DNA of 62,915 nucleotides, counting the filler, from Octopus bimaculoides (taxonomy: Eukaryota), in the NCBI RefSeq assembly GCF_001194135.2. It is 7 parts of 7 records of this genome, joined end to end, with 100 filler letters (N's around TTAATTAATTAA, not from the genome) between each part and the next. Parts side by side here need not be neighbours in the genome. Positions count along the whole stretch, not along the records: positions 45,682 to 56,959 come from NC_069010.1; 6 more parts are not named here. One strand, written 5' to 3'. Every line of letters begins with the position of its first letter. Positions within the stretch are counted from its first letter, which is position 1. The notes below the pieces were generated by a model. That model made no database searches. It saw only the letters and a program-made list of their open reading frames with translations, and was not told where the DNA came from. This document shows positions 1-62,915 of this stretch, one piece after another. The position numbers and the translations under genes are program-made.

Positions 1-39
<39 letters not shown>

Positions 40-354
40 ATGTATGTATGTATGTATGTATGTATGTATGTATATATGCATGTATGTATGTATGTATGTA
101 TGTATGTATGCATGCATGTATTTATTTGTGTTTCTGTGTTTGTCCCCCACCTTCACCTGACAACTAACATTGGTGTGTTTACTTTCCCGCAACCTGGCGG
201 TTCGGCAAAAGTGACCGATAGAATAAATTCTACGCTTACAATGAATAAGTCCTGGCGTCGATCTGGTCGACTAAAGGCGGTGTTCTAGCATGGACTCACG
301 GAGATCATTGAAACAAGTAAAAGAATAAAGGAAGAATATGTATGTATGTATGTA

Positions 355-600
355 TATATATAGTTGAAATTTACAAAAAAACAAAAGATGAAGACAGGTG
401 TATAAACAAGATGTATTAGTTTGGCGCTCGGAAAGGTGAGAAAGTCTTTTAGGTTTCGAGCCTACGCTCTTCAAAAGAAAGAAACACGAGGAAATAAACA
501 GAGAAAAAAAAAATCTTGTGGGTTTAGCGGTCGATCATGGCGACTGTTTGGCAAAGGTAGTGGGTCAGGAGAGCTAGGAAGAAGAGGAAATAGTAAATTA
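355..600 (-). mobile_element. Penelope-like pseudo-LTR remnant with a minimal hammerhead core
   Basis: Minus strand tcttt-tgaagag-cgtaggctc-gaaac-cta-aaaga at 445-478, followed by a TATA/microsatellite end. Confidence 0.65.
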
Positions 601-657
601 CTTGTCATCCCAAAACGTACATATATGTACGTATGTATGTATAAATATGTCTTTATG

Positions 658-694
<37 letters not shown>

Positions 695-699
695 GCTGG

Positions 700-1030
700 A
701 TGTAGAGGATTTGTAGGACACAGTGTGAGACGATTGCAGTTATCGTTAGACCTAACTCATCGTAAGGTGAATACCACCATGACCGATAACCAAAATACAG
801 TGGAGAAGGCTAGCCACTGGATTTGGTTAAAAAGAGACGATGAGCGATGGCTAGAGAAATATTGAGCTTTGTTTTAATAATCAGTTGATCTAGCAAGCGG
901 GGCCTCATATCAGTGAGGGGGGCCGGTGCGCATTGATGCCGTCGAGAGGTAGGCCCCGAAACGGCGCGCATTCTCTCCTGATGACCCCATACACTTGCTG
1001 GCTTCCGGTATGCGGAGTTATTGACTGGTA
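700..1030 (+). mobile_element. 3' end of an RLE-type non-LTR retrotransposon (HERO/R2-superfamily-like)
   Basis: ...TVEKASHWIWLKRDDERW* resembles the 'AEKASRWLWxKR...W' C-terminus of such elements. A GC-rich structured 3' UTR follows. Confidence 0.6.
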
Positions 1031-1131
1031 GCACTTGCATGTGCGAGTTGTTTGCAAGACATATATTTATGTATTTATGTAAATATATATATATGTATAC
1101 ATATATTTATATATATGTATATATATGTATG

Positions 1132-1162
<31 letters not shown>

Positions 1163-3456
1163 NNNNNNNNNNNNNNNNNNNNNNNNNNNNNNNNNNNNNN
1201 NNNNNNNNNNNNNNNNNNNNNNNNNNNNNNNNNNNNNNNNNNNNNNNNNNNNNNNNNNNNNNNNNNNNNNNNNNNNNNNNNNNNNNNNNNNNNNNNNNNN
1301 NNNNNNNNNNNNNNNNNNNNNNNNNNNNNNNNNNNNNNNNNNNNNNNNNNNNNNNNNNNNNNNNNNNNNNNTATATATATATATATATATATATTGATAT
1401 ATGTGGATACGTATATACATACATACAAACATATATATACACACACATACACACACAAGGGTACGTACATACACAAAACTCTGAGGTTTTACAGAGATAG
1501 ACATAATGCTCCAGAAATTGAGAATAGGGAGACATTCGTCACAAAAGTGCTTGTAGTTAGAGATCTTAATCAAAATGAAACAGTATTATGTATTAATACG
1601 TACCAAGGATATGTCATTCTATCGATGTTTATATAAAAGAAAAGTTACTGGTGGAACTTCTAAAATATATTGAATAATACAGAACGCTGTGTGGAATACA
1701 TAAGGAACGTTCAAAATGTATATTGTATATGTGCATTTCAAATGTGTATATTTCAGCAGAACACATGAATAATATAATTCATTTTATGTAAAAATAAATT
1801 CATATTAATCACGGGAAATATATGCAGTGAATGTTTAATGAAATATTTATATATCTCGACTTATATATGTTACATCGTAACACTCCATGTATAGGAGTGT
1901 GTTTCGTTATGATATTTTCAAAAACACCGGATACTATCATATGCTTACGGAATGCACACTTTAGACAAAATATTCAACTTGTGGCAAATGAACTTTGATG
2001 CGAATCAAACCTGGCAATTGATGATAAACTGTAATAGGTATCTATCAAATATATGTAATGGATATCATGTTGAAGCATTCATCACATATTAGTTTCAGCT
2101 TTCATGTGTAGTCAGTGGAATAAATTATAACAATATCTCGTAAAGTGTATATACTTCGTTTTAACTAGTATTAAGTATATGGGAACACATTCAGTACATG
2201 CTATACTTTATCTGAGGCAGCACGTTATGTATTCGGATACAGTCTATTAGAATTAAAATCATGCACACGACACTCACACATTGACACACATATATATATG
2301 TTCCTATATACACACACTGGCACACATATATATATATATATGTACCTACATACACACTCTGACACACACATATATACATGTACCTATATACACATACTGA
2401 CATACATATATATGTACCTACACATACACATACACACACACATACACACACCCACATACCCATACACATACACACACATATATATTTACATACACATATA
2501 TTTATGTGTGACTGTGTGTAAATGCGCGGATGCGTTTGTTTATCTACATGCATATATGTGTGTTTGTGTGTGTGTGTGTGTGAGTGTGTTTGCGTGTGCC
2601 TGCGCGTGCGTGTGTGTGTGTGTGCATACAAAGAGAAAGTGCGGAATTGTTACATGCCCATATTTATGTAACTATTCATCAGAGATAGACATAGACATAC
2701 AGTTTTATTATATCTCTGAGCATGTGAGAATATATGTTCGTATACATGAATGTGTGTGTGTGAGCGTTTGTTGTGAGCGAGTATGTGTATGTACATGTAG
2801 GTGTTTATTGCATATGTATTTATAAATGCCTTTCCGAAAGAATTTTCCACATATTTTATACGTTAACATATATTTGTTTTAATGTATAAACCCATTAATT
2901 TAAATTTTATATACCTCCTTTTAAAAGGGTTTTCAAAATTTGTTTATACGATAGTGAAACTGTTTGTTTTTGCACTAAAGTGCAATATATTGAAGCCATA
3001 AATTCTAGCTAGCTATCCGATTCTTTAATGCTGGTTGATGTATATACTCTGTATAAACATATTTAACATTTCTATTGTTAAAGTGGATAGACTAACAGGA
3101 ATAGCGATCTACGTCATAATATAACTTGCATTAAGCCAAAAACTTAATCTTTAATTCTCGCTCTTCTTCTAACTGCAGTTATGCACCACATGACATTATA
3201 CTTAGCTACTGTTATTAATGGGAGCACGCTAGCTATGATGATTTATTAATTGGCTTACAGTGTTCTGCCAAGATTATTCCGTTGCAAACCCTTGAGGGAA
3301 TATGCTGGAATAGTATCGCACTGCAGATTTCGTCGATGCAATAAAATAAGAAATAATGTGTACTGACTCAAGCAACAAAGTTCAATCTAAAGTAAACAAT
3401 AGGATATCCATCAAATATGTTTACCTTATAACATTGTTCAATAAATATATACGCCC

Positions 3457-3511
<55 letters not shown>

Positions 3512-3588
3512 TATGTATGTGTGTATGTATGTATTTATGCATGCATGTGTGTATGCATATAGATTGATAGATAGATAGATAGACAGAC

Positions 3589-3642
<54 letters not shown>

Positions 3643-3989
3643 GAATGGAATTGTTAGATAAGGGAACAAGAATTATGGAATCAATTTCATTAACACAGAG
3701 CTATTAGTTCATGAGCCACGTCAGCTAGCGGCACCATCCAATGTGAATACACCTAAGTGGTATTAAAATGTTTATAGGGTCACCATGAGTGTAAAAAAAA
3801 TGTGATAGCTCTTTCAGCGAGGTAGTTTTGTTCATTTTTTACAGATATGTGAAATTTCATCAATACTCATACTGAAGTACTTCTGCGCATGATCACTACA
3901 ACACATATGACATCGTTCACACATCTAACATAAATTAGAATGACCTGAACAAGCTCGTCGTATACCCAGACAGTCTTTCTATGGATGTC

Positions 3990-4310
3990 ATTGTCAAAAA
4001 ACACCACAGACTGGTTCAGAAGCTGTAAGAATTAAATACAATTCTGTCTGGGTATTCTCTAGCCAAAGCAGCAGTGCAGCTAAGACAACAGATACTGAAA
4101 CAAGATATCAGTCAATCGTGACCATTAAGCGCCGAGCAAAATATCATTTCCAACACTGTTACCAAATTTCTCTATTCTTTGCTGACTGGGGAAAACAAGT
4201 GTACAAGTTCTCTAGAAAAGGTCAAGCGTCTTGCTATTTCTTTTGGAAGTGACCTGGTGTTTGCTGTTACATGTGACAAAATAAAGCTGAGGACACTGGT
4301 GTTCTGATTT
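3990..4310 (+). mobile_element. Decayed transposase-like ORF (unclassified DNA transposon)
   Basis: LAKAAVQLRQQIL...S*P...FLYSLLTG...KVKRLAISFGSDLVFAVT is in one frame with an in-frame TGA. I recognise the motif from invertebrate transposon-derived proteins. Confidence 0.55.
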
Positions 4311-4445
4311 TGTGCCTGGGATTCTGCAGCAAAATCCCGTGCTGCCTGTACCAGGTACATATGAATAAAAGAGTACATGTATATTGAGTGTGTACAGCAG
4401 ATTATTAGTAACGCTATGCCTAAGCGAAACCATATATATATATTG

Positions 4446-5132
4446 TGTGTGTTATGATAATTTATAGGATATAATCTTATATAAACCCAACTAACAATTA
4501 AAGATGGAGAAGAGAAGATGTTAAAAGTTTTACAAAATTTTGATCTATGCGTACGATCGTTTGAAATGATAACACCATCAACATATAAAAAAACATGAAA
4601 AAAAAATTAATTATAATTATAATTAAATTAATTTAATAACGTATTTCCATTCTCCTCAGTGCAAAAAAAAAATGGAGAAAACATCAGGAAAGTTAGTAAC
4701 AGAAGAATATTACAGGAGGCCACATTGAGTCTGTGTCGCATAACTCAATCGGATATTCATAAATTGATTGTGAAAGATGAAATATAACCTAACAATGTTC
4801 TTATATTTCACCTTTCACAATCAATTTATGAATATCCGATTGAGTAATGCGACACGGACTCAATGTGGTCTTCTGTAATATTCTTCTGTTACTGACTTTC
4901 CTCATGTTTCTCCATCTTTTGCACTGAGGAGAATGGTAATACGTAATTAAACTAAATTAATTTAATTATAATTATAATTAATTTAATTTTTCCATGTTTC
5001 TTACATATTGGTGTTATCATTTGAAACGATCGTATGCATGGATTAAACTTTTCTAAAACATTTAACATCTCCTCTACTCCAACTTTAATTGTGTTTATAT
5101 AGGATTATATCCTATAAATGCTCATAACACAC
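4446..5132. repeat. Long foldback palindrome (~340-bp arms, ~12-nt loop)
   Basis: 4446-4788 is the reverse complement of 4801-5132 with scattered mismatches and indels. Confidence 0.95.
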
Positions 5133-5471
5133 TTTATACTTGTTAAATTGTCATATTTTTTAATGAATACTTACGTTAGTAAGCTACAATTTTAATATGA
5201 AATCTAACTTTGGACACCCCAAAGCAAAAATGGTCTAATTGAACTCAACCTTTTCTCATGTATNNNNNNNNNNNNNNNNNNNNNNNNNNNNNNNNNNNNN
5301 NNNNNNNTTAATTAATTAANNNNNNNNNNNNNNNNNNNNNNNNNNNNNNNNNNNNNNNNNNNNTATATATATATATGTATATATATATGTATATATATAT
5401 GTATATATATATGTATATATATATGTATATATATATGTATATATATATGTATATATATATATGTATGTATG

Positions 5472-5720
5472 CATGTATGTTTTTATTCTTTTAATTGTTT
5501 CAGTCATTTGGCTGCGGCCATGATGGAGCACCGCCTCAAGGGGTTTTAGTCGAGAAAATCGACCCCAGGACTTATTCTTGTCGGCCTAGAACTTATTCTA
5601 ACGTTGTCTTTTGCCGAACCCTTAGGTTACGGAACATAAACACGCCAACATCGGTTGTCAAGCGATGGCGAAGGGGTCAAACACTGACACAAAGACACAC
5701 AGATAAATAAATACACATAC
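5472..5720 (-). mobile_element. SINE family A, 3' half
   Basis: Matches the 3' half of the copy at 61825-62230. Confidence 0.85.
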
Positions 5721-5906
5721 ACACACACAATATATATGTATATATATATATATATATATATAAATTAATGTACACTCTATAATACGTTCTACCAATAGTT
5801 TCCAGCTTGGAGACACATGATTAGGCATCTTTTTGATAACACTCATTGTGTCACCGAAGGAAGAAACTGTTTGCAATTCGTATCTTTATGCTGCCTACAT
5901 TAAATA

Positions 5907-5964
<58 letters not shown>

Positions 5965-6551
5965 NNNNNNNNNNNNNNNNNNNNNNNNNNNNNNNNNNNN
6001 NNNNNNNNNNNNNNNNNNNNNNNNNNNNNNNNNNNNNNNNNNNNNNNNNNNNNNNNNNNNNNNNNNNNNNNNNNNNNNNNNNNNNNNNNNNNNNNNNNNN
6101 NNNNNNNNNNNNNNNNNNNNNNNNNNNNNNNNNNNNNNNNNNNNNNNNNNNNNNNNNNNNNNNNNNNNNNNNNNNNNNNNNNNNNNNNNNNNNNNNNNNN
6201 NNNNNNNNNNNNNNNNNNNNNNNNNNNNNNNNNNNNNNNNNNNNNNNNNNNNNNNNNNNNNNNNNNNNNNNNNNNNNNNNNNNNNNNNNNNNNNNNNNNN
6301 NNNNNNNNNNNNNNNNNNNNNNNNNNNNNNNNNNNNNNNNNNNNNNNNNNNNNNNNNNNNNNNNNNNNNNNNNNNNNNNNNNNNNNNNNNNNNNNNNNNN
6401 NNNNNNNNNNNNNNNNNNNNNNNNNNNNNNNNNNNNNNNNNNNNNNNNNNNNNNNNNNNNNNNNNNNNNNNNNNNNNNNNNNNNNNNNNNNNNNNNNNNN
6501 NNNNNNNNNNNNNNNNNNNNNNNNNNNNNNNNNNNNNNNNNNNNNNNNNNN

Positions 6552-6622
<71 letters not shown>

Positions 6623-6892
6623 ATGTGTGTGTGTCTGTGTGCGTATGGTCTGTGCGTGCATGTGTGTGTATATCTATATATGTATACATATATGTCTACA
6701 TACATTCACACACACACATACATATATATATTAAGCGTGACATTCTATAGTAGACTAATTTAGACATCGGGTCAGCATGTGAAAACGAGGATAAATCACT
6801 TCACAATCTTCAACGCTGTAGGACAGTGAGACTGTGTAAACGGTAACGGAAAGGCCATGTGCTTTATGTATCTATCGAAAATGTACAACAGC

Positions 6893-6931
<39 letters not shown>

Positions 6932-7082
6932 CAATGTTAATTCTCTAAATGAAGTATTAACAGTAACTGCACGATAAAGTGTAGTATATTGCCACTTAAG
7001 TGTGGCTGACCCCTAGGGGTGGATGTTACTGTTGCTTTTAGACCCAGGAGGACATCTCCTCCAGCTGGCTTATCGACACACG

Positions 7083-7181
7083 ACTGTGTCCTGTTTGCCA
7101 AGGGAAGTTATCCCTCTCACCTCGATCTGCAGCACGAACGTATCCGGATTTCAGGGTTTCCCTTGGCAAACAGGACACAGT
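7083..7181. repeat. Perfect 24-bp inverted repeat with a 51-nt spacer
   Basis: actgtgtcctgtttgccaagggaa / ttcccttggcaaacaggacacagt. Confidence 0.95.
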
Positions 7182-7281
7182 NNNNNNNNNNNNNNNNNNN
7201 NNNNNNNNNNNNNNNNNNNNNNNNNTTAATTAATTAANNNNNNNNNNNNNNNNNNNNNNNNNNNNNNNNNNNNNNNNNNNN

Positions 7282-7326
<45 letters not shown>

Positions 7327-9370
7327 TATGAAACGTAATAACCACGCCCCCATTACATTCGGTTTGGTTTTGAAACTCACATAGAAATAGACTTAAAATA
7401 GTCACTGATTCATTGTGAAAAATCGACAGACAAACATGACTGAGCACCTAATTTTCCTTTACGACCATCTGTCTGTATGTCCTGTCTCCTCTGTCAGTCT
7501 ATTTATCTCTTTTATGTTTGCCTTATGCTGTACAATCCAAATTTAGGCTATGCATTCTGGTATGTGTAGAAGTATTTGTGTGTACATGTGTGGTTGAATA
7601 TGTATGATTCAGTTAAATCTGGAATTAAAATTATACTTTTGAATGATGCATGTATATATATGATTTGTAATTAGCACATGGTTCCGGGTTCAGTACCACT
7701 GCTTGGCGCCTTGGGCAAGTGTCTTCTACTATAGCGTCGGGCCGACCAAATCCTTCGGGTGAATTTGGTAGATGGAAACTGAAAGAATCCCGTCGTATAT
7801 ATATATATNNNNNNNNNNNNNNNNNNNNNNNNNNNNNNNNNNNNNNNNNNNNNNNNNNNNNNNNNNNNNNNNNNNNNNNNNNNNNNNNNNNNNNNNNNNN
7901 NNNNNNNNTTGTCAAGCGATGTTGGGGGGACAAACATAGACACACAAACATACACACATATATACATATACATATATACACATATATACGACGGGCTTCT
8001 TTCAGTTTCCGTCTACCAAACCCACTCACAAGGCTTTTTGCTAAGCCGGAGCTTCTTGTGACATGACTTTACCATTTCATTGTCCCTGTCTTTGTACGAG
8101 CATCTCAACTCCATAGCACTTACCTTTCTGTTTTTTTTTTCTAGTTCCGCTGTCACTCTCCAAGCCTCTCAGACGTTTTTAGGTTAATCCTACAGATGAT
8201 AAAATTATTTTTGCAGTAAAATCACACCATACAGGAAGTTAATAAAATTTCAATGACATTTTTTATCAGCTACAGATATGTGGTGATGAAACAGAAATGT
8301 TTAGCTATATCTTGGGGATTAAAGGGATTAACTAATATAAAGGAATTAATCTAATATTCATGTCTATATATATGTGTATATATGTTCGTATGTATGTATA
8401 TGTTTGTGTGTATATACATGTGTTTTCCTAGTGGTTTATGAAAATTCGTTCATACAATTAAAATTCTTTAAATTGACATATATAACTGCAAATATACATG
8501 TATATATATATATATATATNNNNNNNNNNNNNNNNNNNNNNNNNNNNNNNNNNNNNNNNNNNNNNNNNNNNNNNNNNNNNNNNNNNNNNNNNNNNNNNNN
8601 NNNNNNNNNNNNNNNNNNNNNNNNNNNNNNNNNNNNNNNNNNNNNNNNNNNNNNNNNNNNNNNNNNNNNNNNNNNNNNNNNNNNNNNNNNNNNNNNNNNN
8701 NNNNNNNNNNNNNNNNNNNNNNNNNNNNNNNNNNNNNNNNNNNNNNNNNNNNNNNNNNNNNNNNNNNNNNNNNNNNNNNNNNNNNNNNNNNNNNNNNNNN
8801 NNNNNNNNNNNNNNNNNNNNNNNNNNNNNNNNNNNNNNNNNNNNNNNNNNNNNNNNNNNNNNNNNNNNNNNNNNNNNNNNNNNNNNNNNNNNNNNNNNNN
8901 NNNNNNNNNNNNNNNNNNNNNNNNNNNNNNNNNNNNNNNNNNNNNNNNNNNNNNNNNNNNNNNNNNNNNNNNNNNNNNNNNNNNNNNNNNNNNNNNNNNN
9001 NNNNNNNNNNNNNNNNNNNNNNNNNNNNNNNNNNNNNNNNNNNNNNNNNNNNNNNNNNNNNNNNNNNNNNNNNNNNNNNNNNNNNNNNNNNNNNNNNNNN
9101 NNNNNNNNNNNNNNNNNNNNNNNNNNNNNNNNNNNNNNNNNNNNNNNNNNNNNNNNNNNNNNNNNNNNNNNNNNNNNNNNNNNNNNNNNNNNNNNNNNNN
9201 NNNNNNNNNNNNNNNNNNNNNNNNNNNNNNNNNNNNNNNNNNNNNNNNNTATATATATATATAATGTATCTATGCCTGTATGTATGCATATATATACATG
9301 TATACATTTATACCCACGTACATACATATATATACACACATACATACACATACAAACACCCACCCACACA

Positions 9371-9402
<32 letters not shown>

Positions 9403-9495
9403 TACACACACATACATTTTTACATGCATATGTGTATATGTTTCTCTGCGAGTTTCTAAGCGTGTATATGTGTATGTGGCATGTATGTGTAAGTG

Positions 9496-9539
<44 letters not shown>

Positions 9540-9571
9540 TGTGAGTGTGTGTGTGTGTGTGTGTGCTTGTG

Positions 9572-9603
<32 letters not shown>

Positions 9604-9657
9604 CAAGTACCTGCAAACTCACAAAAAAGAACCCCTTTCCTCACACACACGAACGAG

Positions 9658-9689
<32 letters not shown>

Positions 9690-10297
9690 AACACAATGTA
9701 TGTGTATGCATTGTGAAGAGCTTCGTCATAGTTTCCGTCTCACAAGTTTTGCACACAAGAGTTTGACAGACCAGACGCTGGAGAGGAAACAATAATAAAT
9801 ATATATTTGAAAGCGTTGTGTAACCGGAAGAAACTCGGGCGTGAATAGTTGTTAAATTAAACTCTTGACCACAGGCACTCCCTATCTAAATATTTCCCCT
9901 TGAGTATGCATCTGTGCGCACATATATCTGTTTGTGTTTGTGTGTGTGTGTGTGAAGTGCATCGTAGCTGTTTAGCACTTGGGTAGCACGTATAGTGGCA
10001 AAACTAGCTTTTATCTTTTACTTGTTTCCGTCATAAGACTGTGACTATGTTGAAGGCACTTCTTTGATGCGTTGTATTAGAATGAACAGACCCCAGTGCT
10101 TAGTTATTTTTGTCGAAGTCCAGCGCTTATTCTATCGGCGTCTTTTGCTGAGCCGCGAAATAACGGGACCTAAACGAAACAACACAAGTTAACAAGCAGT
10201 GGGATGACAAATACAAACACACGTAATCTATAAAGTTATAAATGTCGGGAGAAATAGTATGATAAAATTTATTTGCCCATCAGAAATTTGTACATCA

Positions 10298-10760
10298 TAA
10301 GGCGGTGATCTGGCAGAAACGTTAGCACGCCGGGCGAAATGCTTAGCGGTATTTCGTCTGCCGCTACGTTCTGAGTTCAAATTCCGCCGAGGTTGACTTT
10401 GCCTTTCATCCTTTCGGGGTCGATTAAATAAGTACCAGTTACGCACTGGGGTCGATATAATCGACTTAATCTGTTTGTCTGTCCTTGTTTGTCCCCTCTA
10501 TGTTTTGCCTCTTGTGGGCAATAAAGAAATAAGAAACGTTGGCACGCCGGGCGAAATGCTTAGCGGTATTTCGTCTGCCGCTACATTCTGAGTTCAAATT
10601 CCGCCGAGGTTGACTCTGCCTTTCATCCCTTCGGGGTTGATTAAATAAGTACCAGTTACGCACTGGGGTTGATATAATCGACTTAGTCCGTTTGACTGTC
10701 CTTGTTTGTCCCCTCTGTGTCTAGCCACTTGTGGGCAGTAAAGAAATAAGAAATTTGAGA
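10298..10760 (+). mobile_element. Head-to-tail dimer of tRNA-derived SINE family B
   Basis: Two near-identical ~230-bp units containing the B-box gagttcaaattcc. Similar single copies occur at 56075 and 59390. Confidence 0.9.
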
Positions 10761-11621
10761 TATTAGAGATGTGATTTGGTTGCTGTTGTTTCAACCGAGG
10801 TCAACTCAAACCGGAAAAATTCAATGATTAAAGATATTCAGTATGAGGGATCTCCTGAAATACATTATGCGATGTACCCTTTATATTTTTATAAAGGGTA
10901 CATTTATAAAATGTTGTCTCAGGGAAATTTGGCTGCTATTTTTATGGGTCTAGTGACCGCATAAGGATTTCTTTCAAAAGTACGAAATGCGTAATGACCT
11001 CACTGCTGTTATATTAATACAGGGTTTGGTACCCTCAGAGGAATAAACTTAAAAATAGCTCCTGATTCACTGTCAGAAATTTTCAGACATTACAGAGCTC
11101 CCTTATTTTCTTTAACGTCTGTGTATGTGTTTGTTTGCCTGTCTGTCTGTTGGTTGGTTGATTGGTCGGTCGGTCGGTCTAAATTTAGACTACAGATACT
11201 TTCTTATGCGTACAGACGTGTCCGTGCTTTTTTGTGTGTCTGTGTGTGTCTGTGGGTATATGTGTGTATTTGTATGTAAATGTAGCTGTATGTAAATGTA
11301 ACTGTGTGTTAATATGCTGCAGTCTTCGAGATCTCGTGGGAGGAAATAGAATACGGTGTCTGTGACGATTCTACATCCTACTGGTGTGTATTAATCCTTA
11401 GTAACCATTCTAACTAGATCTATGTGTGTATCTCTATGTGCACGAGCGTCTGTGTATGTGTGTATGTGAGTGTATGTGTGGCGAAGGAAGTGTATGTATG
11501 GACACAAAGATGACAGTGTCGTTAAGAAATTCCTTTACTTAGCAGTCATAAAACCATAGGTTCAATCCCAATGAGTGAAACATTTGTCATAACAAAAGGT
11601 CTGACCAACGGGTCTCTGGGA

Positions 11622-11688
<67 letters not shown>

Positions 11689-11705
11689 AAGTATGTATGT
11701 ATATC

Positions 11706-11772
<67 letters not shown>

Positions 11773-12105
11773 ATGTGTGTGTGTGTGTGTGTGCATGAAT
11801 GCATGTATATGTGTATGAGTGTGTGACTTTGTATGTGTTTGTTACCCACCACCGCTCGGTAACCGGTGTTGGTCTTCGAAACTTAGAGCTTGGTCAAAAG
11901 AGACCGAAAGAATACGTACCAGCTGTAGAAAAGCTTTAAAATATTGGGGTCAATTTGTTCGACTAAACTCTTGGAGGGGAGGCCGTGCCTCAGCATGGCC
12001 ACAGATGTTACCCGTTGAATGCTGAGGCGCTTCACTGAGTACGATACCCCAGTTGATCAAACGACTGAAGTCTCATACGTCGGAACGACGGTAGGAGAGT
12101 CCATC

Positions 12106-12117
12106 ATCATCATCATC

Positions 12118-12178
<61 letters not shown>

Positions 12179-12206
12179 ACATCATCATCATAATCATCAC
12201 CACGAC

Positions 12207-12268
<62 letters not shown>
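12106..12268. repeat. (ATC/ACC)n trinucleotide microsatellite
   Basis: Seen directly; source of spurious poly-I/M/D ORFs. Confidence 0.95.
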
Positions 12269-13159
12269 CGTACGAATGTGCACGTGTATACGATTTGAAG
12301 TGTAAGTGTATACAGACACACACACACACACGCACGCACGCACGCACGCATACATACACACTCATGTAATGGATCGTATATTTCTTTAATGTAATACATA
12401 TTCATGTGTCCCAGTTTAACTGACTTCTGTATATATATACCTACCTACTTACCTACAACCATACATACACACATACCTACGTTCATAAGAGACAACACAA
12501 TATATATATATATATANNNNNNNNNNNNNNNNNNNNNNNNNNNNNNNNNNNNNNNNNNNNTTAATTAATTAANNNNNNNNNNNNNNNNNNNNNNNNNNNN
12601 NNNNNNNNNNNNNNNNATAAATATTTATATATTCATATATATATATATGTATATATATAAATACACATATATATATATATGTATATATATATGTATATAA
12701 ATATAAATGCAAATATATATGTTTATATATATATATATATATATATAATTGAGATTCACTTCAATTAGGTACTTAAGTTGAAGCACCAAGTCAGTCCGGT
12801 ATTCTCAGCACAGCTCGAACTAAGGTGAATAAAATCAAAATAAGCAACAGGATATCAAGAAGTGCTGCAGTACGACCGTTTCAAGCGGTTCAATTTAATT
12901 AAACAATGCAATCATTACATCAATTTAAATGCAGAGCTTTCATCAACTGCTCTAATAATTAGAATTTTAATCAGTGGAACACATTAAAAGAATTTTTCCA
13001 AAATACTTTAACGGAGCAAGAAGATGGAAGAAATCCATGTTGTCGATGTTGTAACTAAGAATAGACTACACTTCCAAGAAAGGCATGAAGCCCACTGGGA
13101 TCATAGCTTGTAAAGGATTGTGTTTCATTTCTTTTTATTTTTATCAACAACTAAATCTA

Positions 13160-13420
13160 AGACTAGAATACTGTGCCTGTTTGGAATGAAGGGCAAGAGA
13201 GAATTGAAAGCTCAAGACTAGGTATGATCATAAATATTGTCGAGACATTAGTAATTTGGGTATGAAGTAACTGTCTATAAAAGGAGGTTGGATAGAGGAA
13301 GTCCCTCAATCATGATGGTAATAACCAGTTAAAGGGTCAAGACGCTAATAAATCGCATGTTGTTAATGAGGAAATTTTATCATGGGGTACTATGGCTGAT
13401 TGTCTATAAACAAGATTATC
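13160..13420 (+). mobile_element. Decayed CR1/L2-like LINE 3' fragment
   Basis: agactagaatactgtgcctgtttgg resembles the post-RT 'RPxLEYCxxxW' motif. Many stops follow. Confidence 0.4.
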
Positions 13421-13429
13421 ATAACCAAA

Positions 13430-13510
13430 ATAGGTAAAATGCGTATATATAGGTAAAATGTGTATATATAGGTAAAATGTGTATATATAGGTAAAATGTG
13501 TGTATATATA
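13430..13510. repeat. 19-bp minisatellite (ataggtaaaatgtgtatat) x4
   Basis: Seen directly. Confidence 0.9.
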
Positions 13511-14679
13511 TATTTTTCAACATTAAAAAGGAAATATTACATAGATTAGTTTAATATTCATTCATGTAATTAATTATTTACTTCTTAGGTTGTTACTATA
13601 GAGACTGCTCAGAGCATTTACTTATGGAATACTGGAAACATACACATGCTATCTATATATAAATTATAAACCAAGAATCAGAAAAAATAAAAAATAAATA
13701 TTTGTACAGATATACACAATATTTATCTATGTGCACACATGCATATATACACAAATATTTATACGTTTATAATATAACCATGTCTCATTGATTTAAGTAA
13801 CTAAAAGTATCTATTTACGAACGAGAAAGATAACAATTTATAAGGGATAACAGGTTAATAGGTTTTGCTCATATATGCATATATACACATATACAAATAT
13901 TTATAACGTTTATGTGGTTATATTATAGCCATCTCACATAGACCTAAGTAGCTGAACAATCTCTATTTAAGGACGGTAACAACTTATGAAGGGTAAGAAG
14001 TTATAGAAAATAATAAGAAATATATATAACTACATTTAAAGAGGCAGGACATTAAAATTTGAGGTAGGGAAGAGATAAAGGTAACCCGAAAAGAGGCGGT
14101 AGTCGGTGTGGGCGCAGTGAGAGTAGTTAGAGGGATTCGGACCCCCAAAATTTAATAAGTTGCAATGTTACAGGTGCTATTATAGCAACGGTTGCCGACA
14201 TTACCTATTTCTAGACCAATGAAATTTTACAAACAACAGTTGCTGACTTCACCTCACCGTAGACCTATCAAAAGCGAACTTCAGCAAATACAACAAAATG
14301 ATCCTTTATGGGAATCGACCAACCGGAACGACTGATGACCGTTTCCCACAGGGAAGCCAACCAGGTAGATCGACAAAACATGACAAACAGAAAAACAAGA
14401 AGTGAACAGTACTTTAACGAATCAAAAATCAGAATACACCGGATTCCAAAACACGCCATTACAAGCGCAAGTTACTCCACATGACGGAAAAAAGAATCAG
14501 AGAAATTGTAAACCAAATACCTTTCTTTACTTTCTTCATTTCTCACTTATTTTTCCCTCTTAACTCAGTATGACTGAAACTTTGATGATCTTGATTTCTT
14601 GTCGATCACTACTAACACTAATGAGCTTTGTACATTCAAACAATTGATGCGCAGTTTGTTATATTATTGACTGTTATGG

Positions 14680-14712
<33 letters not shown>

Positions 14713-14883
14713 CACACACACACACACACNNNNNNNNNNNNNNNNNNNNNNNNNNNNNNNNNNNNNNNNNNNNNNNNNNNNNNNNNNNNNNNNNNNNNNN
14801 NNNNNNNNNNNNNNNNNNNNNNNNNNNNNNNNNNNNNNNNNNNNNNNNNNNNNNNNNNNNNNNNNNNNNNNNNNNNNNNATAT

Positions 14884-15438
14884 ATAATAAGGGTGATAAA
14901 GTGGATATTAATTTAATTAACACCAATTTAAAACCAGTGGCCTAACATAAAGAAAATTCAGAAAATTTAGAAAAATTATATTACATACATATGAGAAACG
15001 ATGACCACTAAGTGGACATCCGTTACGCTAGAGGTAGGTCATCTACGGTCAAACCACTAAAGAAAAAAATGTTCTCTAGGGAAAGTCAGCGTATACCAGA
15101 ACATGAACGGGCAGGACAGGTTTCGCATATTAATGGATTAATGCATTTTTTTTACTTACATAACCCATCCGAGGCTCATCAGTACGACCGTTCGATTCAA
15201 TATAATTTGCAGAACAATACACGAATTGTCCACATAAAATTAGACATGTGTACAGTTCTACCGATTACATTGGAGTCTTTTTCGAAAGTTCAAGCTCTGG
15301 CGCGCTAAGTACCGGAAACAATTCTGCAGAAGGTAATTCACTGTAGTAACCGTCGGCGGTTAGAGAACATAATTATTAAAATTTAAATAATAAGGGTGAT
15401 AAAATTAGATATTAATTTAATTAACACCAATTTAAAAC
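14884..15438 (-). mobile_element. Penelope-like LTR unit bounded by ~50-bp direct repeats and containing a hammerhead core
   Basis: ataataagggtgataaa..gatattaatttaattaacaccaatttaaaac occurs at ~14884 and ~15388. CUGAUGA...CGAAAC lies on the minus strand at 15090-15186. Confidence 0.6.
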
Positions 15439-15484
15439 TGCATGGCCGCAGTCTATTATTGGACTGTTATATTATTTATGCCCA

Positions 15485-15534
<50 letters not shown>

Positions 15535-16459
15535 CACTCACACACACACACAGATCAATCTTCCTATCTATCTATCATTTTATCTGTATATATGTATATA
15601 TGTAAGTGTGGATGTATATATTTGCATATATATTGTATAAGCCGCCAATCACAACCATTGTTCTTATCATTCAGAATAAGAAACACATAGCCGTTTCATC
15701 TTTTATCGAAATATAAGGATGTAAAACGAATGCAAAACGTAGGACAAGATTGCTTTAGTCTCAGCCTTTCCGTAAGAAACAATTCTAAGAATCACCACCA
15801 CCAACAACAACAATAACGATAGAGATGTGATTAAATTCAGAAAATCGTTTGACATAGTGTTACTGATTTATACACAAAGAGGTTTTTTATACAAAGTACA
15901 TCTTTAAATTGACATACAGGCGTCGACCGCATTATGGTGGCAAATGTATCAAGGCACAGAGATAACACGTCAGCACGTAGAAGAAGAGGATCATATAATT
16001 TTGTAGTGCCCTATAAATGAAGGATCATATTGTATACTGCACGAAAAGATATAATTGAATTTTATGTCTACGTAATTATCTATTCTGATTTTGACACAGA
16101 AATTAAATAGAAATTTTGAGTGAAGGAGAAGTCAATTACTGGTATTTAAGTTAACGTTATAATAAAGCAGAAAAGCAAAATCGACCTTGGCGGATTTTCA
16201 ACTTACAACGTAAAGATTCAGGTGATAAGTCGTTGAGCATATTGTCAGATACGACAATGTTCCTTGTACTTCGCCGCCTCTTATGCCGACATAGTTATAA
16301 TACTCATTTACTCATTATACACTAGACCTTTTGTATTTGTTTAGCTACACGTTTTATAAAAGATAAAGATGTAAAGCAACTGTAAAATGCAAGGATTCAT
16401 ATCTGCATGAATCAATTCATAAACAAATAGGTTTTTATAGATATATACCTATATATACC

Positions 16460-16503
<44 letters not shown>

Positions 16504-16603
16504 NNNNNNNNNNNNNNNNNNNNNNNNNNNNNNNNNNNNNNNNNNNNTTAATTAATTAANNNNNNNNNNNNNNNNNNNNNNNNNNNNNNNNNNNNNNNNN
16601 NNN

Positions 16604-16637
<34 letters not shown>

Positions 16638-17044
16638 TATATATGCGTATATGTGTGCATGTGTGTGCAGGCCGGCATGTGTGTGCTTCTGTGTGTCAAG
16701 TTATTTATTCCTTAAACAAATATATTTAAATGCAAGTCCATATTTATAAATACATACTGTTTAAAATATCTTTTAGTTTTGTGAGCATATCTATTTGTGG
16801 ATTTGTATTGGAAAGATGCTAGATGGAATCTGCTCAAGGCTACAGGCTATATTTTGGAGTGTGTGAGTGCACCATGGAGAGACGACTGGGCAGACAAATA
16901 CACAGACCATCAGAAACCAAGGGCAAATTTAATACCTGAAACAGAGAAGAAAAGACACAAAGACAAATATTGTTGAATATTTGATTTACCACCCATTCGT
17001 ATACTTTCACACACACATACATATATATATATATATGTATGCAT

Positions 17045-17590
17045 ATGTATATATGTTGTTGGCATCCTTTTGTCTCAGGAGACAATGGAGTTGCGCATAA
17101 AATAATCCAGTCTGGCTTTTACAGTTCATGTCATTTACATCTCCTGCTGTGGCTGTGTAGTCTTATCCTGGACAAACATGTCCTCTTCCATATGCATCAC
17201 ATGACCATGTCAGCACAGTCATCTCTCTTGCACACCACATCTGATGCCTCATATGCCTAACTTATGCCTAACTCTCAAGATGCTTTACACACTGTTGAAC
17301 TTGCACACTGACATCGCACATCCAGCAAAGCATATCAGCTTCATTTCTTTCAAGTCTACGCATGTCCTTGGCTGCCACAGCCCATGTTTCACTACCATAT
17401 AGCACAGCTGTTTGCATACAGGCATCATACAATCTGCCTTTCACTCTGTGAGAGAGGCCTTTGTTGCCAGGAGGCATAGGAGCTCTCTGAACTTTGCCCA
17501 GACTAATCTTATTTTCATAGTTATGTGCTCAGAGCATCCACCTCCACTACTAATTTGGTCACCTAGATAATGGAAGCTATCTACTACTTC
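17045..17590 (-). mobile_element. RTE-clade LINE, 3' fragment
   Basis: KGRLYDAC..TAVLYGSETWAV...LERNEADMLCWMC. The same 3' end recurs at ~55680-55760. Confidence 0.85.
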
Positions 17591-17632
17591 TAGCTTGCCC
17601 ACCTTATATAATATATACATTTATATATATGA

Positions 17633-17664
<32 letters not shown>

Positions 17665-18865
17665 ACACACATACACACACACATACACACACACACACAC
17701 ATATAAATTTATATATATTCACATGTGTGTATGCATGCATGTTTATACATACGTTTCTACTTGCATATGTGAGGTTATTATTTAAGAATGTAAAAACAAA
17801 AGAAATCATAAAATTTATAAAGTTACTTTTCCATGATAATTCCATTGAGTTGCCAAGACAAGTATTTCAGCACTTTATCTACAATATACATCTATACATG
17901 TGTGTATGTATATTTATATATACATACATATATATATATATGTACATTTACCTATATATGTGTGTGTGTGTCTTTATCAACATGTTTGTGTCTAAGTGCA
18001 TTTTCAAACATAAATGAAACAGTTTTGGTAATAAGAAAATTGGAACTGAAATGTTGACAAGTGAGCATGGTATTAAGTGCATTTGTTTGAATATGCACTT
18101 GAACACCATATTTTACACAGAAATCAAATTCTGTTTGATATTATAATCATACAATCGTTTTAAATACAATAATCATTTAGTCTTTCTAATTTTTTGTTTT
18201 TTGCATTAAATAATGCCTTTTTGAAACGCTTTCTTCAAATATTCTCTTTTGTAAATACATATATATTGAAATAGAAAAAGAAATAACAAAATTTAATGAA
18301 AAAAAATTGCAGAAATTATCTGATTGATATGAAACATGCCGTTTTCCTAAAGTGCAAAATCCTCAATAAAACAGTGTTTCTAAATAGTCACAATTAAAAT
18401 GTTGTTGTTGAGGAAAATAATCATATAATTATTACTGAAATAAAAATATAAGAAAAAATAAATAATAGTCATCAAAATACCTTTGCTTCAATCAGATTTA
18501 AAATAACTTAGTTCAGATGTTTTTTGCATGAACTGTGTAATAAAGTTTAAGGAAAACATGAGATGATAAAATATCTGTTATATTGGATGTAATTTCTCTG
18601 CATTCTATATCATGGACATAAGAGATAACACATATTACACAGATACACACACAAATAAATATATATGTGTGTATGTGTGCATGCATGTATGTATATATGT
18701 ATGCATGTATGTATGAATACTGCTTTGTGATACAGTTGGTTAACATATGACTTACTAACAGCAAAGCTATATCTGTATAGCTCTCCAACTTTCCCCCTCT
18801 CTCTTTCTCTCTTTATGTGTGTGTGAATAGATATACTTATGCACATAGACATGTGTGCACACACA

Positions 18866-18944
<79 letters not shown>

Positions 18945-19525
18945 GTATATGTATATGTATATGTATATGTATTACACACATGCAAACACAGGCATAGATA
19001 TGCAGATAGACAGAAACAAGAAACAGAGAGACAAGGAAGATGACAGAGACAGAGTTAGATTAGGCTGATAAAAATCTCATAGCGTTTGATTACAAATTGC
19101 CTCTCTTAAATTGCTACATTCATTTTCAAAATCACATATTGCATTATATGAAATGTATTGTAACAATAGAGTAAAAGATATTATCTTAGTTTCAGAGAAA
19201 AGTTTTGATAGAATATGGATTTGTATTAAATAATTAATTTATATCAAAAATGTCTTAAGAGAAATTTTAATTCTATGTCTCACTGATATTTCGTTTTTGA
19301 GACATGGTATAAGAACACTTGTCTATATTACTGGAAATAACTTGTTTCCAACAGAAATTCCTATTCAGTGTTCATTAGAACAGGGAGTTTGAATCCTTAA
19401 TTCACAACATTACAAGGCATTTTATTTTGTTTGTCTCTCAACAAAATAAATAAATACCTTATTTTCAACCATACTAGTCAACATAGTACGTATACAGTAT
19501 AAATATGTAGTAATGTGTGGAGGTG

Positions 19526-19925
19526 CAGGCATGGCTGTGTGGTAAGAAACCTGCTTCCCAGCCACAGGGTTCCAGGTTCAGTCTCACTGCATGACACCTT
19601 GAGCAAGTGTCTTCTACTATAGCCTCAGGCTGACATAAGCCTTGTGAGTGGATTTAGTAGACGGAAACTGAAAGAAGCCTGTTGTGTATATGTAAATATA
19701 TATGAGTGTGTGTCTTTGTGTCTGTGTTTGTCCCCACCACCATCTGACAACCGGTGTTGGTGTGTTTATGTCGCTGTAACTGAGCAGTTCAGTAAAAGAG
19801 ACAAACAAAATAAGTACAAGGCTTATAAAAATAAATCCTGGAGTCAATTTGTTTGACTGTTACCCTTCAAAGCAATGCCCCAGCATGGCTGCAATGAAAT
19901 GACTGAAACAAGTAAAAGATAAAAG
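19526..19925 (+). mobile_element. SINE family A, full length, CpG-decayed
   Basis: Alignable end to end with 61825-62230, with many CG to TG/CA changes. Confidence 0.85.
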
Positions 19926-21698
19926 ATTCAAATATCGTCACTATTTCTCCAAATCCTGCAGCCTTTCACATGGAATTCTTGGTCCTCCAAAGTTGTCTTG
20001 GTGTATAAGTTAACTTACCACAATTTTGTTGTAAATTTTAGTTTGAAAACTTCAACTACTATGCCAGAAGATATGGCAATAAAATAAACAAAATAAAAAC
20101 CATTTGCAAGCAGGCGTAGACACTGTTAAAGAAGGGATGAACACATTGAATGATATAGTGACAGCGATTCCACGTTTGAAAAAAATGTGACAGGGCTGGT
20201 GCCCTTTGAAATACAACCACTACTCATTTTTGCCAGCTGAGTAAACTGGAGCAACATAAAATAAAGTGTCTTCCTCAAGAACACAACATGAGGACAGGAA
20301 TCAAACTCAGGACCTTATGATCATGAGCCTAATACCCTAACCATCTAAGCCACGAGTCTTGACTCATCTTATAGTCAAATGGTTAATAATGACATTATCC
20401 TTTGGCTTCGAGTTTCTAAACCAAATTTTAGTTACTAAATGTTTTTGGTCTGGATCCAATCTGCCATTATGTACATACTGAGAAATAAAACATCTGATGT
20501 TGATCACAGATCGAACTGATTGAAATTTAGTACACATGTAAATATTAAAAAAATATTTCATTTCTAAATACAAAGTTGATAGTAAAAATATTTATTCTAA
20601 TTGAACTAGCAGTTCTATTGTTAAATTATTTGGATTGGTTATACTAGAAAATCTAAATACTTACATGAATTCATGAAATTTTAGTTTTAAAACAATATTA
20701 CATTTCTTACATCAAATATTTATCTGTAAACTGCCACTAGAACATGTTTATTTCGTGTGTTTATTTTTTGTTTTTCACAAACACTTAGCAAATGTTTTTA
20801 TAGAGTTTCTTATTGTCATTTTTCTAATTCCACAAACGTACATATACACACGCACACAAACACACACGCATATACATAACACCACATACAAGATATCAAA
20901 CACTAGACAGAATTTTCTTTCCTTTTTTTTAAAAAAAAAAAAAATTTTTTTTTACCTTTTATCACCTAATTCAAAACATCTTAAACCAGTTAGCTAGAGA
21001 TTTTAAAACCTTGAATAATAGGTGAGTATTAACTGGAATCTTTTAACATCCAAAGTGTGAATCAGACCAACAACATTTCATTTGCAATATTGATAAAAAA
21101 AAAGTGAATGAATGCAAATAACCAACAAAGCATTGATTATTTTCAGAAGATGCACAATCTGCAAAATTTAATTACATTCTGTATTTCCTTATTGATTCAA
21201 TTTGAATTTACAGTGAAGAATATGGTATGTGAAGGTTCAGTGAAACTTTAAAAAAAAAAAAATAATGAACACAAATGTTATTCCTGTCTTTATTTTATTT
21301 TATTGAGGGTTTTTTTTCTGTTATTTTCCTATTTAATTATTTTTGTTTTGATGTATTTTTGTATTTTATTTTTTTAGTTTTGTAATTTTAAGCAGTCCTA
21401 TAATTGAGGGCATATAGTTCAATATCTCTACCTACAACAAACAACTTCATATTGTTTTATTTTGTTTTATACATGTGATTGTAGATTAGCAAAATTGGTA
21501 GAGCCTCTGGTAAAAAAAATACCTTGTGTTGGTTAAATACGTCCAATTCAAATCTCTAATAAAAATCAAATGATATTCCTGTGACTAAATCTGGAACATC
21601 TATTTTATCAACAATGTCTGTTGTTTTCATCACTGGTCTTCTGTCTTTGAGAACAGTGGTGTTGTCATTTCAAGGTACTTAACATGTCACTATACTTT

Positions 21699-21759
<61 letters not shown>

Positions 21760-22130
21760 TGTGTCCATGTTACAGAAGGAGTAAAAGAAGGGCAAAGACC
21801 CCCTTTGGTCATGAATGACCATGGAATTGCACCTAGAAAGCTACCCTCTGAGGCACAAGTCCAGGCAAAGTTGTTTACGGAAAACCACCAGCTGTCCATG
21901 CATACCAGCCTCCCCTCTCCATGCCACTGATGTTTTCCAAAGGAAAAAGCAAAAGCTGATACAATTGGTACCAGTGACATCGCACATCATTTCTACAGAT
22001 GAGTGAACTGGAGCAACATGAAATAAAGTGTCTTGCTCAAGAACACAACACACACCCTGGTCTGGAAACTGAACTCGCTACTTCATGATTGTAAGCCAGA
22101 TTTTCTAACCACTGGGCCATGTGCCTTCAC
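21760..22130 (-). mobile_element. tRNA-derived SINE (head at right)
   Basis: Minus strand gtgaaggcacatggcccagtggttag...gagttcagtttcc carries A/B boxes. Confidence 0.7.
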
Positions 22131-22912
22131 AAAGTGACATCACAAATGCAGTGATTTGTTTTATGCTGGTATTATTGAAACTCTTTCTCAAAATATTGAA
22201 TTATGGACTTCTTAGAATTTCTGAAAGCTTATGAGGAACTATTTTTGTTTGTTAATGTCTCTTACATCATAGAAAAGAAATCTTCTAAATTTCTTCTTGA
22301 ATATTCTGAAGATTTAGGAGGATGCTTGAGAAAAGAGAATTTCTGAAATTCAATGTAATTTTAGAAATTACTATACTGCTTGTGCTTGTTTGGTTTATTT
22401 CATATGGCAAATGGGGAACAATATGATCTAAACATGTTTGTCATGGCTTTATTTCTGGCAGCTTCTGCTATAAGGGGGTGACTGTATTTCATTGTAGAGT
22501 AAGTATCTCAAGGAACTTCCATAAATCATTAGTTTCATCACTTACTTGATGGTTTATATACTTTTCTGATGATATCCAAACATAAACACAGATACACATA
22601 GACCCACACACACAGACACACACACATACAAAATGGGTTTTTATATGGTTATGTCTACCAAATTGTATTTGCAATGTTTTGAATATACATATATGTATAT
22701 GTATATCTGTATAAATATGGGCGCATGCTTGTATATTTATGCGTGTGTGTGTCTGTATGTTTGAGTCTCCTTGCCTTGACTTCACGTAACAGTTGTAAAC
22801 AAGTGCCACCTTCATACAAGCAGTATCCTTTGTTTTCAGTTTTCAGTGAAAACATGTCCAGCCATATATATATATATATGTATATATATATATTATAAGT
22901 AAAAGATAAAAG

Positions 22913-22952
<40 letters not shown>

Positions 22953-23227
22953 ATTATGCCAATAATAATAAATACATACATTGGTTCAATAGCACTTCTT
23001 TAATTTTTTTTTTTTGTCAGTTGGTTAAATATCTAACCAACTAATTAATTGATTGTTTGTTCGGTTGTTTAATGTGATGATTCAACAATTAATTGGTTGT
23101 TTGTCAAAGTCCTTTTGTTGCTATTTCTAACCTCTTCAATGTTATACCCTCTCTATACATGGTAAGATTTATTTCAACAAACAATCTCCCATCTAGAACC
23201 TTGCAAACCAAAATACAAAACCCAGAT

Positions 23228-23267
<40 letters not shown>

Positions 23268-23624
23268 GTGCAGGTGTGGCTATGTGGTAAGAAGCTTGCT
23301 TCCCAACCACATGATTTTGGGTTCAGTCTCACTATGTGACACCTTAGGCAAGTGTCTTCTACTATAGCCTTGGGCTGACCAATGCCTTGTGAGTGGATTT
23401 GTGTGCATGTATGTGCATATGCATCTATGCATGTGTGTACACATGCACACTCACATGTGTATGCATGTGTGTATGTCTATGTGTGTGTGTGTATGTACGT
23501 GTGTGCCTTCATGTGTCTGTATGTGTGTGCACACACAGATGTCTGAATGTACATCTAAGCATACATACACACTCGTATAAGTATTGATGCATACACGCAG
23601 ATATGTGGGCATATACATGTACAT

Positions 23625-23709
<85 letters not shown>

Positions 23710-25404
23710 TATATATACAGCAGGCTTCTTTCAGTTTCCGTCTACCATTTTCACTTACTAGACTTTGGTTAGCCTGAGGCTAGAGTAGAGAACACATGCT
23801 CAAGGTGCCATGCAGAAGGACTGAACCTAGAACCATGTGGCTGGGAAACAAGCTTCTTACCATACAGTCATACCAGCACCTACTTTTGTGGCATTTGAAC
23901 TCAAAATGAAAAGAGCTATAATACATACTGCCAGGCATTTTGTCCAATACTCTAATGATTTTGCTTATCCACTTTCCTCAGCCAAGGGACAATTAATGAC
24001 AGCTATACTATGTTATTGTCAACTTTATATATAGAATGAAACTTTAAAACATTAGTACTGCAACAGGAAAAGAAAAGAGCAGCCAACCAGCTGAGTAAGT
24101 TTAATTTGCAATCTTTGCAATAATCTATGGCATCTTTCCTATATAAAAGATTGCCAACAGATATGGAATTATATTAAGATACAAATTGTCTCTGGCAAAT
24201 AAAAAGAAAGGAAGAATAAAAAAAAGAAAACAAGCTGAAATTTTATCATAAAATTTAGATGAAATATTTGATTATTGATGAAGAAATTTTAAGATATTTA
24301 CTTTATCCAATCACACAAAACTTGTTTCTCTGTTGATTAGAAATAATCTTTTGGTTTTATAGACTTTTCTCAACTTTTCAATATTGAACTAATATTTGCT
24401 TCTTTTATTTACATTTTTTAAAAATTTCATTTATTGTTCCAATTTTTCTCAGTGCCTTCAGGTAGTCAAAATAATTAATGTTATATACGAATTAAATATA
24501 GATATACACAATACTTATAAATACACACTTACAAACATATATCAATAAATAAATTAATGAATATAGCAATGGGATCCCTTGCACCTGGAGATAGATATCT
24601 GTTAATGTTTTTTAACATAAGATGAACTGTTGACATTTTAGCACATGAGCTCTTAATCAAGTCAAAGGTCTTGAACCAATGGCAAAATAAATCAAGCTAA
24701 ACTAAATGAGACTGATCTGAGATCAAATGTTGGGGAAGATTATATTTAGAATCCTATCTTTTCAAGACCCAGAAGAGGATTTGAACTTAAAGCAGGAAAC
24801 ATATAAATCACTTGTTCACTCATCAATTTCAGTGTTTTCTCAATTTATGACCGCAAGTTATACCAACATGGAAACTCTTATATGTAGCTCAATGGACTGA
24901 TCCAATTAAGGGCTAAAATTCTTAACCTTAGATACAGTACAATGGCAGTAACAAGATTATAGGAACCACTGAGTTCTTGGTTGGTTGTCAGATAAACTTT
25001 TGACTGAAGTCATTGAAAGAACCTCATGGTCATTTGACCTGGAAATACCAAACCAAATCCCTTCAAAGTCATATTCTTCCTCCTTAAAGAAAGAAAGGAT
25101 GTAAGGAATAATGTACTCCTAGATGTACAATGCTTAAGAAAACGTGGTGGGTCAATATGGTTGACTTTTTGACCATAGGTCAGAACTGACCTTGTTTCTG
25201 AGCTAGCTATGCCTTTTGCATGTACATACACATGTATATAATTATATATATGTATATATGTGTGGGTGGATATGTATGGGTATATATCATCATCATCATC
25301 CTTTAACATCCATTGTCCATGCTGGTATGTGTTGGATGGATTGACCAGAGCATGCAAGCAGGAGAGCTGTACCATCTATGTATGTGTGTGTGTGTATACA
25401 TATA

Positions 25405-25797
25405 CTCTTTTACTTGTTTCAGTCATTTGACTGCAGCCTTGCTGGAGCACCACATTTAGTCGAGCAAATCGACCCCAGGACTTATTCTTTGTAAGCCTAG
25501 TACTTATTCTGTCGGTCTGTTTTGCCAAACCGCTAAGTTACAGAGATGCAAACACACCAGCATCAGTTGTCAAGCGATGTTGGGGGGACAAACACAGACA
25601 CACACGCACACACACAGACATATATATGCATATACATATATACGACAAGCTTCTTTCAGTTTCTGTCTACCAAATCCACTCACAAGGCTTTGGTTGGCCC
25701 GAGGCTATAGTAGAAGACACTTGCCCAAGGTGCCAAGCAGTGGAACTGAACCCTGAACCATGTGGTTGGTAAACGAGCTACTTACCGCACAGCCACT
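25405..25797 (-). mobile_element. SINE family A, full length
   Basis: Reverse complement of the family A consensus seen at 61825. Confidence 0.9.
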
Positions 25798-26673
25798 CAA
25801 TCTTTTGAATTATGATTTTTGTATCTTGATCTTACCTTGCAGTTCATTTGGAACAATAAGGTACCCAAATTCATTTTTATTAACATTTCCTGACTACCTC
25901 AGCCCATCTTCAAGATGTGGCTTCTATACTGTCACTTTTATAGTGGGCATCAACTTTAAGACTTTATAAAAAGAATACTGTTAATGTAGACATTACAGCC
26001 ATTAGAATGTTAGATACACGCACAAATATGTGTGTGTGTATGTATGTGTGTGTGTGTATGTGTGTGTGTATGTATGTGTGTGTGTGTATGTGTGTGTGTG
26101 TTAACATGAAAATGCACTTAAATTTCTTAAATTTTCTTTCATTTTTCCCACTGGTTTCATCACATTTATGATAATTATGAGTAAATCAAAGTGAATAACT
26201 ATCTATACTTATTTGTTTCCAAAATGTATTAATGTTAACATCAACTGATGTTGTACAACAGATTTTATTTAGATTCAGTCTGAATTTCTTAATAAATATA
26301 CTTCTTTTTGTTGTTCTTTGAAAATATTAGTTCAATTGGAAAACTATAAAGGATCAATGAGATTTATATGTTGTTAACCATTAACAAAACATACAGTAAT
26401 CTATGTGACTGTACTGAAACCTTGTTTAAATCTTTTATCGTTTTTCTTTGAGTTGTTTGAGTCATTGGAAAGTGGCCATACTGGAGCACTGCCTTAATGA
26501 AGTTTTAGTCGAATGAATCAACTCCAATACTTTTTTCTTTCTTTCTTTTTTTTTTTTTGCAAAGCCTGGTATTTATTCTATTGGTCTCTATTGCCGAACC
26601 ACTAAGTTACAGGGATGTAAACACACCAACATTTGTTGTCGAGAGGTGATGTGGGGACAAACACAGACACAAA

Positions 26674-26725
<52 letters not shown>

Positions 26726-26789
26726 TGTATATATATATTTATATAATATGCAATACATAACAAAGATGTTAAAATCAAGCACTGACTGT

Positions 26790-28730
26790 GCCTGGAACCG
26801 TTTTTGAAGTGAGGAAATATCTGGCACAGGGCCTGTCTCATTCTCTACCCTCACTATTACCTCTAGTATACATCTCTTCCTCAATGCCCACTCAATCACC
26901 TTCCTTGGAACTCTATCAAATGGCTTCTCAAGATCAACGAAGCACATGTACAACTCCTCCTTATCTCAGTATGCCACTTGCAGTCTCCTTACAACCAACA
27001 CTGCATCTATTGTCCCCCTTCCTGGCATAAAACCAAATTGCACCTTGTCCACATTCATCCTTTTCTGAATTCTCCTCTCCAACACCCTTTCTACTATCTT
27101 CATTGCATGCTCCAATAACTTCACTTCCCTATATGCCCCACAACTCATCGCATCCCCCTTCCCTTTCAAGATCAGTACTACCACACTTAGCGCCCAATCA
27201 TCTGACATTCCTCTTCCATCCAGCATACCCTGATGGAGCTCCATCATCACAACAGTCCCTATCTTTCTACTTGCAGTTATCATTTCCACACTTACTTCTG
27301 ATGGACCAGCTGCCTTTCCTGTTTTCATTTCCTTCATTGCCTCCACTACTTCTTCCCGACTAACCCTCTCCACTGGCCCCTTCACCACAGCAACTTCCAC
27401 CCTCTGATCCCATTCATTCTTCCCATTCATAATTCCCTCTATAAGCTCCTTCCAAACTATTCCCCTGTCTTTCTCCCTAAAATTCAACCTTCGATCACTC
27501 CTCCTCATACATCTTCCTCCCTCAACATCTCTTCCATCTTTTATCATAGAATTAATAAGCCTAAACACTATCTGGATTCTCATCCATCCCACTCAACCTC
27601 TCTTCAGCTTCCTTCCTCATAGATCTTGCAACCACCCTCTTTGCATGATTCTTTCTGTTATTATACCTGGCTTCCATTTGCTCAGTCCTGTTATTACATA
27701 AAGCTTTGTGCACTTCTTTCTTCCTCACCTCCTCCTTTCACCACCACGTATCTCCTTGATCTCTCCTACCCTTCGTTCTTCCACACACTTTGTCACATGC
27801 CTTTAGCACCCCTTCTTTAAAAGACTTCCACAAATCCGGTGCATCAATGCTTACCAATTTCCCAACTCNNNNNNNNNNCCAACTCTCCCCTCAAACCTTG
27901 CTCTTGTTTCTTCTTCCTTCAGTTTCCATGCCTTTCTCCTCTCAACCATTCCCTTTCTCACACACTTTTTATCTTTCTTCTTATCCAAGTCAGCAACCAC
28001 CAACCTGTGCTGTAACTCACCTGCTATTGTCTTCTCATCTCTGAGATACTTTCTGTTTTTCCTGCCAACCAACATGAAATCAATCTCTATCTCATTCCCT
28101 CCTGCGCTGAATGTCACCTTCCTTTTCTCTGCTTTCCTAAACCACATGTTAACCACACACAACTCTTTCTCATCACAAAACTCCAACAGCATCATTCCTT
28201 CCACATTTCTCTCTGCAATTCCCTTTCCCACCATGCACAGCCTCAAATCTCTGGATCCATTTCCCAGCATGTCCATTAAAATCACCTATGCCCAAAACTA
28301 ATCCATTGACCTTATGTAAGTCACACTCATTTGCCATTTCATCAAAGAACTGCTCTTTCTCAACGATCCCTCTTTCCCTTTGCAGACCATACCCACAAAT
28401 CACCCTCAACACTTCTTCAAATACTAATGTTACTATCATCACTCTGTCACTCTTTCTCCTGACCTCCACCACCTTCTCACAGATTTTTTCCTTCACCAAA
28501 ACTCTCACACTTCCAGTCCCCTTGCTATTTCCCAACCACTACAAATTGTACCTTCTTCCCTTGACCCCCACAAATCTTGCACCTTGGCCCCCTCCACCTA
28601 GCCTCCTGCACATAGCACACATCCACCCTCCTCTTCCTCAATTCCTCACACACCTCAGTTCCCCTTCCACGCAGACTGCCTACATTCTAACTTCCCAACT
28701 TCACTCAAGCTTCTCCTCAGGCATTATATC
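26790..28730 (-). mobile_element. RTE-clade LINE: APE endonuclease plus N-terminal RT, 3'-truncated and frameshifted
   Basis: APE motif GDFNGH. RT motifs MKTGKAAGP, KGKGD, KLLEHAMKIVERVLE, QFGFMPGRGTIDA and FVDLEKPFDRVP, spread over several frames. Confidence 0.95.
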
Positions 28731-29449
28731 ATGTGTTTGTGTGTGTGTGTGTGCATTAAGTATGTATTACATTACAGTGTGTTAAATCAAGTCCCACTCT
28801 TACCCCATGTGTTATTCATGCAGTAAATAATAGATGGTGTTGTTAGCATCGTCACTGTAGTCATTTAACCCCCTAGTTCAGCTTTAATTGTGCAGGTTCA
28901 TGATCAAAGATGCTGCAGTTGTGATCATCTCACTTTTTTTTTCCGGGTTATGTAGGATAATATTATTCAATGTGTCCTTTCTGTTTGTTCTTTCTTTGTT
29001 TTTGTCTTCTTTTTTTTTGTAAGCCAGTAAGGTGCGATTTGAAAGAGATTTCGCTATTATTACTTGCAGGTTGGGTGACTGCATACAGATTCACTCTATG
29101 GTTTGTGAGCATTTGTAGTATTCAACTTCAATGGATTCACCTATTTTCTCAATTATCTTATTTTTGTGATTTTTTATTTATTTATTTATATGTCTGTGAA
29201 TGTGAATTTTTACATAGCTAACATTATACAAAAGTTTTGCAACACTTGATGGTAAGATTGCTGCATCAAGTGAAATTGATGAACCGATTACATGTCTTAA
29301 TGGATTTCCACTTTGTAGTATTTCTAATGCTTCCTTTATAACAGGAATTCTATCATCTTCAAGGAAATGGCATCTAGCTGGAATGGCTTTCAATGAAAAC
29401 TTTTTTTGTTTCTTCAAAATGTTGATCAAATTGTGTAATGGTTCTTAAC

Positions 29450-30780
29450 CTGAAAGCATTATCACGAAACTTATATTAATATTCAAGCAGCTCATCATTC
29501 ATGCATACTTTCCATACTTCTGCTGATATATATCCAAGCCTGTAGCCTTATTGCTTTGTGTCAATTTGATTGAATCTTTCACCTCCTGCATTGTAAAATT
29601 ACCAACAACAATAGGCAATGGGTCAGATACCTTGTCAATATTTCCCTCAACTATCAAGGATGGTTGACCAAGTAACTTAACAAAATTTTCCTGTCCCTAA
29701 CTCCACACTTTCCTCAGGGCTTTCAACTTCTATTGTACCCTGGTTGGTTTTCTTTCTTCCAGTTATTTCACGGATAACATTCCATACAAGTTTAGCTTTA
29801 CAATTCAAGTGGGTGTTATACAGTTGTTCTATTTTCTACTTAATGCAGCTTTCTTGTTCCTGTCCCTAACTCCACAATTTCCTCATGGCTTTCAGCTTCT
29901 ATCGTACCCTGGTTGGTTTTCTTTCTTCCAGTAATTTCACTGATAAAACTCCAAGCAAGCTTAGCTTTACAATTCAAGTGGGCATTATGCAGTTCTATTT
30001 TCTACTTAATGCAGCTTTCTTGTTCCTTGATATGTTAGTTCTACCTGATACCACAATTTCTGCTATAAATGTCCTCTACATAAACATGGAAGCTCAAGTC
30101 CTCTCTTCTGATGGTGAATACTGAGTTTTTTCAAATTCTAGCAGGTCTCCTTCAAGGTGACACATTAGCACCATATCTTTTCATAATAACTCTAGACTTT
30201 GTTCTTTAGGGAAGCCATTGTTATTTAGAAAGATCTCAGCTTTATATTGACACAAAGAAGTCAGCAAAACTCACCAATTGTTATATGTGAGACAAATTTC
30301 AATAGCTCTTTTATTAAATACCATTGATCAAGTTCAAAAATCTCTTCATAAAGTCAAATACTTTGTTTGAAAAATGGGTCTACACATAAATGTTACCAAG
30401 ACAGAGTACATGTCACTTAACCAAGATGGAAATCTTGTCACACTGGATGGTAGAATACTAAATTGAACTGATGATTTTCTATATTTGGGCAGCTGGATAA
30501 GTTCATAAAAAAAGGATATTGATATTAGACTGCAGTGAACAAAATGGAAAAGATATGGCAGTCAGATCTACCCAGAAAGAAATCAAAATATCATTCATTA
30601 GAACATTTGTTGAGTTAGTGTTATCGTATGGATCAGATACATGGACTCTCACAAGCAGTTGAGAAGAAACTAACCAGATGGTGAATACACTAAAATGCTT
30701 AGGTTTGTACAAAACATAAACTGATATCAACGTATTACAAATTAAAGTTTATATAGATTTGCAAGGCATTGTTAGAGAAG
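29450..30780. mobile_element. Second LINE (RTE-like) with an inverted 5' segment and a ~170-bp internal tandem duplication
   Basis: Minus strand 30030 to 29450 gives linker and early RT (FTMQEVKDSIK...NKATGLD). Plus strand from ~30030 gives later RT (AINVLY, GLLQGDTLAPYLFII, YLGSWI, YGSDTWTL). Confidence 0.8.
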
Positions 30781-31471
30781 TAAGCAGGAAATTATACACA
30801 AGCTCATATTGTGGGCACTAACTTACAGGAGATGCAGTAGATGCAGATCTACTCAGATATTCATTGATGAACTCTCAGACAATACAAACCTCAGCAAGGA
30901 GCAATTGTCTTTATTATTAAATTAATGTAGAATATTGGTTTCAAATTTCACCAAAAAGCCAGCAATTTTCAGGGGAGGTGATAAGTTGATTACATTGACT
31001 CCAGGGCTTAACTGGTACTTATATCATTTACTCCGAAAGAATGATAGGCAAAGTCGACCTCAGCAGAATTTGAACTTGGAACTTAAGGACAAACGAAATG
31101 TCACCAAGAATTCTGCCTGGCACAGTAATGATTCTGCCAGCTTGCTACCTTAATTATTGTAAAATATAAATAAATTTTAAAAATTACCACAAGCTTATAA
31201 TATATATATTCATTATTATCATCATTTATTGTCCATCTTCATGCTGGCATGGGCTGAACAGCTTAGCAGGATCCAGTAAGCTGAATGATTGCACCTCAGT
31301 TTCTATGAATTGATGTAATTCTTAGCATCAACCACTTTACAAAGTGTACTGAGTGCTTTCTGTCATGCTACCAGCACTAGTAAGGTTACCATGTAACTTG
31401 CAACTCAAAGAAAAAGGAATCCTTCTTTAACTGAATGCATACTCTAAGCTATAGAGCAGTAGAGTATCTAA

Positions 31472-31629
31472 AGAATGTTAGTTATGGCTAGTTCATAGGG
31501 TTACCCAGGATTTCAAGTCCATAAGGTTACCCACTGGCCATTATGGTCTGATGAGACGTGTGTAATGCTAAGCACTTTATGGACTCAAAATCCTAGGTAA
31601 CCCTATGAACTGGACATAACTAACATTCT
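31472..31629. repeat. Foldback element with 54-bp arms and CTGATGAG in the loop
   Basis: Arms at 31472-31525 and 31576-31629 are complementary with a handful of mismatches. Confidence 0.9.
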
Positions 31630-31928
31630 CTAAATATATATATATATGTGCTAATGTAGATAGAGTTTACAACCAAACTATGTCTACATCTGCTTATTCC
31701 AGTATTCTGAATCTGTATGTAGATGTTATATTTGTGTGAGGTATGCACTCGAGGTGAAAATTCTTAGAAATGTTTTTTGCAGAGTAATATATATCAATAC
31801 AGGTAATTAGAAAACGTGTTTGGTTTTATTTATTCCCCATTACACATATTTCATTTGCTAGTGGGAGTTATCAAGCTGTACATGTAGGAGAAACATGTAA
31901 GATATATCAAATTAGAAATTCTTCATTC

Positions 31929-31967
<39 letters not shown>

Positions 31968-32141
31968 TCATCATCATCATCGTTTAACGTCCGCTTTCCA
32001 TGCTAGCATGGGTTGGACGATTTGACTGAGGACTGGTGAAACCGGATGGCAACACCAGGTTCCAATCTAATTTGGCAGAGTTTCTATAGCTGGATGCCCT
32101 TCCTAACGCCAACCACTCAGAGAGTGTAGTGGGTGCTTTTA

Positions 32142-33059
32142 CACAAGATGGTATCAAAGAGTTCCAGGACAAGTTATGTTTAATAAAAGAATAACTTATT
32201 TACTTTAGTTTTAACATCACGTCCTTTGAAATAGTCACCTTGCACAGCAATACACCAGTTCCACCATTCCTGCGACTTTTGAAATCCGACCTGGAAGTCA
32301 TTTTCTATAAATGAGTTGAGGACCTTCTGTGATTCACACTTGATCTTGATAACAGTGTTAAAATGGTGACCTTTGAGCTGCCTTTTCATCTTGAGGAAGA
32401 GATGGAAGTCTGCAGGTGTTAAATCTGGTGAATAAGGCAGGTTGCAGAAGTGATACCATGTTGTTTTCGGTAAGAAACTCATGAGTGAGGAGAGCTTGGT
32501 GATAAGGTGCAATTGTTGTCATGAAAAATCCAATTCTTCATGCTCCACAGATCCAGTTACCTTCGTCAAATGTCCTCCCCCAAATGCTTCAAAGCATTGT
32601 TGATTGTCCTTCGATGATCCCCATGCATAACCTGATGAATTTTCTCCACATTTCCAGAGGGCAACGTTTGTGGCAGGTCTTCCAGATCATTCATCATCTT
32701 CCAGGGATGTTCTTCTACCTTTGAAGCCCTTGTGTGATTTAAAACATTGCATACAACCCATTGCCTCACCACCATAAGTTTATCAAAGCATGCTCAATGT
32801 CTCTATAGCAGATTTCCTACGTTAAACACAAAATTTCACATTGGCTCTTTGTTCCAACTTCCTGTCCATGACTAAAATTGCAGACTGCACTATACGTGTG
32901 GTCACAGAAACACAGATTTCACAACTTGCATAGTAAACACAGTAACTTGGCACACTGCCTTATGAAGGTCACTGCTAGCTCTTACTGCACATGCAACCAT
33001 GTGCTGTCTTCTGTTGGTGCATGACAGTACTAGTCCAAGAACTTTTTGATACCACTATG
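32142..33059 (-). mobile_element. Internally deleted mariner element with TIRs
   Basis: PYSPDLTPADFHLF and GDYF motifs, plus an HTH-region fragment. ~28-bp imperfect TIRs (tggtatcaaaga/aagttc). Confidence 0.9.
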
Positions 33060-33139
33060 CAACTCAATTACAAGATGAAGAAACTAACTACAAGGCGCTG
33101 AGCCTTTTAGTTATTTGCTGTAATTAGAGAAGACACATC

Positions 33140-33490
33140 AAGCTAAGTAAAATCGCAGCCATCCATATGTACAGGCTTGTCCTTTATGGCTGTGCCCCCC
33201 ACTCCCTCTCCCAGGCAAGAGATTTCTGATTTGCAGATGCCAGTGCCCTGCAAAAGGCATTCGTGCCAGTGCCTCATAAAGTGCACTCATGCTGGTGTAA
33301 CATAAAAGCAACCATGCTGCTAGCACATAAAAAGCACCCAGCACACACTGTAAGGTGGTTGACATTAGCAAGAGCATTTAGCCATAGAAACTAAGTCAAA
33401 ACAGACAATTGGAGCCTGGACAGCTGTTTGACTGCCAGCTCCTGCCAAACCATCCAACCCATACCAGCATGGAAAACGGACATTAATTTG
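33140..33490 (+). mobile_element. SINE with a Meta-like central domain and (GAT)n tail, decayed
   Basis: Related to the copies at 31966-32140, 49590-49886, 52700-53020 and 55200-55490 (ggcgttaggaagggcatccagctgtagaa core). Confidence 0.7.
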
Positions 33491-34312
33491 AGGATGAGGA
33501 TGAATAATCTTGATGAAATACATGGTTATCCATATTGATTTATTTTCTTTGACTGTTTTGTTAAATTGCTTTAACAGGAAGCATTATATATATGTTGTGG
33601 AAAGATTCCGACCCCCACTCCTACAAAAATGACTAAAAGTGAACTGACACATTGCTATAAAATAAAGATCAGTGAGTAATTGGTTGAGAAGCAGTTCCCT
33701 GTGAGCTGTTGGTAGAGAGCATTTAACCTCATATAATAGTAATCGTAGTGCATTGTGTGAATACTTTCTTTCCCCCTGCTTTGTTAAATTATTTATCCAG
33801 TACTAGGATATAAAAATATGTTCCCAAATTTATCTTTAAATTGCTGTGGTGCAGTGTCTGATCCACTCATATAATCAAAGAAGTTAAATCAATCAGAAAA
33901 GCCAAACATTTCGTCAAGATCGTTCAGTTGCATTATGAAGATCTGAAATGATGTGTATGAAAAATGATAGCTGTATAAAATAATAATGTGAAAGGAAGCA
34001 AGTGGAAGGAGCATGTGAAAAACAGAAGACACAGAAGGAACTGGTGAAATTTGATCTCAGGATGTTCCTCATGAAGGAGATGACAAAGTCCATAACAAGT
34101 GGCAAGGCACTAGTGTGTTGAAACAAAACTGTCCACCCATGTCTGCTTGGAAAAACAGATATAAACAGATGAGGATAATGACGACGGTGACGATGATGAT
34201 GGTGAAGATGACACAGATCATACCGACAACAATAATGAAATTCATGATGATGTACAGGAGTTTATGATATATGTGTATGTATATGTGTGTGTGAGCATGT
34301 CTGTCTGCCATA

Positions 34313-34506
34313 GCACTTGCAAGAAACTAGCTGATTCAATGCATGACCATATAAAAGTGGTAACTGGTGCTAAAGAAGGGTCAACCAGATATTAAAACTA
34401 ATGTATATTGTGAAATATACCATAATCTACCATGCACATGAGTTTCATTAACATTGAGATAGCAGAACCCCAAAACATTGGGGTGGCCTAATACTTTTGG
34501 CCAAAG

Positions 34507-34512
<6 letters not shown>
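34313..34512 (+). mobile_element. Tc1-like 3' end and TIR
   Basis: CKKLADSM...GAKEGSTRY* followed by ...cctaatacttttggccaaagctgTA. Confidence 0.7.
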
Positions 34513-34544
<32 letters not shown>

Positions 34545-35918
34545 ATGTATGTGTGTGTGTATATATATATATATGTATGTATATATNNNNNNNNNNNNNN
34601 NNNNNNNNNNNNNNNNNNNNNNNNNNNNNNNNNNNNNNNNNNNNNNNNNNNNNNNNNNNNNNNNNNNNNNNNNNNNNNNNNNNNNNNNNNNNNNNNNNNN
34701 NNNNNNNNNNNNNNNNNNNNNNNNNNNNNNNNNNNNNNNNNNNNNNNNNNNNNNNNNNNNNNNNNNNNNNNNNNNNNNNNNNNNNNNNNNNNNNNNNNNN
34801 NNNNNNNNNNNNNNNNNNNNNNNNNNNNNNNNNNNNNNNNNNNNNNNNNNNNNNNNNNNNNNNNNNNNNNNNNNNNNNNNNNNNNNNNNNNNNNNNNNNN
34901 NNNNNNNNNNNNNNNNNNNNNNNNNNNNNNNNNNNNNNNNNNNNNNNNNNNNNNNNNNNNNNNNNNNNNNNNNNNNNNNNNNNNNNNNNNNNNNNNNNNN
35001 NNNNNNNNNNNNNNNNNNNNNNNNNNNNNNNNNNNNNNNNNNNNNNNNNNNNNNNNNNNNNNNNNNNNNNNNNNNNNNNNNNNNATATATATATATATAT
35101 ATATAAATGTATATATTAATTTAATCAGGAATGGTAAAACAGTGCTAATAACCCTTGCTGATACTGACAAGCTGGTAAGGTTGATGTGATTAATGTTCAT
35201 CTTGATGTTCGAAAGAATTGGGTGGGGGAGATATTCCTACAGTAGTGCTTCTAAATGCTTTTTCTGTTTTCCCATTCTCATCTACCAGTTTACAATCCTA
35301 ATGTCCACCCCATTATGTATGCCAAAAAAAAAGTAGTATTATATACAACAGGACTTACTGCATAACATTAACAAGTTTATATTAAGTTTACATTGGCAGT
35401 GTTAACATCAATACTAAGAAATATTGTACTCCGTCAGTTTCAACGACAAGGGTTCCAGTTGATCTGATCATCCGAAGATCCTGCTTGTGAAATTAACATG
35501 CAAGAGACTGAACACTCCACAGACACATGTACCTTCAACGTAGTCCTCAGGGAGATTCAATGTGACACAGTGCATGACAAGGCTGGCCCTTTGAAATACA
35601 TGTACTACTCGTTTTTGCCCTCTGAGTGGACTGGAACAATGTGAGATACGGTGCCTTGCTCAAGGACATAATGTGTCATCAGGAATTGAACTCATGACCT
35701 TATAATCACGAGCTGAATACCCTAACCTCTAAGCCATGTGCCTTCACATTAAAGAATATATATCTAGCAAAAACAGTTTGAATATTGATAAAGAATTTTT
35801 TGATGTAAAAAATAATCCCTTGATGCAATTCGCAAATAGCCTGCTAGAATCTTAGTTTTTGTTTGGAAGAGAATTAGGGGGAATTTTTCCCATGGTTACG
35901 AATTGTAGTAGTTTAGAG

Positions 35919-36176
35919 CAGTGGATTTCAACTGGGATTCCATAAAGCTCTTGGAGTTCTATACAAGATTTTGTTGTTAAAATTTATGTGCAATAAACTG
36001 GTTATATTTCCACAATACATGAAATATTTTAGCAATTTTTTATACAATTCCTAATAATATTTAATTATAAAAATATAATAGGAATTTTTAGACATCAAAT
36101 GGCTATGAGGGTCCCCTTACCCTGAGTAAAATAGGAATCAAAGGGGTCCACTGGCAAAAAATGGTTGAGAACCTCT
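35919..36176. mobile_element. hAT (Charlie-like) MITE
   Basis: Ends cagtggatttcaac / gttgagaacctct resemble cagtggttctcaac TIRs. AT-rich, non-coding interior. Confidence 0.65.
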
Positions 36177-37411
36177 AGAGGATAACACTTCTGAGAAGGG
36201 AGGAAAAAAAGGATGTTTCATATTTTATTTGAGAAGGGATACACAGAAGAAATGACATGAGTCATGACAATAAATAATATGGAGGTATGTAGTTTACACC
36301 TTACTGTTTTTCACTTTGGTAAGAACAAGTGGGATACAGACTGTTGAAGAATGATGAAGGTTTGACAATCAAAGAGGTGATTTATTTATTTAGTTAGTTT
36401 TGTGAGCAGCTGGTGAGTGCAGAAATTAATGCTTGGATTCCTGAAGCAGTGTTTTATGTTTGCAACCAGTACTTTTGTATACATCACACTGTTAACTTGT
36501 AGAGGGTCAGCAGCAATTCAAGAAGAAATGAAGGGCTGAAGTAGCTTCTCCTCCAGTTGGTTGGTATCACATCAATCATGGTGATTTGATTGGTGACATC
36601 CAGCATATGATTGGCTAGTAAAATACTCCGAGAACATTAATAGATTGATTAATAAATAGATTAATTAAAAATACTCCATTTTACTGTTACATAAAATGAA
36701 CAATTTTGAAGACAAAAGAAATACTTCACTACTCCAATCCAAGAAGTACCACAAGTTACATATAGCATATTGTAAAATACAATAAATTTTAAAAGAATGC
36801 AACTCACTGACCACTATTATTTTGAAACTGGTACTACACATTTTAAGTCCTAAATTTTCAGAACAGCAGCCTTAACTACAATAAAGATAGTATAAGTTAT
36901 TGATGAAATGTTAATTAAATGTTGCATTTCAAATGAAACCAGCATGCCAGACAATGGCATGGGTCTATTTATGATATTGAATCAATTGATTTTTTTTTGT
37001 TTTTTTCAAAGTATTTCATCAACCACTTTTAATCAACAGAGCTACTCTTGAAAACCTTACTGAAGTCACACAATAACCAACAACAGAATGTACCAAAAGG
37101 AAGAACATATATATATATATGAATAAAAATAAAAATAAAAAAATATAAAAAAGGGTTTTGTATGATCGTGTATAGAGGAATATATTATTTAAAAAGAGTT
37201 CCAGCTCTGTCTGTTTTTTATGTTTTATTTATATCCTTATAAAATTAATGTGGGATATAGAATATGGAATATATGATATAAATAGTAAAATGAAATGAAA
37301 TATTTAATGTGTTATTGAATATATGAAATATTGAGTATTAAATATAGAGTATAAAATATATAAGGACTAGTATACTTTCCTGCCTCATGGCAGTCATCAA
37401 GGTCCCATCTG

Positions 37412-37450
<39 letters not shown>

Positions 37451-37790
37451 GATGAACTATTGGAGCTGAATCATATTTCTCAATATCATTTGTAATTTCT
37501 TCCCTCCAGTAGGAAATATTTTTTTAAGAGTTAAAAGAAAATATTATGGCAAACAGGAATATATTTATGCAAATTTATTCTATAAAAGAAGCCTGTTGTT
37601 GTTGTTGTTGTTGTTGTGATCACAAAGTCAACTCTCATCAAGCATGTGATCAAAGACATTCCAGTCATGATTATAGCAACTTTGTGTGTGTGTGTGTGTG
37701 TTTGTGTGTGTGTTTGTGTGTGCATTTATGTATGTACTTATATATATATATACATACATATGCGTGTGTGTATATATATACAGAGAGAGA

Positions 37791-37828
<38 letters not shown>

Positions 37829-37849
37829 ATCACAGATATACACACATAG

Positions 37850-38664
37850 ATATAGACTGATAGATACATATATAAAGAAGAAATACAGTAATATTGAGAT
37901 GAAGCATAGCATCTCTGGGGCTAGTGACTGCTACATCATATCACACTTCAAAGACTATGCATTTGTATTCCAAGAACAGGAGATTGCTACAAAACATCAA
38001 TAAACAAGAGACTGAAGCCTGTGGAGCTCGAGGATGCAACCAAAATTGTAGATTATGTCATAGTTCTGTGGAAGACACCACACATGCAATTTACAACTGC
38101 CCCAAAATGACATCAAGATACTGCCTCCATATGTGACACAATGTCTCACCTTGAACAATATTCAATGAATAATATACAATGTATGCAATGAATATGCATA
38201 AAGCAGTACCTTGTACAATATACAATACCACTCAGAAAAAAGATTATCCTGGAATAAATATCGAGAATCTCCCTGTTATTGTATATATATATATGTTGTT
38301 GGCACTCCGTCGCTTACAACGTCGAGGGTTCCAGTTGATCCGATCAATGGAACAGCCTGCTCATGAAATTAACGTGCAAGTGGTTGAGCATACCACAGAC
38401 ACGTGTACCCTTAACGCAGTTCTCGGGGATATTCAATGTGACACAGTGTGACAAGGCTGACCCTTTGAATTACAGGTACAACAGAAACAGGAAGTAAGAG
38501 TGAGAGAAAGTTGTGGTGAAAAGAGTACAGCAGGGTTCGCCACCATCCCCTGCCAGATCCTCGTGGAGCTTTAGGTGTTTTTGCTCAATAAACACTCACA
38601 ACGCCCGGTCTGTGAATCGAAACCGTGAGTCCGCTGCCCTAACCACTGGGCCATTGCCCCTCCA

Positions 38665-38707
<43 letters not shown>

Positions 38708-39001
38708 AGCATAAACACANNNNNNNNNNNNNNNNNNNNNNNNNNNNNNNNNNCAGTTCTCGGGGATATTCAATGTGACACAGTGTGACAAGGCTGACCC
38801 TTTGAATTACAGGTACAACAGAAACAGGAAGTAAGAGTGAGAGAAAGTTGTGGTGAAAAGAGTACAGCAGGGTTCGCCACCATCCCCTGCCAGATCCTCG
38901 TGGAGCTTTAGGTGTTTTTGCTCAATAAACACTCACAACGCCCGGTCTGTGAATCGAAACCGTGAGTCCGCTGCCCTAACCACTGGGCCATTGCCCCTCC
39001 A

Positions 39002-39044
<43 letters not shown>

Positions 39045-39290
39045 AGCATAAACACAAGGAATACTGGTGGAACATTCCCATCAAAAACATGTCAAATATA
39101 AACATAGTAGGATAGATGTTCTTGTATGGGTTAGACAAGAAAAACTACATGCAGTCATGGAGGTCAGCCACCTTGCTGATGCGAATATCTCTATGAAAAT
39201 CAAAGAAAATGAACATAACTATGGACAACTGAAATCTCTAGCTTCTAGATTCAGATTATAAATTCATATTTATACCAATAATTTTTATTG
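37850..39290 (+). mobile_element. R4/Dong-like RLE LINE remnant interrupted by a tRNA-derived SINE
   Basis: CCHC motif CRLCHSSVEDTTHAIYNCP at ~38040-38105 and an RLE-like segment MEVSHLADANISMK at ~39150. SINE at 38290-38665. Confidence 0.7.
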
Positions 39291-39774
39291 CTGTTAGTTT
39301 TGTGAGTAAATGTCTAAGTGACAATATGGATAAGCTTAGGTTTTCAGAAAAAGAAATCAACCAACGGTGAATTACAAATACTATCTGTAAGTGGAACAGT
39401 CAAAATATGCAAGACTTTTCTCAAGTTTAATATTTACATTGCTTTTTTTTACATACAACTCAATGATGGAGCTTTGTATCATCGTTAGATACCAGCTTCT
39501 TCTGCAGAGGCAGAATTCAAATAATTAAAACCAAGAGAGAACACACACAAACATACATACATATTCAGATGCTGGATATTTCTAAAGAAAATCAGGCTTG
39601 GTTTACCAGAGGATAATTGGGAACAAATAACTCTGAGTACTGGAAATCAGAGCCTTTCAGTATTAAAAAATACTCTACATTTGTATTGAGTTCTGTAATT
39701 TATTGCTTCTGATGAATCAGTAGATATATATGGCACACTGTGATGTGTGACCTATGATGGAAATCCTCATTAAT

Positions 39775-40040
39775 AGAAATTTATATTGGTTGGGTCACAT
39801 ACACAGGATGGACAACAACAGAGTCCCCAGACAAATCCTTTACTCCCAACTATGCAAAGGGACAAGAAACCATGGAACACCTAAACTGTGATTCAAAGAT
39901 ATTGCAAAAAGAAACATGAAGTGGAAAGGAATTGATCATAATAAATGGCAAACCCAAGTGAAGGACTGACCAGTATGGAGAAAGCTTATCAAGTCCCGCC
40001 AAAGCCATGAACAATCACAGTCACGACAACTGACTGCAGA
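39775..40040 (+). mobile_element. RTE/BovB-like 3' fragment
   Basis: WLGHIHRMDNNRVPRQILYSQL... Confidence 0.75.
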
Positions 40041-40041
40041 T

Positions 40042-40103
<62 letters not shown>

Positions 40104-40225
40104 NNNNNNNNNNNNNNNNNNNNNNNNNNNNNNNNNNNNNNNNNNNNNNNNNNNNNNNNNNNNNNNNNNNNNNNNNNNNNNNNNNNNNNNNNNNNNNNNN
40201 NNNNNNNNNNNNNNNNNNNNNNNNN

Positions 40226-40260
<35 letters not shown>

Positions 40261-40805
40261 GAGAGAGAGAGCTGCATTTACAATGTGTTCCTTCTATTTA
40301 AGATTGTAGGGGCGATTTGAGGAACATTTGATTGCAATTTCTAGCAGACTGAATATTTTCATTTACTCTCCTTCTTTTGTTTGTTTTCTGTTTTGTCATA
40401 CTAGCTCTAATTATTTTCTATTTCCAAGTAAACCCCAGGCCATGTGGTTAAGAATTGCACTTTGCAATCATTGGTGTCAGATTTGTTGCCCCTATATGGC
40501 ATCTTTGATATATATCTTCTGCTATAACCTTACACTGATCAATGTCTTTTGAGAATTCACACACTGAATTCATAGGAAGCCCATAATATGTGCATGTGTG
40601 TGGGGGCAGGGTATGTGCGTGTATGTGTGTGTTCACGTGTGTGTATATAATAATAGTAACTTTTAGAAAACATACATGGTATTTCATGTTTTATACGTGT
40701 TTCAAATTAACTGCCAGGATTACATAACTGCTTATTGAAAAATTATATTATCATATTAATTTACTTCCTCAGTATTCAGCATGTGTGCATGTGTGCGTGC
40801 GTGCA

Positions 40806-40846
<41 letters not shown>

Positions 40847-43399
40847 GTGTCTTCCTACTGTCTTGATATTGTTTGCATGCAATGTAGGCAGTATCACCTT
40901 ATAGGTTGTATTCATTTTTTAAAAATTGATTATAAACTTCTGACACTCAGGCTGAAGACAGAGTTAAACAGAACTGATGAAACAACAGCCAAAATGCCAT
41001 GCAGTAATTAGTTCCATTCTTTTATATTCTAAGATCAAGTTTGTATTGGATTCTTCAGATGCTGGCAAAATAAGTACCAATCAGGTACTGGTAAAAGATT
41101 TTAGTAACTCTTTACCTATCCTAAAATTTGTGGTCACCTGCCTTTGTTAGAAATCAATATTCAATATGGCTCTTTACCATTGTCTTCATGGAGAAAATAC
41201 TGTGCCATGCGAAGGAAATTCTCAATGAAGACGCAAAATGTAACTGAATGGTAAAACACAAGCTAGATTGAATCAGTAAATAATAATGGACAATATAGAA
41301 TTCTAAGATTGAGATTTAGTATTGATGCCTTAGTTTTCTATTCTAGAATAGTGAATATAAATCAAGTTCTCTTACATAGGCGTGTCAATTTAGATTAATA
41401 AAAGATATATAGTGGAAATCTGTCTCATTCTTGCTATTCCAAGAACATTCAAAGCCACTTAGAAAACTTTTCAATAAACCATAATAAATATTGTAGTAGT
41501 TGCTAATGATCAATAAAGTACAATAAATACCTATGGTGTACCCAAGGTAGATAATCAAAGCTTAAAAGTATCTGATATCTGTCAATCTACTACAGAAATG
41601 TTCAGTGTGTTTGTTTCAGCCATGCAATATATCTGTCTACAGGAAGGCAGCAAGCTGGCAGAATCATTCGGGCAAACTGCTTTGGGAATGTTTCATTCAT
41701 CTTTGTGCTTTGAGTTCAAATAATACCAAGGAGGATTTTGACTTTCATCCTTTCAGATTCAATAAAATACATATCAGTTAATTGCTGGGGTTGTACCCAC
41801 TCACACAGAATTGCTGGTCTTGTGCCAAAATTTGAAACTAGTGTATCTTTCTACAGGATATATCACACTACAATCTATGCAATTAACACTGTACATTGGA
41901 GTATGTACTTTGGTCATCAAATAAGTGGTGACATAGCATATCTAGAACACAAGGTCTGTAGGTTTGGCTTAGCCGTTCAAGCTACTCACCTCCATGCTGT
42001 AGAACTGCTCCATCAGAGCTGGCCAGGAGTTACACATCTTTTCCATAGTCATCATCATATTTACATCTGTTTTCTCCATGCTGGTTGGGTAAAATCAAAA
42101 CTTCTTGAGGTTTCATTCTACAGCTGGGTACCCCTTCTTTTGATTTCACCGCTTATATATTTTCAAGTAAGATACTTTGCTCTAAATCTTCACAATGATA
42201 AACAGCTGATCACCTGGACGTTTTGTTCAGGCAGAACATAGACACATCACTCCTGCCCAAGGGATGTGAATAAAAAGATACACAGAGACACACATTTCCC
42301 TCTATACACACACACACATGCACATATGCATACATGCACATGTTCGAAACACACACATATAACAACACAATATCTGTTTGAGAGTTGTATCAACCCAATG
42401 TAATCTGAGAGTATTTCTTGCAAAACAACAGAGAAGTTTTAAGAGAACCATAAAATTAATTACCTTTATTAATTAGAAATTCCATTGAAACAAACAGACC
42501 ATAAACCTTAAAATAAACACCAAAAATAAAACAAAAAACTCCAATGAAAAATTAACTGCTCATTCATATTTTCCCACTTTAATGATCAGCTTTGTGTGAA
42601 CGAAGTATTATTCATCTGAACAATGAAAGCAAAGGTTTGTTAGATTCAAATGGGCCATCCATATAATTAACTATGTTAGTATGTTCAGCTTTTAACAGCA
42701 GCATATTCAGTAGTTTGAAGTGATGTAAAAACTGCTGTGATGTTTCACTAAATCCTGTTGCTGCATGTTATTATTTTCAGTGAAATCTTTGAAGAGGTTT
42801 GAATATATTAGCCTATAAAAAGCATAGATGTAAAGTAGCCTATAAATTATTATTTAACCAAAGACATTTAATTATAACGTTGATTAAATCAAATTACAAC
42901 ATGCTATCACAAGTAAAAATGATGGAGTCTCTATGCAGTAACTTGACCTGCAAGAAATAACAGCCGGATCTTCAAATTAGAACACTATATATGTATATAT
43001 CTATATATACTGAAAACTAGGACATATTAGATAGTATTGTCTAAGGAACACTATAATTGGACAAATTTGGGATGGTCATTGATGTAATGTCTTTGTAATT
43101 TGATATTCTTAGCCAAAGCCAAATAACAATAGCAATGAAACATGGTGGTGTCTAGATATTATCCTTTGTTCTTTATTTTTTACTTGTTTCAGTCATTAAA
43201 CTGTGACCATGCTGGGACACCGACTTAAAGAATTTTTACTTGAAAGAATCGAGACTGGTACTTTTTTTTTTATGAACACCAGTACTCATTGTATTGATCT
43301 CTTTTGCTGAACTACTAAGTTACAAGGATGTTATCACACCAATGCTGGTTGTCAAGCAGTGGTGGGAGATAAATACAAACACAAAGACACACATGGATA

Positions 43400-44500
43400 T
43401 ACAAAGACATGACAGAAGTAAATAGACACCCCATAAAACATCGTTTTATGTTTATTTTAACTTGTAAAAGTTCATATTTTTTATTAATTGACATTTTTAT
43501 ATTTCAGGTTCTATATGTGACTGTTTAATCAAGCCATGTACAAAAGAAACCTAGGAACTGTCTGAATTTCAAAGAGGTTATATTGTGGGTCAATCTGAAG
43601 GTGGACATTGCATAAAATCACAGAAATTTTTGTGATCCCACTTTCTACAGTTAATAGAGTGAGTGTGCAATTTACCAGAGAGGGGAAGGAGTTCACATCA
43701 CCTCACTCAAGTTGACCAGGGCTCTATGACAAGACCCTTCTCTTTGTTAAGAGAAAGTGTGGAGGATAATCCTTGTTGCAAGGCTTCTGACATAACAGAA
43801 CATGTTGATGTCAGTCCCAGAACACCTGTCAGGTATCTCCACAAACTTGGTTACAATGGCAGAGGAGCAAGAAGGAAGCCACTTCTTTGACCAGCCAATA
43901 TCAAGTGGAGAAAAGATTGGGCCAGTGAGATGGTGCAGAGGCCACTAGCATTTGTGGACACTGTCATATTCTCTGATGAGTCCAGATTTGTTATGTTTTC
44001 TGATTGGTTGAATGTGGCTCTGAAGACTCTGTGATCATGAATTTGATGTGAAAAGATTGCAATCAACAATGAAACACAGCAGTTATTCTGTGATGGTCTG
44101 GGGAGCAATTTAGAGCAATGGTCAGTCAGAGCTGGTAGAGTGTGGAAAACATAAACCCAGATAAACATATGTCCATATTGCAGACAGAACTCCTTCCAAT
44201 CTTCTCCAGTGGTGAAATGATTAATGAAGACTATTTATTTATGGAGGATGGGGCTCCTTGTCACATGGCTAAAAATGACCCAAAATTTGTTAGATGAGAA
44301 TGACATTAAAAAGCTTTCAGGGCAAAGCTAATCCCCAGATAAGAACCCTATTGAACACCTCTCGGGCATAATGGACAGAGTACTTCATAAAAAGAACAAG
44401 AAAGCATTTTTAAGACCAGATCTTTTGAGATTACTGCATGAAACTTAGCAAGAAATTCCTCAATTCATTAATATGCCTGATAGGGTCCTTGCATTGAATA
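43400..44500 (+). mobile_element. Tc1-like (DD34E) transposon, degenerate
   Basis: ELSEFQRGYIVG, ARRKPLL, VIFSDESRF, EDGAPCH and SPDKNPIEHL motifs with stops and frameshifts. Confidence 0.9.
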
Positions 44501-44788
44501 TCTTTCTGCTGCTTTCATAGCTATACTGCATTTGTAATTTACTATCTTGCCTGTAAAATACCAAACACATTCAATGTCTCCAAATTTTGATTACAAAATA
44601 TTGTCGCTTTCCAAAAGCTGTTATTTCGTGATAAAATTGACATAATTGCTGTCATCGGACAGTTTCGCTTAATGGTAGAGTACTCAGCTGGTATTTGAGG
44701 GGTACAGGTTCAAGTTTCGTAGCACATAATTTTTCCTTCCATCTTATAAGAATAAAATACCCATTCTTTCTGCATTGCATTTGAAATA

Positions 44789-45003
44789 TTAGTTTCTTGT
44801 CTGTAAAATACTTCCAGGAATATAAACAGTTCCAAAACTATTATTGTGAAATAACAAAGTAAACTTTTCAGACAGAACAATGAACTGTTTCTGGTACAAT
44901 GTGAACATAGGAACCAGATGTAATTTCCTCAATGAGCCAAAATTCTTTAGGTACTTTGATGAAACCATTGTTGAAACACTAAATGTTGTATCATATCCCG
45001 TCA
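44789..45003 (-). CDS. Alternative candidate terminal exon (VTGYDTTF...LVPMFTLYQKQF...QTRN*)
   Basis: Acceptor cttgttttaag| is directly phase-compatible with exon f, with 70 open codons in AT-rich DNA. Resemblance to FAM20 'LxPLYQCC' is weak. Confidence 0.3.
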
Positions 45004-45312
45004 CTTAAAACAAGTTGAACTGACATGTGGTGCTAAGTTCAGCTTTAAAGACTTAGAAATCAAAAAAGGAAAAGAGATAGCACTTTGTAAATACTATATT
45101 AACACAATGTTACATCAGAAGGTTATTATCAGTAGGAATGTTAGATAATCAAAGTAAGAAAGCTATAATTTATTCTAATGGTGGTGGTGGTAGGGTCTGT
45201 TCATTATATTCATAAAGGAATCAGAAAGAGAGTCAAGTTTTATTCTGGGAAAGGAAAATAATTAGAATCAAACATTTAGCATAAACTAACATGAGGATAT
45301 GTGATACATGTA

Positions 45313-45424
45313 TCAAATGCCGGAAATTAGCTTTGTGAAATCTTTCTTCTTTGTCTTGTTGGCAATTGATAATATGACTTTTGAACATAACCCCACTCGC
45401 TCATACTGATTCTCTTCAATTTCT
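45313..45424 (-). CDS. Candidate terminal exon of the kinase-fusion gene (EIEENQYERVGLCSKVILSIANKTKKKDFTKLISGI*)
   Basis: Acceptor tcatacttttacag| then 36 open codons. This frame needs a phase-2 start, so an exon would be missing in a gap. A phase-1 reading is also open for 31 codons. Confidence 0.4.
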
Positions 45425-45681
45425 CTGTAAAAGTATGAATCTATATACGTGCCTATATATCTAAATGCTCTGTATATTTTTATAGGTGTATTTTTGTGTG
45501 TGGACACATATATATATATATATAATATGTTTATTATATCTATCTATATATCTATATCTATATATATATATATATATATATNNNNNNNNNNNNNNNNNNN
45601 NNNNNNNNNNNNNNNNNNNNNNNNNTTAATTAATTAANNNNNNNNNNNNNNNNNNNNNNNNNNNNNNNNNNNNNNNNNNNN

Positions 45682-45767
<86 letters not shown>

Positions 45768-46639
45768 ATGTCAACTCTGTTATTCTTTCGACCAGCAATG
45801 ACTGATTTTATTAGAAGAATATATACAAACAGGAGTACCAGATGGGGCTTGAAACACATCCCCTCATATATAGAGAGCAGTGGCCATGCTGGGGCATCGC
45901 TTTGAAGGGTTTAGTTGGGTAAAATAACCACAGCACATAGGTTTTTTTTTGTTGTTTTTTTTTAAGCCTGGTACTTATTTTATCAGACTCTTTTGCTGAA
46001 CCACTAAGTTACAGGAATGTAAACAAACCAACACCAGTNNNNNNNNNNNNNNNNNNNNNNNNNNNNNNNNNNNNNNNNNNNNNNNNNNNNNNNNNNNNNN
46101 NNNNNNNNNNNNNNNNNNNNNNNNNNNNNNNNNNNNNNGGGTTGCCAATTTACATTAATAAAAAAAATAATAATAATTTCAAACTGGGTAGGAATTGAAA
46201 CCAACAATTTTAATCTAAATTTTAACAGCGTGTGATTAGAGTGGTTTCCCTTGATACTAAAAAACTTGTTTTTAAAAATCATTTTTTGAACCATTGTTTA
46301 AAGAACATTTTCTATTACTTCCAGTCTTGTATGTAAATGCGTTTATGTCTATACATGCATGCATACATACATACATATATATTATTTTATTCTTCTAATT
46401 TTTTACTTGTTTCAGTCATTTGACTGCGGCCATGCCGGAGCATCGCCTTGAATGGATTTTAATCAAACAAGTTAACCTGAGGAGTTGTTTTTTTTTTTAG
46501 ACTAGTATCATTCTTTCTCTTTCTCTCTCTCTTTCCCACTCTCTCTCTCTCTCTCTCTCTGTCTCTCTGCAATATAGGGGTAGTTTATCCTGTTCAGGCC
46601 ATATTATTAGCATTATTCTGCGATTGAGAATTTTAAAAA

Positions 46640-46777
46640 ATCATTTCTTTAACTTTCTAAAAGACATCTCAATGCTTCTAAAAGCAAACATCTGACAATG
46701 ACGCTGTAGGAAGTTTCTTGGAGTCCCAAACAAAAGAGTTCTTCTACGCCGGGATAATGGCACTTCAGCACCACTGG
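46640..46777 (+). mobile_element. mariner transposase C-terminal fragment
   Basis: FLESQTKEFFYAGIMALQHHW matches the mariner FF..GI.ALQH.W motif. Confidence 0.65.
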
Positions 46778-47022
46778 NNNNNNNNNNNNNNNNNNNNNNN
46801 NNNNNNNNNNNNNNNNNNNNNNNNNNNNNNNNNNNNNNNNNNNNNNNNNNNNNNNNNNNNNNNNNNNNNNNNNNNNNNNNNNNNNNNNNNNNNNNNNNNN
46901 NNNNNNNNNNNNNNNNNNNNNNNNNNNNNNNNNNNNNNNNNNNNNNNNNNNNNNNNNNNNNNNNNNNNNNNNNNNNNNNNNNNNNNNNNNNNNNNNNNNN
47001 NNNNNNNNNNNNNNNNNNNNNN

Positions 47023-47094
<72 letters not shown>

Positions 47095-47238
47095 ACACGC
47101 ATACAGAGATACATACATATATATATACTAATCAATACTGCTACTTTATTTTAATGACCCCCATAAAGGTGAAATGCATTTTTGACTTTGGCAGGAATTG
47201 AACTAAGAAAGAGCACTGTCACAACATGGACAACTTAC

Positions 47239-47421
47239 CTTTGGTCCCGATGTAATGATTGTTGTTCAACTTGATTTTGGTCAACCAAATGAGTAAGATG
47301 TACTCCAGGAAGAGTTTGTCACCCTTGGCTATATCGGTCAGCTGATCAGTGAGTTGGTCAAGTGGCCTGAGTGTGATAGACTGGACGGTGAACGAAGATG
47401 GTTGCGGTGGTTGTACAAAGC
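47239..47421 (-). CDS. Exon f: GFVQPPQPSSFTVQSITLRPLDQLTDQLTDIAKGDKLFLEYILLIWLTKIKLNNNHYIGTK (degenerate catalytic-loop region)
   Basis: Acceptor ccttttttttcccag|, donor AAG|GTAAGT, 183 nt (phase 1 to 1), fully open. Aligns by eye with FAM20 'IFDFLMGNMDRHHY'. Confidence 0.85.
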
Positions 47422-47469
47422 CTGGGAAAAAAAAGGTTGAACATGAGAATGGTATGGTGAAAAAAGAAC

Positions 47470-47639
47470 AGTATGGTGGTGGTGGTAGTAGTGATGGCAG
47501 TTGTAGTCGTAGCGATGTTGGCAGTAGTGGTGGTGATGGCCACGATGATGGTACTCTCGGGAATTACAACGATGATGGTGATGGTGGTGACAGAGGAGCA
47601 GTAGCATTACTTTTGAGGATGGTATTGGTGGGAGTGCAT

Positions 47640-47676
<37 letters not shown>

Positions 47677-47940
47677 AAGAGATGTGGTAGTAGTGGTGGT
47701 AATAGAGAGCATATGATGGAGGGGTGATGGTGATGGCAGTTGTGGTGGTAGCAGTAGTGAGGATGGTGTTGGTGGAGATTGTGGTGGTGGTGGTGGAATG
47801 GTATGTAAAACAAAAAAAAAAAAAAAANNNNNNNNNNNNNNNNNNNNNNNNNNNNNNNNNNNNNNNNNNNNNNNNNNNNNNNNNNNNNNNNNNNNNNNNN
47901 NNNNNNACCACCACCACCACCACCACCACCACCACCACCA
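47470..47940. repeat. Compound (GGT/GAT/AGT)n low-complexity tract inside the intron between exons e and f
   Basis: Seen directly. Confidence 0.9.
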
Positions 47941-47969
47941 CCCTCCATGTCTGCAAGTCGGTCACTCAC

Positions 47970-48093
47970 CTTCTATGGAACCATCAGCGCCAGCGAAGTC
48001 CTGCAACTGTTGCAAATGCTGCTTGTTCTTGGTGATGACTTGTAGAGTTGAAGCGGTCAGAACCATTTTGGACACTGGGGGTGTATGATACAG
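47970..48093 (-). CDS. Exon e: LYHTPPVSKMVLTASTLQVITKNKQHLQQLQDFAGADGSIE
   Basis: Acceptor tctttgttttcag|, donor AAG|GTGAGT, 124 nt (phase 0 to 1). Completes LDRLLG-L..TPPV (FAM20C 'RRVPPVAGR'). GSIEG resembles FAM20C 'DQIEGSL'. Confidence 0.9.
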
Positions 48094-48459
48094 CTGAAAA
48101 CAAAGACAGCAGTCAACATTATTATACACACATAGCATATATATACATACATACACATACATGTATATATACATCATCGTCATCATCTAGAGTCTCTTTC
48201 TGTGCTGGCATGGGTTGGACGGTTTGACGCAGAGCTGGCTAGCAGCGAGCCATCCAGACCCCCAGCTGTCTGTTTTGGGAAGGGTTTCTGTGGCTGGATG
48301 CCCTTCCTAATGCCAACCACTTCACAGAATGAGCTGGGTGCTTTTTACGTGCCACCAGCATGGGTGTGTTTATGCAACACTGACACAGGTACTTTCGAAG
48401 TGGCACCCGAAGGGACAAGCCTGTATAAACACACCAACATTGGTTGTCAAATGATACAT

Positions 48460-48490
<31 letters not shown>

Positions 48491-49292
48491 CAACAGGCTT
48501 CTTTCTGTTTCCATGTATCAAATCCACTCACAAGACTTTGGTTGGGCCAAGGCTACAGTGGAAGACACTTACCCAAGGTGCCATGCAGTGGGACTGAACC
48601 CGGGACCATGTGGTTGGGAAACAAGCTTCTTATTTCTTTATTGCCCACAAGGGGCTAAACATAGAGGGGACAAACAAGGACAGACAAAGGGATTAAGTCG
48701 ATTACATCGATCCCAGTACGCAACTGGTACTTAATTTATCGACCCCCGAAAGGATGAAAGGCAAAGNNNNNNNNNNNNNNNNNNNNNNNNNNNNNNNNNN
48801 NNNNNNNNNNNNNNNNNNNNNNNNNNNNNNNNNNNNNNNNNNNNNNNNNNNNNNNNNNNNNNNNNNNNNNNNNNNNNNNNNNNNNNNNNNNNNNNNNNNN
48901 NNNNNNNNNNNNNNNNNNNNNNNNNNNNNNNNNNNNNNNNNNNNNNNNNNNNNNNNNNNNNNNNNNNNNNNNNNNNNNNNNNNNNNNNNNNNNNNNNNNN
49001 NNNNNNNNNNNNNNNNGCTAACAAGCTTCTTACCACACAGCCATGCCTGCACCAATATGTGTGTGTGTGTGTGTGTGTGTACATGTGGGGATGTATTAGA
49101 AAGAGCATCCAGTCATAGAAACCATACCGGAGTTGACAACAGAGTTTGATGCAGACCTCTGGTTCATCAGCTTTTGTCAAACCATTCAGCCCATGCTAGC
49201 ATGCGAAGACGATGGAAGAAGATGACGATGACGATGATGACGATGACAAGGATGAGATATTGTAAAAAAACATGGACAGATTGAAACCTTAC

Positions 49293-49525
49293 CCCTAAGA
49301 GCCTGTCCAGCTTATAGACAATCATGCTACCCACATAGGATGATTTGCTGTTTTGCTGTCCCTTAAACACCACGGTGCCCATATGAGCCCCTTTTTCAGG
49401 GGATATAGGTTCGGAAAGATCGGTCCAGTGGAGATTGAGGAGGAACTGTCCGGTGCTGCTCACCTCAAACGCTCTGTCAAGTGTGGCATGATGCATCATG
49501 GTTAACCATTGGCTTTCTGTAATTC
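49293..49525 (-). CDS. Exon d: N-lobe of a FAM20/four-jointed/FAM198-type kinase fold (...GTVVFKGQQNSKSSYVGSMIVYKLDRLLG)
   Basis: Acceptor ctctccgtctgcag|, donor GGG|GTAAGG, 233 nt (phase 1 to 0). FK and YKLDRLLG correspond to the FAM20C 'FKP...AFHLDRILDF' and FAM198 'AFHLDRILGL' motifs. Confidence 0.9.
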
Positions 49526-50560
49526 CTGCAGACGGAGAGAATAGAGAGAGAGATTATCATATATTATTTACATACATTCACACACACACATCATCATCAT
49601 CATCATCATCATCATCGTTTAACGTCCGCTTTCCATGCTAGCATGGGTTGGACGACTTGACTGAGGACTGGTGAAACCGGATGGCAACACCAGGCTCCAA
49701 TCTAAATTTGGCAGAGTTTCTACAGCTGGATGCCCTTCCTAACGCCAACCACTGAGAGAGTGTGGTGGGTGCTTTTACGTGTCACCCGCACGAAAACGGC
49801 CACGCTCGAAATGGTGTCTTTTATGTGCCACCCGCACAAGAGCCAGTCCAGGGGCACTGGCAACGATCTCGCTTGAAAACCCTACANNNNNNNNNNNNNN
49901 NNNNNNNNNNNNNNNNNNNNNNNNNNNNNNNNNNNNNNNNNNNNNNNNNNNNNNNNNNNNNNNNNNNNNNNNNNNNNNNNNNNNNNNNNNNNNNNNNNNN
50001 NNNNNNNNNNNNNNNNNNNNNNNNNNNNNNNNNNNNNNNNNNNNNNNNNNNNNNNNNNNNNNNNNNNNNNNNNNNNNNNNNNNNNNNNNNNNNNNNNNNN
50101 NNNNNNNNNNNNNNTATATATATATATATATATATATATCAAACCATGCCAAAACTGACCCCACCAGAGCTGGTGCACTCAGGCCACTCCGCAGGTAGTT
50201 GCTGTTTGGAAGGGCGTCCAGCTATGAAAACCATCCCAAAACAGACACAGAAGTACGGTGTAGGCTTCTGCCTGGTCATCTCTCTTGTCAAACCGTCCAA
50301 CCCATGCCAGCATGGAAAGCAGGTGTTAAATGATGATGATAATGAGACGTATATATGCGCAGAGAGAGGGAGAGGATGATGATGATCTCAGGGAAGAAAT
50401 GGGGGTGGCTTACTGTCACATCCAAAGACGTGCCCTGAGCCATGCAAATGAAATTTCTAGCAATTACCATGGTCTTTGGTGTCGTCAGCAGTGAAGGTGA
50501 TGTCATGTGACCCGGATTTGAAACTCTGAGTTCTTTAATGACAACTTACAGATTGTCCTA

Positions 50561-50599
<39 letters not shown>

Positions 50600-50934
50600 T
50601 ATGGTTAACAAAAGCCAGGATGTGTGGCATTCAGTTACTCAATAAATGAAAAACGCATTAAATACAAGGAGCAATAGATACATAGTCAGACAGACAGATA
50701 GAAAGAGAGACAGACAGATAGATAGATAGATACACAGACAGACCAGAAGGTAGATAGACAGACTGACAGACAGATAGAAAGAGAGACTGACAGATAGATA
50801 GATGGATGGATAGACAGACAGACAGGTAAGTAGCCAAACAAGGAGAGAGAGAGAGAGAAGGGACAGACAGACAAATAGATAGATAGAACAGGAAGTTAGA
50901 GGAGACAAGGAGAGAGCGAGAAAAGTGAACAAAC

Positions 50935-51180
50935 CTCGTAGTCCAATGTGGTGCCTGAGTCTCTTCTCCCTGATATTTCTGGCCACCTGGTGGACAGACT
51001 GACTACGAGACACACAATCGACCGTGTTGAATCCATGGACAACCGGGGTCATTGGTGCCGGGTGGTTGTTGCTTTTACGACGACTGCCCAGCAGGCTGGA
51101 GACTTTGATGAAGAACGTGGCACCAGTGTTCCGGTGAATGGTGGACTTGGACGAGTTCTTGAAGATTACTGTCAGCAAGG
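50935..51180 (-). CDS. PKDCC: PKDCC-like exon c: end of the PKDCC tail (LLTVIFKNSSKSTIHRNTGATFFIK) followed by a read-through linker ending REKRLRHHIGLR
   Basis: Acceptor tttccttctttcag|, donor GAG|GTTTGT, 246 nt (phase 1 to 1). The first 25 aa parallel the vertebrate terminal 'LVFFKTG..QVVPD..KTTYVK'. No stop codon follows. Confidence 0.85.
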
Positions 51181-51214
51181 CTGAAAGAAGGAAAAAGAAA
51201 GCAATCAAACATTA

Positions 51215-51670
51215 ATAATAATAATAATAATAATCCTTTCTATTATAGGCACAAAGCCCAAAATTTAGGGGGATAATTGATTATATCAATCCACAGTACT
51301 CAACTGGTACTTAATTTATCAACCCCTTGGCAGAATTTGAACTCAGAACATGACGGTAGACAAAATACCACTAAGCATTTTGCCCGGTGTGCTAACGATT
51401 CTGCCATCTCACCGCCTTAATAATAATAATAATAATAATAATAATCCTTTTTACTACAGGCACAAGGCCTGAAATTTTTGAGGAAGGGACAAGTTGATTA
51501 CATCAACCCCAGTGTTTCACTGGTACTTTATTGTCCCTGAAAGCATAAAAGACAAAGTCAACCTCAGTGGGATTTGAACTCTGAATGTAGCGATGGGGAA
51601 AATGCCGCTAACCCTTTCCTCCAGTGTGCTCACAATTCTGGCAGCTCACCGTCTTAATAATAATAATAAT
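51215..51670 (-). mobile_element. Two tandem family B SINEs embedded in (TAA)n
   Basis: Each unit ends ccgcctt/ccgtctt next to taataat runs. Confidence 0.85.
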
Positions 51671-51908
51671 AATAGTAATAGTTTCAAATATGTGTTTATG
51701 GATGTTTGAAGATAACCAAACCAAATTTTCATCATTTTGAGTCACTCACCCAATGAGTAATTCTGCCAAATTTGGTGAAAATCCGTTCAGCCGTTTTCCA
51801 GGAAATTTGCAAACACACAGACAAAGACAAGTGATTACTATACCCTGCTTTTGCATATGCCCGCAGGGTAAGAAATCAAGAAAGAACAAAGAACCGTTTG
51901 TGACTCAC

Positions 51909-52101
51909 TTTTTTCATCGGGCTGTCCGGAGAGGATGACAAAAGCCTTGCAGACAGGATCTTGGGTGCATATGAGCTTGGCATGGGAGACATTGTAGGCT
52001 GTCTTCACACAACCCCATGAGGCACGAGAGAATGGACACGTATAATCAAAGATGCCAGGAATGTTCGAAGAATTGTAGCGGAAATAACGGACATCGTTAT
52101 C
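51909..52101 (-). CDS. PKDCC: PKDCC/VLK-like exon b: Cys-containing C-terminal (PAN/apple-like) domain, DNDVRYFRYNSSNIPGIFDYTCPFSRASWGCVKTAYNVSHAKLICTQDPVCKAFVILSGQPDEK
   Basis: Acceptor tctcctgcag|, donor AA|GTGAGT, 193 nt (phase 0 to 1). Cys spacing and motifs (IP..DY.C, GC...yN...A..C.....C.AFV) match the vertebrate PKDCC tail as I recall it ([36 protein letters not shown]). Confidence 0.9.
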
Positions 52102-54104
52102 CTGCAGGAGACAAAATGAAAGGAAAAGAATAATGAGATAAAGAAGAAAAATACAAAAAAAAAGAATTATGATTAAAAAATTCTGTTTTGTTTTGAAATT
52201 CCTGACAACTACCACCTCGGGCCACTGAATCCCATGGAGCAGAATAGGTTTTGGAGCAACAGAGCTTACTGTGGACAGAAACCAATTCTATCTTATTTTT
52301 TATTGTCTTTTTTTTTTTTTTCAGTATAGTTGTGTAGTTAAGAAGCTCATTTTGCGACCACATGGTTCTGGGTTCAGTCCCACTGCATGGCACCTTAGGA
52401 AAGTGTTGCTTCTACCTACCACAGCCCCAGGCCAACTAATGTCTCGTCAATGGATTTAGCAAATGGAAACTGTGTCAAAGCCTTCTGTACACACGCACAC
52501 ATGTATTCTACTCTTTTACTTGTTTCAGGCATTTGACTGCAGCCATGCTGGGGACTGTCACATTAAGTTGACAGTATACAACTACTTCATGGCAAAATTA
52601 TATAAAGTAAATATGTTGGGCCTCATTCCTTTCGAGCATTGGGCCTCACAAAGACAAAGTGGTTGTGTTCCTTTCAAGTGTTGGGTGACACGGAGGCAAT
52701 GACCAAGACCTTTGGCATTAAATCGTGCTTGAGAAGAAGACCCATCAAGCCGAGCAAAACCACAATCGTAGCAGATACCGGTGTCGCGCAAATTGGCACC
52801 CGTGCCAGTGGCATGTGAACACACCCCAGTGTCACACAAATGTCACCCATGCCGGTGGCACATAAAAGCACCCATTACACTCTCGGAGCGGTTGGCATTA
52901 GGAAGGGGCATCCAGCTGTAGAAAACCATGCCAAATCAGACTGGAGTCTGGTGCAGCCTTCCAGTCAATAGTCCAACCCATGCCAGCATGGACAACGGAT
53001 GTTAAATGATGATGATGATACTGATAATGATGGCAGCAAACTTATTTTACCAAATACTTCATTATTTTCAAAATTAATTAAAAATTTAAAAAAATGACAT
53101 ATTTCAACAGAAATATCCTAGTTTTATAATTCAGCTTCCTGATCTTTCCATCATCATCATCATCATCANNNNNNNNNNNNNNNNNNNNNNNNNNNNNNNN
53201 NNNNNNNNNNNNNNNNNNNNNNNNNNNNNNNNNNNNNNNNNNNNNNNNNNNNNNNNNNNNNNNNNNNNNNNNNNNNNNNNNNNNNNNNNNNNNNNNNNNN
53301 NNNNNNNNNNNNNNNNNNNNNNNNNNNNNNNNNNNNNNNNNNNNNNNNNNNNNNNNNNNNNNNNNNNNNNNNNNNNNNNNNNNNNNNNNNNNNNNNNNNN
53401 NNNNNNNNNNNNNNNNNNNNNNNNNNNNNNNNNNNNNNNNNNNNNNNNNNNNNNNNNNNNNNNNNNNNNNNNNNNNNNNNNNNNNNNNNNNNNNNNNNNN
53501 NNNNNNNNNNNNNNNNNNNNNNNNNNNNNNNNNNNNNNNNNNNNNNNNNNNNNNNNNNNNNNNNNNNNNNNNNNNNNNNNNNNNNNNNNNNNNNNNNNNN
53601 NNNNNNNNNNNNNNNNNNNNNNNNNNNNNNNNNNNNNNNNNNNNNNNNNNNNNNNNNNNNNNNNNNNNNNNNNNNNNNNNNNNNNNNNNNNNNNNNNNNN
53701 NNNNNNNNNNNNNNNNNNNNNNNNNNNNNNNNNNNNNNNNNNNNNNNNNNNNNNNNNNNNNNNNNNNNNNNNNNNNNNNNNNNNNNNNNNNNNNNNNNNN
53801 NNNNNNNNNNNNNNNNNNNNNNNNNNNNNNNNNNNNNNNNNNNNNNNNNNNNNNNNNNNNNNNNNNNNNNNNNNNNNNNNNNNNNNNNNNNNNNNNNNNN
53901 NNNNNNNNNNNNNNNNNNNNNNNNNNNNNNNNNNNNNNNNNNNNNNNNNNNNNNNNNNNNNNNNNNNNNNNNNNNNNNNNNNNNNNNNNNNNNNNNNNNN
54001 NNNNNNNNNNNNNNNNNNNNNNNNNNNNNNNNNNNNNNNNNNNNNNNNNNNNNNNNNNNNNNNNNNNNNNNNNNNNNNNNNNNNNNNNNNNNNNNNNNNN
54101 NNNN

Positions 54105-54330
54105 TCGAAAATCCTACGAAGGCCAGTCAGGCGGTACTGGCAACGGCCACGCTCAAAATGGTGCATCTCATGTGCCACCCGCACAAGAGCCAGTCCAGGG
54201 GCACTGGCAACGATCTCGCTCGAAAATCCTACGAAGGCCAGTCAGGCGGTACTGGCAACGGCCACGCTCAAAATGGTGTATTTTACGTGCCACCCGCACA
54301 AGAGCCAGTCAGGCGGTACTGGCAACAAAA
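54105..54330. repeat. 115-bp tandem repeat (two copies visible, continuing into a gap), internal region of the Meta-like SINE
   Basis: Unit starts tcgaaaatcc at 54105 and 54220. The same unit occurs at 49790-49886. Confidence 0.85.
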
Positions 54331-54772
54331 AAAAAAAACAATTTATGATAATAAGGTCAAAAGGGAATGAACAGAAACCGAAAAACCACAGCCAAATGCA
54401 TAACCGAGAACTACAGGTCTTAGAAATTTGCACCACATGCAGTAAACAGCATAACTAGATGCAAGTGCATGCGTATTACAGATGATGCATTACATATATG
54501 CAACAGCAACAAAACACTGCACACAAAGGTGCAGAGGACTATGCACCATAGAGCAGCAAAAGCATGCAACAAAAATTATAGGAATAATTCCTGGAATTCG
54601 GTGGGGACGGCGGGGGTGGGGTTCAAGTCAAATAACATCGACCCCCAAAAGGATGAAAGGCAAAGTCGACCTCAGTGGGAATTGAACTCAGAACGTAAAC
54701 ACGGACGAAATACCACTAAGAATTTTGCCCACCGTGCCTACAATTTTGCCAGCTCACAGCCTTAATAATAAC

Positions 54773-54809
<37 letters not shown>

Positions 54810-54814
54810 TGTTC

Positions 54815-55150
54815 CTCTAAAAGAAATGGAGAAACTTTCAAAATACAAAGACCTGGAAATAGAGGTAACTCGAATGTGGAACCTAAAAACAGAAACAATT
54901 CCTATCATAGTGGGTGCCTTAGGTATAATAAAAAAATATTCAGACAAATACATAACAAAAACACCAGGACTTACAAATATATATAACATACAAAAAATTG
55001 CACTACTGGGCACTGCACACATCCTACGCAAAACACTTTCAATTCAGTAACCATAAGAGCACCACAGCAAACCACAGCACATACCCAAGGCGCACAGAGC
55101 TGTGCTCGGTAGTGAAGTGAAAGCACGTTATAAAAATAAAACTACTGAAT
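54815..55150 (+). mobile_element. 5'-truncated R4/Dong-like LINE 3' end flanked by (TAA)n
   Basis: EKLSKYKDLEIEVTRMW...IPIIVGALG...IQKIALLGTAHILRK* followed by a UTR. Confidence 0.9.
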
Positions 55151-55829
55151 AATAATAATAATAATAATAATTCCTATCATAAAACTACTGAATACTCATC
55201 ATCATCATCATCATCATCGTTGTCGTTTAACGTCCGCTTTCCATGCTAGCATGGGTTGAATGATTTGACTGAGGACTGGTGAAACCAGATGGCAACACCA
55301 GGCTCCAATCTAAATTNNNNNNNNNNGATTTGACTGAGGACTGGTGAAACCAGATGGCAACACCAGGCTCCAATCTAAATTTGGCAGAGTTTCTACAGCT
55401 GGATGCCCTTCCTAACGCCAACCACTCAGAGAGTGCAGTGGGTGCCTTTTTACGTGCCACCCACACGAAGGCCAGACAGGCGGTACTGGCAACGGTACTG
55501 AATACTAATAATAATAATCCTTTCTACTAAAGGCACAAGGCCTGAAATTTGGGGGAGGGGACCAGTTGATTACATCAACCACAGTATTCAACTGGTACTT
55601 AATTTATCGACACCGAAAGGATGAAAAGCCACTAAGCATTTTCCCCAGGGTGCTAATGATTCTGCCAGCTCACTTCCTTTATTGTCGTTGGCGTCCTTTT
55701 GTCTCAGGAGACAATGATGGAGTTGCACATAAACTAATCCAGTCTGGTTTTTTACATATCATGTCTTCTCCTTTGCGCAGGCCTGGGCTAGATGTAAGAA
55801 AACCCTGGGTAGCCCAATCACCATGCACT

Positions 55830-56470
55830 GCTCTCTCACTCAATAATAATGACAATAGGTCCACGAATTGGAGGGTCAACCTTAGGAATGAGCATGTGTC
55901 TCCACTGCGCTGTATTTGTAACAGAGTGGATGAAACCATTGCCCACATTACATACAAATACCCTAGACTTGCCCAGAACTACTACGAGTTGTGGTGAAAT
56001 GATGAGATGGCAAAAGTGCTACTTAGGAAACTGTGCAAAAAGTGGGGTCTAGGGAAAGACAAGATGTAACATGAAGGCGGCGATCAGGCAGAATCGTTAG
56101 CACGTCGGGCGAAATGCTTAGCGGTATTTCGCCTGCCGTTACGTTCTGAGTTCAAATTCCGCCGAGGTCGACTTTGCCTTTCATCCTTTCGGGGTCGATA
56201 AATTAAGTATCAGTTACGCACTGGTATCGATGTAATCGACTTAATCCCTTTATCTGTCCTTGTTTGTCCCCTCTATGTTTAGCCCCTTGTGGGCAGTAAA
56301 GAAAATAAGATGTAACATGAGCACATACTGCAGAGAGTGGCAGAGTCGGAGAGCTGCAAAACCCGCTGGGATTTCCCAAGCCAAACAGATAAGGTGGTAG
56401 AGCATAAAAGACCAGACCTAGTGGTGGTCAACAAGATGCACCAGATGTGCTATATAAACCCAGGGTTAAA

Positions 56471-56502
<32 letters not shown>

Positions 56503-56720
56503 TTGGAAGGCACCAAGAGGATATAAAAGGAAATCGGAAGAGAGTGCCCAGAAGAACTGTTACAAAAGGTTGGCCTCCTTGGCACGGCCAGAATAATTAG
56601 GAGAATATTGGATGGTTGGAAAGAACAGATAGCATGGTACCATGAGCTGCAGGCAGCAAACCTGCTATGCATGCAAGACTCCAGGAGTTCCAACAAAACT
56701 TGAGATAAAAAGAATAAATA
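55830..56720 (+). mobile_element. R4/Dong-like remnant carrying a nested family B SINE (56075-56306, 14-bp TSD aagatgtaacatga)
   Basis: HITYKYPRLAQ, WDFPSQTDKVVEHKRPDLVVV and LLQKVGLLGTARII motifs. TSD at 56061-56074 and 56307-56320. Confidence 0.85.
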
Positions 56721-56760
56721 ATAATAAATGATAACAACAACAACAACAATAATAATAATG

Positions 56761-56805
<45 letters not shown>

Positions 56806-56834
56806 GCAGAAAACAAAACAAAAGAGACAAAAAC

Positions 56835-56959
56835 CTTCCATTCCATAATTTCTTCACCTCCGACAGAGTTCCCAGCAGCATCGCCACCATGGTCTGACTG
56901 GGAATTGAACCCTTGCATCTGGGCATTGTTTTTCTGATAGTGTCGATGGCGACCACTTC
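56835..56959 (-). CDS. PKDCC: PKDCC/VLK-like gene, exon a (5' part lost in gap): end of kinase domain plus linker, (R)SGRHRHYQKNNAQMQGFNSQSDHGGDAAGNSVGGEEIMEWK
   Basis: Open frame ending at donor AAG|GTTTTT in phase 0, matching the next exon. RSG resembles the 'YRSG' that closes the vertebrate PKDCC kinase domain. Truncated by the N-gap at 56960. Confidence 0.7.
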
Positions 56960-57184
56960 NNNNNNNNNNNNNNNNNNNNNNNNNNNNNNNNNNNNNNNNN
57001 NNNTTAATTAATTAANNNNNNNNNNNNNNNNNNNNNNNNNNNNNNNNNNNNNNNNNNNNCGTTTAACTGGTCTCTGATGATGGGATATCATTTATTTCTC
57101 TGAAACAGCTGTAAGACAACCTTTATCTTTTTAAACGTCCTAGAAATATCACATTGTCTCGGCCTTGTTTCCTTATTTTATTTA

Positions 57185-57217
<33 letters not shown>

Positions 57218-57612
57218 TGCACACACACACACAAACACACACACACACACACACACACATACCTGCAGAACCTTTTGTTAGTCATCTCTGCCTGTGTGTT
57301 TCCAACTTGTCTAGCACGTTTCTTAACACTATACAAATACATTATAGCCTTTGGGCAACAAACTTTCTGACTGAAATTGGTAAAAAGAAAACTGTATGAA
57401 ATACCTATCAGATAGCTTGTATCTATGAATAGACGAGTGTCTTATCACAAAGCCCATTGTCATGTGCTGAATCTATTCGAAGATTAAGTTAAATGTTCAA
57501 GATTCTGTACAATGCCCAACCACTTGCTACTATTAGCGTGTAGTTCATTGAATGATCAACTACAATCTTCCTTTGTTGAAAGAAACGCAACACCCGTTGA
57601 TTCCTCATTCAG

Positions 57613-57657
57613 GCTATCACTCGGATGAAGACGGATCACTTTATCGATTTGATATTG
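57613..57657 (+). CDS. MAM/LDLa gene, 45-nt exon (GYHSDEDGSLYRFDI)
   Basis: ttcctcattcag| ... TTG|GTAAGG, phase 1 to 1, in frame with the next exon. Confidence 0.75.
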
Positions 57658-57886
57658 GTAAGGATGTAAAAATCTTTGTTACAACATCAGATAAATAAAG
57701 TGATTTGAGAGCTATTTGGAATATTTTTGTGTTTTAAAATATATAAATATATTTGTTACTATTTCAAAAATTAATAATTAATATTTGAAAAATCCCAAAT
57801 ATAAATTCTGATTTCTTCTGCTCAGTCGCTTCATGATTCAGTAACTATGCTATAATTTCTAATCCTTTCCCTTTTTTTATATACAG

Positions 57887-58210
57887 GCACTCTGCAGGTT
57901 TTTGGAGGAAAAGGGGAAATCTTATCACCCGCTGAAATATTGGGAAAGTCATGTGTAAAATTCAGGTATATTACACAAGGTGCTGTAGTCGGAAATTTCT
58001 CTATTATTTCACATAAACTGAATTCTGATGGTAAAGTTACACGTTCTTTAGAATGGAGCGAAACATTTTTCAATGATAAAGATGGAATCTATGAAGGACA
58101 AATTCAGACTCAAGGAGGAAATATTTTCTTCAAAATCAAAACATATTTAGAGTCTGGAAGCTTATCTCTTGATGACATCACAGTATCTAAAGGAGTCTGT
58201 CTTAAATTGA
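57887..58210 (+). CDS. MAM domain exon (GTLQVFGGKGEILSP..SCVKFRY...LEW...SLSLDDITVSKGVC)
   Basis: Acceptor ctttttttatatacag|, donor TGA|GTTAGT, 324 nt (phase 1 to 1). Shows MAM hallmarks L.SP, C..F.Y, W and LDDI.v..G.C. Confidence 0.9.
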
Positions 58211-58559
58211 GTTAGTACTTACTTTCTATTTTATTTTATTTTATCGTACTTGTATTATATGATATTTTACTTCAAATAGCTTTCGACGATTGCTACAGGT
58301 AAGAGACATTTTAGCATAGGTCTGGTCAATGAGAATTCACGTGAAGTTAATAACCACAGTTTCAAAGCTCATACCCATCCCATTGAAACTACTCAAATAA
58401 AACTATGTCTGCTACGCCTTTCTACTAAATGTTTAGATGCAATCGTACAATGAGAAATGATGAATCCACAAAGCTATTGCTAACATTTGCAAAAACACAA
58501 ACCAACAAAATATTTTGGTTGGCTTTTTAAATTCTAGTTGGTTGGCAATTAACGGTTTT

Positions 58560-59360
58560 AGATAGTTCATCAGAAAAGATACTGTACGAAGATTAAGAGT
58601 TTCGAATGAATGTACCTATTTAACACATGCTCTTATTACTGGTTGCGCATGGGTTTTTGAGATATACAATGACTATCACCTCTTTCAACATACCAGTGAT
58701 TCTACTGCACATGAGCATCCACAGTTTATAACACGTACACCGTGTTGACTTACTATTTACTACCTATTCCTTTCCTGCGTATAGTGCAAGACCATTTATC
58801 TGATGGCTGAAAGGTTCTGCCTTACCTTTAGTATTTGATTAAGTTTACCATGAAGTTGTGAGAGTTTAGCTTTCGTTTCCACGTCTAGAATTTTCTCTGG
58901 CCACCACAAAATTAGAGAGCATGAAGTTTTAACAAAAGATTTCTCGTGATCAAAAGAACCTAATTATATTGTCTTTCCTACTTCCTAAATGCTTCCGCTG
59001 TTGTCTCACTACAAAAACAACCTTGATAGTCTACAAACTGACACAAAGCTGATATGAATTCCATCCAGGTTACTCCCGTTTTTATCTCTTCCAGTAACTT
59101 TTATAATCTGGTCTATCAATTAAAATACTTATGAAGTTGATTCTCACTTGTGAATACCATTTATTTTTAAAGTATTCAAGAGTGATTGAGTATATGAAGA
59201 TAGGTAATCCGTTTTCCCCATGCGGTTATGACCATGATGCTGGCAACCTCAGTGGCTTGTCTCTTCTATAGTTCTATTTGTGGTAGGTAATTTCTCTCTT
59301 ATGTTCTTCTTGTCGAGCAGCTACTCCTAATAACATTTGCATACCTCTTTCATTTCAATC
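58560..59360 (-). mobile_element. Highly decayed LINE RT C-terminal remnant (I/Jockey-like?)
   Basis: Weak xLGV.LD and WG motifs with many stops. Confidence 0.35.
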
Positions 59361-59389
59361 GGAGGAAAGGCAGGCATGCCGTTATCATT

Positions 59390-59608
59390 TTTTTCTTTTC
59401 TACTCTAGGCTCTAGGCCTGAAATTTTGCGGAGGGGACAGGTCGATTACATCGACCCTAGTGCATCACTGGTACTTAATTTATCGACCCTGAAAGGATGA
59501 AAGGCAACGTTGACCTCGGCGGAATTTGAACTAAGAATATAAAGTCGGACGAAATGCCGTTAAGCATTTTGTACGGCATGTTAATGATTCTGCCAGTTCA
59601 CCGCCTTA
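59390..59608 (-). mobile_element. Family B SINE with a 14-bp TSD (atgccgttatcatt)
   Basis: TSD at 59376-59389 and 59609-59622. Confidence 0.9.
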
Positions 59609-60154
59609 ATGCCGTTATCATTCTGCACGCACGTGTTTAAAATTTGATTCAATTTTTGTGTGTATAAAACCTTTTTGTGTATAAAATTCGCTATCATTCA
59701 TGTTTCCTAAATTCTGTTTGTCGTGTTAAATAAATATTTTTAATATTCTTTCTTTTGTAAACTTTAAGAATCATTACTAAATGTATTTCAACAGTATTAT
59801 TTTTAATGCAAATATAACAGAAACTTCAAATACATATATNNNNNNNNNNNNNNNNNNNNNNNNNNNNNNNNNNNNNNNNNNNNNNNNNNNNNNNNNNNNN
59901 NNNNCATATATTTTAAATATTGAGGTATATTGATTTGCTTAACTTTTATTATATCGTATTTTATATCATTTGAACTGCTGGAAATAAGTCATCTTCTAAA
60001 AGCTTCATTCACCAATTAAAAGTATTGTTGAGATTGTAAATATTCTTAATATGTACTCTACACTCTAACAACGGACTCATGTTTCAGGAAGTTATGATCA
60101 AGTCAAATATTTAGAACTTTAATCAATACCAGTCATTATTTCTATTAATTATAG

Positions 60155-60265
60155 ATTGTCCAGAAAATACCTTTGTGTGTCCCGACAAGACCAAATGTAT
60201 TCATGAAAAGAACAAATGTAACAATTATTGGAATTGCAAAGACGGCAGCGATGAAAACAAATGTC
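60155..60265 (+). CDS. LDL-receptor class A repeat exon (CPENTFVCPDKTKCIHEKNKCNNYWNCKDGSDENKC)
   Basis: Six Cys, F.C and C.DGSDE signature. ttaattatag| ... C|GTAAGT, 111 nt, phase 1 to 1. Confidence 0.95.
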
Positions 60266-61824
60266 GTAAGTAAACACATAACATTATTAAATGGTGTCAA
60301 CTAAGAAGAGATGAGTATTAGTTTATAGAACAAAAAAACCTTAATACGCTTTATAGGCAGTGGATCAGATATAATATTTTACAATACTTATTCCAAGGAA
60401 TTCAAATTCCTTACACAAGTCAACTTTGTTTTTCATCCTTCATTGAACGATAAGTAAACTATGAATTTATGGCCATTGGCTGATGGAAACGTCAAAGTTT
60501 CGTATGAGATGTTTTGCGACATTTGTTTCGAGCCAAAGCATTCTGAGATCACACACAAACCTATCCTTAATGGATGGAAAACTTATTTCGTTGCCCAGTT
60601 TAACACCACCAGTTGATTTTGATAGCTTTTAGCAGAGACTACACTGTTGAAAGTATTTATGGTAGGTTTCTGGCTTGAGGATACATCACTCTCTAACTTG
60701 ACTCGAAGATCGGGTAAAGGTTCATAGGCCCCACACTATCTATTGACTAAGTTATGTAAAATATTTTTGTTATCCATATATGTTTGATTACATAAGTATG
60801 TTTATATGCAATGTTTGTACACACACACACATACACACAAACACACACACACAAATACGCACACACAGAAACACACACAGACACACACACATATACACAC
60901 ACACATACACACGTATCTGGTAGTGATGACTGGTTCGGGAATTCCAGGTTTTTAATGAATGTAGAATCATCTATTGTAACCTAGGTCTACTCTGACTCGG
61001 GATAATCAAACTCGTTAATGTCACAACTTGGGATTAATAAGCGTATCGTGGGATTGCTTTCGGACCCAGTGTAGATGTGACCCTTCGGCGCTTTTGCTGC
61101 TCATCTAAGAGAAAGTAATTCCATATAAATACTACAATCTGATAACTACTGGCCTCGTGGCACTTGTTGCATTAGACCAATACAAGTTTGAAAGACGAGA
61201 GAGGAGAACTGGTTCTACACAAACCATACCCATTATAATATTAAACTGTCGCTGTCCGGCAGGATAATTTATTGAGTTTTTAAAAAGGTTGTAGGAGTGA
61301 ACCCCTATAGAATATCTGGAGGGAGAGACACTAAGTCAGATATGTAATCAATATGTGACACGCTTAAGGCGTCATGGATGCTGTGAACAAATTGATAGTC
61401 TTTCCCTCGTGACATTTCCACGAGTGCAGAGGTACTAATTACACACGGGACTCGGCACTTGCTTCTGTAAACAGCCCAGGCATAGCAAAAGAGGAAAGTT
61501 ATTTCTCTTCTCTATAAGTAAAAACAATGAATTTCATTGGGCTTTTATTGTATAACTATGAGAATAAAACAGAGGAACGAAAGCAATTGGCGAAAATATT
61601 TTAATGAATTTACATGAGGGTTACATGTGGGAAATCCAATCAAAAATTATTATTCATATTTTTATTATGAAAAATTGGATAACATAGTCAGAAAAATGGA
61701 TCGAAAACTGTGTTACCGAGTGAAGGAATGCTGTGGGATATAGTAGAACGTTTTTCAAAGAAGAAAGAAGACATATAAGAAGGAAATTATTAAACATCGA
61801 TTTGCAACTGTTAAAAACATTCCA

Positions 61825-62230
61825 CAGGAGTGGCTGTGTGGTAAGTAACTTGCTTACCAACCACATGGTTCCGGGTTCAGTCCCACTGCGTGGCATCTTG
61901 GGCAAGTGTCTTCTACTATAGCCTCGGGCCGACCAAAGCCTTGTGAGTGGATTTGGTAGACGGAAACTGAAAGAAGCCTGTCGTATATTATGTGTGTATA
62001 TATATATATATATACGTGTGTGTGTGTGTGTGTGTGTTTGTGTGTCTGTGTTTGTCCCCCTAGCATTGCTTGACAAACGATGCTGGTGTGTTTATGTCCC
62101 CGTCACTTAGCGATAGAATAAGTTACTAGGCTTACAAAGAATAAGTCCTGGGGTCGATTTGCTCGACTAAAGGCGGTGCTCCAGCATGGCCGCAGTCAAA
62201 TGATTGAAACAAGTAAAAGAGTAAAAGAGT
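61825..62230 (+). mobile_element. SINE family A, full length, young (CpG intact)
   Basis: tRNA-like head (gtggctgtgtggtaag...ggttcagtcc), internal microsatellite, (gtaaaaga)n tail. Confidence 0.9.
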
Positions 62231-62339
62231 ATATAAAACACTATTGAAAGACCTTGGATATCAACAAAAATATGCAAGGAGACTTATGATTTCACACATT
62301 AATAAAACACCGAATGTTATCAGTATTAAAACGCTCTGC

Positions 62340-62820
62340 AAGAAAGATGATTTTTGACCATCAAAAATATGGTCTGATGAAAGCAAATCCTGCCAATTTT
62401 CCAGGTGAAGACAAATATACGTGGTGCACCACAAGCCAATGGAGATCCAAACAATACTGAGAAAATGAGAAAATAGTCATTCATTTAGGATATATTTATG
62501 TGTAAATAATGAATACACACAGATATATATATTCAATCTTGGGCGTATTTTACTGGGTCCGAGTGAGAAAAAAATAAGTGATGAGAACTGCCATAGGAAG
62601 TTTGCAAGACATGGTGCATCGATTACCACAGTAGAGTCATGATGGAACGGACGCTGGAAGAGGTGGAGTAGACCAAGAGGAGGACCAAGGAAAAGCATGG
62701 TTGCAGTACTTTCGGGAACGACATGAATACGATAGGATTTAATCCTAGTGGAGCCTAGAGGAAGGTGAAAGTTCGTTGACCGTTGTGCCGATAACACTGG
62801 GAGATCTAAGAGTTAAGAGA
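62340..62820 (+). mobile_element. Tc1 fragment (IWSDESK) followed by an RTE-like 3' fragment (SRPRGGPRK)
   Basis: Short motifs only. Confidence 0.4.
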
Positions 62821-62915
62821 AATATATGTCCATATAAAGATATATAAAGACATGCATGTATAAATATATTCACATATGTACTATGTACGCATGTATGCAT
62901 ATATATATATATATA

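Follow-up and report, generated by a model that had tools for sequence, protein, structure and literature searches.

An octopus gene in which the Cys tail of PKDCC continues into a FAM20-like module

Does the octopus counterpart of the secreted kinase PKDCC end where the vertebrate protein ends, and if not, what does the additional sequence encode? Vertebrate PKDCC/VLK (SgK493) belongs to the RESK/FAM69 group and is a secreted tyrosine kinase; the human protein ends in ...TTYVKASG. An initial annotation of Octopus bimaculoides DNA described six exons that join PKDCC in frame to a second kinase fold of the FAM20 type. The window, which is the whole stretch of DNA analysed, comprises 62,915 nucleotides. 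The exons lie in the piece from 45682 to 56959, which comes from NC_069010.1.

Exon structure and the fusion exon

The six exons listed in Table 1 are bounded by canonical splice sites. All internal acceptors consist of a polypyrimidine tract followed by AG, and all donors start with GT: GTTTTT in exon 1 and GTGAGT, GTTTGT, GTAAGG, GTGAGT and GTAAGT in the others. The 3′ phases of the six exons are 0,1,1,0,1,1. The joined exons give 367 codons without a stop; read in the two alternative frames, they contain 15 and 16 stops. The joined peptide matches UniProt A0A0L8FJ42 (O. bimaculoides) at every one of 354 residues (100% identity) and shows 95% identity to the O. sinensis protein LOC115231021. 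The splice sites, the frame and the identity with the public model agree with the exons, phases and single frame of the initial annotation; the length of the frame, given there as about 390 residues, had been overestimated. The end of the public model A0A0L8FJ42, GKLSML*, is a read-through into intron 6.

Table 1. Exons of the octopus gene, with positions counted along the window
Feature	Position	Strand	Content and borders
Exon 1, partial	56957-56835 (56835..56957)	minus	Low-complexity linker (...SGRHRHYQKNNAQMQGFNSQSDHGGDAAGNSVGGEEIMEWK); phase 0 donor GTTTTT; frame open at the edge of the piece
Exon 2	52101-51909	minus	Initial part of the Cys domain (PAN/apple-like) at the C-terminus of PKDCC (DNDVRYFRYNSSNIPGIFDYTCPFSRASWGCVKTAYNVSHAKLICTQDPVCKAFVILSGQPDEK)
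Exon 3, fusion exon	51180-50935	minus	Last strands of the PKDCC tail (LLTVIFKNSSKSTIHRNTGATFFIK), 30-residue linker, first conserved Cys and helices of the FAM20-like module (DCVSRSQSVHQVARNIREKRLRHHIGLR)
Exon 4	49525-49293	minus	Predicted N-lobe of the FAM20-like module: beta sheet, beta-3 motif TVVFKGQQ, alpha-C helix ending KLDRLLG
Exon 5	48093-47970	minus	FAM20-like module continued (LYHTPPVSKMVLTASTLQVITKNKQHLQQLQDFAGADGSIE)
Exon 6	47421-47239	minus	Predicted start of the C-lobe (FVQPPQ...DKLFLEYILLIWLTKIKLNNNHYIGTK); GTAAGT donor, phase 1

Assembly gaps are present at positions 47828-47906 (intron 5), 48767-49016 (intron 4), 49887-50114 (intron 3), and 53169-54104 and 55317-55326 (both intron 1), and the exons are untouched by them. 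Exons 2-6 align without a break to both the O. sinensis protein (residues 4-331) and the cephalopod-type transcript protein P0082 (residues 503-820), which shows that no coding exon is hidden in a gap. Over the same exons, the dN/dS value between O. bimaculoides and O. sinensis is 0.15 (dS 0.18, dN 0.027). This indicates that the octopus exons are real coding sequence under purifying selection. Exon 2 was also found on the genomic contig P0003 of a related species, with an identical 3′ boundary; its 5′ boundary differs by no more than a few codons. The LYHTPP motif encoded by exon 5 hardly varies among the family members. With at least seven introns, the octopus gene extends over more than 33 kb.

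The fusion point lies inside exon 3. This exon alone encodes the last strands of the PKDCC tail (TVIFKN...ATFFIK) and the first helix of the following module (C..REKRL..GLRG) in one frame, and the fusion is thus independent of splicing. The short canonical PKDCC ends at the position matching ...ATFFIKVS. The motif C..RE.RLM..G is kept in all members of the family, including the standalone proteins of Ptychodera. The initial annotation had set the continuity of its third and fourth exons against the possibility of two adjacent genes. This was decided in favor of continuity by the position of the fusion within exon 3 and by full-length contigs in the relatives. In several species the kinase, the Cys domain and the module are encoded by uninterrupted full-length ORFs on contigs of 3.2-4.9 kb. 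For P0082 (929 aa) and P0009 (859 aa) the ORFs were checked on the contigs, of 4.3 and 3.3 kb; for the other full-length members the continuity is read from the contig size and from an ORF in the Oscarella pearsei transcriptome that is labelled as complete. With exon 3 spanning the junction and full-length ORFs elsewhere, the claim that two secretory-kinase groups are joined in one polypeptide is supported.

The Cys tail of PKDCC and the FAM20-like module

The tail encoded by exons 2 and 3 matches residues 421-458 of human PKDCC with E 0.002. The same Cys domain is also matched by the short PKDCC-type protein P0067. Four Cys of the tail domain are invariant across 13 members. The profile of the domain matches the apple domains of factor XI (whole-sequence E 8.6e-5, with weak matches to all four repeats), and Pfam PAN_4 matches 4 of the 13 members below threshold (best E 0.028). 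In the AlphaFold model, the PAN/apple-like domain is predicted to consist of five strands and one helix.

The long relatives of the octopus gene share with PKDCC/VLK a PIP49_C-type kinase with a Cys-rich insert and a C-terminal Cys domain in the same order. The pattern of the latter is DY.C...GC...C...C.AF...K...TT.[FY].K, and it is this tail that is encoded by exons 2 and 3 of the window. The N-terminal segment of the relatives is hydrophobic by eye, and their N-terminal halves match Pfam PIP49_C with E 1e-13 to 2e-5. They are colinear with a short PKDCC-type protein ending right after the Cys domain (E 7e-26), and they match human PKDCC over the kinase (E 5e-20 at 27% identity) and the tail (E 2e-4). 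The canonical form stops after the tail (...TLWLRSP in P0067), whereas the relatives extend about 335 residues past it. The octopus frame likewise runs on in exon 3 and in three more exons of the window, adding from within the same exon a module of about 310 residues with a predicted FAM20 fold. The window itself, in difference to PKDCC/VLK, is without the kinase domain.

The profile of 16 modules matched only FAM20A/B/C among the PDB sequences. The E values are 1e-8 for FAM20B (5xom), 7e-6 for FAM20A, 1.4e-5 for C. elegans Fam20 and about 4e-5 for FAM20C, within an overall range of 1e-8 to 5e-5, and the next match has E 1.3. In the profile alignment, the N-lobe encoded by exon 4 is placed on that of FAM20B (VVFKPKR...). 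The AlphaFold model, obtained with a 10-sequence alignment (pLDDT 73.7, pTM 0.68), contains strands at 164-206 and a helix at 211-226 in this N-lobe. When this model was compared with the PDB by Foldseek, ranks 1-27 were all FAM20A/B/C (E 2e-10 to 2e-7, probability 1.00, TM 0.42-0.53), and PI4KII-alpha, with E 8e-4, was the first match outside FAM20. The small number of sequences behind the model and its TM-scores to FAM20 of about 0.45-0.53 weigh against the assignment. Judged by profile and predicted structure alike, the second module has a FAM20-like kinase fold, as the initial annotation had proposed for the C-terminal half. The Pfam families PIP49_C, FAM198 and Fam20C, also named there, were not matched by the joined peptide; no Pfam match was obtained even at E ≤ 10 for this peptide, P0002 or P0001, and the standalone members gave no Fam20C (PF06702) or FAM198 match at E ≤ 0.1. 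The module is a separate branch that is undetected by the Pfam Fam20C and FAM198 models.

The best structural match to the module is FAM20A (5wrr, Foldseek E 1.9e-10), and the motif ...F.....LDR.LG..R/Y..PP and the C-terminal helix V..CI..HG...V are common to both. FAM20A keeps the alpha-C glutamate, which the module lacks, and it pairs in trans with a paralogue, whereas the module is covalently tied to a PKDCC-group kinase. FAM20B, FAM20C and the Fam20 proteins of C. elegans and Hydra share the predicted fold of the module; FAM20B is the best profile match, and the Cys pattern around C.FP versus QCC and in the last helix is, by eye, conserved with these active FAM20 kinases. However, the catalytic residues of the active FAM20 kinases are not conserved in the module, which is 12-16% identical to the FAM20 structures and has about 310 residues compared to about 400. 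FJX1 (four-jointed) and GASK1A/B (FAM198A/B) belong to the FAM20-like superfamily of Golgi or secreted kinase-like proteins. The standalone proteins of Ptychodera, with 419-461 aa and a type-II anchor, are similar to them in size and layout; Pfam FAM198 and Fam20C matches are lacking.

Extent of the gene and its relatives

What the piece covers is the linker, the PKDCC tail with its PAN/apple-like Cys domain, and roughly two thirds of the FAM20-like module. The initial annotation had also placed the VLK kinase domain in this stretch, which was not borne out: no kinase exon was found anywhere in 45682-56959 by tblastn with full-length relatives as queries. None was found either between the start of the O. 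sinensis model and the end of its contig, 4.8 kb further upstream, and a search of limited sensitivity revealed no separate octopus kinase fragment. In O. sinensis the frame of the exon 1 counterpart runs on without a stop for about another 570 nt upstream, and the 5′ part of this exon is homologous to residues 383-446 of P0082, in the post-kinase linker (E 2e-7). Both public octopus models begin at or near MEWK, and the Met at which the O. bimaculoides model starts corresponds to Leu in O. sinensis. The open exon 1, the upstream homology to the post-kinase linker and the unconserved start Met indicate that both octopus models are 5′-truncated. From the orthologues and the homology of the upstream O. 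sinensis exon we infer a VLK kinase in the octopus gene. At the other end, exon 6 ends at a donor in phase 1, and the gene thus continues beyond it. O. sinensis has two further exons after exon 6 (HVILLNGDRAF... to ...HGRKHVLY, 107 aa), and these were not found in 45682-47238 of the window.

An exhaustive HMMER scan yielded about 15 cluster representatives of 860-995 aa, whose C-terminal ends align with the octopus protein over its full length. The full architecture is present in molluscs, amphioxus, a tunicate (sea squirts) and Oscarella sponges. The two-domain architecture, which the initial annotation had suggested looking for in other invertebrates, is not a lophotrochozoan peculiarity. 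The closest relatives of the octopus protein are two full-length transcripts with the kinase (929 and 951 aa, 54% identity), termed cephalopod-type on the basis of identity. All members of the family are annotated as uncharacterized. No description of the combined PKDCC and FAM20-like architecture was found in the literature. The joining of a PKDCC-type kinase to a FAM20-type fold provides a second module that vertebrate PKDCC does not have.

Two other readings of the gene model have to be weighed. One regards the fusion as an annotation artefact, in which neighbouring PKDCC and FAM20-like genes were joined by chance phase compatibility. The octopus models are computational, no Pfam domain is found in the second half and the introns contain assembly gaps. 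Nevertheless, exon 3 carries the PKDCC tail and the conserved module start in one frame without a stop, intronless full-length contigs occur in several species alongside the Oscarella ORF marked complete, and the same architecture is seen in four phyla. Furthermore, an amphioxus exon boundary lies at the same position as the octopus exon 3/4 boundary, and a second gene would be without a signal peptide of its own. An artefact is therefore hardly conceivable. The other reading, somewhat less remote though still quite improbable, is a kinase-less octopus gene that starts at about MEWK and encodes the PAN/apple-like domain and the FAM20-like module, with the VLK kinase absent or in a separate gene. 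Both public octopus models start there, and neither the piece nor the 4.8 kb upstream in O. sinensis contains kinase exons. The natural protein P0027 consists of a signal peptide, PAN domain and module without the kinase, and N-terminally truncated isoforms are annotated in amphioxus. However, P0027 has its own signal peptide, which a Cys-rich secretory fold needs and which the octopus models lack. The frame is open to the edge of the piece and, in O. sinensis, beyond it into sequence homologous to the post-kinase linker; the O. sinensis contig simply stops 4.8 kb upstream, the putative start Met is not conserved, and the closest relatives are full length with the kinase.

We consider it probable, at roughly 0.8, that the gene in the piece is the octopus orthologue of a conserved, uncharacterised metazoan gene, long PKDCC, and that the six exons form its central part. 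The complete product, about 860-995 aa in the relatives, would be a type-II or secreted protein. It would start with an N-terminal signal anchor and a PKDCC/VLK-type (PIP49_C) kinase with a Cys-rich insert, followed by a low-complexity linker, which is variable, and by the PAN/apple-like Cys domain with which vertebrate PKDCC terminates; a second, short linker would lead to the module of about 310 residues with the FAM20-kinase fold. The kinase exons of the octopus gene would lie upstream of the piece and the last two exons downstream.

Catalytic residues and proposed role of the module

The reference catalytic residues are Lys133 and Asp152 of Hydra Fam20 and Glu213 and Glu218 of C. elegans Fam20; FAM20A is a pseudokinase with Gln in place of the second acidic residue (PMC5865150, PMC7948968). 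Like FAM20A, the module is without an acidic residue needed for the Lys ion pair. The octopus module has the beta-3 Lys, with Ser at the position of the ion-pair acid (Hydra Asp152, C. elegans Glu213). The alpha-C glutamate, at the C. elegans Glu218 position, is absent in every member and is Ser in octopus. Asn stands at the DFG-like Asp position according to a weak, not significant alignment of the second domain. The catalytic set of active FAM20 kinases (beta-3 Lys, ion-pair acid, alpha-C Glu, catalytic/metal Asp) is thus incomplete in octopus, in an alignment that is secure in the N-lobe; the catalytic loop and the DFG-like region are only weakly aligned. Because the canonical alpha-C glutamate is missing throughout the family, we regard the module as a probable pseudokinase. 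Of the second kinase fold in the initial annotation, the FAM20-type fold can be retained, while key catalytic residues are missing.

As POMK and FAM20A show, ATP binding or catalysis can persist despite an atypical active site. It is nevertheless unlikely that the module is an active atypical kinase with non-canonical residues, for example a sugar or protein kinase, which would make the protein bifunctional. Cephalopods, Oscarella and Ptychodera retain the beta-3 lysine, deuterostome members retain the ion-pair acid, and deuterostome and standalone members have more of the catalytic residues in general. The Asp of the motif H-F-x-A-D-x-A-F is widely conserved and the module is under purifying selection. 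A precedent is given by secretory kinases once deemed inactive, such as POMK (PMC5865150). Against this, the alpha-C glutamate is found in no member, most molluscs are without both the lysine and the ion-pair acid, and the octopus module lacks both acids and has Asn at the DFG-like position. The conserved Asp is replaced by Asn or Gln in the two cephalopod-type transcripts, and Cys, Gly, Pro and hydrophobic residues make up most of the invariant positions of the module, a composition more in keeping with a conserved scaffold than with an active site.

We propose that the FAM20-like pseudokinase may act in cis on the N-terminal tyrosine kinase within the secretory pathway, either by activating it allosterically or by serving in dimerisation or substrate docking, and that the PAN domain may be a connector or a ligand-binding element. 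FAM20A, a pseudokinase of the secretory pathway, activates FAM20C in trans, and JH2 regulates JH1 in JAK kinases. As in JAK, an apparently competent kinase and a degenerate kinase fold would be present in one polypeptide. In difference to JAK, in which the two folds are paralogous, canonical and cytosolic, those of long PKDCC come from two distant secretory-kinase groups, the kinase precedes the pseudokinase with the PAN domain between them, and the regulation is hypothesised by analogy. Vertebrate PKDCC would be a derived, shortened form. It is tentatively suggested that the VLK/PKDCC of ancestral animals combined a secretory kinase and a pseudokinase in tandem, with a PAN-tethered FAM20-fold module exerting cis control over the extracellular tyrosine kinase. 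The free form of the module would then be represented by the standalone Ptychodera proteins, and the vertebrates would have lost the module, so that their VLK may need an unrecognised FAM20-like partner in trans.

Gene model and continuity of the reading frame

The exons of the octopus gene were fixed from all stop-free segments of the piece 45682-56959 and from the reading of the splice junctions. In the six exons of the piece, the internal acceptors consist of a polypyrimidine tract followed by AG throughout, the donors of GT throughout, and the exon phases are 0,1,1,0,1,1. The initial annotation had joined six canonical exons with these phases into one open frame, which is confirmed; its length of about 390 aa has to be corrected to 367 open codons. 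The other two frames of the join contain 15 and 16 stops. The UniProt protein A0A0L8FJ42 from Octopus bimaculoides corresponds to this join and is identical to it over 354 residues, and the O. sinensis model LOC115231021 is 95% identical to it. The octopus gene has at least seven introns and spans more than 33 kb.

Exons of the octopus gene in the piece 45682-56959
Feature	Position	Strand	Basis
ex1	56957-56835	minus	stop-free segments and junctions
ex2	52101-51909	minus	stop-free segments and junctions
ex3	51180-50935	minus	stop-free segments and junctions
ex4	49525-49293	minus	stop-free segments and junctions
ex5	48093-47970	minus	stop-free segments and junctions
ex6	47421-47239	minus	stop-free segments and junctions

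Five assembly gaps lie within the gene, one each in introns 5, 4 and 3 and two in intron 1, and all are intronic. Exons 2-6 correspond without a break to residues 4-331 of the O. sinensis protein and to residues 503-820 of P0082, a 929-aa full-length protein from a cephalopod-type transcript. Because of this unbroken colinearity the gaps conceal no coding exon, and the continuity of the frame across them is confirmed. Between O. bimaculoides and O. sinensis, exons 2-6 show a dS of 0.18 and a dN of 0.027; the resulting dN/dS of 0.15 indicates that they are coding and constrained.

The gaps are accounted for by the dense repeat content of the introns, made up of microsatellites and scattered SINE-like copies. 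The microsatellites, of (TA)n and (CA)n type together with a GGT/ACC run, flank nearly every gap (45682-45770, 47023-47100, 47907-47960, 50115-50140) and are probably the reason for the assembly breaks at these borders. The dispersed repeats, SINE-like in look, occur in introns 1-4 in both orientations and are 77-95% alike. They include the pairs 49586-49776 with 55194-55449 and 48633-48746 with 56191-56304 (inverted), and further copies at 51298-51443, 51535-51680 and 54643-54788; one copy spans the 10-N gap 55317-55326. About 65 nt past the 3′ end of exon 3 begins an AGAC/AGAT-rich tandem array (50655-50870). Should the donor at 50935 be left unused, the frame of exon 3 stays open through this array for 97 more codons, giving a Leu/Ser/Cys-rich low-complexity tail that is not conserved as coding sequence in O. 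sinensis. Two plus-strand ORFs in intron 1 (54826-55050 and 55566-55997) may be fragments of a retroelement ORF, to judge by a tail of the IPIIVGALG type and a Cys/His motif (C..C....ET..H); they have no Pfam match.

The probable upstream kinase and the full-length relatives

The initial annotation had placed a VLK kinase domain within this range. No such domain was found in the piece: tblastn with full-length relatives matches only exons 2-6, and kinase exons, sought by tblastn in the piece as well as in the O. sinensis contig, gave chance-level matches only (E 2-3). A match of the human PKDCC sequence at 51738-51812 (E 0.13) was attributed to chance, since it does not recur with the cephalopod-type protein. 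Of the whole protein the piece encodes only a linker, the PAN tail and, from the FAM20-like module, two thirds, and we infer that the octopus kinase lies upstream of it. Among the matches listed in word-indexed searches (9 and 5 proteins) a separate octopus kinase fragment does not occur, a scope too narrow to argue that there is none.

Both ends of the public octopus models are affected. Exon 6 ends in phase 1 at a GTAAGT donor (47239), and the tail GKLSML* of A0A0L8FJ42 is a read-through past this donor into the intron (47222-47239). The O. sinensis protein is completed by two more exons encoding 107 residues, of which tblastn finds nothing in 45682-47238. Since the last two exons lie outside the piece and the annotated tail is read-through, A0A0L8FJ42 is C-terminally truncated. 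At the other end, the frame of exon 1 has no stop up to the edge of the piece, and in its O. sinensis homologue the frame runs on upstream for about another 570 nt (VCDQ01005897.1, about 4820-5389). This open exon encodes an Asn/Gln/Asp-rich linker, and the NCBI model starts inside it, at MEWK; the start methionine of A0A0L8FJ42 is a leucine in O. sinensis. The start of the exon (PLKFSLRWYLKGHGSVYRPK...) matches residues 383-446 of P0082 (E 2e-7), the segment directly after the kinase domain. As the 5′ end of the open exon is homologous to the post-kinase segment of the relatives, the annotated start codons of both species are probably internal. The O. sinensis contig stops 4.8 kb upstream of the model. 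Both public models, A0A0L8FJ42 as well as LOC115231021, are truncated fragments.

With the O. sinensis protein as query, an exhaustive HMMER scan gave 67 proteins. In about 15 cluster representatives of 860-995 aa, the C-terminal 430 or so residues align with the whole octopus query (HMMER), and the N-terminal halves match Pfam PIP49_C, the model of the FAM69/PKDCC-type kinases. A long member from Ylistrum is colinear with P0067, a short protein of PKDCC type, starting at the kinase domain and reaching the last residues of P0067 (...TLWLRSP; E 7e-26). The human PKDCC sequence matches P0082 over the kinase domain with E 5e-20 and over the tail with E 2e-4, and ends at the P0082 position ...TLFIKVS; this match is a lead, corroborated by P0067. 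As both short proteins are colinear with it to their ends, the long form is, on alignment, PKDCC plus about 335 extra residues. The long form of molluscs, amphioxus, tunicate and sponges carries the FAM20-like module, whereas the vertebrate form is without it. A phmmer search of the PDB sequences with a full-length relative gave no match, so that no PKDCC-type structure is reachable by sequence.

The reading of two secretory-kinase groups in one polypeptide has to be weighed against two adjacent genes. Exon 3 alone encodes the tail strands of PKDCC (LLTVIFKN...ATFFIK), a 30-residue linker and the start of the module (C...REKRL...GLR), which also occurs in standalone hemichordate proteins. Since this exon holds both the PKDCC tail and the module start, the fusion point lies inside it. 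P0082 and the 859-aa relative P0009 are each encoded at full length by a single ORF without interruption, on contigs of 4.3 and 3.3 kb respectively; other full-length members come from contigs of 3.2-4.9 kb, and one Oscarella pearsei transcriptome ORF is labelled complete. In a genomic contig of a related species (P0003), the exon 2 homologue of P0082 has non-coding sequence on both sides. The exon spanning the junction and the single-contig ORFs bear out the initial annotation: this is one transcript, not two genes. In the Branchiostoma isoform X2 (P0073, 819 aa; compared with P0017), the exon after ...RLMRDCGW is skipped. It encodes 56 residues forming the N-lobe sheet of the module, and its boundary is that of octopus exons 3 and 4. 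The other annotated amphioxus isoforms (649 and 548 aa) are truncated N-terminally within the kinase domain and would be without a signal peptide. That the short amphioxus isoforms equal the vertebrate-like short PKDCC was rejected, as all keep the module and are either N-terminally truncated or skip an internal exon.

Fold and catalytic residues of the C-terminal domains

With the profile of the Cys domain, coagulation factor XI is matched in its apple domains (E 8.6e-5), each of the four repeats weakly; four of 13 members match Pfam PAN_4 below threshold, and in the AlphaFold model the domain has five strands and one helix. Together these give moderate support for a PAN/apple-like domain.

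Pfam finds nothing in the joined peptide or in either of the octopus proteins, even at E <= 10, and the family was therefore assigned by profiles and structure. In a search of the complete set of PDB sequences, a profile built from 16 modules matched FAM20 proteins only: FAM20B (E 1e-8), FAM20A (E 7e-6), C. elegans Fam20 (E 1.4e-5) and FAM20C (E about 4e-5), the following hit being at E 1.3. In the N-lobe, the stretch of FAM20B starting ..VVFKPKR... aligns with ..alFlaE...fhlaqlavyqLDRlLGLYktvP of the module; the second aligned stretch is the last helix (V..CI..HG...V). The AlphaFold model of the octopus protein P0002 had a pLDDT of 33 from the single sequence and of 73.7 with 10 relatives (pTM 0.68). 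In a Foldseek search of the PDB, FAM20A, Hydra Fam20, zebrafish Fam20C and C. elegans Fam20 took places 1-27 (E 2e-10 to 2e-7, probability 1.00, TM 0.42-0.53), and the first other fold was PI4KII-alpha (E 8e-4). The FAM20-like character of the C-terminal half thus holds, and profile and model define a FAM20-like branch that Pfam misses.

In Hydra Fam20 the ion pair is formed by Lys133 and Asp152; the equivalent acid is Glu213 in C. elegans Fam20 and a glutamine in the pseudokinase FAM20A (PMC5865150). The canonical alpha-C glutamate of C. elegans Fam20 is Glu218 (PMC5865150; see also PMC7948968). The catalytic positions of the module were read by anchoring on the invariant LDRLLG motif. The alpha-C glutamate is absent in all 25 members examined, with S, K, Q, Y, H, F or L instead. 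The ion-pair acid is a glutamate only in amphioxus, tunicate, Ptychodera and related members, and a serine in octopus. The beta-3 lysine is kept in cephalopods, Oscarella and Ptychodera and lost in most other molluscs. The aspartate of H-F-x-A-D-x-A-F is common, with Asn or Gln in the two cephalopod-type transcripts. The invariant positions are mostly Cys, Gly, Pro or hydrophobic, a pattern more in keeping with a conserved scaffold than with an active site. The second fold is probably a catalytically dead pseudokinase; an atypical activity of the module is possible, since the alignment of the catalytic loop is weak. For a pseudokinase, the most likely role, by analogy with FAM20A and FAM20C, would be that the tethered fold regulates the tyrosine kinase in cis or scaffolds it. 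The standalone proteins of Ptychodera flava keep the beta-3 lysine (WFKV), the ion-pair glutamate (GEKH/GERH) and a DFG-like aspartate (FDSDRAF), and may therefore be active kinases of an undescribed branch.

Distribution and significance of the long form

The same architecture was found in other invertebrates. Among the molluscs, it is present in gastropods (Patella, Lottia, Haliotis, Aplysia, Elysia, Bulinus, Candidula, Babylonia, Bradybaena), bivalves (Ylistrum, Sinanodonta, Pinctada; Tegillarca as a partial model) and cephalopods (Octopus and two transcripts 54% identical to it). It also occurs in cephalochordates (Branchiostoma), tunicates (Clavelina) and homoscleromorph sponges (Oscarella pearsei and O. 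lobularis). The source names of the members are only "uncharacterized", "hypothetical" or "FAM69 protein-kinase domain-containing". In Ptychodera flava the FAM20-like module stands alone in three type-II membrane proteins (P0028, P0029 and P0033; XP_070554245, XP_070562900, XP_070580687). In the ENA protein P0027 (470 aa) the PAN/apple-like domain comes directly after a signal peptide and is followed by the FAM20-like module, while a PKDCC kinase is missing; PAN domain and module thus also exist as a unit of their own. The long architecture is ancient and not specific to lophotrochozoans. Its spread fits the date of the PKDCC branch, which is older than the split of Bilateria and Cnidaria (PMC5896498).

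In the usual view, the kinases of the secretory pathway fall into two groups, distant from each other and with separate genes: FAM20/FJX1/GASK1 and PKDCC/FAM69/DIA1. To our knowledge, all functional work on PKDCC concerns the vertebrate protein. PKDCC and FAM20 are handled as separate families in bioinformatic studies of FAM69/PKDCC (PMC3696010, PMC5896498), in work on FAM20 structure and evolution (PMC5865150), in a review (PMC7948968) and in work on FAM20C (PMC3416761). The searchable literature, outside which most subscription journals lie, holds no mention of a fused PKDCC-FAM20 form, and an earlier description elsewhere is possible. The interpretation first given to this gene is supported with corrections: the kinase probably lies upstream, the second fold is probably dead and the architecture is ancient. 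The long form unites a member of each secretory-kinase group in one polypeptide, and this join is old. It suggests that an enzyme of two modules was shortened to give the "vertebrate lonesome kinase". As a model of how a pseudokinase may regulate a kinase in the secretory pathway, long PKDCC is open to direct tests and runs parallel to FAM20A with FAM20C.

What the first reader, a model, noticed from the sequence alone, without database searches (positions are those of the whole stretch)
47239..49525. Second kinase-like domain looks catalytically dead, suggesting a built-in pseudokinase regulator
Seen: the beta3 Lys appears retained (VVFKG). The Glu of FAM20C 'EIAAFHLDR' aligns to Ser (SMIVYKLDR). 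The catalytic 'DFLMGNMDRHHY' aligns to 'IWLTKIKLNNNHY' with no Asp. Known: the pseudokinase FAM20A allosterically activates FAM20C. Inference: the domain could be a tethered allosteric, scaffolding or substrate-recruiting module for the VLK kinase.
Basis: inference. Interest (0 to 1): 0.7.

Follow-up and report, generated by a model that had tools for sequence, protein, structure and literature searches.

The report
Octopus PKDCC-like protein's degenerate Fam20 domain
The flagged exons encode part of a Fam20-type kinase fold that has lost the residues needed for phosphotransfer; it forms the tail of an octopus PKDCC-like secretory protein and belongs to an old, undescribed animal family.

Summary
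Window 47239-49525 (minus strand) holds three exons of an Octopus bimaculoides gene (UniRef A0A0L8FJ42). Both assembly gaps lie in introns. Splice phases fit, and the gap-free O. sinensis orthologue has identical exon lengths and splice sites.

The encoded domain has no Pfam match, but three tests tie it to Fam20:
- A family profile hits Fam20B/A/C structures (E 3.5e-7).
- Profile-profile alignment to real Fam20 sequences gives 96.5% probability.
- An AlphaFold model (pLDDT 85) has Fam20 structures as its top 27 PDB matches.

The beta3 Lys is present. Both Fam20 Glu positions are Ser. The catalytic Asp falls at Asn or in a gap. The metal-binding Asp is Asn in the orthologue; that exon lies off the piece. 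dN/dS of 0.14 shows the domain is maintained.

Full-length relatives, from a sponge through molluscs to amphioxus, carry it behind a PKDCC/POMK-like kinase domain and a PAN-like domain. The octopus gene models are truncated at both ends.

The FAM20A-style activator idea is not supported. The Fam20 dimer-interface motifs are deleted. The N-terminal kinase domain of relatives lacks its own catalytic Asp. AlphaFold shows no fixed contact between the domains. The domain is most likely a non-catalytic binding module.

The parts
56835..56959 (-). Exon Ea: 3' end of a long linker exon (...GGEEIMEWK). Its reading frame is open to the edge of the piece.
   Evidence: In O. sinensis the same frame is one ORF reaching about 600 nt further upstream, and it matches residues 383-446 of the 929-aa cuttlefish relative. 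The annotated start codons are therefore internal Met codons.
51909..52101 (-). Exon Eb: first part of the PAN-like Cys domain (DNDVRYFRYNSSNIPGIFDYTC...PDEK).
   Evidence: BLASTP of this region in the cuttlefish relative against the C-terminal tail of a 484-aa PKDCC-type protein gives E 3e-13. Foldseek matches the plasminogen PAN domain over 94 columns.
50935..51180 (-). Exon Ec: end of the PAN-like domain, a low-confidence linker, and the first helices of the Fam20-like domain (...CVSRSQSVHQVARNIREKRLRHHIGLRG).
   Evidence: pLDDT below 50 at residues 99-113, helices at 121-146. Cys124 and Glu140 are near-invariant in the family.
49293..49525 (-). Exon Ed: N-lobe of the Fam20-like domain. It holds a degraded GG loop (TG), the beta3 strand with Lys, the alphaC-like helix, and LDRLLG.
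   Evidence: strand at 200-206, helix at 213-227.
49362..49364 (-). Lys codon (AAG) of VVFKG, aligned with the Fam20 beta3 Lys.
   Evidence: The Lys is present in only 5 of 31 family members.
49326..49343 (-). SSYVGS: Ser (49341-49343) at the Fam20 ion-pair Glu position (human E306) and Ser (49326-49328) at the canonical alphaC Glu position (E311).
   Evidence: hhalign. Codon positions. Residue roles from PMC5865150.
47970..48093 (-). Exon Ee: LYHTPP...DGSIE, ending at the invariant Gly that aligns with the Fam20 'EGS' motif. The Fam20 C-x-Y-Y-C insert is absent.
47239..47421 (-). Exon Ef: C-lobe helix (LFLEYILLIWL, with invariant Glu at 47303-47305) and the degenerate catalytic loop KIKLNNNHYIGTK (LNNNHY at 47252-47269). 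It contains no Asp or Glu.
48767..49016 (.). Assembly gap inside intron Ed/Ee. No coding sequence is lost.
   Evidence: This intron is 8.05 kb in O. sinensis against 1.2 kb here, so the gap probably hides repeats.
47828..47906 (.). Assembly gap inside intron Ee/Ef. No coding sequence is lost.
   Evidence: This intron is 3.7 kb in O. sinensis against 0.55 kb here.

Best explanation
The exons encode the N-lobe and the first half of the C-lobe of a Fam20-fold domain. This domain forms the C-terminal part of an octopus PKDCC-like secretory-pathway protein.

Full-length relatives have this layout: a type II signal anchor, a PKDCC/POMK-like protein kinase domain, about 100 disordered residues, a PAN-like Cys domain, and then the Fam20-like domain.

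The domain keeps the Fam20 scaffold (F-beta3, LDRxLG...P, the hinge Gly, the C-lobe Glu, xDxAF, four conserved Cys). It has lost both Glu residues, the catalytic Asp and the metal-binding Asp. It most likely cannot transfer phosphate and works as a folded binding module, for a protein, a glycan or possibly a nucleotide, in the Golgi lumen or extracellular space.

Shown here: the exon structure, continuity across the gaps, homology, the fold, the missing residues, purifying selection, and the architecture in relatives.

Inferred: the localisation, the lack of catalysis, and the binding role.
For: - Identity: 100% match to O. bimaculoides A0A0L8FJ42 and 94% to O. sinensis LOC115231021.
- Exons and gaps.
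- Fam20 homology: profile against PDB E 3.5e-7; hhalign 96.5% probability, E 9.6e-10; AlphaFold pLDDT 85.1 and pTM 0.74; Foldseek top 27 hits all Fam20; the same result for the cuttlefish relative.
- Missing residues: Ser/Ser at E306/E311, a gap or Asn at the catalytic Asp, Asn337 at the metal Asp. No family-wide Asp in the catalytic loop.
- Maintained: dN/dS 0.137 for the domain, from 22 synonymous and 12 non-synonymous differences.
- Architecture: 840-995-aa relatives with a PIP49_C-type N-terminal kinase domain. The cluster of the cuttlefish relative includes a protein named PKDCC in Sepia pharaonis. Other members come from gastropods, bivalves, amphioxus and the sponge Oscarella.
- 5' extension of the octopus gene.
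Against: - Calling a kinase dead from sequence can be wrong. POMK lacks every canonical residue yet is active through active-site migration (PMC5142810).
- The family keeps a GG loop, Glu309, Lys330 and a near-invariant Asp339 two residues after the lost metal Asp. These could form an unusual site.
- No binding partner or ligand is known.
- Octopus Asn337 and Asp339 and the whole N-terminal half lie outside the piece. They are read from the O. sinensis and cuttlefish relatives.
- I could not inspect model coordinates, so the residue positions come from sequence alignment, not from 3D superposition.
Confidence: 0.6

Rival explanations
1. One reading: a FAM20A-like tethered pseudokinase that allosterically activates, or recruits substrates to, an active VLK/PKDCC kinase domain in the same polypeptide.
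For: The two domains are fused in relatives from sponge to amphioxus, which argues for a shared function. The domain is conserved without catalytic residues. There is a precedent in the same fold: FAM20A activates FAM20C (PMC5865150).
Against: The Fam20 dimer-interface motifs are deleted. The N-terminal domain of relatives lacks the HRD Asp and the catalytic-loop Lys, for example cuttlefish LQKLNSEDF against PKDCC-type AINDFRRQQF. About 100 disordered residues and a PAN domain separate the halves, and the full-length model has pTM 0.43. The partner has a different kinase fold (ePK/POMK-like), so a Fam20-type face-to-face dimer cannot simply be transferred to it.
Confidence: 0.15
2. The domain is an atypical active enzyme. 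The active site has migrated, as in POMK, or the chemistry has changed, using the conserved GG loop, Glu309, Lys330 and Asp339.
For: Asp339 is present in 27 of 31 members, Glu309 in 30 of 31, Lys330 in 25 of 30, and the GG loop in 25-26 of 30. There is strong purifying selection. POMK is a precedent (PMC5142810).
Against: In cephalopods the conserved set is eroded. The GG loop is TG in octopus. Family His214 is Tyr. The cuttlefish relative has Ala at Asp339 (GGANAF). No conserved candidate base exists in the catalytic loop.
Confidence: 0.15
3. The region is a decaying pseudogene, or the 'domain' is an artefact of a gapped assembly joining unrelated exons.
For: There are many N gaps. The annotated O. 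bimaculoides model is wrong at both ends.
Against: All five exons have intact frames and AG/GT borders. Exon lengths are identical in a gap-free O. sinensis contig, and dN/dS is 0.14. The alignment is colinear with the 929-aa cuttlefish relative.
Confidence: 0.03
4. It is an ordinary active Fam20B/C orthologue that was misaligned.
For: The fold and the LDRxLG motif are shared with Fam20.
Against: Pfam PF06702 gives no hit for any of 22 members. Identity to Fam20 structures is only 11-15%. There is no acidic residue anywhere in the loop. The domain architecture is different.
Confidence: 0.02

Closest known systems
Fam20 kinases (Fam20B xylosylkinase, Fam20C Golgi casein kinase; PDB 5xom, 4kqa, 5yh3)
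   Same: Same fold; these are the best Foldseek and profile hits. Shared features are the beta3 F-K, the LDRxLGF...PP motif, the hinge E/x-G, the C-lobe helix with an acidic residue, the xxRxF strand, and the terminal helix ...C(I/V)xxxG. The secretory-pathway setting is also shared.
   Different: Identity is 11-15% and there is no Pfam PF06702 hit. Both Glu, the catalytic Asp (DRHH) and the metal Asp (DNG) are lost. The Kbeta3-Kalpha3 loop and the C-x-Y-Y-C insert are deleted. The domain is fused behind a PKDCC-like kinase and a PAN-like domain.
FAM20A (vertebrate pseudokinase, allosteric activator of FAM20C)
   Same: A Fam20-fold protein judged inactive because an active-site acidic residue is replaced, and conserved nonetheless.
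   Different: FAM20A keeps DRHH and DNA/GRGF and differs by Gln at E306. It is a vertebrate paralogue (PMC7948968). Its dimer-interface motifs are absent here. Its partner is another Fam20 fold, not an ePK domain.
PKDCC / VLK (secreted tyrosine kinase)
   Same: The N-terminal half of full-length relatives plus the PAN-like domain is colinear with a 484-aa PKDCC-type protein (E 7e-17 and 3e-13). Sources name family members PKDCC or PKDCC-like.
   Different: PKDCC-type proteins end after the PAN-like domain. This family adds about 320 residues of Fam20 fold. The catalytic-loop Asp and Lys of the kinase domain are replaced in nearly all members.
POMK / SgK196
   Same: It is the best solved-structure match for the N-terminal domain of relatives. 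It shares the SPLG and DLD motifs. It is the precedent for a 'pseudokinase' that is in fact active.
   Different: POMK keeps a catalytic Asp (MCD). The family has Lys, Gly or Ser in that register. POMK has no Fam20-like domain.
FAM198/GASK1 (Pfam PF15051)
   Same: Fam20-related secretory proteins with no demonstrated kinase activity (PMC7948968). Five of 22 family members give weak PF15051 hits.
   Different: The best E-value is 0.024, far below the gathering score, so this is not a member.

Membership tests
Fam20 kinase superfamily (fold level) | Fam20-type atypical kinase fold | tested here: met
   AlphaFold model with pLDDT 85. Foldseek top 27 PDB hits are all Fam20, E 4e-10 to 2e-7, with PI4KII next at 2e-4. 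hhalign gives 96.5% probability.
Fam20 family (Pfam PF06702, Fam20A/B/C) | Sequence passes the Pfam Fam20C model | tested here: not met
   No hit at E<=10 for the window peptide, the orthologue or any of 22 relatives.
Active Fam20 kinase | beta3 Lys | tested here: met
   VVFK aligns with Fam20B VVFKP. However, Lys is present in only 5 of 31 family members.
Active Fam20 kinase | Ion-pair Glu (ceFam20 E213 / human E306) and alphaC Glu (E218 / E311) | tested here: not met
   Ser at both positions. Residue roles from PMC5865150.
Active Fam20 kinase | Catalytic Asp of the DRHH loop | tested here: not met
   DRHH lies opposite a 4-residue gap, or opposite Asn in an ungapped alignment. Residues 310-338 of the orthologue hold no Asp or Glu.
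Active Fam20 kinase | Metal-binding Asp of DNG (the DFG equivalent) | tested here: not met
   Asn337 in the O. sinensis orthologue. This exon lies off the window piece. Asp339, two residues later, is conserved.
FAM20A-type allosteric pseudokinase | Fam20 dimer-interface motifs (D/N-F/H-F-Y-F-S/T-D loop; C-D/S-Y-Y-C) | tested here: not met
   Both motifs fall in deletions of the octopus family (12-residue gap, 20-residue gap). Motifs as defined in PMC5865150.
FAM20A-type allosteric pseudokinase | Binds and activates a partner kinase | not testable with these tools
   This needs protein biochemistry. The full-length AlphaFold model gives pTM 0.43 with a disordered linker at 400-502, so no confident contact.
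PKDCC/VLK | ePK domain followed by a PAN-like Cys domain | tested here: inconclusive
   The PAN-like domain is in the window (Eb/Ec). The kinase domain is seen only in relatives. In octopus only the linker exon 5' of the annotated start could be shown.
PKDCC/VLK | Catalytic-loop Asp-x-Lys | tested here: not met
   In relatives the loop Asp position holds Lys, Gly, Ser or Asn, and the loop Lys position holds Asn or Ser. The octopus sequence for this region is not available.
FAM198/GASK1 (PF15051) | Passes the Pfam FAM198 model | tested here: not met
   Five of 22 members give weak hits, best E 0.024.

The most novel reading that the evidence does not exclude
The Fam20-like domain is not inert. 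The family-wide GG loop, Glu309, Lys330 and Asp339 would form a migrated active site, as in POMK. That would make this sponge-to-amphioxus family a new kind of Fam20-fold enzyme, for example a glycan or unusual protein modifier, working next to a similarly rewired PKDCC-like domain.
Probability: 0.15. Interest if true: 0.8.

Novelty: new variant of a known kind. Interest (0 to 1): 0.55.

Why it matters
Secretory-pathway kinases are few, and more than half are uncharacterised (PMC5865150).

This work points to an unannotated family with no Pfam model. I found no paper on it in three full-text searches. Only a few members carry automatic PKDCC or PKDCC-like names. The family joins two different kinase folds in one luminal protein, a PKDCC/POMK-like fold and a Fam20-like fold. 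Both folds lack their canonical catalytic Asp.

The family is present in a sponge, molluscs and amphioxus, and as single-domain relatives in a hemichordate. No vertebrate member appeared among the members whose source I could identify.

If the domain is inert, it is a second and much older example of a conserved Fam20-fold pseudokinase. If it is active, it is another case of active-site migration.

Either way, PKDCC-like annotations in invertebrates hide a large extra domain, and the octopus gene models need repair.

Tried and rejected
- Pfam and PDB sequence searches with the single octopus peptide or the orthologue found nothing. Only a family profile reached Fam20.
- A C-lobe-only profile against PDB was not significant, so I used profile-profile alignment for the catalytic loop.
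- The third large homology search, seeded with Fam20 fragments, returned only short fragments of under 180 aa. They were useless for the C-lobe. I recovered real Fam20 sequences instead from PDB alignments printed for a remembered query, which turned out to be FAM20A, not FAM20C.
- tblastn for the last two exons (orthologue residues 332-438) found nothing in the piece.
- The full-length AlphaFold model was run to look for a contact between the domains. It gave no confident arrangement.
- The tRNA scan of the repeat-rich introns was empty.
- Three literature searches for a PKDCC-Fam20 fusion found no description.
- Rejected readings: pseudogene or assembly chimera; ordinary Fam20B/C; GASK1/FAM198 member.

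Full report
WHAT IS IN THE WINDOW

The piece 45682-56959 is AT-rich, repeat-laden animal DNA with seven N gaps. The spliced peptide is 100% identical to Octopus bimaculoides A0A0L8FJ42, an uncharacterised 360-aa protein. It is 94% identical to O. sinensis LOC115231021, 438 aa.

The gene lies on the minus strand. I placed six exons, all with AG/GT borders:
- Ea 56835-56959, with a frame open to the piece edge
- Eb 51909-52101
- Ec 50935-51180
- Ed 49293-49525
- Ee 47970-48093
- Ef 47239-47421

The finding's range is exactly Ed to Ef.

THE GAPS

Gaps 48767-49016 and 47828-47906 lie inside introns Ed/Ee and Ee/Ef, and the splice phases agree across them. The O. sinensis contig holds no N. It carries the same five exons with identical lengths and splice dinucleotides, at 91-95% nucleotide identity. 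The O. sinensis protein and the 929-aa cuttlefish relative both run straight across the two junctions. Nothing coding is lost and the frame is continuous.

These introns are 8.05 kb and 3.7 kb in O. sinensis, against 1.2 kb and 0.55 kb here. The gaps therefore probably hide collapsed repeats.

The last two exons (orthologue residues 332-438) are not in the piece.

CHECKING THE OBSERVATION

The three motifs are present at the stated places.

Single-sequence searches see nothing: no Pfam family and no PDB hit. An exhaustive phmmer search found 67 relatives. From these I obtained three lines of evidence:
- A 22-sequence profile hits Fam20B (E 3.5e-7), C. elegans Fam20 (8e-6), FAM20A (4e-5) and FAM20C (3e-3). 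The aligned region runs from beta3 through LDRxLG, and octopus VVFK aligns with Fam20B VVFKP.
- Profile-profile alignment against four real Fam20 sequences gives 96.5% probability and E 9.6e-10 over 216 columns, up to the C-terminus.
- An AlphaFold model of the O. sinensis orthologue has pLDDT 85.1 and pTM 0.74. Its 27 best PDB matches are all Fam20 structures, with PI4KII next at 2e-4.

THE CATALYTIC POSITIONS

Fam20 pairs its beta3 Lys with a Glu five residues before the canonical alphaC Glu. These are ceFam20 E213 / human E306 and ceFam20 E218 / human E311 (PMC5865150). Octopus has Ser at both.

FAM20C DRHH falls opposite a 4-residue gap. Either way, orthologue residues 310-338 contain no Asp or Glu at all, and no Asp is conserved there in the family.

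The metal-binding Asp (DNG) aligns with Asn337. A near-invariant Asp339 sits two residues later (27 of 31).

The Lys is present in cephalopods but in only 5 of 31 family members.

IS THE DOMAIN ALIVE?

Between the two octopus species dN/dS is 0.137 for the Fam20-like exons, from 22 synonymous and 12 non-synonymous changes. It is 0.146 overall. The domain is maintained by selection.

WHAT PROTEIN IT BELONGS TO

Most relatives are 840-995 aa, and the octopus protein matches their C-terminal half. Their N-terminal half has a signal anchor and a kinase domain that hits Pfam PIP49_C (E down to 1e-13) and weakly hits PK_Tyr_Ser-Thr.

A 929-aa relative is 54% identical to the O. sinensis orthologue over 99% of that protein's length. 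Its cluster includes a protein named PKDCC from Sepia pharaonis, so I call it the cuttlefish relative. Other members come from these groups:
- gastropods: Haliotis, Aplysia, Bulinus, Candidula, Babylonia, Patella, Lottia
- bivalves: Ylistrum, Sinanodonta, Solemya
- amphioxus
- the sponge Oscarella pearsei

The hemichordate Ptychodera has single-domain forms.

A 484-aa PKDCC-type protein aligns colinearly with the kinase domain (E 7e-17) and the PAN-like domain (E 3e-13), and ends there. The family is therefore PKDCC-like plus an added Fam20-like domain.

In O. sinensis the annotated first exon is the tail of a single ORF of about 600 nt. That ORF matches the linker after the kinase domain in the cuttlefish relative. 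In the window the same frame is open to the piece edge. The octopus models are 5'-truncated. The O. bimaculoides model also reads through the Ef donor into the intron (GKLSML*).

Four results argue against a FAM20A-style activator.
- The two motifs that form the Fam20A-Fam20C and Fam20C-Fam20C interface (PMC5865150) lie in deletions of this family.
- FAM20A is a vertebrate paralogue that keeps DRHH and DNxRGF (PMC7948968). This domain is far more degenerate.
- The N-terminal domain of relatives lacks its own catalytic-loop Asp. The cuttlefish relative reads SIRLQKLNSEDF against PKDCC-type SIAINDFRRQQF. A profile alignment to a plant kinase puts HRD opposite l-a-K. Its DLD motif, its beta3 Lys and its alphaC Glu are mostly kept.
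- The full-length AlphaFold model has three confident bodies joined by a disordered stretch (residues 400-502), with pTM 0.43. It shows no predicted fixed contact. Foldseek places the N-terminal body nearest POMK and the C-terminal body nearest Fam20.

CAUTION

POMK lacks all canonical residues in sequence yet is an active glycan kinase through active-site migration (PMC5142810). The family keeps a GG loop, Glu309, Lys330 and Asp339, so an unusual site cannot be excluded. In cephalopods this set is partly eroded: TG replaces GG in octopus, Tyr replaces the family His214, and the cuttlefish relative has Ala at position 339.

VERDICT

The domain most likely acts as a non-catalytic binding module of an ancient PKDCC-like secretory protein. 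The FAM20A-like activation model is not supported.

The family has no Pfam model, and I found no description of it in the literature. I class it as a new variant of a known kind.

Noticed in passing
window 56835-56959 and 47218-47238; L001 ~4790-5389: The public O. bimaculoides model (A0A0L8FJ42) is wrong at both ends. Its start Met is internal to a long linker exon that continues upstream. Its C-terminus (GKLSML*) is read-through of the Ef donor into the intron. The O. sinensis model also starts at an internal Met (MEWK).
   Followed up: yes
relatives P0074, P0004-P0024 (N-terminal halves); not in the window: The PKDCC/POMK-like kinase domain of this family lacks the catalytic-loop Asp and Lys in nearly all members, and usually has Lys at the Asp position. 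It keeps DLD, and mostly keeps the beta3 Lys and the alphaC Glu. Both kinase folds of the protein therefore look non-canonical.
   Followed up: partly
introns Ed/Ee (48094-49292) and Ee/Ef (47422-47969) against L001 22771-30821 and 30946-34659: These introns are 6-7 times longer in O. sinensis (8.05 kb and 3.7 kb against 1.2 kb and 0.55 kb). The estimated gap lengths in the window are probably large underestimates, from collapsed repeats.
   Followed up: partly
window 55260-55383: About 55 nt (GATTTGACTGAGGACTGGTGAAACCAGATGGCAACACCAGGCTCCAATCTAAATT) appear on both sides of the 10-N gap at 55317-55326. This looks like an unmerged scaffolding overlap rather than a real duplication.
   Followed up: no
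window 47470-47800 and 47907-47940: A GGT/AGT-rich low-complexity tract and poly-A lie on one side of gap 47828-47906, and (ACC)n, its complement, lies on the other. This is either an inverted arrangement or an assembly artefact. The long 'ORFs' there are low-complexity and intronic.
   Followed up: no
window 48560-48760, 49580-49880, 51200-51680, 52340-53000, 54100-54800, 55190-55680, 56070-56310: Several dispersed repeat families, SINE-like and often ending in (AAT)n, fill the introns in both orientations. ARAGORN finds no tRNA gene.
   Followed up: partly
window 54826-55050 (+) and 56337-56600 (+): Two short ORFs (MEKLSKYKDLEIEVTRMWNLK...IPIIVGALG... and ...EHKRPDLVVVNK...) look, from memory, like fragments of a retrotransposon ORF. 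They lie inside the large intron between Ea and Eb.
   Followed up: no
P0027, P0042, P0028, P0029, P0033: Shorter family forms exist. Some have a signal peptide, the PAN-like domain and the Fam20-like domain (470-545 aa, source organism unknown). The Ptychodera forms have only an anchor and the Fam20-like domain. The Ptychodera forms keep WFKV Lys, an E-[KR]-H Glu and D-[ST]-D-R-A-F, so they are closer to an intact ATP site than the octopus domain.
   Followed up: partly
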